This document shows, one piece after another, positions 1 to 64,000 of a DNA stretch of 64,000 nt. Numbering within the stretch: the first letter of the stretch is position 1; every line of letters begins with the position of its first letter. The stretch is from the NCBI GenBank assembly GCA_965209085.1, contig OZ242376.1, positions 224,001 to 288,000 of the forward strand, read 5' to 3'. The translations under genes and the position numbers were made by a program. A model generated the notes under the pieces. It had not been told where the DNA came from. It saw nothing but the letters and a program-made list of their open reading frames with translations, and did not search any database. Source of the stretch: Nitrosopumilaceae archaeon. GTDB lineage: Archaea > Thermoproteota > Nitrososphaeria > Nitrososphaerales > Nitrosopumilaceae.

Positions 1-2
1 TT

Positions 3-608
3 ATAACCGGATCCGGAGAAAAAGCGTTCTCTGCTGGAGCCGATATTGAATACATGTCTGAAATCACGCCGGATGAATCAGTAGAATATGCAAAATTGGG
101 ACAGCTGGTTACAGCTACAGTTGAGAGAGTAAAACAGCCTACAATCGCGGCGGTAAACGGTTTTGCACTCGGCGGAGGATGTGAGCTTGCACTTTCATGC
201 GACATACGGCTTGCCGCAGATACGGCAAAAATGGGACAGCCTGAGGTTACAATAGGCATCCCGCCAGGATGGGGGGGAACACAGCGCCTGATGAGAATCG
301 TTGGCATTGCAAAAGCAAAAGAACTGGTCTATACAGGCAAGATAATAAAAGCGGCAGAAGCTAAAGAGATTGGACTTGTAAACCACGTGTATCCGCACGA
401 GTCCCTCATGGAAGAGGCTACAAACATGGCAAAAGCTATTGCCAAAAACTCTGCAATCGGAGTTCAAATGTCAAAGACTGCAATAAACCACGGAAGAAAC
501 GCGGATTTGGAAACCGGTCTTGGTTTGGAACTTTTGGCGTGGCGCAACTGTTTTACACATGAGGATCGCAAAAACCGCATGACTGCGTTTGTCAACAAAC
601 AAAAATAA
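3..608 (+). CDS. Enoyl-CoA hydratase (3-hydroxypropionyl-CoA dehydratase/crotonyl-CoA hydratase of the 3HP/4HB cycle), 5'-partial
   Basis: Frame is open from the window edge ([18 protein letters not shown]...). Crotonase motifs [28 protein letters not shown] and [17 protein letters not shown] are present. Confidence 0.9.
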
Positions 609-646
609 ACAATTCATAATATATGATTAAAACTGCCTGATACTAT

Positions 647-1090
647 ATGGATAGAGTGCATATTGCAGACTGGAGCAAGTCAAAACGGTTCAACGCTAGC
701 ATGTTTGCCAGCTTTGTGGTGGCGTTTGTATTGTCCACTGCCGTAGCACATTACGCTTCTGATACAACCCATCACGTAAACGCCACGGCTGCACTAGTGG
801 CCGATTATGCTGCATACTTTGGAATGTTTTCATTTGCATACTATATGCTGAACCGCAGGACCGGGGATGTCCAATCAATTAGGAGCAATATTGTCAAACT
901 CATAACGTCCATGGGAGTGGCAGAGGCAGTATACGCGGTCATGAGATGGACGACACACTATTATTTTTTAGAGCTTGGATTTGATCCGTATGCGGCATCA
1001 ATCGTCTCGAATCTTCTCTCTGCGGCAGTATACTTTGCGACGGCAAACGTAGCAGCTAGGATTACCGGACTCTTCAAACAAAAGCAATGA
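647..1090 (+). CDS. Membrane protein with about 4 TM helices (GtrA-like)
   Basis: 147-aa ORF with four hydrophobic segments. Confidence 0.6.
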   Translation: MDRVHIADWSKSKRFNASMFASFVVAFVLSTAVAHYASDTTHHVNATAALVADYAAYFGMFSFAYYMLNRRTGDVQSIRSNIVKLITSMGVAEAVYAVMRWTTHYYFLELGFDPYAASIVSNLLSAAVYFATANVAARITGLFKQKQ

Positions 1091-1177
1091 CTTTCCCCAT
1101 TTTACGGCCAATCATGCAGGTATCCTCACGGATCATGGTTAGATTATTATGTAAATTACAAAGGCAGACTAGATGTA

Positions 1178-3268
1178 ATGTCCACATCCATCCTCTCCCC
1201 AAAATCAATAGCCGTAGTGGGGGCATCTGACAAAGCAGGCAGTGTCGGCCGTGCAATCACAAGTAACATCATCAAAGGATACAAGGGACCGATATACCCG
1301 ATAAGCCCAAGCCGACCCAAAGTCTTTGGCATAAAGGCGTACAAATCCGTTCTAGAGGTTCCAAAAAAGATAGACCTTGCCGTCATTGTAACAAAAAACA
1401 CCATCGTTCCGTATGTGCTGGAAGAATGCGGTAAAAAAGGAATAAAGGGTGCCATCGTAATTACGGCTGGATTCAAGGAAGTGGACAAAGAGGGCACAAA
1501 ACTGGAATTAAAACTAAAAGAGATTGCAAAAAAATACGGCATCAGTTTGGTCGGACCAAACTGTCTTGGCGTGATGAACCTTGATCCGAAAACAATGATG
1601 AATTCCACATTTTTAAAGATCACTCCAAAGTCCGGTCAAATTGCACTAATCTCACAGAGTGGGGCCATATGCGCCGCACTCGTAGAGGATGCAAGCGCAC
1701 AGGGAATTGGATTCTCGGCAGTAATCAGCATGGGAAACAAGGCGCAGATGAGTGAGGTAGACATGCTGCACATGCTTGCAGAGCACAAGCAGACAAAGGT
1801 AATCGTAATGTATCTGGAGGATATGGGCAACGGCCAGGAATTTCTAAAGGTGTGCCGGCATCTGACGCGGGATCTTAAAAAACCGGTTCTTGTATTAAAA
1901 TCAGGGCGCAGTCCTGAAGGTGCAAAGGCTGCAATGTCGCATACGGGCGCCCTCATGGGTTCTGATGAAACCTATGATGCACTGCTGCGTCAGTCCGGAG
2001 CAATACGGGTTGACACAATGGAGGAGCTCTTTGATTATGCCACGGCGTTTTCAAAACAGCCGCTTCCAAGAAAAGGCGATCTTGTCATAGTTTCAAACGC
2101 GGGCGGTCCGGCAATAATCTCCACGGATTCATGCTCCAAACTTGGAATAAAGATGGCAAAAATAGACAGCATACGCAAGCAAATTGATTCAGTAATTCCT
2201 CCCTGGGGCAGCTCACGCAATCCTGTTGACATTGTGGGCGATGCAGATTATGTCCGGTTTGAAAACGTATTGGACAAGGTACTGCGGCATAAAAACGTAG
2301 GATCCGTCATTACAATGTGCACGCCGTCAGCAACGCTCGACTATGACAAGCTAGCAGAGGTTGTTGTAAAAATGGCAAAAAAACATAAAAAAACAATGCT
2401 TGCAAGCCTTATGGGACTTGACGAGGGCATAAAAAATAAAGAAATTTTGGCATCTGGCGGAGTGCCGTATTATCCGTATGCTGAGCGGGCAATACACGCA
2501 CTGGGAACCATGCTGCGTTTTTCACAATGGTCCAACTCCAAACCTGGCCGGGTGAAAAAATTCCCAGTCAAAATCGCTGTGGCAAAAGAAATTATTGAAA
2601 ACGCCAGAAAACAGGGCAGAACAAGCCTGCTAGAAGAGGAGGGGCAGCAGATCCTAAAAGCGTACGGCATGCCTATTCCAAAGAGCAGGCTTGCCAAAAA
2701 CGCCGCAGACGCGCTAAAGGCTGCAAAATCAATAGGATATCCGGTGGTCATGAAGATAGTCTCACCGCAAATAATTCACAAGTCAGATGCGGGAGGTGTG
2801 GAGGTAAACCTGCAAAACCCCAACGAGATAAAATCCGCATTTGGACGCATTACAAAAAATGCCAAAAAATACAATTCAAAGGCCGAAATTAAAGGCGTTC
2901 TTGTAGTAGAGATGGTCAAAGGCGGCAAGGAGATGATAATAGGATCAAAGCTGGAACCGGGGCTGGGCCAGGTGGTAATGCTTGGAATGGGCGGAATATA
3001 CGTAGAGGTTCTCAAAGATGTCACGTTCAAACTTGCTCCCGTCTCGGATGCTGAATCGCACGAGATGGTTCACTCGCTAAAGGCCTCAAAGCTGCTGCAG
3101 GGCGTGCGCGGAGAAAAACCATCCGATATTGCATCACTTTCTGAATGCATACAGAGGCTCTCACAGCTGGTAACGGATTTGGATATACGGGAACTGGACA
3201 TGAATCCCGTACTGGTTCTTGAAAAAGGACGGGGCTGCAGGGCGCTGGACGTGCGCATCGGATTATAG
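1178..3268 (+). CDS. ADP-forming acyl-CoA synthetase, probably 4-hydroxybutyryl-CoA synthetase
   Basis: CoA-binding N-terminus (SIAVVGAS, GPNCLG), phospho-His motif SHTGAL and ATP-grasp C-terminus (HKSDAGGV, ELDMNP). Lies next to the 4-hydroxybutyryl-CoA dehydratase gene, as in Nitrosopumilus. Confidence 0.88.
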   Translation: MSTSILSPKSIAVVGASDKAGSVGRAITSNIIKGYKGPIYPISPSRPKVFGIKAYKSVLEVPKKIDLAVIVTKNTIVPYVLEECGKKGIKGAIVITAGFKEVDKEGTKLELKLKEIAKKYGISLVGPNCLGVMNLDPKTMMNSTFLKITPKSGQIALISQSGAICAALVEDASAQGIGFSAVISMGNKAQMSEVDMLHMLAEHKQTKVIVMYLEDMGNGQEFLKVCRHLTRDLKKPVLVLKSGRSPEGAKAAMSHTGALMGSDETYDALLRQSGAIRVDTMEELFDYATAFSKQPLPRKGDLVIVSNAGGPAIISTDSCSKLGIKMAKIDSIRKQIDSVIPPWGSSRNPVDIVGDADYVRFENVLDKVLRHKNVGSVITMCTPSATLDYDKLAEVVVKMAKKHKKTMLASLMGLDEGIKNKEILASGGVPYYPYAERAIHALGTMLRFSQWSNSKPGRVKKFPVKIAVAKEIIENARKQGRTSLLEEEGQQILKAYGMPIPKSRLAKNAADALKAAKSIGYPVVMKIVSPQIIHKSDAGGVEVNLQNPNEIKSAFGRITKNAKKYNSKAEIKGVLVVEMVKGGKEMIIGSKLEPGLGQVVMLGMGGIYVEVLKDVTFKLAPVSDAESHEMVHSLKASKLLQGVRGEKPSDIASLSECIQRLSQLVTDLDIRELDMNPVLVLEKGRGCRALDVRIGL

Positions 3269-3400
3269 AATAGTATGAGGTCAGTACCTCGTGCTATTTT
3301 GTGCATACATCTTCATTTATTGCATAAATTTTAGGCATGATGTGATCTCGTACATGGAATATGGTTTAAAATTTATAACACCAGCTCCCCATTATAATAC

Positions 3401-4900
3401 ATGGCGATTAGAACCGGCGAGGATTACATCCAGAGTCTGCGCGGAAGAAACCTCAAAATCTATCTTTTTGGCGAGCTGGTAAAAGAGCCAGTGGATCACC
3501 CCATGATACGTCCTTCAATAAACGCCGTGGCCGAGACGTACGATTTGGCGGTTCGCGAGGAAGATCTGGCATCTGCCACATCTGCCATGACGGGCAAGAA
3601 AATAAGCCGGTTTTTGCACATTGCCGAGAGCGCAGAAGATTTGGTAATGCAAAACAAGATGCAGCGCAAGCTTGGCCAAAACACTGCCACCTGTTTTCAG
3701 CGTTGCGTGGGAATGGATGCGCTCAATTCACTGCATTCTACAACATTTGAGATTGATGAAAAACACGGAACAGACTATCACAAAAAATTTCTAGCTTTTG
3801 TAAAAATAATGCACGAGGGCAACTTTGTCATCGGAGGCGCCATGACGGATCCAAAGGGAGACCGGGGCAAGGGACCGTCCGAGCAGGCTGACCCCGATCT
3901 GTTTGTTCACGTTGTTGAAAAAACCGACAAGGGTGTGTATGTTACGGGTGCAAAGGCGCACCAGACCGGATGCATAAATTCGCACTGGATAATCCTAATG
4001 CCGACGATGAACCTCTCAGAGGCGGACAAAGATTATGCGATTGTGGGTGCGATACCTGCCGACGCCAAAGGCATCACGTACATTTACGGAAGACAATCGT
4101 GTGATACGCGCAGCATGGAAGATGGCGATATTGATTCGGGCAACGCAATGTACAGCGGACAGGAGGCGATGATCATTTTAGAGAGGGTGTTTATACCAAA
4201 TGAGCTGATATTCATGTACGGAGAGCACGAATACGCATCCATGCTAATTGACAGGTTTACGTGCTATCACCGTCGCAGTTATGTCTGCAAGACCGGACTT
4301 GGCGATGTGCTTATCGGGGCTGCTGCAACAATAGCTGACTATAACGGAGTTGCAAAAGCATCCCACATAAAGGACAAACTTGTAGAGATGACCCACCTAA
4401 ACGAGACGATATTTGCAGCCGGAATTGCATCCTCATATCAGGCATTCAAGACAAAATCCGGCGTATATATGAACGATAACCTCCTCGCACAGGTGTGCAA
4501 ACATAACGTAACGCGGTTCCCGTATGAAATCAGCAGGCTTGCACAGGATATAGCAGGAGGTCTCATGGTAACACTGCCGTCGGAAAAAGATTTTAGACAT
4601 CCAGAATCGGGTCCAATGCTGAAAAAATATCTTGCCGGCAGGGAGGGAGTTGACGTGGAAAACCGTATAAGAATACTGCGGCTGATTGAAAACATGACGC
4701 TTGGGCGCAACGCCGTGGGATATCTTACCGAATCAATGCACGGAGCAGGATCTCCACAGGCGCAAAGAATACAGATTGCAAGACAGATGCAGCTTGGATA
4801 TAAAATGAATTTGGCAAAAAAACTCGCCCAGGTCAAAAACGATACGGTAGAACCCAAGGAAAACTCGGATTATTTCAAGCGCGTCTTTAAGATAATCTAG
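3401..4900 (+). CDS. hcd: 4-hydroxybutyryl-CoA dehydratase
   Basis: CFQRCVGMD Fe-S motif, GAMTDPKGDR, HRRSYVCK and ESMHGAGSPQAQ. Confidence 0.93.
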   Translation: MAIRTGEDYIQSLRGRNLKIYLFGELVKEPVDHPMIRPSINAVAETYDLAVREEDLASATSAMTGKKISRFLHIAESAEDLVMQNKMQRKLGQNTATCFQRCVGMDALNSLHSTTFEIDEKHGTDYHKKFLAFVKIMHEGNFVIGGAMTDPKGDRGKGPSEQADPDLFVHVVEKTDKGVYVTGAKAHQTGCINSHWIILMPTMNLSEADKDYAIVGAIPADAKGITYIYGRQSCDTRSMEDGDIDSGNAMYSGQEAMIILERVFIPNELIFMYGEHEYASMLIDRFTCYHRRSYVCKTGLGDVLIGAAATIADYNGVAKASHIKDKLVEMTHLNETIFAAGIASSYQAFKTKSGVYMNDNLLAQVCKHNVTRFPYEISRLAQDIAGGLMVTLPSEKDFRHPESGPMLKKYLAGREGVDVENRIRILRLIENMTLGRNAVGYLTESMHGAGSPQAQRIQIARQMQLGYKMNLAKKLAQVKNDTVEPKENSDYFKRVFKII

Positions 4901-4970
4901 GCGCAGTTTTGTAAACTTGCATGTTCAGTCTGGCTAATTATCGCCAACATGCAATTATTTTACACATTAT

Positions 4971-5630
4971 CTAGACATTTTTCTCAGAATCTGAATCTTC
5001 TTTTTTTGGAGGATCGTCGGGTTTTTCATCAAACACTGCATCGCGGGTGGTATTATCCAAACCGTCTTTAGGTTTTTCATCATCATTTATGTTATCTGCA
5101 AAATTTTCCATTATGGCTTTTTTGTTTTTTGATTTTTTGTCGAAAAAATGTTTTGCAACCATTATGGATATGATTATGGCCATGATGATATAGTTTGTAG
5201 GGGGCATGAGTATTTTTGTCACATATCCAAGCTGGGGCACGGTAAAAATCACGGTTCCGATATACTCATCTTCTGTTATCGGATAATCGGTGCCGGGAAT
5301 TGACGCTGAATTTGCATCCCCTTTTGTTCTCAATTCTACGGGATTTTCGTTTGTTATCGATTTGACCCTGTGAACTATGACTCTTTCATGATCCGAAGGC
5401 CTGTCAAATACAATAATGTCGCCGATTTTAACTTCTGTTATTGGATTCTTTCCCTGTACTATGATAATGTCGTTTATTTCCAATTCTGGAACCATACTTC
5501 CGCTTGAAACCACATAAAACGGATTTGTAACTCCAAGCGTTACCTGTAAAAGTAGCCATACCACCGCAAGACCTGCAAGTGTGATGCACAAATCCCTTAC
5601 CACCTTGTTGGATAGTATGTTTGCAACCAT
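4971..5630 (-). CDS. Signal peptidase I (archaeal Sec11-type)
   Basis: VVSSGSMVP, VIVHRV and TKGDAN motifs, flanked by TM helices. Confidence 0.9.
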   Translation of the reverse strand: MVANILSNKVVRDLCITLAGLAVVWLLLQVTLGVTNPFYVVSSGSMVPELEINDIIIVQGKNPITEVKIGDIIVFDRPSDHERVIVHRVKSITNENPVELRTKGDANSASIPGTDYPITEDEYIGTVIFTVPQLGYVTKILMPPTNYIIMAIIISIMVAKHFFDKKSKNKKAIMENFADNINDDEKPKDGLDNTTRDAVFDEKPDDPPKKEDSDSEKNV

Positions 5631-5644
5631 TGTAATCACTTTGT

Positions 5645-6349
5645 CTAAATTTTACTGCCGCACTGTTCGCAAAACTTTGAGCCAGACTTGTTTGATTTAC
5701 CGCATTCTGGACATCCGTCAGTGGATTTTACAGCATCATCGTCTGCGCTTTTTAATAGAATTATTTCCCCAACTTTTTTTACCTGTGACCACGGTACGGT
5801 CACGACTGTTCCATCATCTTTGTCAATTGACAACACTAGGGATTTGGCATCATCTATGCCAATTTGTCCGGCACTGCCAATTTTTATTCCAGATTCGTCG
5901 TATACTGTCATACCGCCAATTGGTTTTATCTCACCGCTTACGGCGTCAGGTACTGTGGAAATTTTTTCCTGACGTGTGACAACAGTCTGCTGTTCCTGCG
6001 GTTTTGCCATTCCGATATCTCCTGCCTCGTCGGGTTTTACAAACTGACGGTATTCTGCAATAGTCGTTCCGCATTCGGTGCAGGAATATTTACCGCGTTC
6101 GGCTAGAACCAAATTATCTGCAACTTCCTCGTTTGGATTTTCATACTCAATTTCAGGGCATCCTTGCATCTCTTTTTCACATGTATTGCAAAAATATTTT
6201 GAAATAGATTCGTTTGGAAGCCTGCCAATGGGAGCCAAAAACAGATCAGGACCTCCAAGATTACCCTTGCTTTGCTGTTCATCGGTCAGTGAGGCCATGA
6301 TATAACCGCCAGAACCGCGAAGTTTTTTCATCCGTAGCTCTGAACTCAT
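5645..6349 (-). CDS. Zinc-ribbon plus PRC-barrel domain protein
   Basis: CxxC pairs, PRC-barrel-like GMTVYDESGIKIG...VPWSQVKKVGEIILL and a C-terminal CPECG...FCEQCG. Confidence 0.75.
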   Translation of the reverse strand: MSSELRMKKLRGSGGYIMASLTDEQQSKGNLGGPDLFLAPIGRLPNESISKYFCNTCEKEMQGCPEIEYENPNEEVADNLVLAERGKYSCTECGTTIAEYRQFVKPDEAGDIGMAKPQEQQTVVTRQEKISTVPDAVSGEIKPIGGMTVYDESGIKIGSAGQIGIDDAKSLVLSIDKDDGTVVTVPWSQVKKVGEIILLKSADDDAVKSTDGCPECGKSNKSGSKFCEQCGSKI

Positions 6350-6463
6350 AGATAGGCTAGTATATTACACCTTTATGTATATTTTCAACTTGAACGCATG
6401 AGGATTTAATTTGACGCCATGTACGTTTGATAATTCTTAACACTTTTAGGGCGTATTTACCAC

Positions 6464-6796
6464 ATGGTGAATATGGCTCTAGAAAAAGTTACCACTCCTG
6501 CAGAATGGCAATCCAAAGTCTTGGATTCCCCAATGCCCGTATTTGTTGACTTTTGGGCCGAATGGTGCGGTCCGTGCAGAATGGTGAGTCCTGTAGTGGA
6601 GGAACTTGCAGGCGAGTATGATGGCAAGGTAAACTTTATCAAAGTAAACGTGGATGAGGCAGGCGAAGTGGCCTCCAAATACAGCGTATTTAGCATACCC
6701 ACACTCATGCTGTTCAGCAAAGGGGAAATTATAGCACAAAACGTGGGAGCTTCATCCAAAGATTCCTACAAAAAGATGATAGATAAAGCTCTCTAG
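6464..6796 (+). CDS. trxA: Thioredoxin
   Basis: VDFWAEWCGPC active site and SIPT cis-Pro motif. Confidence 0.93.
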   Translation: MVNMALEKVTTPAEWQSKVLDSPMPVFVDFWAEWCGPCRMVSPVVEELAGEYDGKVNFIKVNVDEAGEVASKYSVFSIPTLMLFSKGEIIAQNVGASSKDSYKKMIDKAL

Positions 6797-6853
6797 ACCG
6801 CATATTGGAACTTTTTCAAAACCGTTTAATATCGCTAGTATGAATGATACACC

Positions 6854-7384
6854 ATGTCTCTTGGAGAAGTGGATACGCTAAATCTGTTAACTGAAAAACT
6901 GGACAGTCTATTTACGGACTCGCAGAGTTATTACGAATCCTTTCTTGACATGAACAATCTGTATAAAAACGGCAAAATCGGAGAAAAGGAATTTTTTGCA
7001 AAGCTTGGGGATTATGTGGTGGCTTATTCTGCACTGGAATTTCTCTCAGTAAAGGTAGTTTTGGAACTTAAAAAAACAATTGATAAAATGTCCAAAGGTC
7101 AGGCTCTGGGAGGAACACAATCACCTGGACTGATGCCAGGTATGGGATCTCCTGGGACGATGCCGGGAGGAATGCAGCCTAGGGTTGGATCAAGCGACAA
7201 TCCTGTTGGAGGGCCACCTGGAATAGTGTCGGCAAACCAGGAATTTAACGATCTGGGAACACTTCCATCGCCGGATCCGTCACTTGTACCGCAACAACAG
7301 CCATCTGCCAATGCGTGTTCTTCGTGCGGTTCAAATCTACGTGCGGGGGCAAAATTCTGCACATCATGTGGAACAAAAGTCTAA
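6854..7384 (+). CDS. Conserved thaumarchaeal zinc-ribbon protein
   Basis: Helical N-terminus, G/P-rich linker and C-terminal CSSCG...FCTSCG. Confidence 0.7.
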   Translation: MSLGEVDTLNLLTEKLDSLFTDSQSYYESFLDMNNLYKNGKIGEKEFFAKLGDYVVAYSALEFLSVKVVLELKKTIDKMSKGQALGGTQSPGLMPGMGSPGTMPGGMQPRVGSSDNPVGGPPGIVSANQEFNDLGTLPSPDPSLVPQQQPSANACSSCGSNLRAGAKFCTSCGTKV

Positions 7385-7743
7385 TCTTGCGTTGTACCGC
7401 ATTCGGTACAAAATTTTGCAGTTGATGATATTTTTATACCGCATTCTCCACAAAATCTGGATTCGCCTTCTGCAGTACTGCGGGTGCTGCCGTATGCACT
7501 TGACTGTCTGACAGCGCCGCTGGGAACATAGGTATCATCGTCAATAATGTTGGCGGGGGCAAAATCTTTCTCATCAACATACGAATACAGTCTTGGCATG
7601 GTTGAATCCTTGTCTGTCGGATCCGGTATTATGTCCCCAAGCCAAAAGGCAAATCTTGTAAGAGTCAGCTCTGGCGTGGAAAATGCAAGCGTATGGGCGG
7701 ACATATAGTCTTCGGCCGCTTTTTTCCCGTTGAATACCTTCAT
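7381..7743 (-). CDS. Zinc-ribbon domain protein
   Basis: C-terminal FCGECG...FCTECG. Confidence 0.7.
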   Translation of the reverse strand: MKVFNGKKAAEDYMSAHTLAFSTPELTLTRFAFWLGDIIPDPTDKDSTMPRLYSYVDEKDFAPANIIDDDTYVPSGAVRQSSAYGSTRSTAEGESRFCGECGIKISSTAKFCTECGTTQD

Positions 7744-7779
7744 GAGTAAACACCGTTACATTTGGTAATGTATAACTTT

Positions 7780-7854
7780 TGGTGGACCAGGAGGGAATTG
7801 AACCCTCGACTTCCGCGTTGCGAACGCGGCATTATACCACTAAACCACTGGCCC
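7780..7854 (-). tRNA. tRNA-Ala(CGC)
   Basis: GGGCCAG...TGGTCCA-CCA cloverleaf with anticodon arm CCGCG-TTCGCAA-CGCGG and T-loop GTTCAA. Confidence 0.95.
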
Positions 7855-7915
7855 ATGAGAAAACGTGCGGTTACAGGCGTTTTTAATCATTACGTGCCTC
7901 TTGAATACACTATAA

Positions 7916-8005
7916 TAGCGACACGCCAATGTTCATGAGCATCTAACCATCTCTGTACTATTGGATTGAGACTATTTTTAGCTCACGAACTTTTGCGTGT
8001 GGCTA
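7916..8005. mobile_element. 90-bp MITE with ~25-bp imperfect TIRs, related to the IS481-like remnant at 61030
   Basis: Left end TAGCGACACGCCAATGTTCATGAGC; right end reverse complement TAGCCACACGCAAAAGTTCGTGAGC. The same repeat occurs at 61030. Confidence 0.75.
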
Positions 8006-8078
8006 AAGATACAAATAATCTCATCATATTTCATTTTACACGAGTGTTGAAGAATGGGCCAAAAAATTAAATGAAGAA

Positions 8079-8735
8079 GTGTTTAATGATTGGAAAAAAA
8101 ATAAACGTACGCAATTAAAACATGGTTTTAACATTTTTTCATCACCAGTGCATGAAAATCCTCTAGTGATGATTATAACTCTAAATCCCGGAGGTGATGA
8201 AGATTTTAAATATTATCCGCAGTATAATCAGTATGAAAACGGAGAATTTAATACTATGAAAAATAATAATTGCATTTACAATTGTTCAAACTTTTTTACA
8301 AAACTTTTAGACATATTTGCACCATATCATTATAAAATATTAGACGAATCTGTTAGAATGCAAATTTTATTTTATCGCAGTAAAAATATTGGAGTATGGA
8401 ATAGCAAATTTAAATCAGATAAAAAAACAAAAAAAGATCTTGAATCATATTGTTATGATAAAACAGTTGAAGGAATAAAGAAAATAAAACCAAAATTATT
8501 GTTGATTACAGGTATTGATACATTTCATAGATTAAATAAAAATAACGACATGATAAAAAAAGAAATTTGTTATGAACCGTATAATAAGAATAAACGAGAA
8601 ATATACTCTAAAACAACGTGGTCTGAAGATAATATTCCCGTATTATCCACAATACATCCCGCTAGATTTACTAATTATTCTAAAGGAATGATCAAATCGA
8701 AACTTGATGATATTCTAAGCAACATGTACAACTAG
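8079..8735 (+). CDS. Uracil-DNA glycosylase-superfamily-like protein (AT-rich, accessory)
   Basis: Motif-A-like IITLNPGGD, IKPKLLLITG and motif-B-like STIHPA. The frame is open about 20 codons upstream of the GTG, so the start is uncertain. Confidence 0.55.
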   Translation: MFNDWKKNKRTQLKHGFNIFSSPVHENPLVMIITLNPGGDEDFKYYPQYNQYENGEFNTMKNNNCIYNCSNFFTKLLDIFAPYHYKILDESVRMQILFYRSKNIGVWNSKFKSDKKTKKDLESYCYDKTVEGIKKIKPKLLLITGIDTFHRLNKNNDMIKKEICYEPYNKNKREIYSKTTWSEDNIPVLSTIHPARFTNYSKGMIKSKLDDILSNMYN

Positions 8736-8806
8736 ATGCTGTAAATTCTAAAACCTGTGTAATATATGCCCGTGCCATTAATAACACAGATTGCGTACAA
8801 CACGGC

Positions 8807-10216
8807 ATGGTCACATACGATATGATAGTTTCAGGCGCCCACGTTGTAACTCCTTCCGGAATAATGGAGAGAAATATCATCATAAACGATGAAAAAATTT
8901 CCGCTATTACGATAGACGAACCCCAGTGCGACCAAAAGATCAGGACAAACGGACTGGTTGCAATACCTGGAGCAATTGACACTCACGTACATTACGGAGT
9001 TTACTCTCCAATTGACCGGGCTGCGGCAACAGAATCGCATGCAGCTGCAATAGGCGGGGTAACAACAATGATGCGCATGCTCCGATTGGGAGGATCGTAT
9101 AAAAAATTATTAAACGAGCAGCTAAAGGCAAGCTTGGAAAAACATTACGTAGATTATGCAGTCCATGCGTCGATATTTGATCTTGAACAGGCCGAAGAGA
9201 TGGATTATTGCATAAAATCCCAAATTACATCATTCAAACTGTACATGAATCTTGGATCGGAAATCGGACACGTCTACATGGACATGAAACCGGGTTCATC
9301 AAAGCTGGTAGAAGCTCGGGTGGAAGTTACAGATGAAATTGTCGATCGTGTGGTTGCAAATGCTGCAAAACTGGGATGTCCGGTACTTGTTCATGCAGAA
9401 GATTACGAGTCGTGCTCTTGCGGAATAAAAACTGCAAGAGAAAAAAATCAGGATGGACTTGCGGCATGGTCTGAGAGCCGCTCTCCTGAATACGAGGCAA
9501 AAGCCATAGGCCGCGTTTCAGCCATGGCAAGAAAGCACGGCTGTATTCTGTATTTTGTACATATAGGATCAGCTGCGGCATTGGAAAAAATACGTGCAGA
9601 GCGTAATCTTGGAACAAAAATATTCGTAGAGACATGCCCGCACTATCTGGCACTCTCCCATGAGAGTCAGACAGGCTATCTTGCAAAGGTAATGCCTCCG
9701 ATTAGAACTCGAAAAGATCAGGATGCTGTATGGAATGCCGTATGCTCTGGCGAAATTAACACCATAGGCACGGATCATGTTGCAAACCGGATAAAATCAA
9801 AACTAGATGGGACCCACGAGGAGGGCGTGTGGGGAGCCCTTGCAGGATTTCCTGGAATAGGTACGTCCCTGCCGGTTCTTGCCAGCATGGGGGTAAACGA
9901 GGGAAAACTCTCGCTTGAAAGGCTTGTAAATCTTACCAGCACCAACGCTGCCAAAATATTCTCGCTTGCACCAGGCAAGGGCACCATATCTGTGGGTGCT
10001 GATGCAGATATTGCCATACTGGATATGAAACTTGAAAACAAAGTATCCAGTGAGATATTCGGAGGATTTTCAGATTATACCGTATACGAGGGATGGAACC
10101 TAAGGGGTTGGCCCGTAAAAACAATCGTACGAGGAAGTCTTGTTGCAGAAAACTTTGAGATCGTGGGAAAATTAGGACACGGCAAACTCGTACCGCGCAC
10201 TATTTTGCAATCCTGA
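8807..10216 (+). CDS. Cyclic amidohydrolase (dihydroorotase/dihydropyrimidinase/allantoinase family)
   Basis: PGAIDTHVH, SFKLYM, VHAED, ETCPHYL, GTDH and GADAD motifs. Confidence 0.88.
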   Translation: MVTYDMIVSGAHVVTPSGIMERNIIINDEKISAITIDEPQCDQKIRTNGLVAIPGAIDTHVHYGVYSPIDRAAATESHAAAIGGVTTMMRMLRLGGSYKKLLNEQLKASLEKHYVDYAVHASIFDLEQAEEMDYCIKSQITSFKLYMNLGSEIGHVYMDMKPGSSKLVEARVEVTDEIVDRVVANAAKLGCPVLVHAEDYESCSCGIKTAREKNQDGLAAWSESRSPEYEAKAIGRVSAMARKHGCILYFVHIGSAAALEKIRAERNLGTKIFVETCPHYLALSHESQTGYLAKVMPPIRTRKDQDAVWNAVCSGEINTIGTDHVANRIKSKLDGTHEEGVWGALAGFPGIGTSLPVLASMGVNEGKLSLERLVNLTSTNAAKIFSLAPGKGTISVGADADIAILDMKLENKVSSEIFGGFSDYTVYEGWNLRGWPVKTIVRGSLVAENFEIVGKLGHGKLVPRTILQS

Positions 10217-10877
10217 TTTTTTCAAATTTACCACCCATCTTTGCCTTGTAAATAATGTCAGGTTTGCGCAAAAATATTCCAACTTCGGCCACGCCGGCTA
10301 CTGTGGAAATTTTTCTGGAAAGTAACGCGGGAGTTTTTATCGTGCCAAAGTCACAGTCTAGTATTAAATTTCCATTTTCAGTGATAAACGGATATCCACG
10401 ATCAAGTGTGCGCAAAACGGGTTTGCCGCCCATTTTTTTAATCACAGTATCTGCTGTATATTTTGCAAAAGGATGTATCTCCACTGGCACGCTTTTGTTC
10501 AGATATTTGGAAAACTTTGTGTGATCCGCCATGATGACTATTTTCTGTGCAGAGCTTGCAAGAATATTCTCGCGCAACAGGGCGCCGCCTCCGCCTTTGA
10601 TCAGATACCCGTGCGAATCTATCTGATCTGCCCCGTCAAAAACCGTATCCACCATGCCTGAGGCCAAAAGCGGTATGCCGCATGATTTTGCAACTTGTGC
10701 AATTTGCATGGATGTTGGCACACCATATACGGAGATGTTATTTTTTTTACAGTATTTGCCAAGAGCTAGCACAAACGCTGTGGCTGCCCTTCCGCTGCCA
10801 AGACCTAGTACCTGATTGTTCTTTACTAGCTTTAAAGCATCAGCTGATAATGCCTCAAAGGCACCATCAAAAGACGT
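10200..10877 (-). CDS. rpiA: Ribose-5-phosphate isomerase A (apparent ACG start)
   Basis: DGADQID, KGGGGALLRENI and ITENGNLILD motifs. The N-terminal VLGLGSGRAA motif lies upstream of the GTG at 10772, and the frame extends to ACG at 10877-10875. Confidence 0.9.
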   Translation of the reverse strand, partial: TSFDGAFEALSADALKLVKNNQVLGLGSGRAATAFVLALGKYCKKNNISVYGVPTSMQIAQVAKSCGIPLLASGMVDTVFDGADQIDSHGYLIKGGGGALLRENILASSAQKIVIMADHTKFSKYLNKSVPVEIHPFAKYTADTVIKKMGGKPVLRTLDRGYPFITENGNLILDCDFGTIKTPALLSRKISTVAGVAEVGIFLRKPDIIYKAKMGGKFEKIRIAK

Positions 10878-11759
10878 CTATTCCACCTCTACCTGGTCTA
10901 ATTTTTCCAAAGTCTTCATGATGTCTTTTTTGAGTTTGTCAAGATCCGATGTATCCTCCAAATCAGCATCCTGTTCTGGAGTCAGATCCTGGATCACTTT
11001 TGGAGGCGTTATCAGCGGTTCCTGCTTTGGAATATCCACACTCTGCTGCGCTGGAGTGTATTCTGGTTTTGGAGCAGGTTTTGATATGTCCGGTCTTGGC
11101 GTATCAATAACTGGCCTGTATTCTGTTTTTAGCTCTGATTGCTGCATAGCAGTCTGTGTCGTTTGAATTTTAGGTTCTGGTGGAACAAAAGACTGGGATC
11201 TTTTTGCAAGAGGAGTAAGGGTGGTAATCTCCACGCGGCTGCGTACATTTTCCATCTGGGAAATTTTTTCCTGTTGGATGCTGGATATTTTGGGAACATG
11301 AATGCGCGGTTTGGATTCTTTACTGGATGATCTCTCATATGCTTCTGTTTGTATCGATGTTGCGGAAATCTTTGAGGATATCTCGTGCAGTTTTTCATCC
11401 AAAGCTGAAAGCTTTTGATCCATTAGAGTGACAAGTCCGTCGCCTATCGGACCCATGTCCGGATGTTTGCTTGCAATCTCTAATTTTTCAATTCTTGCCA
11501 AAACTATGCCAAGCTGGTGCTGGTATTTTGAAAGCAGTTTGCCGCGTTTTTCTCCATCCACTTTGGCATCATGTTGGTAAAGTCTTGATACGGTTTTCAC
11601 AAGTATGTCCCGCTCGACTTCCATGTATGCAATTTCTTTTTGTATGCGCGGATTTGCACCTATGATTTTGAGTGCTGGCGTATTTCTTGGAAATTTTGCA
11701 AATGCTACAGCAGATGCTGCTCCAGCCAAGCCCGTCAGTAAAAATGCGAGCTCTTGCAT
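10878..11759 (-). CDS. Conserved hypothetical protein (N-terminal TM, coiled coil, low-complexity tail)
   Basis: 293-aa ORF co-oriented between rpl37e and rpiA. Confidence 0.75.
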   Translation of the reverse strand: MQELAFLLTGLAGAASAVAFAKFPRNTPALKIIGANPRIQKEIAYMEVERDILVKTVSRLYQHDAKVDGEKRGKLLSKYQHQLGIVLARIEKLEIASKHPDMGPIGDGLVTLMDQKLSALDEKLHEISSKISATSIQTEAYERSSSKESKPRIHVPKISSIQQEKISQMENVRSRVEITTLTPLAKRSQSFVPPEPKIQTTQTAMQQSELKTEYRPVIDTPRPDISKPAPKPEYTPAQQSVDIPKQEPLITPPKVIQDLTPEQDADLEDTSDLDKLKKDIMKTLEKLDQVEVE

Positions 11760-11760
11760 G

Positions 11761-11928
11761 CTAGGTGTACCATTTTACCCATGAATACTTTCTAATCTTT
11801 GCGTCCGGATAGCCGCAGCTTGCGCAGCGCAAATGACGTTTGTGAAAAGCGTTCCTGCCGCAGCGTCTGCAGCGAATGTGGACTTTTTTCTTTGTATAAC
11901 CACCCATGGAGGTGGTGCCCTTTACCAT
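11761..11928 (-). CDS. rpl37e: 50S ribosomal protein L37e
   Basis: Translated by hand: [41 protein letters not shown]...; absent from the ORF track because it is under 60 aa. Confidence 0.93.
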
Positions 11929-11931
11929 TGG

Positions 11932-12165
11932 TTATTCACCAGGTGGAGGGGATATCATTATAACATTGTCTCCCCTGACTACGATGGTTCCAAGCGTTAT
12001 TGCGTTGCTTTCTCCACCCAATTCCTCAGAAGAGTCCAGTATGAGATTCATGTGCTGATCAAAGCCCATCAGCTTGCCCCGTATGGTTTTGTTGCCTTTG
12101 AGCTTTACCAAAACGATCTTGTTAATGCTCTCATCAAGTACCTTTACTGCCATATCAACGGACAT
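11932..12165 (-). CDS. Sm-like (LSm) RNA-binding protein
   Basis: GKLMGFDQHMNLIL and IVVRGDNVIMISP motifs; the Lsm-L37e pairing is typical of archaea. Confidence 0.92.
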   Translation of the reverse strand: MSVDMAVKVLDESINKIVLVKLKGNKTIRGKLMGFDQHMNLILDSSEELGGESNAITLGTIVVRGDNVIMISPPPGE

Positions 12166-12207
12166 GTTATACACACTAAAACTCCATTATATTAAAATTT
12201 CATCCAG

Positions 12208-12918
12208 TCATGAGGCGGATTTGCCAGCGCACGCACGGCATTTTTTTTCCAAATTGGCTGTTATAAGATCAAGCATCTTTTTGCCCTCCGCTGCCGTAGC
12301 TTTTCTTGGATCCCCCCATATGCCGTTTTTTGTAACAGAAACAAACGATTTTGATGCTAATTTGGCGGCTTTCTCCAATTCAGCTCCTGTGGGCTCGTAT
12401 CCTTTCATTGCCCGGCTCATCCTGGTATTCTTTGAGACTGCCAGCATCAGAGAGGTCTCTATGTGTCCGGCATGATCAAAACCCCTGTCCATAAATTTCC
12501 AGTACGAAAATACAAACGTCCTGATTTTGCACGCTCTGTTTGTCATTTCTTCAACACCCTTTAGGGCATCCTGATTTCCATGGTGTCCGTTTATGATGAA
12601 CAAAGTGCGCACCCCTAGTGCTGCAGCGGACACTGCCACGTCGCGTACAATGGATCGCAGTGTGGATGGGCGTAGACTCAGATTGAAAAGTGGAGCGTGT
12701 TCTCGTGAAACGCCGTACTGTATGGGAGGCAAAAGAAGGTATCCGGTTTTTTTGCACAACCGTTTTGAAATCTCCTGCGCCAAATCCGCATCAGTGGACA
12801 CGGGAAGATGCGCGCCATGCTGTTCTATGGAACCTATGGAAATTACCGCTATGCGTTTTTTGAGTGTCTCCCTGCGCAGTTCTGGATCAAAACCGTCTAT
12901 CACATCGGACAATTGCAT
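12208..12918 (-). CDS. Creatininase-family amidohydrolase
   Basis: GSIEQHGAHLPVSTD, GVSREH, NGHHGN and HAGHIETS motifs. The ATG overlaps the purU stop. Confidence 0.88.
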   Translation of the reverse strand: MQLSDVIDGFDPELRRETLKKRIAVISIGSIEQHGAHLPVSTDADLAQEISKRLCKKTGYLLLPPIQYGVSREHAPLFNLSLRPSTLRSIVRDVAVSAAALGVRTLFIINGHHGNQDALKGVEEMTNRACKIRTFVFSYWKFMDRGFDHAGHIETSLMLAVSKNTRMSRAMKGYEPTGAELEKAAKLASKSFVSVTKNGIWGDPRKATAAEGKKMLDLITANLEKKCRACAGKSAS

Positions 12919-13751
12919 CACTTTTTGATGTGGACCTTTCTCCACCGGACATCAATTTTTCCGTTTATGTGAAGTTTTGCCGCATTCAGTAATGTAAGAG
13001 CTTCTAGCTTTTGTCCCTGTTTTTTTACACTTTCCAATGCATCCTCAGGTTCAACCTTGAAAGAGTTTTGGAGTATTATTGGACCCTGGTCTAAATTTTC
13101 CGTAACATAATGGGCTGTGACACCGACCGTTTTTGTTCCCCTCTCGTATGCTTGAGCGTATGCTGCAGCTCCCGGAAATGCCGGAAGCAGCGACGGATGT
13201 ATGTTGATTATTCTGTTTGGATAACGCCAGACAAAGTTTGGCGTCAGTATCCGCATGTATCTTGCAAGCAGTATGAGATCGATTGAATATTTTTTACACG
13301 AGGATATTATCTGGGATTCGGCTTTGTCCTGTCCTCGTTCTGTAATGAGTACAAATGGCACGCCGGCTTTTTTGGCATCTAACGCAAGCGTTTTTTCGGT
13401 CCCAACAACCACTGATACCTTGCATCTGAGACTTTTGCGCGCCTTTAGTATGGCGTCAAGGCAGTGGGATTCTTTTGTGACAAACACGGCCACGTTCTTT
13501 CTTTTACCCGTCTCATAGTGCGCATTTGAATCCATTTTGAATTTTTTTGCCAGCGCATCAATGCGTTTTTCCAGATTTGATGTTTTTTTGACAAATGATG
13601 CCTCTAGATACATTCCAAATATTCCCTTTACCACGTTTTGACTGATCTTTTCGACGTTTCCGCCCTCTTCAAATATCATGCTAGTAAAGGCTGCAACCGT
13701 ACCCTCGCAGTCTTTGCCCACCACAGTTATCCCAACACGTGTTTTTTTCAT
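12918..13751 (-). CDS. purU: Formyltetrahydrofolate deformylase
   Basis: ACT-like N-terminus, LARYMRIL, INIHPSLLPAFPGA and HYVTENLDQGPII. Confidence 0.88.
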   Translation of the reverse strand: MKKTRVGITVVGKDCEGTVAAFTSMIFEEGGNVEKISQNVVKGIFGMYLEASFVKKTSNLEKRIDALAKKFKMDSNAHYETGKRKNVAVFVTKESHCLDAILKARKSLRCKVSVVVGTEKTLALDAKKAGVPFVLITERGQDKAESQIISSCKKYSIDLILLARYMRILTPNFVWRYPNRIINIHPSLLPAFPGAAAYAQAYERGTKTVGVTAHYVTENLDQGPIILQNSFKVEPEDALESVKKQGQKLEALTLLNAAKLHINGKIDVRWRKVHIKK

Positions 13752-13794
13752 GGTGGAATGTTTTGTGAATTGACATTTAACCATATCCCTAGGG

Positions 13795-13882
13795 TGGTGC
13801 GGAAGGTGGGATTCGAACCCACGAACACCTGAGTGACAGGGACCTAAACCCTGCGCCTTTGGCCATGCTTGGCAACTCCCGC
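13795..13882 (-). tRNA. tRNA-Leu(TAG)
   Basis: GCGGGAG...CTTCCGCA-CCA with anticodon arm CAGGG-TTTAGGT-CCCTG and a long variable arm. Confidence 0.95.
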
Positions 13883-14193
13883 ACGGATTCTCTTTGAGAC
13901 ATAAACTTAACGTTTGTCATGATGTTTTGCTGATAAATTCACATACGCACTAGATCTAGATGCATAAACTGTGATCTGAAATGAGATTGGATATCTGTAT
14001 TTATATGATAATTTTGGAATATTTTAGAGATCTTTCAGACTTTATTATATCATCATTTTCTAAACAACAACGGACGTGCTAGTTATGCCGCATTATAATA
14101 TTATCAAAAAACAACTGTAATTTTGTCCACTAGTTATTAACGATAATTTGATCACTATGATCTTTTAAACACCATTTCTGCTATAAAGGATCC

Positions 14194-14430
14194 ATGAATT
14201 TTGAAACCGAATTTATGCAAGAAAAATGGTCAAAAGACGTTGATGCATTAAGACTGGATGTCGATGCATTTAGAAATTATTTTGATCAACATAAAAAATG
14301 TGTTTGTCCAATATATGACTGCAAACATTATAAAAAAGCACTTGTAAAAATTCTGGGAGATCGAATTCATAATCTTTGTCAAACCAGTATTGATATTGGC
14401 GTTAAAACGTATTATGATGTAATGAAATGA
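14194..14430 (+). CDS. Small hypothetical protein (HxxCxC...CxH motif)
   Basis: 78-aa AT-rich ORF with an ATG start. Confidence 0.45.
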   Translation: MNFETEFMQEKWSKDVDALRLDVDAFRNYFDQHKKCVCPIYDCKHYKKALVKILGDRIHNLCQTSIDIGVKTYYDVMK

Positions 14431-14438
14431 TAATGAAA

Positions 14439-15437
14439 TTAAATTTCAATATTTAAAATTTTACCTAGTGATTTTTCAGTATATTTTTTATGTAGTGTTT
14501 CAAATGTTTCATTTAAACGAACAATATCGTGGGTTGATACAGGAATGGATGATTGTTCAAAATGTTTTCTAAAATATTGTGAAGATTTGTATAAATTTAA
14601 TTCTTTTTTAATGGTACAAGTTAGATGTGTATCTGCCAATAACAATCCGTATTTGAAACCATTTAGTGCTTTTAAAAGATAATCTGCAACATTTTGGTTT
14701 CCTTTTTTTGTCATAAATGAATACGCATCTAATCCGTTCCAGTGATGTTTTAAAGAGCTGACTAAGTCATTATCTACCTTTACCGTCATGGATGTTAACC
14801 GCAATATTTTATCATTTTTATGTTGACGAATAAATGTAAAATTTAATTCGTTGTCTGGATTATTTTTACTTATACTTTGTCGTCGACCAAAAAATGTGAT
14901 AATTTCATCATCATGCTTGAGACAATCGTGATATAAAAATTCAAATTTTTTATTATCCATATTTTCATCTAAAGATGCCACAAATCGTTTTTTAGGAATT
15001 ATACTTCTATAATATTCGTAATCCTCTGAAATATTTTGTACATGTTTGAGAAATATTTTGATTAATTTAAATCCACATTGTTTTTGAAATTCAATGAGAT
15101 GTTCATTATTTATTCTTGAAAACTTGAAGGAAGTTTTTTTATCTCCTTTTGCGCCATTTATGGCAAATAAAAATAAATAACTCGGAAATTTGTTGATCAT
15201 TTTTGTAATTATTTCTAATCGTTCATTTTTATAATCTTCATCACTAACAAGCTTTTGAGGTTCAAATTCTATTATTTCTACAATTTTTGTTTTAAAATCA
15301 AAAGGAGAAAAATTTCCTTTTTCTGCGTTATTTAGATTTGTAGATGTTATTACCTGTGTCGGAAATGTACTTTGAATTCCGTGAATAGTAAACGATCCAT
15401 AACGAATACCATTTTTGATCTTGACAGTTATCGTCAT
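14439..15437 (-). CDS. Hypothetical protein, possibly a divergent tRNA-guanine transglycosylase (TGT)-fold protein
   Basis: A 332-aa ORF in very AT-rich DNA is unlikely by chance. TGT-like segments are RYGSFTIHG..TFPT, LIEFQKQCG, GLDAYSF and HDIVRLN. Confidence 0.6.
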   Translation of the reverse strand: MTITVKIKNGIRYGSFTIHGIQSTFPTQVITSTNLNNAEKGNFSPFDFKTKIVEIIEFEPQKLVSDEDYKNERLEIITKMINKFPSYLFLFAINGAKGDKKTSFKFSRINNEHLIEFQKQCGFKLIKIFLKHVQNISEDYEYYRSIIPKKRFVASLDENMDNKKFEFLYHDCLKHDDEIITFFGRRQSISKNNPDNELNFTFIRQHKNDKILRLTSMTVKVDNDLVSSLKHHWNGLDAYSFMTKKGNQNVADYLLKALNGFKYGLLLADTHLTCTIKKELNLYKSSQYFRKHFEQSSIPVSTHDIVRLNETFETLHKKYTEKSLGKILNIEI

Positions 15438-15700
15438 GCTTTTTTTTAAAGATTGACAGTTATAAAATTATTGTTGATCGCGTTTCTTTATCATGAATAT
15501 CGGTTATATTATTTTACATCATGTATAATTTAATATTTTGATCGATCCCATATCTTTCAATTAATTTCTTAATTTTGATGTCCAAAAACCTCTATAACTG
15601 CCAGCTCCCCAATATTTGATTTTAATATATCTGATCGCATGACACTTTGATCAATATCATAATGGATACTAACAAATTTGGCGTATATTGAGCATATGTA

Positions 15701-17104
15701 ATGGCGCGCCTCTTTGGAACAAACGGCATACGCGGTGTCTTTGGTGAAGACATGAGTCTGCAGTTTGCACACGATATTACACTCTCCTTGGCAGTACATT
15801 TTGGCAAAGGACCGGTATTGGTCGGATACGATGGACGGCATTCGGGTCCGGCTATGGCAAAAACGGTCTGCTCTTCTCTAAACTATGCCGGACTTGACTG
15901 CAGTCTTACAGGACTGGTACCTACCCCGTGTCTGGAATTTGCCGTAAAAAAACTTGGATATGCCTGGGGAATAATGATAACAGCCTCGCACAATCCCCCC
16001 GAATACAACGGCATAAAACCGGCAGGAGCAAACGGCACGGAGATATCCAGGCAGGCTGAGCTTGATGTGGAATCGATATATTTTGAGGGATCAAAACCGC
16101 CAAAACCTGCCAAATGGGGAACGACACGCAAAGAAACCGGCGCAATTGACGCATACATTAAAGGAATACTATCACACGTTGATGTAAAATCAATACAAAT
16201 GAAAAAACTCTCCATTGTACTGGACATGGGGAATGGTGCGCAAACAGTTGCTGCAAAAACTTTATGTGAAAATCTTGGCTGCAAAACTTTTGAGATAAAC
16301 GGAAACATTGACGGGGATTTTCCCGGCAGGGGACCGGAACCGACCCCTGAAAACCTTTCGGATCTTTCATCGGCCATCAAAGAGCATTCGGCCAACCTTG
16401 GAGTTGCGTTTGACGGCGACGGGGATCGCAGTATGTTTTGTGATGAGCTTGGCAACATACTCACAGGGGACAGGTCAGCGTTACTTTTTACCGAATACAT
16501 TTTGGAAAAAAACCCAGGCTCTACGGTGGTAACATGTCTCAACTCTGGCGGAGCTATTGAAGAGCTTGCATCTAGGACAAACTCAAAGATCATCCGCACA
16601 AAGGTGGGCAGCGTAGAGGTAACGCAGAGAATGCTGCAAGAGGATGCACTTGCAGGATTTGAAGAAAACGGCGGCTACATGTACGGCCCGCACAATCAGG
16701 TTCGGGATGGGGCGATGACCATGGCACTTGCCTTGGAGATGCTTGCAACAGGGACAAAGAGCATCTCGCAAAAAATACAATCACTGCCCGCATCATATAC
16801 TGGAAAACGCAAGGTTGTATGCAATGCCGAACACGTCAAGGCACTCTTGGATATCTTTGCAAAAGAATATCCTGACGCGGATACGCGTGATGGCATCAAA
16901 GTCTCCCTTGGTGGCAAAAAATGGGTCATGGTGCGTCCAAGCGGAACCGAGCCCATAGTGCGGGTTTATGCAGAAGCCTCTTCTGAGAGCGAACTTGTTG
17001 ATCTGCTCTCAAAATACGTCAGCAAAATAGAATCAACCCTAGCCGATAACACTTTTAATACCAATACAGGACAGCTTGAAGATGGAGACAATATTAACAG
17101 GTGA
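15701..17104 (+). CDS. Phosphohexomutase (phosphoglucosamine mutase/PMM-PGM family)
   Basis: FGTNGIRG, ITASHNP, FDGDGDR and RPSGTEP motifs. Confidence 0.92.
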   Translation: MARLFGTNGIRGVFGEDMSLQFAHDITLSLAVHFGKGPVLVGYDGRHSGPAMAKTVCSSLNYAGLDCSLTGLVPTPCLEFAVKKLGYAWGIMITASHNPPEYNGIKPAGANGTEISRQAELDVESIYFEGSKPPKPAKWGTTRKETGAIDAYIKGILSHVDVKSIQMKKLSIVLDMGNGAQTVAAKTLCENLGCKTFEINGNIDGDFPGRGPEPTPENLSDLSSAIKEHSANLGVAFDGDGDRSMFCDELGNILTGDRSALLFTEYILEKNPGSTVVTCLNSGGAIEELASRTNSKIIRTKVGSVEVTQRMLQEDALAGFEENGGYMYGPHNQVRDGAMTMALALEMLATGTKSISQKIQSLPASYTGKRKVVCNAEHVKALLDIFAKEYPDADTRDGIKVSLGGKKWVMVRPSGTEPIVRVYAEASSESELVDLLSKYVSKIESTLADNTFNTNTGQLEDGDNINR

Positions 17105-17110
17105 AATTTA

Positions 17111-17497
17111 ATGGCGGATCCATATTATGTAAAATTTGAAACACCAGAGGATCTTGTAAATCCAATATACGAGGCAGTCCGGGTTTCAGCTGAGAATGGC
17201 AAAGTCAAAAAAGGCACAAACGAGGCCACAAAGGCCGTAGAGCGCGGTACTAGCAAGCTTGTTGTTATTGCAAAAGATGTGGATCCTCCAGAACTTGTAG
17301 CCCATCTGCCAATTTTATGTGAGGAGCAAAATTCCGCTTATGTCTTTGTTCCCAGTAAACAGGATTTAGGCAAAGCACTTGGCATCGGCATCGTATCTGC
17401 AGCCGCAGCCATAGTAGATGCCGCAGACGCCCAGCACATTGTCGATCAAGTGATCAACACGATATCAGAGATCAAAGGCGGCAAGACCAAAGCATGA
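17111..17497 (+). CDS. rpl7ae: 50S ribosomal protein L7Ae
   Basis: [14 protein letters not shown] motif, preceded by a GGTGA Shine-Dalgarno. Confidence 0.95.
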
Positions 17498-17706
17498 GCA
17501 CAGAACAGGAAGAAGTAGTCTCAGCTGAAGTAATCCAAGTAGTGGGTCGGACCGGTATTGCAGGTGAGGTAATTCAAGTCAGGGTAAAAATCATGCAGGG
17601 AGCAGATTCTGGACGCATTCTTACCCGAAACGTCAAAGGCTCAGTCCGTATGGGAGACATACTCAGACTGCGTGAGACAGAAAGAGAGGCTAAAAAGATC
17701 AAATAG
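17494..17706 (+). CDS. rps28e: 30S ribosomal protein S28e
   Basis: [14 protein letters not shown]...RNVKG...ETEREA. Confidence 0.95.
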
Positions 17707-17716
17707 GTGAAATGAT

Positions 17717-17917
17717 ACGAGCCTTCTAGTAAAACAGTGTACTTTCTGCGACCGTCCGGTGGCAAAAGGTTCTGGAACAATGTACGTAAAAAACGACAGC
17801 ACCATCATGTGGTTTTGCTCATCCAAATGCAAAAAAAACATGCTAGAGCTAAAACGCGATCCTCGCAAATTCAAGTGGACCAAAAAATTTGTCAAGGGCG
17901 GAATCAGGAAAAAATAG
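17717..17917 (+). CDS. rpl24e: 50S ribosomal protein L24e (apparent ACG start)
   Basis: Hand translation (T/M)SLLVKQCTFCDRPVAKGSGTMYVKNDSTIMWFCSSKCKKN...KWTKK. Position fits the canonical L7Ae-S28e-L24e-ndk-aIF5B operon. Confidence 0.92.
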   Translation, partial: TSLLVKQCTFCDRPVAKGSGTMYVKNDSTIMWFCSSKCKKNMLELKRDPRKFKWTKKFVKGGIRKK

Positions 17918-17930
17918 GTGACACTTTGTC

Positions 17931-18329
17931 TTGGAACGCTCATTATTCATGGTAAAGCCTGACGGAGTGACGCGGGGTTTGGTGGGAAACATTTTAACCC
18001 GGTTTGAGCGTAAAGGGTTTCTCATACAAGAGCTGAAAATGATCCGGTTTTCAAAAAAACAGGCGGAAGAATTTTACAAAGTTCATAAAGAGAGGCCGTT
18101 TTTTGACGAGCTCGTTCAGTTTATCACATCAGGACCTGTAGTGGTTACAGTACTAGAGGGCAGAAACGCCATATCAGCTGCGCGCACCATACTTGGGTCA
18201 ACTGACTCATCAAAGGCAGAAGCTGGTTCGATAAGGGGCGATTACGGTCTTGGATTTACCGATAATATCATACACGCATCAGACTCTGCTGCAAGCTTTG
18301 AACATGAACAGGGTGTAGTGTTTCAGTGA
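17931..18329 (+). CDS. ndk: Nucleoside diphosphate kinase
   Basis: MVKPDG, GSIRGDYG and NIIHASDS motifs; TTG start. Confidence 0.95.
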   Translation: MERSLFMVKPDGVTRGLVGNILTRFERKGFLIQELKMIRFSKKQAEEFYKVHKERPFFDELVQFITSGPVVVTVLEGRNAISAARTILGSTDSSKAEAGSIRGDYGLGFTDNIIHASDSAASFEHEQGVVFQ

Positions 18330-18335
18330 TCTATA

Positions 18336-20117
18336 TTGAAAATACGTCAGCCAATCGTAGTGGTGCTCGGTCATGTGGATTCGGGAAAAACATCGCTTTT
18401 AGATAAAATCAGGGGAACAGGAGTACAGGAGCGCGAAGCTGGCGGCATTACGCAGCATATAGGGGCAAGTTTTCTTCCCGAAGAGATAATCCGTAAACGG
18501 TGCGGTTCAATGTACGATCGCCTCTCCAATTCTGCCATAAACATTCCAGGCGTGCTAGTAGTTGATACGCCAGGACACGAAGTCTTTGCAAATCTTCGGG
18601 CACGCGGCGGTTCCGCAGCTGACATTGCAATACTTGTAGTTGACGTAAACCGGGGATTTCAGCCGCAGACCAACGAGAGTCTGCAGATACTGAAAAACCG
18701 CAAGGTTCCGTTTGTACTAGCACTAAACAAGGTGGATCAGATCTCCGGATGGCGTGCCTCAAACAAACCGCAGATAGAGCAGGCGATAAAAGATCAGGAT
18801 GAATCAATACAGGCGGATTTGGATCAAAAAATCTACGACGTGGTGGGAACCCTCTCGGTTTTGGGATATCCCTCAGAAGCGTTTTACCGAGTAAAGGATT
18901 TTGCAAAAGAAGTCTCCATAGTTCCGATAAGCGCTAGAACCGGAGTTGGAATATCTGAGCTGCTAACAGTCATGGTCGGACTCACGCAGCATTATCTTGC
19001 CGAGAGGTTGGAGCAGGATCAAAAACCCGCCCGTGGAATAGTGCTGGAGGTAAACGATGAGATTGGTGTTGGACCTTCTGCCAATATCATACTCATAGAC
19101 GGCACGCTCTCCAAAAGCGACACCATACTTGTAGCAAAACGCGATCAGGTGATCGTGACAAAACCAAAGGCAATCCTTCTTCCAAAACCGCTAGATGAGA
19201 TGCGCGACCCGCGCGATAAATTCCGCCCGGTGGATATGGTGGAGGCAGCAGCCGGAATCAGACTTGCCTCATCGGATCTTGCCGGCGTGCTCCCAGGAAG
19301 CACAGTATACGTGGCAAAAAATTCATCCGAGATTGAAAAATTTACCGCCGAGATAAAAGCCGAGATGAAATCCGTCTTTTTGGATACCTCAACTGACGGC
19401 GTTTTGATAAAATGCGACACCATCGGATCACTGGAGGCGATAATCTTGATGTTGCGGCAAAAAGACATTCCCATCGCACGTGCCGACATCGGCCCGATAA
19501 ACCGGCGTGATGTAATGGAGGCACGCGCCGTAAAGGACAACGACAGGCATCTTGGGGCGATACTTGCCTTTAACGTCAAAGTGCTGCCGGATGCGCAAGA
19601 AGAGGCGGAGATCTCACACGTGAGAATATTTTCTGACGGCATCATATACCGTCTGATTGAAAGCTATGATCAGTGGGTTATGGACGATACGGCGCACGAA
19701 GAGGATGCGATATTTGCAGAGATGACTCCGATTGCAAAATTTACTTTTCTCAAAGGATACGTATTCCACAACAGCGATCCTGCCGTCTTTGGCATACGCG
19801 TGGATGCTGGAGTATTGAGGCAAAAAATCCCGTTTATGAACGAGAAGGGGCGTAAAATAGGGCAGATACACCAGCTGCAGGATAAAAGAGTGACAATTCG
19901 GACGGTGAAAAAAGGCCAGGAAGCGGCATGTTCTGTAAAAGGAATTACCGTGGGAAGACAGATTGCTGAAGATGATGTATTTTATACGCTGCCTCACTCG
20001 CACGAGGCCAAAAGACTGCTCAGAGATCTCTCGCACAAACTCTCATCAGAAGAGTTTGAAATCCTAAACCACATAGTGGAAGTTCAGCGCAAGCTGGACG
20101 CAGCATACGCCTATTAG
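18336..20117 (+). CDS. infB: Translation initiation factor aIF5B/IF-2
   Basis: GHVDSGKT, GGITQHIGA, DTPGHE and NKVD motifs. Confidence 0.95.
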   Translation: MKIRQPIVVVLGHVDSGKTSLLDKIRGTGVQEREAGGITQHIGASFLPEEIIRKRCGSMYDRLSNSAINIPGVLVVDTPGHEVFANLRARGGSAADIAILVVDVNRGFQPQTNESLQILKNRKVPFVLALNKVDQISGWRASNKPQIEQAIKDQDESIQADLDQKIYDVVGTLSVLGYPSEAFYRVKDFAKEVSIVPISARTGVGISELLTVMVGLTQHYLAERLEQDQKPARGIVLEVNDEIGVGPSANIILIDGTLSKSDTILVAKRDQVIVTKPKAILLPKPLDEMRDPRDKFRPVDMVEAAAGIRLASSDLAGVLPGSTVYVAKNSSEIEKFTAEIKAEMKSVFLDTSTDGVLIKCDTIGSLEAIILMLRQKDIPIARADIGPINRRDVMEARAVKDNDRHLGAILAFNVKVLPDAQEEAEISHVRIFSDGIIYRLIESYDQWVMDDTAHEEDAIFAEMTPIAKFTFLKGYVFHNSDPAVFGIRVDAGVLRQKIPFMNEKGRKIGQIHQLQDKRVTIRTVKKGQEAACSVKGITVGRQIAEDDVFYTLPHSHEAKRLLRDLSHKLSSEEFEILNHIVEVQRKLDAAYAY

Positions 20118-20428
20118 CGTCTCTGCAATTCTTTTGGTGCGTGCAAGTTTACAATCCGCCTCAGATCAAAGAGGCCTACTGTGCCGGTAATTCTGTCAGC
20201 TTCGCTGCCATCTTTAAAGATGATAAAAGTGGGTATTGATGCGACATTGTATCTTGCCGCTATCTGCTGCGCTTTATCCACGTCGAGGCGTGCAAATTTT
20301 GCACGTGTCATCTCGCGCGCGGCCGCCTCAAATGTCGGATGCATTGTTTTGCACGGACCACACCATTTTGCCCAAAAATCCACAAGGACAAGCGGATTTG
20401 CAGATATGAACGCATCAAAGTCTGCATT

Positions 20429-21783
20429 AGGCCTTATGCATAATCAATCACTGAGACATACGGTTCCGACTATGACGCTGTCATGATCAAAGTACACATG
20501 GCCTAAAACCTTCAAGCAGACAACAAAATAAATCAAAATATCATATGCATGACAAAAAGCAGAATATTATGCGTGACCGTATGCACAAAGATGTGCTACT
20601 TGATTTGAGGGCAAACTTTTTCCAACGGTTCGATATACTTGCGATCCTTTAACATGATGTGCAGATTGGTCAGTCCTGTAACCACTTGGATTTCTGTATA
20701 AAACGCATCCATTGTGTCATCATATATGGCACTCATTCTGCGGAACCATTTGAGCCGGTTTATGGCATGCTCTACTTTTATGCGCTTACGACTGATCCTC
20801 TTGCTATATTCGCGTTCTGTCTCTGTCAATCCCCTACCCTTTGGTTTTTTGTATGGCTGCTTTGAGATAATGCCCCGATAGTCTTTTTCCACGGACAGAT
20901 ATCCCTTGTCAGTATATAGCATAATTTGGCGCTCTTTTTTTGTATCAGAGTTTTTCATGCCATCGGTCCATTTGCCAAAATTTGGCGGATTACGCCGCAG
21001 TACCTCCATGTCATGTACTGAGCCATCTTCAGGTCCGCCAATGTCAAGTACCAACCCGTCTTTGTTTGAGGTTATCTGTACGTTGTAGACGTGCCTCTTG
21101 CGCTTTCCAGAGTATACTACCTCTTGGTTTTCCTGCGGTCTTTGAACCTGTACAAACGTGGCATCAAGATACAGCTCGCCGCCGCCTCTGCCGGGTACGA
21201 ATTTTTTAAACAACTCGCTTGTACGTATTGTCCGTATTGCAGCACCAATATTCTTAGCCGTTGGAAGAATATTCATCAACAATTCATCAGAAAAGGTCAG
21301 ATATCTGCTGATGGTGCTCTGATCAACGCCTGCAATGGCCGCAAGCAATTCCTGTTTAGGATTGTTGCGTTTGCGGCACAGTGTGACAAACAAAATTTGA
21401 GATGCAGTGAGAATACAGGTGTTTCCAGGATCGTCGACATAATCTGAAAAGCGGGGGACCTTGGGCGAATATTCGATAACTTTTTCAAACCGTTCCTGAA
21501 TCCATTCAAACTCTTCACGGTTCATTCCAGTCGTCCCGTACAAATAATTGTCATCATCAATTATGTGGTTCAAATATTCGTAGGCAGATTGTTGCTTTTC
21601 GACCTCATTATCATGTATCGTTTTTTTGTAGTGTTGAATTTCTGCTTCAAGCTTGGAGATCATCTCTGTTTGCTGGGCGATTATACGCTTGTCTGGGGCA
21701 CACATGCTGTACGAATGTGATACTAGATCATAGATCTTTCGATTTGTCAAAATTGATTTTTTGGTTAATTATGCATAAGGTCT
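20429..21783 (-). mobile_element. IS5-family (ISL2/DDE_Tnp_4-like) insertion sequence, copy 1, 1355 bp
   Basis: TIRs AGGCCTTATGCATAAT and ATTATGCATAAGGTCT; 3-bp target site duplication (TSD) ATT at 20426-28 and 21784-86. Confidence 0.9.
20596..21750 (-). CDS. IS5-family transposase (HTH_Tnp_4 + DDE_Tnp_4-like)
   Basis: DQSTISRY HTH, LDAT, YSGKRKRH, HD, DKGY and RIKVEHAI motifs. Confidence 0.88.
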   Translation of the reverse strand: MTNRKIYDLVSHSYSMCAPDKRIIAQQTEMISKLEAEIQHYKKTIHDNEVEKQQSAYEYLNHIIDDDNYLYGTTGMNREEFEWIQERFEKVIEYSPKVPRFSDYVDDPGNTCILTASQILFVTLCRKRNNPKQELLAAIAGVDQSTISRYLTFSDELLMNILPTAKNIGAAIRTIRTSELFKKFVPGRGGGELYLDATFVQVQRPQENQEVVYSGKRKRHVYNVQITSNKDGLVLDIGGPEDGSVHDMEVLRRNPPNFGKWTDGMKNSDTKKERQIMLYTDKGYLSVEKDYRGIISKQPYKKPKGRGLTETEREYSKRISRKRIKVEHAINRLKWFRRMSAIYDDTMDAFYTEIQVVTGLTNLHIMLKDRKYIEPLEKVCPQIK

Positions 21784-21915
21784 ATTGTCAAGTTCGGCAA
21801 TGACCGGCTCTAAAGCTCTCTGCTGTCTGCGGAGCATTTCCTGCATTTGTTTTTGTTTTATCGCTTCGAGCTCATCATCCATGCGGGAAAAAATCCCGGA
21901 TGTATATTTAATTCC

Positions 21916-22335
21916 TCACAGGTCGAGCAAAAACCGCATGCTAGCGCCTTTGGAATTTTCTTCTATTTGCATCTCGTGAAACGTGGGCGCCTTTATCTCC
22001 ACTTTGAATCCGTGCTTTTTTAGATCAATGGGCTCCCCGTGTACAATGCCGTGAATTGAATACTTTTCCCTGTCCAACCTGTACACCTCTATGCGGGATA
22101 TTGCAAAACCCTCGGTTATCATTTTGTATATAATCTCCTCTAGCCACGAATACAGCATGTGCCTCATGTCAGAACCGGACGCCTCTACTGTCATTGATCT
22201 TATCTGGCATACGCTTGGGACGTTGACTGTGGTATCCGCTACAGCCATCCCTGCCTGCACAAACGCCTCTTCCAAATTTGGAGCATCCACCTGTACTATC
22301 ATATCGGTTGCATGATCCAGATATTTGTAGCTCAC
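21916..22335 (-). CDS. Archease
   Basis: YLDHATD, EIKAPTFH and C-terminal LDL. Confidence 0.92.
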   Translation of the reverse strand: MSYKYLDHATDMIVQVDAPNLEEAFVQAGMAVADTTVNVPSVCQIRSMTVEASGSDMRHMLYSWLEEIIYKMITEGFAISRIEVYRLDREKYSIHGIVHGEPIDLKKHGFKVEIKAPTFHEMQIEENSKGASMRFLLDL

Positions 22336-22403
22336 TAATACTGCAATATGTGATCCGTATTAAAAACCGTAAAATCTTAAATCGTCATACGGGCACGTAC
22401 AGT

Positions 22404-23687
22404 ATGGAACTGCCGCGCGGAATGAGGGATTTGGAGCCAGCAGAGCTGCATAAAATTCACATCATTCGGGAAAAATTCGAAGAGACTGCCTCCATATTCG
22501 GCTTTGAGATGGTGGATCCATCCCCGATAGAATCACTCTCCACTTTGGAGGCAAAAAGCGGGCCGGAGATACGAAAAGAGATTTACAATTTCAGGGATAA
22601 AGCGGATCGTGAAATTGCATTGCGGTTTGATTTTACCGTCGGCATGACCCGCTATGTCGCATCAAAACAGTTTGCGCGCATGCCTGCAAAATTTGGATCG
22701 TTTGGCGGAGTATGGCGGTATAATGAGCCGCAAAAAGGAAGGTATAGGTATTTTCACCAGTGGAACGTGGAGATATTTGGAACACCTTCAGTTGAATCCG
22801 AATCCGAGGTAATCGAGTTTGCATCTATATTGTTTGAAAAACTCGGCATAGGTGATTCCCTAATATGCATAAACCACAGGGAGCTTGTAGAGTCGTTTAT
22901 AAAAAAAACATATCCGGGATTTGAAAACGACAGGGATTGGACCATAATAGGGGATTCTTTCCGCATGATTGACAAAGCTGCAAAAAAACCCCGCAAAGAT
23001 CTGCTTGCCGAATATTCAAAACTGCCAGAACAATATGCTGAGGCTTTGCTGGATTTTGCAGCAGCTCATGGCACCCCGGATAAAATAGAGTCATCTGTAA
23101 ACGTAAAAGATTTGGAAAAGTGGGATCACATCAAAAACCTGTGGGATTCGCTTGAAAATCGCACAGTTGCCAATAAAGAGATCAATCTTGGAGTTGTAAG
23201 GGGGCTTGATTATTACTCTGGAACAGTCTTTGAGATCTTTGATTCTGCAGGCCATGACGCACTTGCCGGCGGGGGCCGATATGACCGTCTCACAAAGGCG
23301 TTTGGCCGCAAAGATATGGGAGCCACTGGAATGGCAGGCGGTGTGGAGCGCATGATTATGGCAATGGACGCGCACGGCACGGACTGGAAAAACAATACCC
23401 GGTACGTCTCTGTAACGTACATGAATCCTGATCTTGAAAAAGCTGCAATGCATGCTGCATCACAAATCCGGCGGGCCGGAATCCGGGCTGATGTTGATCT
23501 TGCAGGCCGCGCGTTTAAAAAACAGCTCAAAGCCTGCTCTGATTCAACATATGCTGTAATCATAGCTCCTGCGGAATTTGAAAAAGGCCAGATAATAATA
23601 AAAGATATGCATACTGGGAATCAAAATACCGTGCCAAAAGATGACTTTGTAAATAATTTAAAAAATCTCATGCAAAAGCCCGAGTGA
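22404..23687 (+). CDS. hisS: Histidyl-tRNA synthetase
   Basis: PRGMRD, LRFDFT, EPQKGRYRYF, RGLDYY and GGGRYD motifs. Confidence 0.95.
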   Translation: MELPRGMRDLEPAELHKIHIIREKFEETASIFGFEMVDPSPIESLSTLEAKSGPEIRKEIYNFRDKADREIALRFDFTVGMTRYVASKQFARMPAKFGSFGGVWRYNEPQKGRYRYFHQWNVEIFGTPSVESESEVIEFASILFEKLGIGDSLICINHRELVESFIKKTYPGFENDRDWTIIGDSFRMIDKAAKKPRKDLLAEYSKLPEQYAEALLDFAAAHGTPDKIESSVNVKDLEKWDHIKNLWDSLENRTVANKEINLGVVRGLDYYSGTVFEIFDSAGHDALAGGGRYDRLTKAFGRKDMGATGMAGGVERMIMAMDAHGTDWKNNTRYVSVTYMNPDLEKAAMHAASQIRRAGIRADVDLAGRAFKKQLKACSDSTYAVIIAPAEFEKGQIIIKDMHTGNQNTVPKDDFVNNLKNLMQKPE

Positions 23688-24330
23688 GTGTCATTATCTC
23701 CGGACCCGTTGTAAAACTCCCAGTTACAATTGATTTTGAATTTGCCAAAATTCCCGACGATACAAACGGCACTCCGCCGTTTATTGTCGAGTGCTCTATG
23801 TTGATTTTTAAAATATCAGATAATTCCTTGAGATCATCCTCGTTTGATTCGGGATGAACTATTCCGCCCTGCGAGGTTACAGCTAGTACGGTTCCCGTCT
23901 GATGATAGCCTGCAATTTTTTTATGGATTATTTCAACGCCCATGACATCAGAAACTATCTGCGCATCTTCTTTTGTAATCAGCGGCGAGAGTGCGGCACC
24001 CTTGTCGTTTACGGATATCATGTTTCCAAGTGCCGTATACTTTGTATCAAGCACCCCTACGTTTAACCCTGATGTTTTTTTGAAAAATTCTATCTCCTCA
24101 TATGATGAAATGTTTGGCAGCAGCATTCCCTTGTTGTTCATTACCATCATGGTTCCAATGAGCCTGGTATTTGCCACCGCAACATACTGGGCCGTAACCC
24201 CGAGATATTTCTCAATGTTCTCTGACTTTGTTTTTGCAAAACCTCTGGGCAAAAATACGTACTCGTTGTTTGCCTGAGCGTATACGCCAACATTGGGCCC
24301 CCCGTACAGATCGTACTTGAATATGTCCAT
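23668..24330 (-). CDS. eif6: Translation initiation factor aIF6
   Basis: PNVGVY, ALGNMISVND, TINGG and TTGPE motifs. Confidence 0.92.
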   Translation of the reverse strand: MDIFKYDLYGGPNVGVYAQANNEYVFLPRGFAKTKSENIEKYLGVTAQYVAVANTRLIGTMMVMNNKGMLLPNISSYEEIEFFKKTSGLNVGVLDTKYTALGNMISVNDKGAALSPLITKEDAQIVSDVMGVEIIHKKIAGYHQTGTVLAVTSQGGIVHPESNEDDLKELSDILKINIEHSTINGGVPFVSSGILANSKSIVTGSFTTGPEIMTLTRAFA

Positions 24331-24452
24331 GTATGTGGGGTGGAATTTAAAAAATATGAACGTAGACTAAAAAAAACGCCGTTATATGCTGTAAATAAAA
24401 CAAGTTACGCCTAATTATATCTAGATTTAAATAATAATGCCTAATTGTCTAA

Positions 24453-24992
<540 letters not shown>

Positions 24993-25003
24993 GAATAGCC
25001 CCG

Positions 25004-25020
25004 ATTTTTTTACATTTTTT
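25004..25020 (+). terminator. Oligo-T archaeal terminator after the ferredoxin gene
   Basis: Two T-runs start 12 nt after the stop codon. Confidence 0.45.
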
Positions 25021-25083
25021 ACTCTTCCCATGTTAATTCGCACACCACCAACAAATTTTAAGCACTTTGCACGCCGTATCACT

Positions 25084-25170
25084 GCAGAGGTCGCCTAGCC
25101 TGGTAGGGCGCGGGCCTTGAGAGCCTGTGTGAGCAATCACACGAGGGTTCGAATCCCTCTCTCTGCGCCA
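25084..25170 (+). tRNA. tRNA-Ser(TGA)
   Basis: GCAGAGG...TCTCTGCG-CCA with anticodon arm CGGGC-CTTGAGA-GCCTG and a long variable arm. Confidence 0.95.
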
Positions 25171-25234
25171 TTTTAAACACGTTATCTAATATTTAATCAA
25201 AGGACATAATAATATCAAAGACAGTAATGTATCC

Positions 25235-26737
25235 ATGACAAATATTACATTTCATGGCGGAGTAAAGGACATCGGGGGAAACAAATTTCTGGTGGAAGAT
25301 AAGGGAACCAAAATTTTCATGGATTTTGGAATGAGTTTTAGCGCAGAAAAGAAATATTTTTCAGGATTTCTCAAAGCACGTGGTTCAAACAGCCTGGTGG
25401 ACATGATTGAACTTGGAATCCTGCCCAAAATCAAAGGACTGTACAGGAGGGATTTTGCAAAACACATGAACTGGGGAGGGGACGAGGATACTGAAATTGA
25501 CGCCATTTTGCTGACGCACGCGCACGTGGATCATTGCGGATACCTGGAATACATTAGGCCTGAAATACCAATCTATTGCTCAGAAGAATCCAAAATTATA
25601 ATGCAAAATTTTGACGATACCGGGGTTGGATCACAGTACATAACCCTAAAGGAAAAATTTCAATTTCATAAAAGCGAAAAAGGCACAACAAAGGATCAAA
25701 TGGTAAAGGATTACGGAGATAGTGTAAAAATACCTAGAAAAATCATAGTTTTTAAAAAATATGAAAAATTCAAAATAAATTCAATCGAAGTGGAACCGCT
25801 GCCGGTGGATCATTCAATATCAGGCGTGTATGGATTCATACTGTACACTTCGGAGGGAACGATTGTAAATACGGCCGATTTGAGATTTCACGGACGCAGA
25901 AAAGAAGACACTGAAAAATTTGTAGAAAAATGCGGCAATGCATCCCCGGATCTGCTCTTATGCGAGGGAACAAGAATAGAGAAAACATCATCAATAACAG
26001 AATATGATATTGAAAACAAGCTTGTAGATGTCATAAACGAGACAAAAAAACTCGTCATATGCGGATATCCAATTAGAGATTTGGACCGACTGCAGTCGAT
26101 TTACCTGGCAGCCAAACGGGCAAACCGGTACCTTGCCATTGAGCCAAGACAGGCGTATTTGCTGAAATTATTCAACGAATCTGACAATCTAAAAGGCATT
26201 TACCCAAGTCCGGATGATGAACACATCAAGATATACTTTCCAAAAGAAACATGGGGATTAATTGACAAGGACATCAACGTATACACTAGAAAACTTTTGG
26301 ATGCTGATTACAGGCCTTGGGCAAGGGAATTTCTTGATTATGGTAATAGAATAGATCATCGTGACGTATCCAAAAATCAGAATGAAATTGTAATATCTCT
26401 GAGTGATTTTAAACTCCAAGAGCTGATTGACATAAAACCTGACGAGAATTCATGTTATGTTCGATCGCTTACCGAACCGTTTGATGATGAAATGCAATTG
26501 CAGCAGGAAAAAATCAAAAATTGGTTTGAAAAATTTGGACTGATTTCAAACGAGAAAAACTGGCATCAAATACACGTTTCAGGCCACGGTGACGGAACCC
26601 AGATTAAAAAAATCATAGACGGAGCATTTGCAAAAAAAATAATCCCGATACATACGGATCCAAAAAACGAAGTATATCATCAAAAATGGCACAACAACGT
26701 CCAGCCGGTAAACACGCACGATACTGTACAGCTCTAA
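25235..26737 (+). CDS. Metallo-beta-lactamase/beta-CASP (RNase J-like) hydrolase
   Basis: GGVKDIGGN, DFG, THAHVDHCG, VDHS, DLRFHG, CEGT, HVSGH and IPIHT motifs. Confidence 0.85.
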   Translation: MTNITFHGGVKDIGGNKFLVEDKGTKIFMDFGMSFSAEKKYFSGFLKARGSNSLVDMIELGILPKIKGLYRRDFAKHMNWGGDEDTEIDAILLTHAHVDHCGYLEYIRPEIPIYCSEESKIIMQNFDDTGVGSQYITLKEKFQFHKSEKGTTKDQMVKDYGDSVKIPRKIIVFKKYEKFKINSIEVEPLPVDHSISGVYGFILYTSEGTIVNTADLRFHGRRKEDTEKFVEKCGNASPDLLLCEGTRIEKTSSITEYDIENKLVDVINETKKLVICGYPIRDLDRLQSIYLAAKRANRYLAIEPRQAYLLKLFNESDNLKGIYPSPDDEHIKIYFPKETWGLIDKDINVYTRKLLDADYRPWAREFLDYGNRIDHRDVSKNQNEIVISLSDFKLQELIDIKPDENSCYVRSLTEPFDDEMQLQQEKIKNWFEKFGLISNEKNWHQIHVSGHGDGTQIKKIIDGAFAKKIIPIHTDPKNEVYHQKWHNNVQPVNTHDTVQL

Positions 26738-26769
26738 TAACATGCATGATGTATGATAAATTTATTTTA

Positions 26770-27309
26770 TTATTTGGCAAGATCCAGCAATCTTAAAAGC
26801 TCTACTCCTCGCGGTGCCATATTTGGATTAATTTTCCAATTGTAATCTTTTGCTTTTTCTATTATCATATCCAATGTGACGCCATCATCATCTTCTGCTG
26901 CATGATATATTTTTGCAGCGTATGATAATTCATTTATGTCGATCTTTTCGTCACAATATTCTTTACATATCTTGACAATTTTTTCTATTTTGTTGTATTC
27001 ATTTTTGTGTTTTTTAAGAATTCCATTATCAATAATTTCAATTCCATCATCTGTCAATTCATATTCATACGTAAAATAATTTCCTTCCTGCCTGATTGTT
27101 TCTTTTACAAAATCATACGCCACCAAATCCCTGAATGCCTCTCCAACATCCAAATTGTACGGTCCGTAATAATGGGAAGTAAAACTGGGCGGTTTTAACT
27201 CCTTGATCGATTTACAAGATAAATAAACAAGATTTTGTATGGTAGTTCTGCCGCGTATTTTCCCCCCATTTGCTTTTATTATCAATATTGCCATGTCCCT
27301 ATAATTCAT
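26770..27309 (-). CDS. YwgA/SocA-like winged-helix protein
   Basis: GRTTIQNLVYL, YYGPY and YELTDDG motifs. Confidence 0.65.
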   Translation of the reverse strand: MNYRDMAILIIKANGGKIRGRTTIQNLVYLSCKSIKELKPPSFTSHYYGPYNLDVGEAFRDLVAYDFVKETIRQEGNYFTYEYELTDDGIEIIDNGILKKHKNEYNKIEKIVKICKEYCDEKIDINELSYAAKIYHAAEDDDGVTLDMIIEKAKDYNWKINPNMAPRGVELLRLLDLAK

Positions 27310-27388
27310 GATTTATTGACATCATATTATACCATAAAGTTTGTTTTGTGCACATCATTCACATACAACGACGCACCGTCAATACAAG

Positions 27389-28351
27389 TTATTTTTTTGC
27401 ATTCTTGCCAAGCTCTGCAAGCATTGCTGAGAGCTGTATCTCCGGATTTGCCCCGGCAAGTATGCGATAGTCGTATTTTGCCAAAGTCTCCAAAACATTT
27501 CCATATTCATCAGCAGCTATGTCTGATTTGAATACTGATGATGCGGCATATTTTAAAAAGTCTGAAACTGATACGCCGTAAACTTTGATAATCTCGATCA
27601 TCTTTTCCCGCGCTTCTGCAGTCTTTCCTGCAAGCGCGGATTTTATCACAACATCAACATCGGACACTTTGGAGAGTCCTGCAGCTTTATTCACATTCTC
27701 AACGGTAATTTTGCCCATGCTTGAAACTGCCTGCATTATGTTTATCGCATGCCGCATGTCCCCTCCCGCATGCTCGTATAATTTCTCCAATCCTGCCTTG
27801 TCGGATTTTACTTTTTCACCCTTTGCTATGTACTCTAATCTTGCAATTGAATCATTTTTGGGAACGGCGGTAAATTTGAAAACAGCACATCTGCTCTGGA
27901 TTGGATCTATAATCTTGGAGATATTGTTTGCAATTATGATAAATCTGCAGTATCTGGCAGTATCCTCAATGATTCTTCGCAGGGCAGTCTGCGCCCCAGA
28001 GGTCATCTCGTCGGCCTCGTCAAGTATGATGATCTTGAACGGAATTTCCGTGTAAAGTCCGGCAAACCTTGAGAATTTTTTCACCCTCTCTCTGACCATG
28101 TCAATACCCCTCTCATCTGATGCGTTCAACTCTAGGGTGCTATCCTTCCATCCTGCGCCTAAAACCTGTTTTGCAATGCACAAGCTGGCCGTGGTCTTGC
28201 CCAAACCTGCGGAACCTGAAAACATCAGATGGGGCATCTGGTTGGGCTTTTTAAGCAGAGCCTCCAAGCTTCCAATTACGTCCTTTTGACCCACGATATC
28301 GGCCAGTTTCTCTGGGCGGTATTTCTCAACCCACATTTCTCCTCCAAGCAT
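27389..28351 (-). CDS. rfcS: Replication factor C small subunit
   Basis: WVEKYRP, GLGKTT, ELNASDERG, LDEAD and QSRC motifs. Confidence 0.95.
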   Translation of the reverse strand: MLGGEMWVEKYRPEKLADIVGQKDVIGSLEALLKKPNQMPHLMFSGSAGLGKTTASLCIAKQVLGAGWKDSTLELNASDERGIDMVRERVKKFSRFAGLYTEIPFKIIILDEADEMTSGAQTALRRIIEDTARYCRFIIIANNISKIIDPIQSRCAVFKFTAVPKNDSIARLEYIAKGEKVKSDKAGLEKLYEHAGGDMRHAINIMQAVSSMGKITVENVNKAAGLSKVSDVDVVIKSALAGKTAEAREKMIEIIKVYGVSVSDFLKYAASSVFKSDIAADEYGNVLETLAKYDYRILAGANPEIQLSAMLAELGKNAKK

Positions 28352-28473
28352 ATGTGTGCGTATTCTTGTCCCTAAATATATCACATTAGATCGCTAGATC
28401 AAATGATCAACGCATTTTGTTAGATTATTTCATAGATCCGTTGTATAAGGATCCTCGCTGATCCGATCGATCC

Positions 28474-28992
28474 ATGCCTACCATTGGAGATGTACAGCAA
28501 ATCTATGCCGCCGGTTTTAATCTAGAGGACGTAAAGATTACCCTCGAGCACGACCTAAAGATAGATGTTGGAGGAATTAAAATTGATGCTAGAGTGGGGG
28601 AAATAATTGACATACCGCGCTGGGCCGCTATAATTTTGGAAAATGAAAAACACTGCACCCTACAGGAGACAAATATGATAGCAGAGCTAACACAGGCGCT
28701 TGGAAAAGAAAAAGGGTTAGACGAATACGAACTTGCAACGTTAGAGGATGGATTTTACATTAAACTAAACGCGTACATTGAAAGACTCGAAAAGGACGAA
28801 CAAAAAGAGGCAAAAGATATGCTAAATACACTCTTCCGCAGAAGACATGTAAAACTGATCCGTCTAGCAGGCTCTTCCCCGCTTACGGCCGATCTTTCAA
28901 AACGCATGACAGTAGAGGAAAAATTATACCATGATAAAATTCACTTTGAGAGCAAAAACTTTACCGGTCGTATAATGGACGATCAAAAATGA
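28474..28992 (+). CDS. GINS-family protein
   Basis: IPRWAA motif; lies directly upstream of mcm, as is typical for archaeal gins23. Confidence 0.7.
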   Translation: MPTIGDVQQIYAAGFNLEDVKITLEHDLKIDVGGIKIDARVGEIIDIPRWAAIILENEKHCTLQETNMIAELTQALGKEKGLDEYELATLEDGFYIKLNAYIERLEKDEQKEAKDMLNTLFRRRHVKLIRLAGSSPLTADLSKRMTVEEKLYHDKIHFESKNFTGRIMDDQK

Positions 28993-29080
28993 CTGCAATA
29001 CATTACAGGTTATTTCACAATAACCCGCACGTTATATCCGACATGGTGCTAGATTCTCATCTAATGGAGTTTACAGTATA

Positions 29081-31168
29081 ATGGCATCAGTTGAAGTTGT
29101 CACAATGACAGAGTCAGCATTAGCTCAGCATGTAAAAGATTTTATCACAGGATTCCGCAAAAACGGCCAGTACACGTACGTTGAGAGAATAGATGCAATG
29201 ATGCCAAAGAGGCTAAAGGCGGCGGTCATCGATTACAACGATCTGGTAACGTATCCGATGTTTGATTCGATGGTTAATGAAAATCCTGACCGCATACTGC
29301 GGGCATTTTCTGAAGCGATTGGGGAAATTTTGAGCGAGCGGTTTCCAGATTATGCCATAAAGATCAAAGATGAGGTACGCGCCAGAATTGTAAACTATCC
29401 GATACAACGAAGCCTAAGGGACATCAACGCGGAGATTATCAACAAAATGACCAGTGTCTCAGGCATGGTGGTCCGGGCCTCGGAGGTAAAACCGCTGGCA
29501 AAGGAGCTGAGCTACACTTGTCCCGAAGGTCACACTACGGTGGTGACACTTAACCGCGGCATGAGTATAAAATCACCCCTGCGGTGTTCAACTCCAAAAT
29601 GCCAGCATAAAGAGCTGGAAGTGGAGCCTGAATCCAGCAAGTTTATCGATTTTCAAATATTGCGTATACAAGAGCTCCCCGAAGATCTGCCGCCAGGACA
29701 GCTTCCGCATTATGTTGACGTTACAGCAAAACAGGATCTAGTTGATAGTGCGCGCCCGGGCGATCGCATAGTGCTTACCGGCGTGGTCCGCATAGAGCAG
29801 GAACCGATTGCAGGAGTGATGCGGGCAAACAGTGCACTGTACCGTCTCCGTCTTGAGGGGAATAACGTGGAATTTTTGGGCGGTCACGGTGCAAAAAGAT
29901 CCAGAAGAACAGAACGTGAAGAGGTTACAGCAGATGAAGAAAAACAGATAAGATCTCTCTCGCAAAACCCGGACATTTACACGCGCCTGATTGATTCTTT
30001 TGCACCGCATATACGCGGACAAGAGCTGATTAAAGAGGCAATAATGCTGCTTATCGTAGGCTCTACGCAGAACATACTGCCGGATGGGACAAAAAACAGG
30101 GGCGACATTAACGTATTTCTTGTAGGAGATCCGGGTACTGCAAAATCAGAGATGCTAAAGTTTTGTGCAAGAATAGCGCCGCGCGGACTGTACACGTCCG
30201 GAAGAGGCTCCACTGCGGCGGGTCTGACAGCTGCGGTGGTGCGCGACAAGTCTGGAATAATGATGTTAGAAGCTGGAGCTGTGGTTTTGGGCGATCAGGG
30301 TCTTGTATGCATAGACGAGTTTGATAAAATGAAGCCTGAAGATCGGAGCGCACTGCACGAGGTCATGGAGCAACAGTCCGCAAGCATAGCCAAAGGGGGA
30401 ATTGTGGCCACACTGAACGCTAGAACCTCAATTTTGGCCGCGGCAAATCCGATATTTGGAAAATACGATCCGTACAAAAATATCTCTGAAAACATAAATC
30501 TGCCAATACCCCTGCTGACCCGTTTTGACCTGATATTCGTGGTGCGCGACAAACCCTCAAAAGAAAAAGACCGCAACATTGCAACGCACATTATAGAGCG
30601 CAACACCCGCGCGACACAACAAGGACCGTCAATCATCGACATTGATATGCTGACAAAATACCTCACTTTTGCGAAAAAAGGCAAGCCAACATTGATGCCA
30701 GGGGCCAAAAAAATGATAATAGACTATTACCTAAAGATGCGCAACGTGGAGGATGAGGATATGATTACAGTCACCCCACGCCAGCTTGAAGGCTTGGTGC
30801 GTCTTGCAACGGCTCGCTCCAGGATACTTTTGAAAACCCAAATCGACGAGGAGGATGCAGAGCGGGCAATATACCTGATTGAAAACATGCTGCACGATGT
30901 CGGAGTTGACGTAAACACGGGCAAGGTGGATCCGGGAGTATTGCATGGAAAACCGCGTAGCGAGATGTCTAGAATGCAGGCCTTTATGGACATGATAAAG
31001 GCACTGGAAGGCATTCCAAGACAGCCTGTTCCAGAGGATGCACTGCTTGATGATCTTGAAAAATCAGGCAAATTTACCCGTGAGGCTGCCCGCATCTTTA
31101 TAGAAAAAATGCTGGCCGAGTCTGTAATATTCGAATCAAGACCGGGACACTATAACACGGTAAATTAG
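29081..31168 (+). CDS. mcm: MCM replicative helicase
   Basis: GDPGTAKS, IDEFDKM, AAANP, TRFD and TPRQLE motifs; no intein. Confidence 0.96.
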   Translation: MASVEVVTMTESALAQHVKDFITGFRKNGQYTYVERIDAMMPKRLKAAVIDYNDLVTYPMFDSMVNENPDRILRAFSEAIGEILSERFPDYAIKIKDEVRARIVNYPIQRSLRDINAEIINKMTSVSGMVVRASEVKPLAKELSYTCPEGHTTVVTLNRGMSIKSPLRCSTPKCQHKELEVEPESSKFIDFQILRIQELPEDLPPGQLPHYVDVTAKQDLVDSARPGDRIVLTGVVRIEQEPIAGVMRANSALYRLRLEGNNVEFLGGHGAKRSRRTEREEVTADEEKQIRSLSQNPDIYTRLIDSFAPHIRGQELIKEAIMLLIVGSTQNILPDGTKNRGDINVFLVGDPGTAKSEMLKFCARIAPRGLYTSGRGSTAAGLTAAVVRDKSGIMMLEAGAVVLGDQGLVCIDEFDKMKPEDRSALHEVMEQQSASIAKGGIVATLNARTSILAAANPIFGKYDPYKNISENINLPIPLLTRFDLIFVVRDKPSKEKDRNIATHIIERNTRATQQGPSIIDIDMLTKYLTFAKKGKPTLMPGAKKMIIDYYLKMRNVEDEDMITVTPRQLEGLVRLATARSRILLKTQIDEEDAERAIYLIENMLHDVGVDVNTGKVDPGVLHGKPRSEMSRMQAFMDMIKALEGIPRQPVPEDALLDDLEKSGKFTREAARIFIEKMLAESVIFESRPGHYNTVN

Positions 31169-31441
31169 CAGGGCTCACATTATATCTGTAATTTATATGA
31201 AAAATAATGCTGTTTAATCTGCAAGGTTACAAACTGGTGTGGTAGTGTTCAACCTGGGTATTTTAAATTGATAATCACTTGCAATAATTCCCGTCTTTGT
31301 CGGATGTGATATCAGTTTTCTGATGTCGCTTTAGCAAATGATATGATTTAATGATGATTTTGGTATTTGCAGACAAGTCGATCAATGGTTGTGCAACATT
31401 ATAATCTCACAGCATAAATTTCGTAGAGATTCATCCAAACA

Positions 31442-32743
31442 TCATGCGGTAGGATCTGAGATTCTGCCCATAAAGAGTATGATATTGGTCTCATCATCCC
31501 AAATTGCGAATATAAATGGATGATCCGCCCGGAATGTGATTATATCTATATAATCTGTATCAGTCTCGCTAGTGATGCCAACAGTCATTGATGTTACAGC
31601 TGCAGCTTCGGTTCCTATTTCATTTACATTCACAAATGCTCTATGAGTAATGTCACCAATATGCAAACTAGTCGCGGTTTCGTGCGTTATGCCTGTTAAA
31701 TCCGCAATGCTGGGATCAAACGCATCATGTATTCCAAGATTTTTAAATGCGGATATTGTCGTCTTGTCGCCATATTTGGTATTTATTTCGAATTTTGGAA
31801 TATACATCTGTACAATATGGGGTTTTGTGTTTCCAATCCATTCTGTAAACATATCATATGTCAGATTATTCTTCAAGTGTCCTAAACCGTCCCTGTCTTC
31901 TGGCAGTGCTATTATCATTGATAGGCGGTTTGAATCAGATTTATATGGAATTTTTAATATCTGCACGCCGTCTATTTTTGCATAATGTATTTGGTTAACA
32001 ATCTGCTCCATCATATCTGCATCCACACTATTTTTGGCACTGATCCAAAACTCACTTTCTTGGGTATCAAATGCATCAAATTCATGCATCCAGGAGGCGT
32101 TAAAATATACCGCGTTGGTTATGATAACTTTCAAATCTTTATCAGATAATACATCATTGCTAATTATTTTGGGTATTTTTCCTCTTGTTGAATCATTTGC
32201 CCATTTGTTGATTTTATCAGCACTTTTACTGTCAAATGAATCTGCAACACCGTCATAATGGATATTTACTATATCTGCATATTCGGGACTGACTTTATAG
32301 TCATCTCTAATCCACAGGGCGTTTGCCACGTTTAATTCATAATTCAAATTTTCACTCGTTAAACTATCCGTTATATTTTTCAGTCCCAATCTACGTGCAT
32401 CATCCTCAGAGGGTATGCCAAGTGCCTTTTCCATCTCTAGTGCCGTATTGCCCCGTGCCCCCTCGTAAGTCATCGTCATGGCCGTAAGAATGCTAAAAGG
32501 TGAAAAAAAGATGTTTTTTTGCGTGTCAGTTTCCAACAATTTGAATAAATCTATGGCTACCTGGTTGTTTGCCTCTGAAACAGAAACTGATTGGTTAAAT
32601 GACAATGTATGATTAACCAGGAGTTTTTCATTATTAGTTGCAGGCTGTACGTCAATATTGTCGGCAGGAATTACAAATACAAGCGAAACCACTATAGCTA
32701 TAACTGTTACAATTGCAATCATTATTAATTTGTTGGATAACAA
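31442..32743 (-). CDS. Secreted or membrane-anchored serpin (serine protease inhibitor)
   Basis: N-terminal hydrophobic segment, NIFFSPFSI, NAVYFNASW, hinge EIGTEAAAVT and FRADHPFIF...LFMGRI. The start is uncertain (32743 or 32722). Confidence 0.9.
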   Translation of the reverse strand: MLSNKLIMIAIVTVIAIVVSLVFVIPADNIDVQPATNNEKLLVNHTLSFNQSVSVSEANNQVAIDLFKLLETDTQKNIFFSPFSILTAMTMTYEGARGNTALEMEKALGIPSEDDARRLGLKNITDSLTSENLNYELNVANALWIRDDYKVSPEYADIVNIHYDGVADSFDSKSADKINKWANDSTRGKIPKIISNDVLSDKDLKVIITNAVYFNASWMHEFDAFDTQESEFWISAKNSVDADMMEQIVNQIHYAKIDGVQILKIPYKSDSNRLSMIIALPEDRDGLGHLKNNLTYDMFTEWIGNTKPHIVQMYIPKFEINTKYGDKTTISAFKNLGIHDAFDPSIADLTGITHETATSLHIGDITHRAFVNVNEIGTEAAAVTSMTVGITSETDTDYIDIITFRADHPFIFAIWDDETNIILFMGRISDPTA

Positions 32744-32873
32744 TATTACCTGTTGTATAATGATATATTTATAATTTTTTGATTGAGGTTCTGTGAAGTT
32801 ATCGGTGCATAGGCGTGAATATGGATATTCTTTGAATTGATTGTAAATATGCAAATAGGATGAATTATATAAT

Positions 32874-34273
32874 AGACCTCATGCATAATTAACTAAAAAA
32901 TCAATTTTGGCAAATCGAAAGATCTATGATCTAGTATCATGTGAGCATAGCATGTGCAAATCAGACAAACGCATGATCTCTAAACTGGAAAAGACGATCT
33001 TAAAGATGGAAAAGACGATCCTAAAGATGGAAAAGAATAGCTCCAGGCAGGAATCAGAAATTCAACACTACAAAAAGATGGCACAGAGTAGCAATGATGA
33101 CAAAAGACAACATGTCGATAAATATTTGAACAAGGGAATTGGGAATGATGTTCATCTATATGAAATGACAGGAATGAACCGTGAAGAATTTGAATGGATT
33201 CTAGAACGGTTCAAAAAAACCGTAGAAAATTCATCAGAGATTCCCCGCTTTTCAGAATATGTGGACGATCCTGGAAACACCTGTATCCTTACCGTAAAGC
33301 AAGTTTTGTTTATCGTATTGTGCCGCAAACGCAATAATCTCAAACAGGGAGCACTTGCGTTCATTGCAGACGTTGATCAGAGCACCATTAGCAGATATCT
33401 GACATTTTCTGATGAACTATTGATGGATATTCTTCCAACGGCTAAGAATATTGGTGCTGCAATACGGACAATACGTACAAGCGAGTTGTTTAAAAAATTC
33501 GTACCCGGCAGAGGCGGCGGCGAGCTATATCTTGATGCCACGTTTGTACAGGTTCAAAGACCGCAGGAGAATCAAGAAACAGTATACTATTCTGGAAAGC
33601 GCAAAAGGCACGTCTACAGCATACAGATAACCTCCAACAAAGATGGAGTGGTAAATGACATTGGCGGTCCAGAAGAGGGCTCAGTACATGACATGGAGGT
33701 ACTGCGGCGTAATCCGCCAAATTTTGGCAAATGGACCGATGGCATGAAAAACTCTGATACAAAAAAAGAGCGCCAAATTACACTCTACACCGACAAGGGA
33801 TACTTGTCCGTGGAAAAAGACTATCCTGGAATTATCTCAAAGCAGCCGTACAAAAAACCAAAGGGTAGGGGATTGACAGAGACAGAACGCGAATATAGCA
33901 AGAGGATCAGTCGTAAGCGCATAAAAGTAGAGCATGCCATAAACCGGCTCAAATGGTTTCGCAGAATGAGTGCCGTATATGATGACACAATGGATGCGTT
34001 TTATACAGAAATCCAAGTGGTTACAGGACTGACCAATCTGCACATCATGTTAAAGGATCGCAAGTATATCGAACCGTTGGAAAAAATTTGCCCTCAAATC
34101 AAGTAGCACATCTTTGTGCATACAGTCACGCATAATATCCTGCTTTTTGTCATGCATATGATATTTGGATTTATTTTGTTGTCTGCTTGAAGGTTTTAGG
34201 CCATATGTACTTTGATCATGACAGTGTCATAGTAGGAACCGTATGTCTTTGCAGTTGATTATGCATGAACTCT
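32874..34273 (+). mobile_element. IS5-family element, copy 2 (1400 bp; transposase 32907-34106)
   Basis: Ends AGACCTCATGCATAAT and ATTATGCATGAACTCT, flanked by AAT on both sides; intact 399-aa DDE ORF. Confidence 0.88.
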
Positions 34274-34276
34274 AAT

Positions 34277-35631
34277 AGACCTTATGCATAATTAACCAAA
34301 AAATCAATTTTGACAAATCGAAAGATCTATGATCTAGTATCACATTCGTACAGCATGTGTGCCCCAGACAAGCGTATAATCGCCCAGCAAACAGAGATGA
34401 TCTCCAAGCTTGAAGCAGAAATTCAACACTACAAAAAAACGATACATGATAATGAGGTCGAAAAGCAACAATCTGCCTACGAATATTTGAACCACATAAT
34501 TGATGATGACAATTATTTGTACGGGACGACTGGAATGAACCGTGAAGAGTTTGAATGGATTCAGGAACGGTTTGAAAAAGTTATCGAATATTCGCCCAAG
34601 GTCCCCCGCTTTTCAGATTATGTCGACGATCCTGGAAACACCTGTATTCTCACTGCATCTCAAATTTTGTTTGTCACACTGTGCCGCAAACGCAACAATC
34701 CTAAACAGGAATTGCTTGCGGCCATTGCAGGCGTTGATCAGAGCACCATCAGCAGATATCTGACCTTTTCTGATGAATTGTTGATGAATATTCTTCCAAC
34801 GGCTAAGAATATTGGTGCTGCAATACGGACAATACGTACAAGCGAGTTGTTTAAAAAATTCGTACCCGGCAGAGGCGGCGGCGAGCTGTATCTTGATGCC
34901 ACGTTTGTACAGGTTCAAAGACCGCAGGAAAACCAAGAGGTAGTATACTCTGGAAAGCGTAAGAGGCACGTCTACAACGTACAGATAACCTCAAACAAAG
35001 ACGGGCTGGTACTTGACATTGGCGGACCTGAAGATGGCTCAGTACATGACATGGAGGTACTGCGGCGTAATCCGCCAAATTTTGGCAAATGGACCGATGG
35101 CATGAAAAACTCTGATACAAAAAAAGAGCGCCAAATTATGCTATATACTGACAAGGGATATCTGTCCGTGGAAAAAGACTATCGGGGCATTATCTCAAAG
35201 CAGCCGTACAAAAAACCAAAGGGCAGAGGATTAACAGAGACAGAACGCGAATACAGCAAGAGAATCAGTCGTAAGCGCATAAAAGTAGAGCATGCCATAA
35301 ACTGGCTCAAATGGTTTCGCAGAATGAGTGCCGTATATGATGACACAATGGATGCGTTTTATACAGAAATCCAAGTGGTTACAGGACTGACCAATCTGCA
35401 CATCATGTTAAAGGATCGCAAGTATATCGAACCGTTGGAAAAAATTTGCCCTCAAATCAAGTAGCACATCTTTGTGCATACAGTCACGCATAATATCCTG
35501 CTTTTTGTCATGCATATGATATTTTGATTTATTTTGTTGTCTGCTTGAAGGTTTTAGGCCATGTGTACTTTGATCATGACAGCGTCATAGTCGGAACCGT
35601 ATGTCTCAGTGATTGATTATGCATAAGGCCT
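34277..35631 (+). mobile_element. IS5-family element, copy 3 (1355 bp; transposase 34310-35464), in tandem with copy 2
   Basis: Near-identical to copy 1; AAT at 34274-76 and 35632-34. Confidence 0.9.
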
Positions 35632-35645
35632 AATAAATGTAATAT

Positions 35646-35840
35646 GTGAATAATATGGGCATTATTGGTACCTATTCGGTAGTTGTGAAATGTGAAAATT
35701 GTGGTACGGGTAATAAAATTGTTATTTCTAAAGGTGTAACGATTGGGAGTAGCTTGAAGAATATCCGTGATGTATGTGGTAATTGTGGCTGTCCGTTAAA
35801 ACGTAGAGCAAATTATACCGCAGATCATAAATTCGTTTAA
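35646..35840 (+). CDS. Small zinc-finger-like protein
   Basis: CENCG...CGNCGC in a 64-aa ORF. Confidence 0.45.
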   Translation: MNNMGIIGTYSVVVKCENCGTGNKIVISKGVTIGSSLKNIRDVCGNCGCPLKRRANYTADHKFV

Positions 35841-36085
35841 ATTCTGAATGATGTTCATAAATGATTCATGTTTTTTACATCTATAACTTCGTCATATTAT
35901 GATATTATTGATGGTTTTTTTAAACGAATTAATGCTTTGGGGTATAACAATAAAGTGATCTTTTTTTCACACCAACCGATAAACTTTTAGATCGCTAAAA
36001 TACATTAGACTTCATGCATAATGGGTCAAATTCACAATTTTTACGAATAAAAATGACCGATTTGAACGATTATGCATAACCATAT

Positions 36086-37208
36086 GTGAAGAGAGCTTCT
36101 AAGACCACAGATGGTTGTAAGAATGTCAAACGATCCGTATCACCGAAACGTAAATCATCTAAAAAAGATCCAAATGCAAACAAACAGATTACCACATATT
36201 CTGGGAAGAATATGTTTGTTGGAATGGACGTTCACAAGAAATTTCTTCAAGTTGCAATGATGGATAAAAAAGCCAAAGTGATTTTTAATGAGAGGATTGA
36301 AAATGAAAACAAGTCCATCAGTCGATTCTTCAGATCAAGCGTACCTGAAAATGCAAAAATCGTAATGGAATCTTCATCCGTATGGTACGGTCTATATCGA
36401 TACATGACAGATAAAATGGGTTATAATGTCGTATTGTCAAATCCATGGGCGACAAAAATCATCGCCGCATCCAAGAAAAAGACCGACAAGAGGGATGCTG
36501 TAACACTTGCAGACCTATTACGGTGCGGATACATATCCCTCTGTCATGTCTCAAACAAGGACATAGTGGAACAACGGCAACTTGTACGATATCGCGACAG
36601 CCTTGTCAAGACAAGGACAACTCTAAAAAACAAAATACATGGAATTTTGTTACAGGGAGGGATAAAGATCTTTGGAGCAACATTTACGCTTACATACAAT
36701 AGAAAACTGCGTTCTCTAAAGGATTATCGTATAAACGGATATTTGGATTCTATTGGATTCGTTAATACAAAAATTGCAGACTCAAACATAAAAGTACACA
36801 ACGCATCCTGTTCAAACAAGGATGCAATGTTGCTCAAGACAATACCTGGCATAGGTGATTTTATTTCATTGATACTGGCAGCAGAGATTGATGGAGTTGA
36901 GAGATTTTCTGAACCAAAACAACTCAAATCATATGCAGGTCTTGCCCCATCGGTTCGCAATTCAGCAGATGTGGTCCATCACGGACATATAACAAAAAGA
37001 GGAAAGTCAGATGATGCGATGGGCACTGGTGGAAGCTGTTACCACACATGTCCGATTTGCATCAGAGAGTAACATTTCTGAATTTTACCGGCGTCTTGCA
37101 AAAAAGAGAGGATCATCCAAGGCCAAAGTTGCAGCAGCGGCCAAGATGCTGGATATCATATTTCGTATGCTAAAGGATAGGAGTGAATTTGAAATACATC
37201 ATAGTTAA
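36086..37208 (+). pseudogene. IS110 DEDD recombinase/transposase with a single +1 frameshift near 37003
   Basis: GMDVHK, VMESS and KTDKRD (DEDD), TIPGIG, YAGLAPSVRNS (catalytic Ser), then MMRWALVEA...KAKVAAAAK in the next frame. Confidence 0.88.
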
Positions 37209-37400
37209 AGCAACAAACCGCGGGTTAGACTTTGGGGATGTTACCCCGGCTGCATAACTGCGGTAAGCTTTAACATGTAGATGAAGATGGTTGTGGGATT
37301 AAATCCCGAATGGATAGATGTCTTTTATCTTTTGGTTGGAACCAGACACATAGCGAAAGCCATACCGCATGACACAAAAAAGCAAGAAACCTTTAAAAAG
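37209..37400 (+). ncRNA. Predicted bridge RNA (seekRNA-type) of the IS110 element
   Basis: Two stem-enclosed internal loops: one carries target-matching TTAGACTTT/TGCATAA, the other carries donor-matching ATGGTT/ATGGATA. Boundaries are approximate. Confidence 0.7.
37385..37399 (+). promoter_or_regulatory. Outward-facing BRE/TATA-like element at the IS110 right end
   Basis: AGAAACC-TTTAAAAA; it would lie ~30 nt upstream of the transposase GTG in the circular intermediate. Confidence 0.45.
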
Positions 37401-37525
37401 TATTCACATGGATAACCTCTATTGCCATTATTGTCTAATAATCACTAAAATTGACAAATTATGCAAGGTTGTACACCATACCACGCATGAGAATGTTTAT
37501 GGACACTATATGATGGATAATAACC

Positions 37526-39664
37526 GTGAAGGTTGCAAAACTACATTTAGAAAAAGAGGCTCTGGAATTTCTTGACAAACAAGGATACAAGGATCTCTTC
37601 CCGCCCCAAAAAACTGCCATAGATGCCGGATTATTAAAAGAAAAAAGCATACTGGTTTCAGCTCCCACTGCGGGAGGCAAAACACTCATTGCCATGATGG
37701 CAATACTCTCGTTTCTCTCAAAAGGCAAGGGCAAGGCCGTATATCTTAGCCCTCTAAAGGCGCTGGCAGCGGAAAAATATTCTGAATTTAAAAAACTCGA
37801 ACAAATTAAAATCGGCGGAAGAAAGCCCCGTGTGGCAGTATCTGTTGGAAATTTGGGCAATTCGAAAAACAATCCTGCAAACAGCGACGTTTTGATTTTA
37901 ACAAACGAAAGAATGGACTATATGATAAGGCGCGGTTCGGACTGGGTTGATGACATAGGTCTGATCATAGCTGATGAGGTGCATCTTGTCGGCGATGATG
38001 ACAGGGGACCGGCACTGGAGATGATTTTAACGCGAATGAAAAGAAAAGATCCGACACCGCAGATAATCGGCCTTAGCGCAACGGTGACAAACTCTGAAGA
38101 GATTGCAGACTGGCTGGGTGCTGATCTTGCAGAAAGCGATTGGCGTCCGGTTCCGCTTACAGAAGGCGTGTGCGACGGCAGAACGGTTGAAATGAACGAT
38201 GGTAAAATATACGAGCCTAAATTTACGGTCAGGGGAATTCCCGTGGATCTTGGTATTGAATGCGTGGTAGAGGGCGGACAGTCGCTCCTGTTTGCAGAAA
38301 CGCGCGTGCGTGCAGCATCACTGGCAACCAAGGCTGCTGATGCGATATCAGAGCTGCTCACAAGCAATGAGCGCAAATCGCTTGCAGCAATATCCAAAAA
38401 AATTACCGGCTCTAGTGAGCGCACCGAACTGGTCCAAAAACTGGCAGATCTGGTGAAAAAAGGCGTGGCGTTTCATCACGCAGGATTGGATCAGAAATGT
38501 CGCGAGGCAGTGGAGGATGGATACCGCAAAGGCGCCATAAAGCTGCTCTCATCAACTCCAACGCTTGCAGCAGGCGTAAATCTTCCCGCAAGGCGCGTTG
38601 TAATATCCAGCGTGATGCGTTACAACGGCAAAGTGGGCGCCAACGTTCCAATACGCGTCCTTGAATACAAACAACTGTGCGGCAGGGCCGGCCGGCCGCA
38701 ATACGACGATCACGGCGAGGCAATAATCGTGACAAGCAGGGCAGCTGAGGAGATTGCCGAACATTACATTGACGGCGAGGCTGAACCCATTGAATCGGTG
38801 ATAACCGAGGAGAATGCATTGCACAACCACGTTTTGGGACTTGTATCAACGGAGCCGGGAATACGCGGCGAGGATGTCGTGAAATTTTTTATGGACACGC
38901 TTGGCGGAATGCAGTACCAGAAAGGTGAGACAAAAAACGGCGTCTCTGAGGCGCTTGAATACCTGGAGGAAAAAGAGATGCTGGTCGGAAAGAAAAAACG
39001 GTACGCTGCAACCGAATTTGGAAAAAGAACCTCCTCACTGTACATTGATCCGCAGACTGCATGGAGGATGCGCGAGGCGATAACGAATGCGTCAAAAAAA
39101 GGATCGCATGCGCTCGGATTCTTACATGTAATAACACAGTGCCGGGAATTTTACCCGCGCATGCAGCTGCGGCAAAAAGATTACGAGCTAGCCGATGAGC
39201 TGCTTGAAAAGAAACGCTCAGAGCTGTTAGATCCCCTGGATGCATCCGAGTGCAGCAGAAGTTTGATTGCACTTGACATGTGGATATCCGAATATTCTGA
39301 ATCAAACATTGCAAGCGCCCTAAAGGCAGAATCCGGTGATGTACACCGCATGAATGAAACTGCGCGGTGGCTTGCATTCTGCATGAGGGAGCTCTCACGG
39401 CATCTTCAACGACCGGATCTTGCAGCAGAGATGGAGTCATTGGAGATGCGCATCAGGTACGGAGTAAAGACACAGCTGCTTGATTTGGTGCGCGTGAGGG
39501 GAATTGGACGCGTCCGGGCGAGAATCTTATACAAGAGGGGAATAAAGACAGTTGAGGATCTTGAAAAAATACCTCTTGCAAAACTTGCAGCAACCGACAA
39601 GATTGGCTCAAAGCTTGCAGCAAGTATAAAATCACAGACGGGCAGATTTGGACCGCGGCGCTAG
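37526..39664 (+). CDS. hel308: Hel308/Ski2-like SF2 DNA helicase
   Basis: APTAGGKT, DEVH, SAT, FHHAGL, GVNLPA, GRAGRP and a C-terminal HhH (GIGRVRAR). Confidence 0.92.
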   Translation: MKVAKLHLEKEALEFLDKQGYKDLFPPQKTAIDAGLLKEKSILVSAPTAGGKTLIAMMAILSFLSKGKGKAVYLSPLKALAAEKYSEFKKLEQIKIGGRKPRVAVSVGNLGNSKNNPANSDVLILTNERMDYMIRRGSDWVDDIGLIIADEVHLVGDDDRGPALEMILTRMKRKDPTPQIIGLSATVTNSEEIADWLGADLAESDWRPVPLTEGVCDGRTVEMNDGKIYEPKFTVRGIPVDLGIECVVEGGQSLLFAETRVRAASLATKAADAISELLTSNERKSLAAISKKITGSSERTELVQKLADLVKKGVAFHHAGLDQKCREAVEDGYRKGAIKLLSSTPTLAAGVNLPARRVVISSVMRYNGKVGANVPIRVLEYKQLCGRAGRPQYDDHGEAIIVTSRAAEEIAEHYIDGEAEPIESVITEENALHNHVLGLVSTEPGIRGEDVVKFFMDTLGGMQYQKGETKNGVSEALEYLEEKEMLVGKKKRYAATEFGKRTSSLYIDPQTAWRMREAITNASKKGSHALGFLHVITQCREFYPRMQLRQKDYELADELLEKKRSELLDPLDASECSRSLIALDMWISEYSESNIASALKAESGDVHRMNETARWLAFCMRELSRHLQRPDLAAEMESLEMRIRYGVKTQLLDLVRVRGIGRVRARILYKRGIKTVEDLEKIPLAKLAATDKIGSKLAASIKSQTGRFGPRR

Positions 39665-39927
39665 GATTTTACAACAGGAGAGTTTTTTATCTTTTCAGGA
39701 ATAATATCCGCATTATCTTTAATAAAATCCGAATCAAGTTTCCTATCTCGAAGCTCATCTGGCAGCATGATTGGTATTCCATCTATAATCGGATAAAATC
39801 TCTTACACTTTGTACAGTAAAGAGCCCCCACCGATACTGTATCGCCGTTGGATTTGCACTCGTGCAGCTCCAACGGGTGGTATCCGTCCATGGGACATGC
39901 GAGTATGTCCATCATGCTTTTCTCCAT
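39661..39927 (-). CDS. Trm112-like protein
   Basis: DILACP...LYCTKCKRFYPIIDGIPIMLPD. Confidence 0.85.
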   Translation of the reverse strand: MEKSMMDILACPMDGYHPLELHECKSNGDTVSVGALYCTKCKRFYPIIDGIPIMLPDELRDRKLDSDFIKDNADIIPEKIKNSPVVKS

Positions 39928-40835
39928 CAGTACACACCCTCGAGCCATTTGGAATATTTTGATCTCTGCCCATTTACTATGGCATCATATTCGTCCATCA
40001 TGGTTTTTGTAACCGGCCCGCACCTGCCTTTGGATATGTTTTTGCGCCCAATTCTTGTTACGGGAACAATTTCAGATGCTGTTCCGGATAAAAATATCTC
40101 ATCAGCTGATTTTAACTGTGAAAGGGTTATCTTTTTTTCAACAACTGATATTCCAAGATCTATACCCATGCGTTTTACCGTATCCCGGGTTATGCCAAGC
40201 AGGGGGGATGAGCTTTCAGGCGGGGTGGAAATTTTACCGTTTTTTACGACAAAGATGTTCTCTCCTGTCGCCTCGCTTACATTTCCGCTGTGATCCAATA
40301 GTACGGCATCATCGTACCCGCCGGATTTTGCCTCCCCTGTGGCTATGATGGAATTCAGATAGTTACCACCCGCCTTTGACTGTGTAGGCGTGGCAAGTCC
40401 TGAGAATTTGCGCCATTTGGAGATACACACGGAAATGCCTTTTTTGTCAAATAAATCGCCCATATCCATTACGAATATTGCCGTGTGAGTGGGGGATTTT
40501 TTTGTCAGGTGAAGCTTTATTCCGTTGTTACCGACAAAATAAAACGGCCTGATATAGCATGATTTTTTGATTTTGTTTTTCCTGCATACGTTCAGTATTG
40601 CCTTTGTAATTGCAGCACTAGTATGCCTTGACACTATGGAATAATATTCGCCGGATCTCTTGAATCTTTTGACATGATCTGCGAGCCTGAATATGTTTAG
40701 CTGCGAACCGTTCCAGTATCCGCGGATGCCTTCGAATACTGACGTGCCGTAGTGTATTGCATGCGTTGCAATTGAAACTGTGGCATCTTTTTCTTTTATC
40801 AAAGAGCCATCAAACCAAACGTACCCATACGCCAC
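39927..40835 (-). CDS. ilvE: Branched-chain amino acid aminotransferase
   Basis: HYGTSVFEGIR, KAGGNY, EATGENIF, LGITR and GTASE motifs. Confidence 0.92.
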   Translation of the reverse strand: MAYGYVWFDGSLIKEKDATVSIATHAIHYGTSVFEGIRGYWNGSQLNIFRLADHVKRFKRSGEYYSIVSRHTSAAITKAILNVCRKNKIKKSCYIRPFYFVGNNGIKLHLTKKSPTHTAIFVMDMGDLFDKKGISVCISKWRKFSGLATPTQSKAGGNYLNSIIATGEAKSGGYDDAVLLDHSGNVSEATGENIFVVKNGKISTPPESSSPLLGITRDTVKRMGIDLGISVVEKKITLSQLKSADEIFLSGTASEIVPVTRIGRKNISKGRCGPVTKTMMDEYDAIVNGQRSKYSKWLEGVY

Positions 40836-40859
40836 AAATTTGCGCCATCTTGCGCCAAT

Positions 40860-41462
40860 TTATCTATTTTTACAGGAACACCAAAAACCGTCTTTTGGAA
40901 ATTTCATTCCGGCCACCCTTATGGTCAGGTCATTTTGTTCGGAAAAATGTTCAACCATGCCGGTGTTTTTTTCAATAATGGGTACGATCTTATCTGGCAC
41001 ACTGTTTTTCCAGTCCTTACCTGAGTAAATGGCCTCTTTAACTGACGTTGCAGAGATAGGCTCCCTCTCCCCTATCATGGGTCTCATACGGTATGATTTT
41101 AGCATGCGCCCCTCTGCACGGTCTCCAGTATACGTGAAATAATCCTTGTCGTATCCGGCAACGATCCTCTGCCGCAGCATCCAGGAGGCTATGGATACCA
41201 GCGGTGGCAGATATTTTACAAACGGCGCGTTAAACTGATACTTGTCTGATACGTCCACAGAATCCCCAAAGACTGCCTCGATCATCTCTTTTCTGGATTC
41301 AAAGCTGAACGGAAAGCTCTTGCTGTTTATTTCAATGCCGCGTTTTCTAAAGATTACCGGCATGATTACGACCCTGTCGGCTTTATTCTGCAGGTTTTTG
41401 ATTATATTTACGTGCGAATTGGTAAGGGGGTTTAGGTGTGCAAGATAGATGGCAGTGGTCAA
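40860..41462 (-). CDS. Cytidylyltransferase-like (HxGH superfamily) nucleotidyltransferase
   Basis: HLNPLTNSH, PFSFESRKEMI, ISATSVK and WKNSVP motifs. Confidence 0.7.
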   Translation of the reverse strand: MTTAIYLAHLNPLTNSHVNIIKNLQNKADRVVIMPVIFRKRGIEINSKSFPFSFESRKEMIEAVFGDSVDVSDKYQFNAPFVKYLPPLVSIASWMLRQRIVAGYDKDYFTYTGDRAEGRMLKSYRMRPMIGEREPISATSVKEAIYSGKDWKNSVPDKIVPIIEKNTGMVEHFSEQNDLTIRVAGMKFPKDGFWCSCKNR

Positions 41463-41508
41463 CTGCCTGTACCCTGTACGTACACTATTTCAATATAGGT
41501 AAAACAGG

Positions 41509-41582
41509 TGGGAACGGTGGGATTTGAACCCACGATCTCCAGCGCCCGAGGCTGGCAGTCCACCAAGCTAACCTACGTCCCC
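41509..41582 (-). tRNA. tRNA-Pro(CGG)
   Basis: GGGGACG...CGTTCCCA with anticodon arm CCAGC-CTCGGGC-GCTGG. Confidence 0.95.
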
Positions 41583-41632
41583 GTGGTAAAAAACAATGCA
41601 TTGAATATTACCGTTTATGTTGGAGTGAAATT

Positions 41633-42493
41633 TTAACCGTATGACTCAAACTTTACTTCAAAACTTCCGTCGGCGCGTCTATCACGCTGAGTTACAAAGT
41701 TTTTAGGTTTTAAAAAGTCCATGACACCGTCTATTGTGCCCTGCCAGCCGCAAATATAGAATATCGTATTATCTTTGGTAATTTTTTCACCAACCATCTC
41801 TTCGAGCGGGGATTTTCCTCCGTCTTCGGGCCGCAAAAATGTCTCAACCCTGCCGGTCTGACCGCTCCATGATCTGTTAAACCATTCCTGCGGACGGCTT
41901 ATGGTAGCCCTGTATTTAAAATTCCATCCCTTGCGGTCAGAAGCTATACTCTTTTCTTCAAGATCTGTAAACAATTCTTTGTAGCTTAGCTCATCAACAT
42001 AGCTTGCCCCGTGCAGTATGATAATTTCTCTTTTGTCTCCTACATCGTGCAGGTGCTGTGCAAAGCTTACAAACGGTGCAATACCTGTTCCTCCGCCAAG
42101 ACACACTATGCGGCGGGTATCTTTTTTACCGTCGTGAAGTTTTTCGTTAATGTCAAGTGCGGCTCCGGTGGGTTTTATCCACGATATTTCATTTCCTTCT
42201 CTTGCGTTAAAAAGTTCAGTAGTCAGTCTTCCGGGAAGTGGTTTTCTGACCCATCTGATTACCAGCTCAATATACTTGTGGTTTTCTGGATGTGATGCAA
42301 TAGAGTATGCCCTTCTAATCAGCTTGCCTCCCTCGCTTGGGATGGGCATTCCTATGGTGATAAACTGGCCTGCATCATATTTGGGGACAACTCCGTCATT
42401 TGGAACCATCCTGAATATGGCCAAATCCTCCTTTAACAGCTGTACGTATGTTATAGTTGCCTTGTTTTCCTGTACCACAGCGCATGTATGCAT
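41633..42493 (-). CDS. fpr: Ferredoxin-NADP(+) reductase family protein
   Basis: RAYSIAS, GGTGIAPF, YICG and C-terminal ESYG. Confidence 0.85.
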   Translation of the reverse strand: MHTCAVVQENKATITYVQLLKEDLAIFRMVPNDGVVPKYDAGQFITIGMPIPSEGGKLIRRAYSIASHPENHKYIELVIRWVRKPLPGRLTTELFNAREGNEISWIKPTGAALDINEKLHDGKKDTRRIVCLGGGTGIAPFVSFAQHLHDVGDKREIIILHGASYVDELSYKELFTDLEEKSIASDRKGWNFKYRATISRPQEWFNRSWSGQTGRVETFLRPEDGGKSPLEEMVGEKITKDNTIFYICGWQGTIDGVMDFLKPKNFVTQRDRRADGSFEVKFESYG

Positions 42494-42615
42494 TATGCCA
42501 TTAAATATCTTATGAAAAAAAGGCAGAGATTGAAATCATAATTTTACCTGATGTAAAGCTAGACGTAAATAAGTACGAGTCAGGATTATGTTGTCGGATT
42601 TTATATCCGGCAAGT

Positions 42616-42689
42616 GGGCCGGTCGTCTAGTCTGGTAGGATACGCCCTTGGCATGGGTGAGATCGAGGGTTCAAATCCCTTCCGGTCCA
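42616..42689 (+). tRNA. tRNA-Ala(GGC)
   Basis: GGGCCGG...CCGGTCCA with anticodon arm CGCCC-TTGGCAT-GGGTG. Confidence 0.95.
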
Positions 42690-42718
42690 TTATAAATTCA
42701 AAATTATTCCCTACGCCA

Positions 42719-43180
42719 TTATATGCCCACAAGATTTGCAGCATGCTTTGCACTCTCCCTGACCTCATCGGATTCATCATCAAATAACCCAAGTATTGCA
42801 CCACCATACTCTGCGGATTTTAAATATCCTAGCGCACCTGCAGCACACGAGCGCACCATGGATGATTCGTCTTTTACAAGATGTGCAATCTCTTTTGATT
42901 TTTTTGAATCCCCCCTGTTTGCCAAAACAAGCGCACAGTATCCGCGAACGTGTCTGTCCGCATGATTCAGACACTCTGATACGGTTTTAGAAATATCCTC
43001 ATTCATAGTAATGAGCCATGCAAACGCCTCACCTCTTACACGCAGACTCTTATCTGCAAAACATTCCACCACGCACCGTACAATATTCTCATCAGAATCT
43101 GGCAAAAGATCTTCAAGCAGATGCGCTCTTGCAAGAGGTTCAGAATCATCCAACATTTTTTGCAGATCCGCATGTTTCAT
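42719..43180 (-). CDS. HEAT-repeat protein
   Basis: Repeated D...VR..A..AL units. Confidence 0.8.
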   Translation of the reverse strand: MKHADLQKMLDDSEPLARAHLLEDLLPDSDENIVRCVVECFADKSLRVRGEAFAWLITMNEDISKTVSECLNHADRHVRGYCALVLANRGDSKKSKEIAHLVKDESSMVRSCAAGALGYLKSAEYGGAILGLFDDESDEVRESAKHAANLVGI

Positions 43181-43320
43181 TATATTGCAGGATATATTTT
43201 CATATAAAATGCATTCTCCTGCAAGAGTGCCCGTAATTATTGTGCTTTAACATATACCCTTATTTTTAACCGTCTTTACAATATATCATCATGTTGTGTA
43301 ATTTGAGCAGACGGGCGGGT

Positions 43321-44175
43321 TTGAATGTGTTTTATAAAAAATGGATAATTGTAGGTCTTTCCGTATTGCTTGCAGGATTTATAATTTTACAAACAGCGGA
43401 GAGTGAATCGGACGCACCGCACCTGCACGGCAATCTAATTTTCTCATACTCTCCGTATACTGCAATACTTTTTGATCTTGATACGGGCATTGAAAAGGCG
43501 GAAATAAGACTGCCAAATGGAGAAATCTTTGATCTGAGCAACGCGCGTCTGACAGTTGAAAGTGACGGCAGCTTTACCATAAACCACGCATCCTCTAAAT
43601 CAATAGTGGTAATTGCCACGCCAAACGATGCGGACAATTATGCCATATCGGTACACGTTTCCATGTTTGATACGACAACTAGAAAATCAACACTTGAGAC
43701 TGCCGCATACGATGCAATACTTGCACCGCTACCACATGAGGAGCCAGCTCCTCCGGCAATAGTGGATGATAGAACAATACAAATCCTTGAAGAAACCCCT
43801 CATAGAGGCTATACGACCGAATCATTTGACTTTGACATTTTAATTGTGGATCCTACGATAAACCGCCACCGGGATATTCACTTTAATGACGGACGTGTAT
43901 CTGGCGCAACCATTAACGGTAAAATTTATGATTCTGAAAGGACATTGATGGAATCATTTACCCATACCACGCAACAAAATGATGAATATGCTCATTCCTG
44001 GCCGGTACCTTATAGCGCTACCACTAGGGGTGCCTATACCATACAAGTGGATGCAACAAAAGTGTTTGATACCGGGCATACGGCATCTGATTCCATAATT
44101 ATAGAATTTTGGGTAAATGAACGCGATGATGACTCTAATAGTATCACCAATAGTACCGGCAATAACACTAGATAA
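43321..44175 (+). CDS. Secreted or surface hypothetical protein (beta-rich)
   Basis: Signal-like KKWIIVGLSVLLAGFIIL and an Ig-like C-terminal strand pattern (GAYTIQVDA); start uncertain. Confidence 0.6.
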   Translation: MNVFYKKWIIVGLSVLLAGFIILQTAESESDAPHLHGNLIFSYSPYTAILFDLDTGIEKAEIRLPNGEIFDLSNARLTVESDGSFTINHASSKSIVVIATPNDADNYAISVHVSMFDTTTRKSTLETAAYDAILAPLPHEEPAPPAIVDDRTIQILEETPHRGYTTESFDFDILIVDPTINRHRDIHFNDGRVSGATINGKIYDSERTLMESFTHTTQQNDEYAHSWPVPYSATTRGAYTIQVDATKVFDTGHTASDSIIIEFWVNERDDDSNSITNSTGNNTR

Positions 44176-44293
44176 TAAAATACAAGTCAAAAACCATCAG
44201 CATATCTTGGATCTGACACAATCCCATTTGCCATAAACGGCTGCAAGCCTGATTTCTTCTAGGTTTAAATTATGCAGGGCGTGAATTGTCCAT

Positions 44294-44578
44294 ATGTCGA
44301 CTGAGGCAAATGATACGATATTCATTGGCAAAAAACCGTTAATGGCATATGTAACCTCCACGCTGATACAGCTGGCCAACCTACCCGTCGTCCACATAAA
44401 GGCCAGAGGCATGAGCATAGGCCGGGCTGTTGATGTGGCGCAGATCATCGTTCGCAAGACCGAGGGTGCCGGCTACGCAATTGGAGACATCCGAATCGGC
44501 TCCGAAGCCATGGAGTCAAAAGACGGCAAACCCCGCAACGTCTCGACAATTGAAATACAGGTAAAGCGTAACGCATAA
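44294..44578 (+). CDS. albA: DNA/RNA-binding protein Alba
   Basis: IGKKPLMAYV, KARGMSIGRAVDVA and VSTIEI motifs. Confidence 0.95.
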   Translation: MSTEANDTIFIGKKPLMAYVTSTLIQLANLPVVHIKARGMSIGRAVDVAQIIVRKTEGAGYAIGDIRIGSEAMESKDGKPRNVSTIEIQVKRNA

Positions 44579-44629
44579 AATACCAATTATTTTTATTTTC
44601 ACATCCCGCGCATGGGAATACCGTGCATG

Positions 44630-44869
44630 CTAATCGTGTTTTTTCTTGCCGGTCCATTCCTCGTATGTTTTTATGAGACCGTCGATGTCTTTTTTCTCTT
44701 CCGAGTATGCGACAAATATTCCAAACTCGCCCTTTGAATCATGACCTCTTGCATAATAACCCCAGAAACTATCCGGCAGTTTCTCAAAACTGGATTTGTT
44801 TTTTGCCACGCCCATGAGGTTTTTGGCCAACGTTGCTGCAACACTTGATGCGTCATCTGAATCGATCAT
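44630..44869 (-). CDS. Small conserved hypothetical protein
   Basis: 79-aa ORF co-oriented with the PadR gene. Confidence 0.55.
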   Translation of the reverse strand: MIDSDDASSVAATLAKNLMGVAKNKSSFEKLPDSFWGYYARGHDSKGEFGIFVAYSEEKKDIDGLIKTYEEWTGKKKHD

Positions 44870-44899
44870 GTATGAATTTTGATGCCCCGTGATAAAAGC

Positions 44900-45382
44900 C
44901 TAGTCTTGCTTTTCTTTTTTGGCATCAAGCCTTGCAAGCTCTGATTTTAAAAATTCCCTGTATTCATCTTCGCCGCCGCTCTTTGAAGCTCCCGGATACT
45001 CGCCGCTGACTCCTGCCACGAGTCTCTCAACCATATCCGATAGGACAAACTTGCCCACGTTGCCCAGCGCCATTATGGTGTCAATCTGTTTTTTTACCGC
45101 CTGCCCGACGCGGTCAATATCTTCTGAGGTTTTTCTGCCTTTTTCCGTTACGGTGTATTTGCCTCCATCCTCTTCAAGAATTAATTTTTCAACTACAAGT
45201 CTTGCAAGCATTGGATATATCAGACCAGGTGATGGCTTCCAAACCCCTTTGCTTTTTCTCTCGGCATCCTCTATGATCTCTTTGCCCGTGCGGGGCTCTT
45301 CCTTTAGAGTCTCTAAAATGAAATATCTTGAAAATCCCCTTGGAACTACGCACTCGAATAGTCTGTCTACCATGTGCATCAT
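44900..45382 (-). CDS. PadR-family transcriptional regulator
   Basis: WKPSPGLIYPML...YTVTEKG. Confidence 0.88.
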   Translation of the reverse strand: MMHMVDRLFECVVPRGFSRYFILETLKEEPRTGKEIIEDAERKSKGVWKPSPGLIYPMLARLVVEKLILEEDGGKYTVTEKGRKTSEDIDRVGQAVKKQIDTIMALGNVGKFVLSDMVERLVAGVSGEYPGASKSGGEDEYREFLKSELARLDAKKEKQD

Positions 45383-45599
45383 ATCGCTAGCGATATATAT
45401 TAACTATTTGATACAGAAACTTTGAAAATATATCTATTTTTAAATATAATGAGTGCATAAATTATAGTAATACGCGTTATTTTTTAATAAACTGCAAAAT
45501 GATTATAGTTTGGTTTAATGAATCAAGGGTTCTAGATGAATGCTAAATCGTTTACCAAACCCAATGGGAAGATCATCGAATCTACATTTCAGCCAAATT

Positions 45600-45890
45600 T
45601 GCTGCCACCACAAATTTTCTATAATGATACTGCAATTACAGGCGAAATACACAAACAATCTTGATGAAATTCATGCCAACAGCAACGCGCGCCAACTAGT
45701 GGATCATTTGTTTGAAAACTCCTATATCACAATACCCAAAGCCCAGGAATTATTGTCCATAACATACCCGTCTGCAAAAAACGTGGTTCAGGTACTGATC
45801 AAAGCCAAAATACTAGAGGCATCAAAAATACCTTATCGCAGCAAAGTTTTCCATGCCAGAGAAATAGAAATTCATGCAGTAAAGCGTTGA
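45600..45890 (+). pseudogene. Fragment resembling the C-terminal wHTH of Fic-family proteins
   Basis: LFENSYITIPKAQELLSITYPSA...ILE...RSKVFHAREI, with no Fic catalytic domain upstream. Confidence 0.5.
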
Positions 45891-46091
45891 AAAGTACCCC
45901 TACCTGATAATCCAATAACATCGTGATTTCTCCGCATCTGATTGAGTTGTCTTTGCAGAATAATCTTTATGATCTCTAGTAATATTTTATCCATGAGGTC
46001 ATATCATGTCTAAAATTTATGCAATAAATGAAAATGCAGATATAAAATAGTACAAGGTGCAGATCTTGTATTTTTTTCTAAATATCCTAAT

Positions 46092-47470
46092 AGAGTTTAT
46101 ACATAATCAATCGAAGAGACATACGATTCTGATTATGACGGTCATGATCAAAACGCACATGGCCTAAAACCTTCAAGTAGACAAATTAAAATGTCCCATA
46201 CATGACAAAAAGCAGAATATTATGCGTGACTTACATAAATATGTGCTATTTGATTTTCGGGCAGACTTTTTCCAACAGTTTGATGTATTTAGGATCTTTT
46301 AACATTATATGCAAATTGGTTAATCCTGTAACCACTTGGAGTTCTATATGAAACGTATCAATGTTATCATTATATACGGCACTCATTCTGCGGAACCATT
46401 TGAGTCGGTTTATAGCATGCTCTGTTTTTATGAGCTTACGACTGATCCTCTTTTTGTATTCGTGTTCTGTCAATCCCCTGTCTTTTGGTTTTTTGTACGG
46501 CTGTTTTGAGATAATTCCGGGATAGTCTTTTTCCACGGACAAGTATCCCTTGTCGGTGTAGCATGTAATTCGGCACTCTTTTTCTGTGTCCGGATTTTTC
46601 ATGCCATCGGTCCATTTACCAAAGTTTGGCGGATTGTGCCGCAATACCTCCATGTCGTGTACTGGACACTCTTTTGGACCGCCAACGTCAAGTACCAACC
46701 CGTCCTTGTTGGAGGTTATCTGTACGTTGTAGATACATTTCTTGTACTCTTCAGAGTCGTGTACTGTTTCTTGGTTCTGCAGTATTTGAACATGTACAAA
46801 CGTATCATCAAGATACATCTCACCGCCGCCCCTGCCTGGTACGAATTTTTTAAACGACTTGATTGTATGTTCTGCCCGTATTGCGGTGGCAACATTCTTG
46901 GCAGTTGGAAGGATACTCATCAACAGTTCTTCGGCAAGGATCACATATTCAATGATGGTGCTGGGATCAACATCTACAATGAGCGCTTGTATTTCATGTT
47001 TGTAGTTGCTGTGCTTGTAACATAGTACGACAAACAAGACTTGCTTTACAGTAAGGATATTGATGTTTCCCAGATCGTTGGCATATTCTGAAAAGCTGCG
47101 GGCATCTGGCGAGCCTTTAACGGCTTTTTTGAACCGTTCTAGAATCCATTCAAACTCTTCACAATCCATTCCGGTATCCTTGTACAAATGATCCTCATTT
47201 TCAATTTCACGGTCCAAATATCCATCAACTTGTTGCTTAATGTCCTCATCACTTGGTAACGCCTCATTGTAGAGTTGTTCTATTTCTGACTTGGAAATTG
47301 TCCCATCCATTTCTAACTCGGAAATTATTTCATCCATTTCTGACTTGGAAATTACATCATCCATTTTGGGCATTATACGCATATTTGAAGCACCCATGCT
47401 GTATGAATGTGATCCTTGATCATAGACCTTTTGATCCGTCAAAATTGCCTTTTTGGTTAATTATATACGC
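46092..47470 (-). mobile_element. Divergent IS5-family element, copy 4 (ORF 46246-47442)
   Basis: TIR AGAGTTTATACATAAT at 46092; the other end is degenerate near 47460-47530; intact 398-aa ORF homologous to copies 1-3. Confidence 0.8.
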
Positions 47471-47546
47471 TCTACGAGGATGTTAAGTATATGTGCCATT
47501 TCGATATGTGGTAATTATGTATAAGCCTGAAATCAATAACAATTTC

Positions 47547-47783
47547 TTACATTGATTCCAATTTTTTATTTTCAACCAACTTTACTTCAAAATCCATAGA
47601 ACCGTCTGAAATTATTTTTTTATGATGTTTTGGAAATGTCTTGACATATCCGGATATTATCTTGACGACTTGATCACTCAAGTCAGATTTCTTTTTTGCC
47701 ACTGTGATGATTTCTGGATTATTTACACATTGTGCAATATACTGGCCCTCTGATTTCATGTAATTTACTAATATTTTTATCAT
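47547..47783 (-). CDS. HicB-like antitoxin-fold small protein
   Basis: EGQYIAQCVNNPEIITVAK resembles the HicB N-terminal motif; no hicA adjacent. Confidence 0.45.
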   Translation of the reverse strand: MIKILVNYMKSEGQYIAQCVNNPEIITVAKKKSDLSDQVVKIISGYVKTFPKHHKKIISDGSMDFEVKLVENKKLESM

Positions 47784-47964
47784 ACAACAAACGTAAAATA
47801 TGAATATAAATATCTTTGATGAACGGATCTTGTAAATTGTGATAGTATCATAATTTATCAATATAAAAATGCATGATATTTGATAAAAATCGTTATCTAA
47901 TACGTACATTTGGACGGTATTTTGCCGCGTTTACTATTTAACCAAGCCGCCGCACTCACATATA

Positions 47965-49677
47965 ATGGCCGAATCCATTGATTTTGACCTGATAATATGC
48001 GGCTCCGGATTAGCCGGACTGCGAGCGGCAATTTCTGCTTCTCAGAAAAACCCAAAGATTCGGATAGGCGTCGTCTCAAAGGTGCAGGTAATGCGTTCGC
48101 ATTCAGTATCTGCTGAAGGCGGAACAGCTGCGGTCATAGCCGAAGACAGGGGCGATACGATAGAATCCCACATTTATGATACTGTAAAGGGCAGCGATTT
48201 TTTAGCCGATCAGGATGTGGTATCTAGACTCTGCAACGAGATGCCAAAACAAATCTTCCAGCTTGATCGCTGGGGAATGCCATGGTCGCGCGAAAAAGAC
48301 GGAAGAATTGCACAGCGGGCGTTTGGTGGATACAGCTATGCGCGCGCAACATACGCTTCAGATAAAGTGGGATTTTATGAAATGCAGACCCTATATGATA
48401 CGTGCCAGAAATTTGAAAACATTGAATATCTTAACGAATGGTTTGCAACCTCAATAATACATGATGGACAAAAATTCATGGGTATAACTGCAATAGAGAT
48501 TGGCACAGGAACTTTTTACGAGATAAAGGGAAAAGCGCTGATAATGGCCACGGGCGGAGCGGGACGCATATACAGCTTTACAACATATGCCCACTCTTCC
48601 ACACCTGACGGACTTGACATGGCGTACAGGGCAGGAATGGCACTCAAAGACATGGAGTTTATCCAGTTTCATCCCACCGGCGTTATACCGTCGGGAATTT
48701 TGATAACAGAAGGCGCAAGGGGAGAGGGAGGATATCTTTTAAACAACAAAGGCGAGCGGTTTATGAAAAGATACGCTGAATCCAAGATGGAGCTTGCACC
48801 AAGGGATATTGTTTCACGCTCCATCATAACGGAGATAAACGAGGGACGCGGTTTCAAACACGAAACGGGCGTGGACTGTATGAAGATGGACCTGCGCCAC
48901 ATCGGGGATGAGACCATAAAGGAGAAACTTGGCGGAATACGCGAAATTTCGCTAAAATTTTCAGGAATTGATCCATCAAAAGAGATGATGGATATAAGGC
49001 CCGTATGCCACTATATGATGGGCGGAATACATACGGATATTGACGGCAAAGCAGAGCTTGCCGGCGTCTGGGCTGCCGGCGAGGTTGCATGCAACAGCGT
49101 GCACGGCTCAAACAGGCTTGGTGCAAATTCAACTTCAGAGTGTTTGGTGTGGGGCGAGATTACCGGCAAATTGGCAGCTGAATACGTGGAGAGAGGCGTC
49201 TCATCTTCTCCGTGGCCGCACCACCTGGTCGTATCTGAGGAAAAACGCATCTATGATGGAATATTTCGGGGCAGCGGCAAGGTAAACCCGTACGAGGTGC
49301 GCGAAGAGCTGACAAATACGATGAACGAAAAAGCGTATGTATACAGAAACAACGATCAGCTTGTAGAGGGACTCAAAAAGATACGCGAGCTGCACGATCA
49401 AACATGGAAGCACGTGGATGATGGGGCCAAAGAATACAATACGAATTTTATAAACGTAATGGAGCTTGATTCAATGTTCCGTACGACCGAAGTTGTACTG
49501 CTTGGCGCCATAAACCGCAGAGAATCAAGGGGCTCGCATGCAAGAGTGGACTATCCTGCACGTGATGACGTTAATTTTCTCCATCATACGCTCGCGTACA
49601 GCGGGGAGAGGGAACCGATTATGAAAACATATCCGGTGAAAATAACAAACTATAAGCCCGTGGAGAGAAAATACTGA
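47965..49677 (+). CDS. sdhA: Succinate dehydrogenase flavoprotein subunit
   Basis: GSGLAG, RSHSVSAEGG, QFHPTG, HYMMGG, HGSNRLG and ESRGSH motifs. Confidence 0.95.
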   Translation: MAESIDFDLIICGSGLAGLRAAISASQKNPKIRIGVVSKVQVMRSHSVSAEGGTAAVIAEDRGDTIESHIYDTVKGSDFLADQDVVSRLCNEMPKQIFQLDRWGMPWSREKDGRIAQRAFGGYSYARATYASDKVGFYEMQTLYDTCQKFENIEYLNEWFATSIIHDGQKFMGITAIEIGTGTFYEIKGKALIMATGGAGRIYSFTTYAHSSTPDGLDMAYRAGMALKDMEFIQFHPTGVIPSGILITEGARGEGGYLLNNKGERFMKRYAESKMELAPRDIVSRSIITEINEGRGFKHETGVDCMKMDLRHIGDETIKEKLGGIREISLKFSGIDPSKEMMDIRPVCHYMMGGIHTDIDGKAELAGVWAAGEVACNSVHGSNRLGANSTSECLVWGEITGKLAAEYVERGVSSSPWPHHLVVSEEKRIYDGIFRGSGKVNPYEVREELTNTMNEKAYVYRNNDQLVEGLKKIRELHDQTWKHVDDGAKEYNTNFINVMELDSMFRTTEVVLLGAINRRESRGSHARVDYPARDDVNFLHHTLAYSGEREPIMKTYPVKITNYKPVERKY

Positions 49678-49679
49678 CC

Positions 49680-50114
49680 ATGGAAAACGCCGGTGAAAAC
49701 AGCGGAGGAATACGCGACATGGCAAACCCGCGCAGATACGGGATTGAGCGCGTAGCGTATATTTTGATGCGCATAACCGGACTTGGATTACTGGCGTACT
49801 TTGTAGGCCACATATACGAGACTAGCACCATACTGCAGGGTAAGGTGAGCTGGAACGAGATGCTTGCCATGACACAGACTGTGGAAGGTCATGCATTTTT
49901 GGCGATTATAATCGGAATGTGCGTCTTTCATACGGCAAACGGCATACGCCTAATGTTAGGTTACGGCGGACTTGGCATGGGAAGACCCATGCGTCCGGAC
50001 TATCCGTACCCTCCAATGTCTCAGGGCGTGCGCCATAAAATTGGAATATACTCTTCGATAGTTTTGGCAGCTGCTGCAATGCTGTACGGTCTCTCGGTGA
50101 TGTTTGGTGAATAA
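49680..50114 (+). CDS. sdhC: Succinate dehydrogenase membrane anchor (cytochrome b) subunit
   Basis: RITG and FHTANGIR motifs with 3 TM segments; operon position. Confidence 0.85.
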   Translation: MENAGENSGGIRDMANPRRYGIERVAYILMRITGLGLLAYFVGHIYETSTILQGKVSWNEMLAMTQTVEGHAFLAIIIGMCVFHTANGIRLMLGYGGLGMGRPMRPDYPYPPMSQGVRHKIGIYSSIVLAAAAMLYGLSVMFGE

Positions 50115-50117
50115 ACG

Positions 50118-50462
50118 ATGAGAGAGAGCCACCTGATGAAGATACATTATGCAACCGCCCTAGCATCTGTTGCACTAGTAGCTGTGCACGTACTCTTTCG
50201 CGTATCGCGGGGATTTACCGAATCTTTGGAGTATGAGAGCGTAATTGCAAATTATGAATTTCTTCCATACGCTGGCATACTTGGAGCCATACTCGTATTA
50301 CTCTCGATACACGGCTTTAACGGCTTGCGCGTCATACTAATAGAGCTACATCAGGGTAGAATATATGAGAAATTCGTCTCTTATGGGTGTCTTGTGGCAA
50401 TGATTGCAGTTATTGCGTACGGTTCAAGAACCATTATAGTGGTAGGAATGGGTGGAGCATAG
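50118..50462 (+). CDS. sdhD: Succinate dehydrogenase hydrophobic anchor subunit
   Basis: HGFNGLR motif with 3 TM segments. Confidence 0.85.
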   Translation: MRESHLMKIHYATALASVALVAVHVLFRVSRGFTESLEYESVIANYEFLPYAGILGAILVLLSIHGFNGLRVILIELHQGRIYEKFVSYGCLVAMIAVIAYGSRTIIVVGMGGA

Positions 50463-51191
50463 ATGGCAACTGTACAGCAGATTTCCAGGATGATTACAGT
50501 AAAGATAGCCCGGCAGGAAGCTGACGGTACGGGCAAAAAATTCATGTCATATAGGGTACCTGCTGAAAAATGGACCACCGTGCTTGATGCCATACTGGAT
50601 GTAAAAAAACATCTGGATCACTCCATAGGTGTGAGGTATTCGTGCCGGCAGGCCACGTGCGGCTCTTGCGGCATGATGATAAACGGCAAACCCCGTCTTG
50701 CCTGTTTTACAAAGCTGGACGAGCTGGATTCAGATGAGATTACAATAGAGCCGATGAAAAACTTTCCAATAATACGGGATTTGGCAGTAAAGTTTGACCG
50801 CATGTTTGCAACGCACCGCAAGCTAAAACCGTACATTATACGCGAGGACTCTGATGTAAAACCTGGCGACCGCGATCTGATACAGACTCCAGAAGAGCTT
50901 GAAAAATTCATCCAGTTTTCCGGATGTATAAAGTGCGGTTTGTGCAACTCTGCGTGCCCGACAATGGCAACTGATAACTCGTTTGTTGGTCCCCAAGCTT
51001 TGTCGCAGGCATACAGGTACATTGCAGACAACCGCGACAAGGGTAAAGATGATCGTCTGCGGATTATTGATGACTCGCACGGAATTTGGCGCTGTCATTC
51101 TGCCGGTTCGTGCAGCAAGGTGTGTCCGAAAGGTGTGGATCCTGCAATGGGAATACAGCTGTTGCGCGGATATCTTTTGGGATTTAAATAA
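50463..51191 (+). CDS. sdhB: Succinate dehydrogenase iron-sulfur subunit
   Basis: SCRQATCGSC, CIKCGLCNSACP and CHSAGSCSKVCP motifs. Confidence 0.95.
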   Translation: MATVQQISRMITVKIARQEADGTGKKFMSYRVPAEKWTTVLDAILDVKKHLDHSIGVRYSCRQATCGSCGMMINGKPRLACFTKLDELDSDEITIEPMKNFPIIRDLAVKFDRMFATHRKLKPYIIREDSDVKPGDRDLIQTPEELEKFIQFSGCIKCGLCNSACPTMATDNSFVGPQALSQAYRYIADNRDKGKDDRLRIIDDSHGIWRCHSAGSCSKVCPKGVDPAMGIQLLRGYLLGFK

Positions 51192-51359
51192 TTAATAATT
51201 AATAATACATGATGGAAATTAAATTACTTTTGTAATTTTGATTGTCATCATGGGCAATTGTTGTTGCCAAAATTTTCAGCAAAATAATTGGAACCGCAGT
51301 TCTTGTAATTGCAACGGTGGTTTATTGTTCATTATGCGCGGATAAAATTATAACATATT

Positions 51360-51436
51360 ATACCATATGTATAATGAACCAAATTCACAATTTTTACGAA
51401 CAAAATGATTGATTTGAATGATTATGCACAAGGTAT
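51360..51436. mobile_element. 77-bp MITE with IS5-type TIRs
   Basis: ATACCATATGTATAAT...ATTATGCACAAGGTAT with ATT on both flanks; the interior CAAATTCACAATTTTTACGAA is shared with the MITE at 36007. Confidence 0.75.
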
Positions 51437-51464
51437 ATTCATAAAAATATGGCAGATTATAAAT

Positions 51465-51776
51465 TTAATGATTGTTTTTAAACTTGTTATCTAATAATGT
51501 GAAAATCTCATCAATTTTTTTTTGAGTATTACTTGAAATATTCCACAGTACTTTAGAATTAGATTTTATTTGTACAATGGAATTATTTTTTTGTGCCGAT
51601 ATAAATATTTCAATATGTTCCCCAAAAGAAAAAAAACTAACATTTACCGATATGTCGATATGACGTAATTTTGGATCAGATTTTTTAATATTGTATATAT
51701 TTTGAATATTTGAAATAAGAAAATCAAATATGGTGTCTGGGTTTTCAATGTACGTATTTTGTCCAACTGATTTCAT
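51465..51776 (-). CDS. Small hypothetical protein coupled to the TIR-domain gene
   Basis: 103-aa ORF with a 4-nt ATGA overlap with the upstream gene. Confidence 0.6.
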   Translation of the reverse strand: MKSVGQNTYIENPDTIFDFLISNIQNIYNIKKSDPKLRHIDISVNVSFFSFGEHIEIFISAQKNNSIVQIKSNSKVLWNISSNTQKKIDEIFTLLDNKFKNNH

Positions 51777-52426
51777 AATTTACCAAGAGATATATTTTTT
51801 CTACATGTGGGACACGTGAACTGTAATTGTGAAGAATAATATAAAAATGTGATATTACATTTTTCGTTTGGGCATGTAACTTTTGTACATATATCAGAAT
51901 TATTGCCATTAGTTGATGATATCAGAAGACCAGCTATTGCACCAATAACCATTCCAGCAGGTCCAAAAATTGAACCAAGAGCTGCACCGCCCCCAATACC
52001 CGTTAAATTCTTTAAACCAGTATTATTGCTTATTTTTTTTATTAATTTCTGCATATCAAACATATCTGCAATATTTTCGGGATCAAAAAGTGCATAATCT
52101 GTAATATATGGTATTGGAAATAGCGATTTCATGGTTGAACTTTCAAAAACAAATAGACGTTTATGAGCTTCAGAAGCAACACCAATTTCAAAATTAACCC
52201 AATTGCTAGTATGTTGAGTAGATGTGATATTATCTGTTAAAAGTAATAAAACCAAATCACTGTTTTCTACATTTTTTTTTATTTCCTCATATGGTACATT
52301 TTCTTGATGTTCTTCTGCTATAAATTCCTCTATTATTGGATTGTTGCCAATATTTTCCATACTGTGTTTAATACTGTTTACAAGAGCATTGTCTTTTTTA
52401 CTATGGGAAATAAATATGGTCGCCAC
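51773..52426 (-). CDS. TIR (Toll/IL-1R)-domain protein with glycine-zipper segment and C-terminal zinc ribbon
   Basis: IFISHSKKD, SDLVLLLLT, WVNFEIGVA, GGGAALGSIFGPAGMVIGAIAG and CPNEKC...CPTC. Confidence 0.8.
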   Translation of the reverse strand: MATIFISHSKKDNALVNSIKHSMENIGNNPIIEEFIAEEHQENVPYEEIKKNVENSDLVLLLLTDNITSTQHTSNWVNFEIGVASEAHKRLFVFESSTMKSLFPIPYITDYALFDPENIADMFDMQKLIKKISNNTGLKNLTGIGGGAALGSIFGPAGMVIGAIAGLLISSTNGNNSDICTKVTCPNEKCNITFLYYSSQLQFTCPTCRKNISLGKL

Positions 52427-52474
52427 AAGTTTTACGTATCTTGTCTTTGTAATATATTTTACTATATAATCAAT

Positions 52475-53161
52475 GTATGAGGTCAGCTCATGCCTAACAA
52501 ATTAGTCAATATTGATGAGATCTCGTACATACTGAATGGATTGATGGTTTGGGCGTGGGCAATCGCATACGAGAAAAATATTGCGATAATCACGAACAAG
52601 AGCCGTGGTGCGTATGTTATGGACGCATATATGGACAAATTTGTCGGTGTTGCAGTAACTGACGGATATCCCGTATACCAGAGATTTGATCCTGGAGGAA
52701 TGCACCAACGGTGTCTGGGCGCACGAGCTGCGGATTGCTAAACATATGGCAGTACTCATCAGAGACTCTACGAGAATCTGTGCATACTGTTTAACGATGC
52801 TAAAAATAATATCCACGGCGGTGCAAGTGTACGACATGCGTTTGAATACACACTTGATGTCATGCTAGATAAATACCGCAGTACAGAAATGTCCGAAATG
52901 CAGAGTTTGATCAAACGGTTGGAGAATGCGACGATGAATCTGTTTGCCTTTATAGAGCATGAAAACATCCCACCTACAAACAATGCAGCCGAACGTGCAT
53001 TACGGGATGTCGTGGTTTGCCGTAAGATAAGCGGACAGATCAGAGGATCTGAATCCATGAGAAGAATGTCAAACTTTCTAACGTGCGTTTTGATGTGGAG
53101 ATCACATGGTAAAAGCGTCTTTGAAGATGTGTTCAGTGTAGTTTAATAGCTGACCTCATAC
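52475..53161 (+). mobile_element. IS66-family internally deleted, frameshifted remnant
   Basis: Perfect 14-bp TIR GTATGAGGTCAGCT; peptide fragments VTDGYPVY, HQRC/WAHELR and PPTNNAAERALR..V..RKISG. Confidence 0.85.
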
Positions 53162-53290
53162 CATAATCATTCAAATCAGCTATTTTTATTCCTAAAAATT
53201 ATGAATTTAATCCATTATGCATGTGTGTTTTGATCATGGAAACATCATGTCTGAATCATACGTCTGTGCGATTGATTATGGATAAACTCT
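53162..53290. mobile_element. Inverted copy of the IS5-type MITE fused to a degenerate IS5 right end
   Basis: 53162-53222 is the reverse complement of the MITE interior. 53221-53290 resembles the IS5 right end (TTGATCATG...GATTGATTATGGATAAACTCT-AAT). Confidence 0.6.
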
Positions 53291-53315
53291 AATGTATTTG
53301 GATATTTTAAAACTT

Positions 53316-53636
53316 TTATGGTTTGTGCGGATTTGGACTGTTGTTTACCTGGTTGTTTATCTGCTCTGCCATAAAGTGGTTTGAGACGTTTACCTTTACA
53401 ACATCAACGCCGTCTATCCTTAGGAGATTATCGTGTATGTCCTGACATATCTTAAATCCGAAAACGGCCGGACAGAACGGGCTTGTAAGGTGCAAATCCA
53501 CCTTTACGTTGTTTTCGTTAACGTCAACATCATCTATTAATTCCAGCTCTGTAATAGTCGTGTTTATCTCTGGATCCACAATCTTTGATAGCTCATCAAA
53601 GATCTTTACACGTATCTGTTTTAACTCCTGAGCCAT
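53316..53636 (-). CDS. DUF59/MIP18 iron-sulfur cluster assembly protein
   Basis: DPEI, ITELELI and LTSPFCP motifs. Confidence 0.85.
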   Translation of the reverse strand: MAQELKQIRVKIFDELSKIVDPEINTTITELELIDDVDVNENNVKVDLHLTSPFCPAVFGFKICQDIHDNLLRIDGVDVVKVNVSNHFMAEQINNQVNNSPNPHKP

Positions 53637-53684
53637 GCATACTGTGAACGTTTATCGTATATATAGCCATTGTATAAGGCAGGC

Positions 53685-55145
53685 ATGTACCGGGCAAGAC
53701 TTGGAAAAGGCATGGACAAGATTACATTGGATTATGTCAGTTCTGTTCATTCTGATCTGCGGATTGCCAAATACGACATACTTGGGAGCTGTGCGCATAC
53801 CCTGATGCTTTTAAAATGTAAAATAATCCAAAAATCCGACGCACAAAAAATACTTTTTGCATTAAATTCGATCAAAGATAAGGATCTGATAAACGGCGGC
53901 GAATCCGAAGATGTGCACGAACTTGTGGAATCGCTTGTAATACGCAAGGCCGGATTAAAAAGCGGCGGCCGGATGCATACTGCCCGCTCACGCAACGATC
54001 AGGTATCGTTGGATATGCGCATGAAGATACGCGATGACATACTGGAAATCTGCAGAGGAATATTGGACTGCTCTAATTTGCTCTTAAAGCTGGCAGAAAA
54101 ACACCAAAGAACCGTAATACCGCTGTATACGCACATGCAGCAGGCCCAGGTGGGCACTTTGTCGCATTATTTTCTTGCACATCTTGACGCACTGTTGCGC
54201 GATTTTGAGCGTCTCACATCGGCGTACTCGCGTATAAACCAAAATCCTTTGGGTGCCGGTCCTATCGGTGGAACCAGTCTTCCGATAAACAGAAAGGATA
54301 CTTCCCAGCTGCTTGGATTTGACGGACTGGTGGAAAATTCCATTGATGCGACAAGCTCGCGTGACTTTGCTGCCGAATACGTCTGCAACATTGCAATATT
54401 GATGACAAACATCAGCCGTATAGCTGAAGATCTTGTAATCTGGTCCTCATCAGAGTTTTCATTTGTGGAATTCTCCGATAAGTTTGCCTCACCTTCAAGT
54501 GTAATGCCTCAAAAGAAAAATCCCGACATAATGGAGCTGACGCGGGGCAAGACTGCCATGACCATAGGGAGTGTCACGGGAATACTTTCTGCAATAAAGG
54601 GACTCTCCACCGGATACAGTCGGGATCTGCAAGAGATAAAACCCGAAGTGTGGTCCGCATCCGATACTGCAATGGGGGCAGTTGCAATACTTGGCTCCTC
54701 TCTCTCTTCAATCAAAGTAAACGAGGATGTGATGAAAAAAGCAGCTAAAGGCGGCTATATGGCAGCACTGGACATTGCCGAACAGCTGGTACTTTACGGC
54801 ATGCCGTTTCGTGAAGCGCATAAAATAACCGCACAATTGGTGCAAAAAGCACATGCTGATAAAATTCCGCTCAACAAACTTGACCTGAAAAAAATACGTG
54901 AGGCAGTCAGTAAAAGCGGCGTAAAGCCAGCATACGTGCACTCTATGTTACAATCTGCCACCCCATCTGACTCGTTGCGCAAACGCATATCCGCCGGTTC
55001 TGCCGGCTATGCTGAGCAAAAACGCATGATAATACGGCGTAAAAAATCCCTTGCACGGCTGTGTAAGAAACTTGCCAAACGGGAGAAAAATCTGACAGAT
55101 GCGTTGAATAAAATGTCGGTACGGGTTTCAAAAGTTTTAAGATAA
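53685..55145 (+). CDS. argH: Argininosuccinate lyase
   Basis: HTARSRNDQV, YTHMQQAQ, SSVMPQKKNPD, YSRDLQE and PFREAH motifs. Confidence 0.95.
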   Translation: MYRARLGKGMDKITLDYVSSVHSDLRIAKYDILGSCAHTLMLLKCKIIQKSDAQKILFALNSIKDKDLINGGESEDVHELVESLVIRKAGLKSGGRMHTARSRNDQVSLDMRMKIRDDILEICRGILDCSNLLLKLAEKHQRTVIPLYTHMQQAQVGTLSHYFLAHLDALLRDFERLTSAYSRINQNPLGAGPIGGTSLPINRKDTSQLLGFDGLVENSIDATSSRDFAAEYVCNIAILMTNISRIAEDLVIWSSSEFSFVEFSDKFASPSSVMPQKKNPDIMELTRGKTAMTIGSVTGILSAIKGLSTGYSRDLQEIKPEVWSASDTAMGAVAILGSSLSSIKVNEDVMKKAAKGGYMAALDIAEQLVLYGMPFREAHKITAQLVQKAHADKIPLNKLDLKKIREAVSKSGVKPAYVHSMLQSATPSDSLRKRISAGSAGYAEQKRMIIRRKKSLARLCKKLAKREKNLTDALNKMSVRVSKVLR

Positions 55146-55171
55146 ATTACAGACGGGAATTGATATTATAA

Positions 55172-55444
55172 CTAGTTTGATTTGTTGTATTCCTGTATTT
55201 TCTTTGCAATCATTGCCATATCATTAACAGCGATGCATTTTACCTCTTGAAATTCACACTGTTTCATCATTTTGTCATCTTTTGTAACAATAACCAGATT
55301 ATTCTTTTTTGCATATTCTACAATCTCTTTATCGTCTGTTTTTTTTGTAGGACAACCTTCATCTCCAATTTTTCTATATTTGATCTCTTTATCCAAATAT
55401 ATAACGGCACCCAAAACATCTTCATCAAGCAGGAATTCTACCAT
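55172..55444 (-). CDS. PIN-like (DUF5615/Mut7-C-type) small protein
   Basis: FLLDEDV...DDKEIVEYAKKNNLVIVTKD. Confidence 0.75.
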   Translation of the reverse strand: MVEFLLDEDVLGAVIYLDKEIKYRKIGDEGCPTKKTDDKEIVEYAKKNNLVIVTKDDKMMKQCEFQEVKCIAVNDMAMIAKKIQEYNKSN

Positions 55445-55548
55445 ACTTGATTATTATTTTTCTTGTAATTAAAGCTGATCTTTCATATGGGGATAAAATC
55501 GTCCAAATCATGATAAAGGGCTAAATATCTTGATAATATCTGCCAATT

Positions 55549-56301
55549 ATGAAAGTAAGTAAAAAGATCGGTATCGCTGTGGCATTAGTTGCAATAGCGG
55601 CAGGGATCGGATTTGCAAGCCCGCTCTTCTATGATGTAGATATTGACGAGCCGATTCCAACAGGAACTGCCGGTGAATCAGTTGAAATGATGAAAGAATT
55701 TGCCGAGAGTGTAATTACTTCTGCCACAGAGGATATGATGGATATATCACTTGCAGATATGAAAGAGATGCCAATGATGGAAAAAGCTATAGAGATGATG
55801 AGTGAAAAAGGAATTTCCACAGAAGAGATGGAAGATATGATGCTAGACTCGTTCAAACAGTTGGATGAAGACGGAGAAATACGCCAAATGTTACAATCCG
55901 AACCAAACGAAATGATGGTTGAGATGCTGATGAAGGCTGCTGCAAGAACTGAAACACCAGCTACTGATGATGACATGGAATCGATGGGTCCTATCATCCT
56001 AAAGAGCGGCACTTTTACAGGAATTGGAGGGCATCAGGCATCCGGTATTGCAAAAATAATTGATGTAGAGGGAACAAACTATCTCAGATTTGAAGACTTT
56101 AGCGTTACAAACGGTCCCGATCTTCGAGTCTATGTGACGCTGGACGGCAACGTTAACAACGGAATTCATCTTGAAAAATTAAAGGGAAGCCGTGGTGCAC
56201 AAAACTATGTGCTAGATGACATTGACATTGAAAAATACAGCACGGTGGTAATATACTGCCAGCCGTTTGGCGCATACTTTGCTAGCGCATATCTTGCCTG
56301 A
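55549..56301 (+). CDS. Membrane-anchored DM13-domain protein with a Met-rich insert
   Basis: N-terminal TM, HQASG, NGPDLRVY, LKGSRGAQNY and VVIYC..F motifs. Confidence 0.8.
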   Translation: MKVSKKIGIAVALVAIAAGIGFASPLFYDVDIDEPIPTGTAGESVEMMKEFAESVITSATEDMMDISLADMKEMPMMEKAIEMMSEKGISTEEMEDMMLDSFKQLDEDGEIRQMLQSEPNEMMVEMLMKAAARTETPATDDDMESMGPIILKSGTFTGIGGHQASGIAKIIDVEGTNYLRFEDFSVTNGPDLRVYVTLDGNVNNGIHLEKLKGSRGAQNYVLDDIDIEKYSTVVIYCQPFGAYFASAYLA

Positions 56302-56347
56302 GACTATAAATCACAACATATTTAGCAACAATTATCCAACAGTCATC

Positions 56348-56644
56348 ATGGCAGAAACAATTATGGCTGGAGATTTCAACTCTCAAAAGGAAAATTTTAC
56401 AGTTATTGATGTAAGAGAACCTGATGAAATAGCTGGTGGAAAAATAGACGGATCAGAAAACGTGCCGCTTGGTCTGATAATACGAAACGCCAAAAAAGGC
56501 CAGATGGACGAATTAAAGGGCAAAAAAATATGCGTATATTGTGCCAGCGGTTACCGCGGCAACATTGCAGCGGACGAGCTGGAAAAAGCCGGCTTTGATG
56601 CGGTAAATCTCAAAGGCGGATACATGGCCTGGAAACAGGCCTGA
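56348..56644 (+). CDS. Rhodanese-domain sulfurtransferase
   Basis: IDVREPDE, YCASGYR and LKGGYMAW motifs. Confidence 0.88.
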   Translation: MAETIMAGDFNSQKENFTVIDVREPDEIAGGKIDGSENVPLGLIIRNAKKGQMDELKGKKICVYCASGYRGNIAADELEKAGFDAVNLKGGYMAWKQA

Positions 56645-56652
56645 GCATGCGA

Positions 56653-57711
56653 TTATTTGATTCTGTATCGTAGAACGGCTAGTACTGAATCATGTATGTC
56701 CAATTTTTTAACAAGGTTTGGAGCTGACACAAATTCAATAACTGCAGAGGTATTTTCAGCCGTCTCTAACATTTTCATTATCTCAAGATGTTTTGGGTTT
56801 GATCTGTACTGAAACGAGACGTAAAGCGTTCCAACCGCACCTACTGCCAGTGCTTTTTTAATTACGGAATTTTTTCTGGCCGTTTTGCCATGTTTTACTT
56901 TATCCTCAAACTCTTCTAGCATTCTTGTAACGCGTGCCTTTCTGTATGCATACAGGTGGTTTATCAATTTTTTATGAATGTCTGCTGCCGGCGTGGAAAA
57001 TGACACTGTATCAACAAATCTGCATTTTTTCATCAGTATGGGATCAAGCTCGTCATGAAACTCTGTCTTTGCCTGACCATTGCCTCCAAGAAACAAAATC
57101 TTGACATCCTTTGAATCCATCTCTAGAACTTTTTTTGCCACTTTTTTAAAGAAAACGTGAATTTTAGTCTGCCTAGCTCTCAAAAATCTGCCCTGACTCT
57201 GCCCGCCTTTTCTGTGTCTACCCATCAGATGTATGGAAATTTTGGATTCTTCCACAACCTTGTCACCCTGTAATATGGCAAGTCTCGCAGATTTGCTGTC
57301 TAAAATGGCAAGCATTACCCTGTAATTCACCTTTAGAATGTCTTTGAACGGTTTTACGTACGGTTTTTTGCCCAGCATGTAGATGTATGGAAGTTTTTTT
57401 GAAACAGTAACGCTTTTGATAATTATTTTGCCGTCCTTTATCCATCCAAATATGCACAATGTACTGATAGCATTTGTACCAGGACCCGGTTCTTTTTGCA
57501 TCTTTATAATTTTTCTCTCAATGGCAGATTCTATCTTTTCAGATGCTGCATCACGTTTTGTTTTTCGCATCAAATCAACCGTTTCTGCACCAGTGCCACG
57601 CGGATAATACACGGAGATGCAGCGTTTCTTTACAATGCTCAGATCCTGTACAAACGCATTAAGCATGTACCATTCTCTTGGAGATATCTGTATCGGATTT
57701 GTTTTAACCAA
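56653..57711 (-). CDS. aRF1/eRF1-like (Vms1-like) release-factor paralog
   Basis: HRKGGQSQGRF catalytic loop and an L7Ae-like C-terminal domain (AVLRY); no NIKS motif. Confidence 0.75.
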   Translation of the reverse strand: MVKTNPIQISPREWYMLNAFVQDLSIVKKRCISVYYPRGTGAETVDLMRKTKRDAASEKIESAIERKIIKMQKEPGPGTNAISTLCIFGWIKDGKIIIKSVTVSKKLPYIYMLGKKPYVKPFKDILKVNYRVMLAILDSKSARLAILQGDKVVEESKISIHLMGRHRKGGQSQGRFLRARQTKIHVFFKKVAKKVLEMDSKDVKILFLGGNGQAKTEFHDELDPILMKKCRFVDTVSFSTPAADIHKKLINHLYAYRKARVTRMLEEFEDKVKHGKTARKNSVIKKALAVGAVGTLYVSFQYRSNPKHLEIMKMLETAENTSAVIEFVSAPNLVKKLDIHDSVLAVLRYRIK

Positions 57712-57765
57712 TATCTAGAATAATATCTCATAGTATAAAGGGATATGCCAAACTATGCATAAAAC

Positions 57766-58149
57766 CTAGAGAGATACGAGCTTTACCGTATCCATCTTTC
57801 TGTTGGTCAGAAAACCCCTGGTAACTGCCTCTATTTTTTTTGATTCTCCATCTAGCAGGAATATTTCAACGCATCTTTTACCGTCAATTTTGCTGTGAAG
57901 ATGGGTTTTAATCAAATCCTCATAATCGTGTTTTATTCCGGCTACCTGATCGTCAAATTCATCGGCATGAACCACCGTAAGCAGGGCGTTTCTTTTCCCC
58001 TTTACGTCCAGTTTTTCTTTTTCTTCCTGTAAAAAATTCCGTATTCCGGTTCTAATGATCTCAGATCTGCCGGTGAATCCAAGTGTTTTTCGCATATTAT
58101 CCAATTCTTTCATCATCGTATCATTCAAAGAGATTGAAATTATTCCCAT
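57766..58149 (-). CDS. NikR/CopG-family ribbon-helix-helix metalloregulator
   Basis: IISISL...RSEIIR and THLHSK...CVEIF motifs. Confidence 0.85.
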   Translation of the reverse strand: MGIISISLNDTMMKELDNMRKTLGFTGRSEIIRTGIRNFLQEEKEKLDVKGKRNALLTVVHADEFDDQVAGIKHDYEDLIKTHLHSKIDGKRCVEIFLLDGESKKIEAVTRGFLTNRKMDTVKLVSL

Positions 58150-58293
58150 GTCTGATCTACAGTTAAATTATATATAAAATTATGTTAAGGTTTAACAATT
58201 TAAATACGTGATATGATTATTTTATATTAAAAATATGTGTATTTTATATGAATATTGTTAAATTTATATGATTTATTAATAATATTTTATTTC

Positions 58294-59238
58294 ATGGGTG
58301 CTAGATTGTCTGTCTTAACCGGAATTGTGGCCGTTCTTGTAATGTTAGGGGTTGCTGCATATTCTTGGACAACTGAGGAGACCGTACTAGCAAAGGAAAA
58401 TACCGGCAAACTTCGAATTTATGCTTCTTTTTTCCCATATTATGAATTTACAAAAAACATAGCTGGTGAGAAAGCCGAGGTTGTGCAATTTATTCCGTTT
58501 GGCTCGCAAACTCATGAATGGACTCCGAGTACAAAAAAAATTCTATCATTGGCAGAAACTGATGTTTTTGTTTACAACGGTTTGGGCGTGGAACCGTATG
58601 TGCAGGAGATAATTGATTCTAATGAATTTAATAATATTGTATTCGTTAAAGCTTCTGATGAAATAGATTTGATCAAAATAAACGACAAACATGATCATGA
58701 TGATGATTTTAAATTTGATCCTCACATATGGCTGGATCCAATTTTGGTTAAAACCCAGATAAACAACATTGTTGATGGTATAATTTTAGTGGATCCTGAA
58801 AATGCACAATATTATGAAAAAAATGCCATGGCATATAATGTACAGCTTGACGAGTTGGATGAAAAAATAAAATTAGCACTCTCATCATGCAAAAAAGATA
58901 CAATCATAACATATCATGACGCTTTTGCATATTTTGCCGAAAGATACGGATTAAAAGTAAAATCATTGGGCGGATTGGATCATGAACACGAGTTTACATC
59001 TTCTAAAATATCCGAATTTATAAAATATGCAAAAGAGAGTGGTATTGATGTGATCTTTGCCGAAGATTTGGCAGACTCAAGACTAGCTGATGTAATTGCA
59101 GCAGAGATGAATGGACGGGTTTTGTTCTTTAGTTCACTTGAAACAATAACCGACAAGGATACAAACGACGGTGTTACATTCGTGGATAAAATGGAGGATA
59201 ATCTAGCAGTATTGGAGGATGCATTACAATGTCGTTAA
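58294..59238 (+). CDS. znuA: Zn/Mn ABC transporter substrate-binding protein
   Basis: HEWTPS, YNGLG.E, His-rich loop, DPHIWLDP and HDAFAYF motifs. Confidence 0.85.
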   Translation: MGARLSVLTGIVAVLVMLGVAAYSWTTEETVLAKENTGKLRIYASFFPYYEFTKNIAGEKAEVVQFIPFGSQTHEWTPSTKKILSLAETDVFVYNGLGVEPYVQEIIDSNEFNNIVFVKASDEIDLIKINDKHDHDDDFKFDPHIWLDPILVKTQINNIVDGIILVDPENAQYYEKNAMAYNVQLDELDEKIKLALSSCKKDTIITYHDAFAYFAERYGLKVKSLGGLDHEHEFTSSKISEFIKYAKESGIDVIFAEDLADSRLADVIAAEMNGRVLFFSSLETITDKDTNDGVTFVDKMEDNLAVLEDALQCR

Positions 59239-60038
59239 ATTACGTACTAGACGTGCAAAATCTTACGGTTAGATACCGCAACCATGTGGCCGTAGACGAT
59301 ATCAGCTTTAATGTGGAAAAAGGGGATCTGTTAGGCATAGTGGGACCCAATGGAGCGGGTAAAACGACTCTTTTCCGAGCGATTCTTGGATTGCAGCAGT
59401 ATCGTGCTGGAAAGATCAAACTGTTTGGATACGGATCTGAAGAATCTGCCTCGTTAATATCCATGATTGGATATGTTCCGCAAAAAATTTCATTTGACAG
59501 GAATTTTCCCGCAACAGTTTTTGATGTAGTTTCTATGGGGATGATCTCTGAACATAAAATTGCAAAATGTGCACGTATGGTAAAAAAATCTGGATTTGAT
59601 TGGACGAGAATCTATAATCTGATCAACAGAGACGAGGACAAAGTATACGAGGCGTTGAAGACTGTCGGGATGGATGACCTTCGGGATAGAAGAATCGGCG
59701 ATCTGTCCGAAGGGGAGATGCAGCGAATATTTATCGCAAAATCTTTGGTAAAAGATCCACTGTTGCTGATTTTGGATGAGCCTGTAACTAGCGTGGACAT
59801 GGAATCTCAGAATAAATTCTATAATGTCATTACAAAAATAAACCGGGAAAACAAAGTTACAATAGTGTGGTCTTCACACGATCTTGATGCACTTGAAAAA
59901 TACGCCACCAAAGTTGCATGTATGAATTGCAAGCTGTTCTTCCACGATGAAAAAGAGAAATTCTTTAGCGATGAGCAGGCTATGAAAAAATATACGGAGT
60001 CGACCATGCAAATGCATATGCATGATCACATGCACTAG
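59229..60038 (+). CDS. znuC: Zn/Mn ABC transporter ATPase
   Basis: GPNGAGKTT, YVPQ, LSEGE, LDEP and SHD motifs. Confidence 0.85.
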   Translation: MSLNYVLDVQNLTVRYRNHVAVDDISFNVEKGDLLGIVGPNGAGKTTLFRAILGLQQYRAGKIKLFGYGSEESASLISMIGYVPQKISFDRNFPATVFDVVSMGMISEHKIAKCARMVKKSGFDWTRIYNLINRDEDKVYEALKTVGMDDLRDRRIGDLSEGEMQRIFIAKSLVKDPLLLILDEPVTSVDMESQNKFYNVITKINRENKVTIVWSSHDLDALEKYATKVACMNCKLFFHDEKEKFFSDEQAMKKYTESTMQMHMHDHMH

Positions 60039-60047
60039 GTGTAATTC

Positions 60048-60884
60048 TTGGTTTTTGAAATTCTTGCCTATGGGTTTATGCAAAAAGCACTTGTTGCGGG
60101 AATTGCAACCGCGGTGGTGTGCTCTTTTATGGGCACATTTTTGGTATTGAGGCGATATGCACTTTTTGGCGACGGTATATCACATGTGGCGTTTGGAGGG
60201 ATCTCCCTGGGACTGTTTCTGGGGATATTTCCCATATGGACCGCATTTTTAGTCTCAATATTGGGCGGTATTGGACTGCAAAAATTACGATCTAGCGCTA
60301 AAATATCCGGTGATGCGGCAGTTGTGGTCATGCTAACATCCGGTCTAGCAGTAGGGGTGATGCTGACTAGTCTGTCTGGAGGATTTTCTGTAGATTTGTT
60401 TAGTTTTCTGTTTGGTAACATATTGCTTGTTGGCACAAATGATGTACTGATGATAGTGGTAATTGCCACTGCAATAACTGCCATACTGATATTGTATCAA
60501 AAACAGTTTTTGCATCTTACCTTTAATGAAGAGCAGGCAAAAATTGCCGGACTCAATGTGACGCTGTTAAATTATGTATTTGTGATTCTTGCTGCAATAA
60601 CCGTGGTGGTCTCTATGCGGCTTGTGGGAATTCTTTTGATCTCAGCACTTATCGTAATTCCAAATATTTCTGCAATGATGTTCGGTAAGGGATTCAAAAA
60701 AACGGTTGGAATATCCGTATCAATGTCCGTATTTTCTGTAATATCTGGAATAATTGTATCCCATTATTTTGATCTTGCCCCATCTGGAACCATAGTGATG
60801 ATTGCAGTGGCATTATTGCTGATTACTATGCTTTTTCGCTCGTTAGGATTGATATCCAAAGTGCCGGTTAAAACCAATACATGA
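60048..60884 (+). CDS. znuB: Zn/Mn ABC transporter permease
   Basis: GDGISHVAFGG, FLFGNIL and VGILLISAL motifs. Confidence 0.85.
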   Translation: MVFEILAYGFMQKALVAGIATAVVCSFMGTFLVLRRYALFGDGISHVAFGGISLGLFLGIFPIWTAFLVSILGGIGLQKLRSSAKISGDAAVVVMLTSGLAVGVMLTSLSGGFSVDLFSFLFGNILLVGTNDVLMIVVIATAITAILILYQKQFLHLTFNEEQAKIAGLNVTLLNYVFVILAAITVVVSMRLVGILLISALIVIPNISAMMFGKGFKKTVGISVSMSVFSVISGIIVSHYFDLAPSGTIVMIAVALLLITMLFRSLGLISKVPVKTNT

Positions 60885-61029
60885 TTATACAATCTAGAAC
60901 CTGTAAAAACTCAGGAACATCATACATTTGCAGTAAACGGTAAACCATACAACGTTAATTTGAATATAAACGCAGGTAAGAGCGATACGATTTCATTTGT
61001 AGTCCGTGAGTCTAGAATTTTCTAGCATA

Positions 61030-61353
61030 TAGCCACACGCCAAAGTTCATGAGCTAAATTCATCGAACCGAAAAGTATTTGGATCTCCAAATTATTACAA
61101 TACCCCTGAACAAATTTACCGGGTAGTTAACACGTTGCATAACGTTCTCGAATTGGAGCAGCTTGCGCTGTATCTCTCCGTGCAAACGTTCAAGCTTCCG
61201 TTGGTCTACGTATGATTTACGCGTGCCAAAACGTGCTTTATGTCCAGTTCCACAAGTTTTTTCTCAAATTTAGAGATGCTTTTTTTTACCTCTAATGTAT
61301 TTGCATAAAATTGTGCCCCATGATCCGTCATTACGGATGCGGGGTTGCCATAA
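61030..61353 (-). mobile_element. IS481-like transposase remnant with one terminal repeat
   Basis: Frameshifted, stop-containing fragments GNPASVMTDHGAQFYAN, KHVLARVNHT*TNG and LERLHGEIQRKL; repeat TAGCCACACGCCAAAGTTCATGAGC at 61030. Confidence 0.75.
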
Positions 61354-61488
61354 TAGAGTGCGCAATATTGTTATATAAAATTAAAACCCTGAAGCAATTT
61401 ACTGTGAGTAAATCTGAATTAACTGAATGTAAACATGGATAAATATTCATGAATTATGTTGATGTTAATACGTGTGATGTAAACATTA

Positions 61489-63999
61489 TTACGGATTTAA
61501 TTCCTCATCAAAACCTCTAAATCTATCAATAGCTCTCTCAGTATCTTGTATATATTCTGACAACCATTTTTGGACATTTATGTTTGATTCTTTTTTATAT
61601 AATTCTTCAAGTTTCTGTTTTTTATTTTCATGATGCGTTGCGCCAGATCCTGTCCAAGATTCATTATTAAAATTTATAATAATATATCGTCCAACATTTT
61701 CAATTTTTGAATATTTTGCAAGTATTTTACGTGCAATATTGAAATCATGAGGTATTAAATTTGCGATTATCGGTGCTCTTTTGTTTGGAGATTCATCAAT
61801 CCAAGACATTACATCGTCGATAGGAAATTTATCAAATATAGATTTTTTGTCATGTCCATCTCCCCGCATCCAAAGTGTCATGGTCACCGTGTGTTTTGTT
61901 CTTGGATCTAGATATGATGAGACAAGTTCCCATACTTTAGAGGGATGTTTTGATATTATGTCATTTAATATTTCCAAACATTGTGTATTACCAATTGCAG
62001 AAAATATTGAATTTCCTGAAAAATTATCAAAAATATGTTTTGCCAGCGGCATGAGCATACTAGGATATACTTTGATAAATTTATCTGCAATATTCTTCCA
62101 ATAATACTCCAGCATTACATCATGATAAGTATCAGATATGTGTTCGCTTGTTAATAAATTAAATATTAAATCATCGGATATCAGATTCCAATTAAAATTA
62201 TAATCTAATTGCTTATCAAGTAAATTAATTGCTAGAATAACAGAATCTCTTGTATTGGATTTAATGATCTTTTCAAGCCATTTCACAAATATAGAATCAG
62301 ATAATTTACCAAATCTACCATATTGAAAATATTCAAAAATAGTATAATCCATACTTGGTTTATCTAGTATCAATAATAACATTTTGGCAGATTTATCATT
62401 AATTCCACTTCTCCATATTAATTCTGGTATTAGTTTATACAATACAGAATCAGAAAAAATTAAATCAAGAGTTTGATCATACATTTTAATATTGTTTTCA
62501 TATAATACTCGCATATACCCACCAAGAAAATGGCATGTGTTTAGTTTTGGATCATATTGCACGTTGCGATATGATTGTAGTATGTTTGGTAATAATTGAA
62601 ATTTTTTATCATGGTTACCTAATTCATATCCAAAATATTGTCCATTTTTTGCATTTTTACCAATTAACCATGGCAATTCATTTTTAATTAATTCATAATT
62701 TTTGGAGTCATCGATCAGTTTACAAAATCGTTTCTTGAATAACGAATCATGATTTTCATCAATTTTGTCTACAAGTAAATCCATTCCAACATATCTATGC
62801 AATTTCGAAACATAGTCAACACCAATAATATCATTATTTAACAAATTCTTTAATTTTAATTTCATATCTTTTGAAATATGATCGTTATATTTCAATTCTT
62901 TAGATATGGAATCAACTAGCGATTCTTTGTTAGCATAATTATTGGCATTTAATGATCTTAGGATTGAAAAAAATATTAGCACTGTTTTGGAATTTACAAG
63001 CATGTTTCTTGCACTGGTAAATACAACTTTAACAATTTCACTTCTTACATCATTGTTACATTTTGGTAATAATGATCTCATAAATATCAAAATTGCAATC
63101 CTGTAATCGTCTATTTCATTACCATTTGCAGGGATCCATACTTTCACATTATCATCCAATTCTCCGTATTCGTGAACATTTACTATGCCTAGAGGTTCAT
63201 GCAATCCAGCTCCACACGCATTGATCATAATTATCCGTCTTGTAGTAGAAGAGTTGGCAAATTCTTCCTGTAATATTTTAAAACGTTCGATTGGAGCTAA
63301 TTCTGTGGGTGCGGTATTATGACCGTACACAATACTGAACAAGCCCATAAATGATCCAGTTGCGTTATTCGCATACGTTGAATTTTCGGTTTCTGCCAAA
63401 GTTAGTAATAATTTCATTGCTTGAGAAAAATATTCTTTTTTCATAACAATTTTATTTAACGCAAAAACTATTTCAGTTCTTCCAGTTTTATAATTTAATA
63501 ATTTTTCATGAGACATTTTAGAAAAAAAACGTTCTAAAAAAGATAATGAATCATTCGGATGTATCACTGCTATTACTAAAAAAAAATTTTGTATTATTGT
63601 ATTTTTATCTGTATTCATATATTTTTCAAATAATCCACCCTCCGCAAGTAATTTTTTTACTCTTGATTGTGCCACTAGATTCTTTTTTGCATATCTAAAC
63701 ATATCAAAATACCACGTTATAAAAATATGAGTTGTACTATCAATTTCATTATTTTCATTTTTTAATATGAGATTATCTAGATCAATGGCCACTGCATTTC
63801 CAAATTTTTCCCACAATTTAACCCATAATTTAACATGTAATATTTTTGGAGTGATGTATAATATTATTTTACCTTGTAAAACTTTCATATGCATCAACGT
63901 ATCTACATTTTCGTTAAAGTCTCCCAGAGAGATGTTATCGTATGTTTTTGCTAATTTTGCAATATATTTAATATGTTGACTATATACATCTCTATATCC
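61489..63999 (-). CDS. Large AT-rich helical protein, 5'-partial (>836 aa), possibly the C-terminal part of a STAND-like/defence ATPase
   Basis: The frame stays open to the window edge (GYRDVYSQHIK...). It is alpha-helical and ends ESWTGS...NVQKWLSEYI. No catalytic motif is visible within the window. Confidence 0.7.
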   Translation of the reverse strand, partial: GYRDVYSQHIKYIAKLAKTYDNISLGDFNENVDTLMHMKVLQGKIILYITPKILHVKLWVKLWEKFGNAVAIDLDNLILKNENNEIDSTTHIFITWYFDMFRYAKKNLVAQSRVKKLLAEGGLFEKYMNTDKNTIIQNFFLVIAVIHPNDSLSFLERFFSKMSHEKLLNYKTGRTEIVFALNKIVMKKEYFSQAMKLLLTLAETENSTYANNATGSFMGLFSIVYGHNTAPTELAPIERFKILQEEFANSSTTRRIIMINACGAGLHEPLGIVNVHEYGELDDNVKVWIPANGNEIDDYRIAILIFMRSLLPKCNNDVRSEIVKVVFTSARNMLVNSKTVLIFFSILRSLNANNYANKESLVDSISKELKYNDHISKDMKLKLKNLLNNDIIGVDYVSKLHRYVGMDLLVDKIDENHDSLFKKRFCKLIDDSKNYELIKNELPWLIGKNAKNGQYFGYELGNHDKKFQLLPNILQSYRNVQYDPKLNTCHFLGGYMRVLYENNIKMYDQTLDLIFSDSVLYKLIPELIWRSGINDKSAKMLLLILDKPSMDYTIFEYFQYGRFGKLSDSIFVKWLEKIIKSNTRDSVILAINLLDKQLDYNFNWNLISDDLIFNLLTSEHISDTYHDVMLEYYWKNIADKFIKVYPSMLMPLAKHIFDNFSGNSIFSAIGNTQCLEILNDIISKHPSKVWELVSSYLDPRTKHTVTMTLWMRGDGHDKKSIFDKFPIDDVMSWIDESPNKRAPIIANLIPHDFNIARKILAKYSKIENVGRYIIINFNNESWTGSGATHHENKKQKLEELYKKESNINVQKWLSEYIQDTERAIDRFRGFDEELNP

Positions 64000-64000
64000 A

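What the first reader, a model, noticed from the sequence alone, without database searches (positions are those of the whole stretch)
36004..37423. Archaeal IS110 bridge-RNA recombinase apparently programmed against the terminal repeats of a co-resident IS5 family
Seen: the IS110 element sits inside the right TIR of an IS5-derived MITE; the MITE's ATT TSD is intact on both sides and ATAACC occurs at both IS110 junctions. The 3' non-coding region reads ACCGCGG-G-[TTAGACTTT]-GGGG-ATGTTA-CCCC-GGC-[TGCATAA]-CTGCGGT (37217-37264), an internal loop closed by outer and inner stems. Under the IS621 bridge-RNA rule (left guide = left target + core; right guide = reverse complement of core + right target), the loop spells the 14-mer TTAGACT-TT-ATGCA. 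That is essentially the IS5 TIR plus flank: ATAGACCTTATGCA at 34275 and 21785(-), TTAGACTTCATGCA at 36005, and ATAGAGGTTATGCA at the site actually used. A second loop, [AGATGGTT]-GT-GGGAT-TAA-ATCCC-GA-[ATGGATAG] (37285-37317), matches the element's own circle junction CATATGG-TT-ATCCAT with the same TT core. Established: IS110/IS1111 elements use bridge/seek RNAs, and bacterial IS4321/IS5075 target Tn21-family TIRs. Inference: this is an archaeal, TT-core, RNA-guided recombinase that parasitises, and may inactivate, an expanding IS5/MITE family.
Basis: partly seen in the sequence, partly recalled or inferred. Interest (0 to 1): 0.92.

Follow-up and report, generated by a model that had tools for sequence, protein, structure and literature searches.

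The report
Archaeal bridge-RNA IS110 targeting IS5/MITE ends
This is a copy, broken by a frameshift, of an archaeal IS110-family mobile element whose own small RNA appears to steer it into the end repeats of another transposon family; it is a clear natural example of a mechanism already known from bacteria.

Summary
Window 36079-37412 is an IS110-family element (DEDD transposase, frameshifted here, intact in 2 of 7 full-length genomic copies). It lies inside the right inverted repeat of a 3-bp-TSD MITE that shares its ends with the neighbouring IS5-like elements.

In 11 of 12 left junctions genome-wide the element abuts the same IS5/MITE repeat. The 204-nt 3' non-coding region folds into two stem/internal-loop/hairpin modules. 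These are conserved in homologues from 19 of 151 related archaeal genomes, and 16 of 25 base pairs show compensatory changes.

The first-loop strands match the flanks and the second-loop strands match the element ends. Across 17-20 diverged elements, guides fit their own flanks better than others' (0 of 50,000 permutations, each side).

- The crossover core is TA, not TT/AA.
- The ATAACC repeat is coincidental beyond ATA.
- The strand order is that of IS1111 seekRNAs, not IS621.
- The window copy's own right flank fits its guide only 6 of 9.

A sister subfamily in the same genome carries a different target loop and sits at IS630-family ends. No RNA or transposition data exist. Verdict: a new archaeal member of the known bridge/seek-RNA IS110/IS1111 kind, comparable to the TIR-targeting IS4321/IS5075. 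Interest is moderate.

The parts
36004..36078 (.). Left part of an IS5-type MITE: TSD ATT 36004-06, left inverted repeat from 36007, body, and the inner part of the right inverted repeat ending ...TTATGCA-TA
   Evidence: about 50 MITE-like hits in the genome; same repeat tips as the IS5-like copies at window 32872-34275 and 34275-35633
36077..36078 (+). Left copy of the TA core (crossover dinucleotide)
   Evidence: TA is the only sequence shared by both junctions in every subfamily
36079..37412 (+). IS110-family (IS1111-type) element, 1334 bp without the core; this copy is defective
   Evidence: 7 full-length copies at 96-100% identity plus fragments
36084..36090 (+). Left subterminal inverted repeat ATGTGAA (partner TTCACAT 37403-37409)
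   Evidence: It covaries in homologues (ATGTGCC/GGCACAT in family 2 and L040; ATGTGAAT/ATTCACAT in L031)
36086..37072 (+). Transposase reading frame, first part (GTG 36086; conserved MFVGMDVHK start at 36213). A +1 frameshift near 37000-37010 breaks it
   Evidence: Intact 373-aa version in L002:1719-2837(-), with PF01548 97.7 bits, PF02371 77.1 bits and NF033542 218.6 bits against a cut-off of 140
37011..37208 (+). Transposase C-terminal part in the shifted frame; stop TAA 37206-08 lies in the basal stem of the RNA
37204..37323 (+). Bridge/seek RNA (model R1 hit window 37195-37339): basal stem 37204-10/37268-74, stem 37217-23/37258-64, hairpin 37234-47; second module stem 37279-83/37319-23, hairpin 37295-307
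   Evidence: (25 pairs, 16 with compensatory change, 95.3% of cells paired against 33-46% when slid)
37225..37233 (+). Target loop, 5' strand TTAGACTTT: complementary to the + strand right flank (core A plus repeat tip plus 2 nt of TSD)
37251..37257 (+). Target loop, 3' strand TGCATAA: identical to the + strand left flank TGCA plus core TA plus first element base
37285..37292 (+). Donor loop, 5' strand AGATGGTT: complementary to the left end AACCAT(A)T
   Evidence: CTAT left end with AGATAG guide in L031
37310..37317 (+). Donor loop, 3' strand ATGGATAG: identical to the right end ATGGA plus TA
   Evidence: ATGGAT / ATAGAT / ATGGGT guide variants track the right end: 14 of 15 exact; L038's end is one base shorter
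37392..37399 (+). Outward-facing TATA-like box TTTAAAAA, about 20 nt from the right end. Candidate archaeal junction promoter after circularisation
   Evidence: a TATA-like hexamer 18-22 nt from the end in 14 of 15 homologues; function is inferred
37413..37423 (.). Right copy of the TA core (37413-14), MITE repeat tip ACCTCT (37415-20) and TSD ATT (37421-23)

Best explanation
Window 36079-37412 is a frameshifted copy of an archaeal IS110-family insertion sequence of the IS1111 type. Its DEDD/serine recombinase would work with a roughly 120-nt RNA encoded just after, and overlapping, the stop codon. The RNA has two internal loops. The first loop reads the target: its 5' strand pairs with the top strand right of a TA core, and its 3' strand pairs with the bottom strand left of the core. 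The second loop reads the element's own joined ends (right end-TA-left end) in the same way.

In this subfamily the target loop spells the tip of the IS5/MITE inverted repeat (TGCA-TA-AGGTCTAA). The element therefore lands at one fixed position and orientation inside those repeats and cuts off their last 8-9 bp.

Shown here: the anatomy, the insertion sites, RNA structure covariation, and guide/flank and guide/end covariation.
Inferred from the family: circular intermediate, strand exchange at TA, RNA made from the transposase transcript, an archaeal TATA box in the right end driving the gene across the circle junction, and loss of mobility of the hit IS5/MITE.
For: Protein:
- PF01548 and PF02371.
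- NF033542 'IS110 family RNA-guided transposase', 218.6 bits against a cut-off of 140.
- It matches the solved IS621 and ISCro4 transposases. The GxD, xxE, TDxxD and GL-P----S columns read identically.

Sites:
- 11 of 12 left junctions are TATGCA|TAACC.
- 15 of 15 right junctions are followed by an IS5/MITE-like repeat tip.
- Left-flank contexts are: MITE in both orientations (8), IS5 left end (2), IS5 right end (1), other (1).

RNA:
- Two-module consensus structure in 15 elements of 41-100% protein identity. 16 of 25 pairs have compensatory change. 95.3% of cells are paired against 33-46% with slid partners. 0 of 500 shuffles reach the observed value.
- Model R1 finds 20 copies in this genome and hits in 19 of 151 genomes of the family.

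Guides:
- 3' strand against left flank: 3.71 of 6 identities cognate, 1.29 non-cognate (n=17, 0 of 50,000 permutations).
- 5' strand against right flank: longest common run 4.75 against 3.09 (n=20, 0 of 50,000).
- The donor 3' strand tracks right-end variants: 14 of 15 exact, with L038's end one base shorter.

Within this genome:
- The 4 copies with guide TTAGAGTTT all sit beside ACTCTA tips.
- 6 of the 10 copies with TTAGACTTT sit beside GGTC(T/C)A tips.
- Family 2 keeps the donor loop and ends but has target loop GCAGTATAT / ATT(C/G)TAA. It sits at IS630-family ends ...TA-TACTGCGG.

Same-genus genome G019: another subfamily hits the same repeat 6 bp further in, with copy-specific guides ATGCATACG and ATGCACAAG beside ...ATACGG and ...ATAAGG.

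Strand order and 3' location match IS1111 seekRNAs (PMC11187229, sections 6, 9 and 12 read). The loop rule matches PMC11208160 (passages read).
Against: - There is no evidence that the RNA is made or bound. No RNA run was listed, and Rfam 15 has no matching family.
- No circle junction or precise-excision joint was seen in public DNA contigs.
- The window copy is itself defective. Its own right flank fits its guide only 6 of 9 (AACCTCTAT against AAAGTCTAA).
- 4 of the 10 copies with the C-variant guide lie beside the other tip variant.
- Several homologues show weak 5'-strand matches, with longest common runs of 2-3 (L038, L041, L032, L037, L058).
- One left junction (C1:683415) is not in a recognisable repeat.
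- The elements compared are related, so the permutation counts overstate independence.
- The donor 5' strand has a mismatch to the left end in several homologues.
Confidence: 0.85

Rival explanations
1. The recombinase recognises the IS5/MITE repeat through protein-DNA contacts alone. The 3' non-coding region is conserved for another reason (mRNA stability, terminator, end recognition), and its likeness to the target is chance.
For: No RNA or binding data are available. The window copy's guide fits its own right flank only 6 of 9.
Against: Loop strands change together with flanks across 17-20 elements, with 0 of 50,000 permutations on each side. Family 2 has the same ends and donor loop but a different target loop and different sites. 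The stems are kept by compensatory changes while the loop strands vary.
Confidence: 0.04
2. The many IS110-in-repeat junctions are not independent insertions. They are copies of one composite (MITE plus IS110) spread by the IS5 transposase or by segmental duplication.
For: Two solo fragments (C1:728323 and 959195) share the same flank, as do two left junctions (558902 and 963195).
Against: Left flanks fall into at least four contexts: MITE forward, MITE reverse, IS5 left end, IS5 right end. Right flanks beyond the tip mostly differ. The insertion splits the repeat, so the IS5 enzyme should not move the composite. Guide sub-lineages sit at matching tip variants.
Confidence: 0.03
3. The RNA is real and guides recombination, but landing in other transposons' ends is a by-product of needing TA plus AT-rich sequence that happens to be abundant in repeats. 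It is not a selected 'safe-haven' or parasitic strategy.
For: 126 unoccupied repeat-like tips exist, so abundance alone makes them frequent targets. Family 2's left-side match is loose, about 3-4 nt.
Against: Independent subfamilies in at least three genomes (this one, G019, G176) are each programmed onto termini of a mobile element: IS5/MITE at two positions, IS630, and another IS110's left end. L034 (G001) also sits beside an IS5-like tip. Guide variants follow repeat variants.
Confidence: 0.08

Closest known systems
[quoted passage not shown]
   Same: An IS110-family element with subterminal inverted repeats that lands at one position and orientation inside another transposon's terminal repeat.
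   Different: Those are bacterial, with a Tn3-family target. Here the host is an archaeon, the target is an IS5-type IS/MITE repeat, and the core is TA. Sequence relationship to IS4321 was not tested. The best plasmid-borne relatives are haloarchaeal and Rhizobium IS110 transposases at 33-36% identity.
IS1111-type seekRNA elements ISEc11, ISPa11, ISKpn4 (Siddiquee et al. 2024, PMC11187229; sections 6, 9, 12 and 13 read)
   Same: Long non-coding region downstream of the transposase gene. A short structured RNA with the top-strand match 5' of the bottom-strand match. Subterminal repeats. Insertion without target duplication.
   Different: Those were shown experimentally in bacteria; here the evidence is comparative only. 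The transposase stop codon lies in the RNA's basal stem. An archaeal-type TATA box replaces the bacterial -35/-10 junction promoter (inferred).
IS621 bridge RNA system (Durrant et al. 2024, PMC11208160, passages read; structures 8wt6 and others)
   Same: DEDD plus serine recombinase. Two internal loops, one for target and one for donor. Each loop has one strand per DNA strand, overlapping at a 2-nt core.
   Different: The IS621 RNA lies upstream in the left end. Its 5' loop strand pairs with the bottom strand, and its core is CT. Here the RNA is downstream, the strand order is reversed and the core is TA. The protein match to 8wt6 is weak (28.7 bits).
ISEc21 (IS110 group), which targets a conserved codon region inside IS3-family transposase genes (PMC11187229, section 12 read)
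   Same: An RNA-guided IS110-family element whose natural target lies in another insertion sequence.
   Different: It targets a coding region rather than the terminal repeat. It has an upstream RNA and is bacterial.
ISPpu9 of Pseudomonas putida with the downstream Ssr9 small RNA and solo ssr9 copies (PMC12288879; abstract in search listing only)
   Same: An IS110-family element that targets a repeat family, with the RNA gene downstream and extra RNA-only copies in the genome.
   Different: Its targets are REP sequences in a bacterium. Here the 20 RNA modules outnumber the 2 intact transposase genes.

Membership tests
IS110 family (ISfinder sense; NCBIfam NF033542) | N-terminal RuvC-like DEDD domain and C-terminal Transposase_20 domain with the G(L)-P----S motif | tested here: met
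   PF01548 97.7 bits and PF02371 77.1 bits. NF033542 218.6 bits against a cut-off of 140. Alignment to IS621/ISCro4 keeps the D, E, D..D and Ser columns. Residue numbering is recalled and was not checked.
IS110 family | Site-specific insertion without terminal inverted repeats at the very ends and without a target duplication beyond the shared core | tested here: met
   Junctions share only TA (or ATA). The uninterrupted repeat TGCATAAGGTCTAA is present elsewhere in the genome.
Bridge/seek RNA systems | Structured non-coding RNA with two internal loops whose strands match target and donor | tested here: met
   Structure covariation. Guide-flank and guide-end covariation.
Bridge/seek RNA systems | The RNA is expressed, binds the recombinase and is required for transposition | not testable with these tools
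   No RNA run was listed.
Bridge/seek RNA systems | Circular intermediate with abutted ends | tested here: inconclusive
   No right end-to-left end joint appeared in four public DNA runs held as contigs. Contigs drop rare forms, so this says nothing either way.
IS1111 group | Subterminal inverted repeats of 7-17 bp | tested here: met
   ATGTGAA 36084-90 and TTCACAT 37403-09, 5 and 3 bases in from the ends. They covary in homologues.
IS1111 group | Longer non-coding region and RNA downstream of the transposase gene; top-strand match 5' of bottom-strand match | tested here: met
   204 nt downstream against about 7-134 nt upstream. The 5' loop strand is complementary to the + strand right flank. 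The criterion comes from PMC11187229, sections 6, 9 and 12.
IS1111 group | Transposase branches with IS1111 in a phylogeny | not tested
   No ISfinder reference sequences were on hand. The nearest annotated plasmid relatives are unnamed 'IS110 family transposase' entries at no more than 36% identity.
Rfam RNA families | Match to a curated covariance model | tested here: not met
   In window 35500-38000 the best hits were unrelated families at E above 1 and far below their gathering scores. The library may simply hold no bridge-RNA model.
IS5 family (the target element) | DDE transposase of the IS5/DDE_Tnp_4 type, terminal inverted repeats, short TSD | tested here: met
   PF13359 72.9 bits, but NCBIfam IS5 models score below their cut-offs (68 against 140). 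Shared repeat tips and 3-bp AAT/ATT duplications. Assignment to the ISL2-like subgroup is recalled and was not tested.

The most novel reading that the evidence does not exclude
In ammonia-oxidising archaea, an IS1111-like bridge-recombinase clade has radiated by re-writing its target loop onto the termini of whichever mobile element is abundant. Targets seen are the IS5/MITE repeat at two different TA positions, the IS630 end with its TA duplication, and even the left end of another IS110.

Within a single genome, guide variants track repeat variants. Defective elements ride on a shared donor loop and on the two intact recombinase genes: family 2 with a shared in-frame stop, an internally deleted mini-element, and solo RNA modules. 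This would be an RNA-programmed hyperparasite network that splits, and so disables, IS/MITE ends. Repeat variants with TG in place of the TA core would be possible escapees. Expression from the circle would use an archaeal TATA box.
Probability: 0.35. Interest if true: 0.65.

Novelty: new member of a known kind. Interest (0 to 1): 0.45.

Why it matters
Bridge/seek-RNA recombinases are being developed as programmable genome-insertion tools, and nearly all characterised ones are bacterial. This locus and its relatives give a compact natural data set from archaea: about 20 RNA copies in a 1.7-Mb genome, several subfamilies, and clear target and donor pairs. Re-programming of the target loop can be read directly from sequence, including a TA core and single-base guide changes that follow target variants.

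It also shows that transposon-on-transposon targeting, known from IS4321/IS5075 and ISEc21, extends to archaeal IS5/MITE, IS630 and IS110 elements. That bears on how small archaeal genomes limit the spread of insertion sequences. None of this changes the known mechanism, so the value is as a well-documented new member and a source of orthologues to test.

Tried and rejected
Rfam scan of window 35500-38000: nothing relevant.

RNA evidence: the look-up of sequencing runs listed no RNA holder, so expression could not be examined.

Read laying of four DNA runs on window 35400-38100 gave no joint that skips the element and no right-to-left-end joint. Repeats fragment the contigs there. The only signal was loose ends diverging after 36078/36079 and 37414/37415. 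These fit the TA core but come from other repeat copies.

The search for related loci in genome contigs gave only 5 loci: 3 short archaeal fragments and 2 distant bacterial ones. It was useful only for the names of relatives (Nitrososphaeraceae, Ca. Nitrosopolaris MAGs).

Two first attempts to delimit the RNA in homologues with loose regular expressions picked sites inside the gene and were replaced. In one search the right end was mis-picked for L034 and L058 and missed for L038; this was corrected.

Rejected readings:
- AA/TT core. It would need core mismatches at 3 fam1 right junctions (ATAC, ATAC, ATAT) and at family 2.
- ATAACC as a 6-bp duplication. Only ATA is shared in other copies.
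- The IS621 strand order.
- The need to repair the frameshift.
- Spread as a composite.

Not done:
- No phylogeny against ISfinder references, because none was on hand.
- No protein-database search for bacterial relatives, judged not worth the cost.
- No structure prediction.
- Supplementary files of the papers were closed. The target tables and bridge-RNA predictions in the supplements of PMC11208160 and PMC11187229 may already list archaeal members.
- Searches for prior reports found no paper on an archaeal IS110 RNA aimed at IS5/MITE repeats.
Full report
WHAT IS THERE

The window lies at C1:224001-288000 of a single-contig 1.69-Mb genome. Its rRNA operon scores best with the archaeal SSU and LSU models in clan competition. 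Named relatives of the transposase are Nitrososphaeraceae and Ca. Nitrosopolaris MAGs.

The element's transposase frame runs from 36086 to 37072 and continues in another frame at 37011-37208. Two of the seven full-length genomic copies carry the same gene uninterrupted, at C1:156304-157656 and 693557-694900. The other four, besides the window copy, have stops or frameshifts. The intact 373-aa product has three lines of family support:
- PF01548 and PF02371.
- It passes NCBIfam NF033542, 'IS110 family RNA-guided transposase' (218.6 bits, cut-off 140).
- It matches the solved IS621 and ISCro4 transposases, with the acidic and serine motif columns conserved.

Its best plasmid-borne relatives are haloarchaeal and Rhizobium IS110 transposases at only 33-36% identity.

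WHERE IT SITS

Probing the genome for the element's two ends gave 12 left and 15 right junctions.

Left junctions: 11 of 12 read TATGCA|TAACCATATG. The sequence further left falls into these contexts:
- the roughly 75-bp MITE body, in one orientation (3) or the other (5);
- the inside of the left end (2) of the full-length IS5-like element;
- the inside of the right end (1) of that element;
- one junction (C1:683415) is not in a recognisable repeat.

The IS5-like element has two adjacent copies in the window, 32872-34275 and 34275-35633.

Right junctions: all 15 are followed by a repeat tip of the form A(A/C/T)(G/A/C)(G/C)TCTA(A/T)T.

The IS5-like gene has DDE_Tnp_4. Its copies and the MITE share about 20-bp ends and a 3-bp duplication: AAT for both IS5 copies and ATT for the MITE. 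So the 'ATT TSD intact on both sides' is right.

The genome holds 126 further, unoccupied repeat-like 19-mers against about 11 expected from composition.

THE CORE

- Left junctions always read GCA-TA-ACC.
- Right junctions read GGA-TA-A, GGA-TA-C (two copies) or GAA-TA-T. Intact repeats with TGCATACGG exist.
- The diverged second subfamily reads C-TA-ACC on the left and GGA-TA-TACTGC on the right.
- In 14 of 15 homologues from other genomes the right end is followed by TA.

TA is thus the only dinucleotide common to both junctions everywhere. In window coordinates the cores are 36077-78 and 37413-14, and the element is 36079-37412. The ATAACC at both junctions is ATA plus an accident of this MITE's tip (ACCTCT).

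Of the 126 unoccupied tips, 70 have TA at this place and 47 have TG. Under the family's mechanism the TG ones should be refractory, but that is inference. The left tip of this very MITE (36005) is such a TG variant.

THE RNA

The 204 nt between the stop codon and the right end are conserved in homologues of 41-61% protein identity. Such homologues occur in 32 of 200 genomes of the same taxonomic family.

Fifteen such regions align and give a consensus of two stem/internal-loop/hairpin modules, with 16 of 25 pairs showing compensatory change.

Counting pairs on that structure:
- 95.3% of cells are paired, against 33-46% when the 3' partners are slid by 1-3 columns.
- 0 of 500 column shuffles reach the observed covariation.

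The caveats of that tool about related sequences apply.

The window sequence alone folds with z = -3.07.

A covariance model built from the alignment gave these hits:
- 18 more copies in loci from other genomes;
- 20 copies in this genome;
- hits in 19 of 151 genomes and 9 of 27 genera of the family.

The transposase stop codon lies in the basal stem, so the RNA is probably cut from the transposase transcript (inference).

DO THE LOOPS READ THE DNA?

The published rule is that each loop has one strand pairing with the bottom strand and one with the top strand, overlapping at the core (PMC11208160, passages read). In IS1111-type elements the RNA lies downstream and the top-strand match comes first (PMC11187229, abstract and sections 6, 9, 12 read).

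In the window element:
- The 5' strand TTAGACTTT is the complement of the + strand right flank A-AGGTCTAA, with one G·U.
- The 3' strand TGCATAA equals the + strand left flank TGCA-TA plus the first element base.

That is the IS1111 order.

The second loop's strands AGATGGTT and ATGGATAG match the left end AACCAT(A)T and the right end ATGGA-TA.

Tests across elements (first set, enlarged set):
- The six bases 5' of TA in the 3' strand match the cognate left flank at 3.71 of 6 positions, against 1.29 for non-cognate pairs (n=17, 0 of 50,000 permutations).
- The reverse complement of the 5' strand shares a run of 4.75 bases with the cognate right flank, against 3.09 (n=20, 0 of 50,000).
- The donor 3' strand follows the right-end variants ATGGAT, ATAGAT and ATGGGT exactly in 14 of 15; L038's end is one base shorter.
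- The subterminal repeats also covary: ATGTGAA/TTCACAT against ATGTGCC/GGCACAT.

These elements are kin, so the permutation figures overstate independence. The direction is nonetheless uniform.

NATURAL RE-PROGRAMMING

Three cases are especially telling.

First, a sub-lineage of four copies in this genome has guide TTAGAGTTT, and all four lie beside ACTCTA tips, its exact complement. Of the ten copies with TTAGACTTT, six lie beside GGTC(T/C)A tips and four beside (A/C)CTCTA tips.

Second, family 2 (about 65% DNA identity; three full-length copies, a fourth interrupted copy, and fragments) keeps the ends and donor loop but has target loop GCAGTATAT / ATT(C/G)TAA. Its right flank is the terminus of an IS630-family element (NF033545 112.9 bits, cut-off 100). 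Unoccupied copies of that element exist elsewhere.

Third, in the same-genus genome G019 another subfamily sits in the same IS5/MITE repeat but at the TA six bases further in. Two copies there carry guides ATGCATACG and ATGCACAAG, beside ...TGCATACGG and ...TGCATAAGG. In G176 one subfamily sits in the left end of another IS110 subfamily. L034, from another genus, sits beside ACGCA-TA-CGGTCTAAT with guide CGCATAA.

WEAK POINTS

- Nothing shows that the RNA is made or bound: no RNA run is listed. No circle or excision joint was seen.
- The window copy is defective, and its guide fits its own right flank only 6 of 9. It may have been placed by another copy's RNA, or the site or guide may have drifted.
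- Some homologues show only 2-3-base runs on the 5' strand.
- Several donor 5' strands carry a mismatch to the left end.

HOW IT MOST LIKELY WORKS

This follows the family's established mechanism plus the evidence above.
1. An intact copy makes the recombinase and the RNA.
2. The element leaves as, or is copied into, a circle joining right end-TA-left end.
3. The donor loop holds that junction and the target loop holds TGCA-TA-AGGTCTAA.
4. Strands are exchanged at TA.

A TATA-like hexamer lies 18-22 nt inside the right end in 14 of 15 homologues. Archaeal promoters place the TATA box about 25 nt upstream of the start (recalled). After circularisation this box would therefore start transcription at the very beginning of the left end. 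That would be the archaeal counterpart of the bacterial junction promoter. This is inference only.

The insertion separates the last 8-9 bp of the repeat from the rest by 1.3 kb. This should stop the IS5 enzyme from using that end (inference, untested).

COMPARISON AND NOVELTY

The element meets the tested criteria of the IS110 family and of the IS1111 group: subterminal repeats, a downstream RNA and the strand order. Phylogenetic placement was not tested.

Targeting another transposon's terminal repeat is known for IS4321/IS5075. Targeting another IS is known for ISEc21 (PMC11187229, section 12). Archaeal IS110 recombinases are catalogued, 662 of them in the preprint 10.1101/2024.06.21.599552 (passages read). 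IS110-type transposases were noted in soil Thaumarchaeota in 2012 (PMC3379541, passage read).

My four literature searches found no description of an archaeal bridge/seek RNA aimed at IS5/MITE repeats. The supplements of the two 2024 papers could not be opened and may list such elements.

I therefore rate this a new member of a known kind: well supported, tidy and useful, but not surprising to a specialist.

Noticed in passing
G000:C1:666534-667868, 856439-857771, 1172114-1173447, 730171-732616 (outside the window): A second IS110 subfamily (about 65% DNA and 57% protein identity). It has the same ends and donor loop as the window element but a different target loop, and it is inserted at the TA next to IS630-family termini. 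The three full-length copies share an in-frame TAA in the transposase gene, so it may be moved in trans by the first subfamily's enzyme.
   Followed up: partly
G000:C1:1681628-1682154; also 728323-728601, 959195-959473, 1168577-1168952, 1642551-1642921: An internally deleted derivative (about 48 bp of left end joined to the last 478 bp, carrying the RNA and right end). Several 5'-truncated copies also keep only the RNA module and right end. The genome has 20 RNA modules but only 2 intact transposase genes of this subfamily.
   Followed up: partly
window 37392-37399 and the equivalent place in L030-L058: An outward-facing TATA-like box (TTTAAAAA / TTTATAAA) starts 18-22 nt before the right end in 14 of 15 homologues. 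It is a candidate archaeal version of the circle-junction promoter.
   Followed up: partly
window 32872-35633: Two IS5-like copies lie head to tail and share one 3-bp AAT at their junction (34273-34275). Their transposases differ by an N-terminal repeat (MEKTILK duplicated in the first).
   Followed up: no
whole genome: Of 126 unoccupied IS5/MITE repeat-like tips, 47 carry TG where the IS110 core TA would be. One is the left tip of the MITE in the window (36005). They may be refractory to insertion.
   Followed up: partly
L070 and L071 (G176:C1:1500697-1503147, 439989-442439): One IS110 subfamily is inserted in the left end (ACTA-TA-TGTGAAT) of another IS110 subfamily, with a matching target loop. 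This is IS110 inside IS110.
   Followed up: partly
L033 (G039:C20): About 30 bp (ATTATTCGTTTTGAAATTTCAGGTATAATG) occur on both sides of the element. This may be a tandem or re-inserted target. It is not explained.
   Followed up: no
G000:C1:666000-695000: A cluster of at least eight IS110 copies and fragments of both subfamilies lies within about 30 kb. It looks like a transposon-rich patch.
   Followed up: no
L041 (G088:C2): The right end CCACATGGATA is duplicated in tandem (…GACCACATGGATAATGACCACATGGATACAGG…).
   Followed up: no
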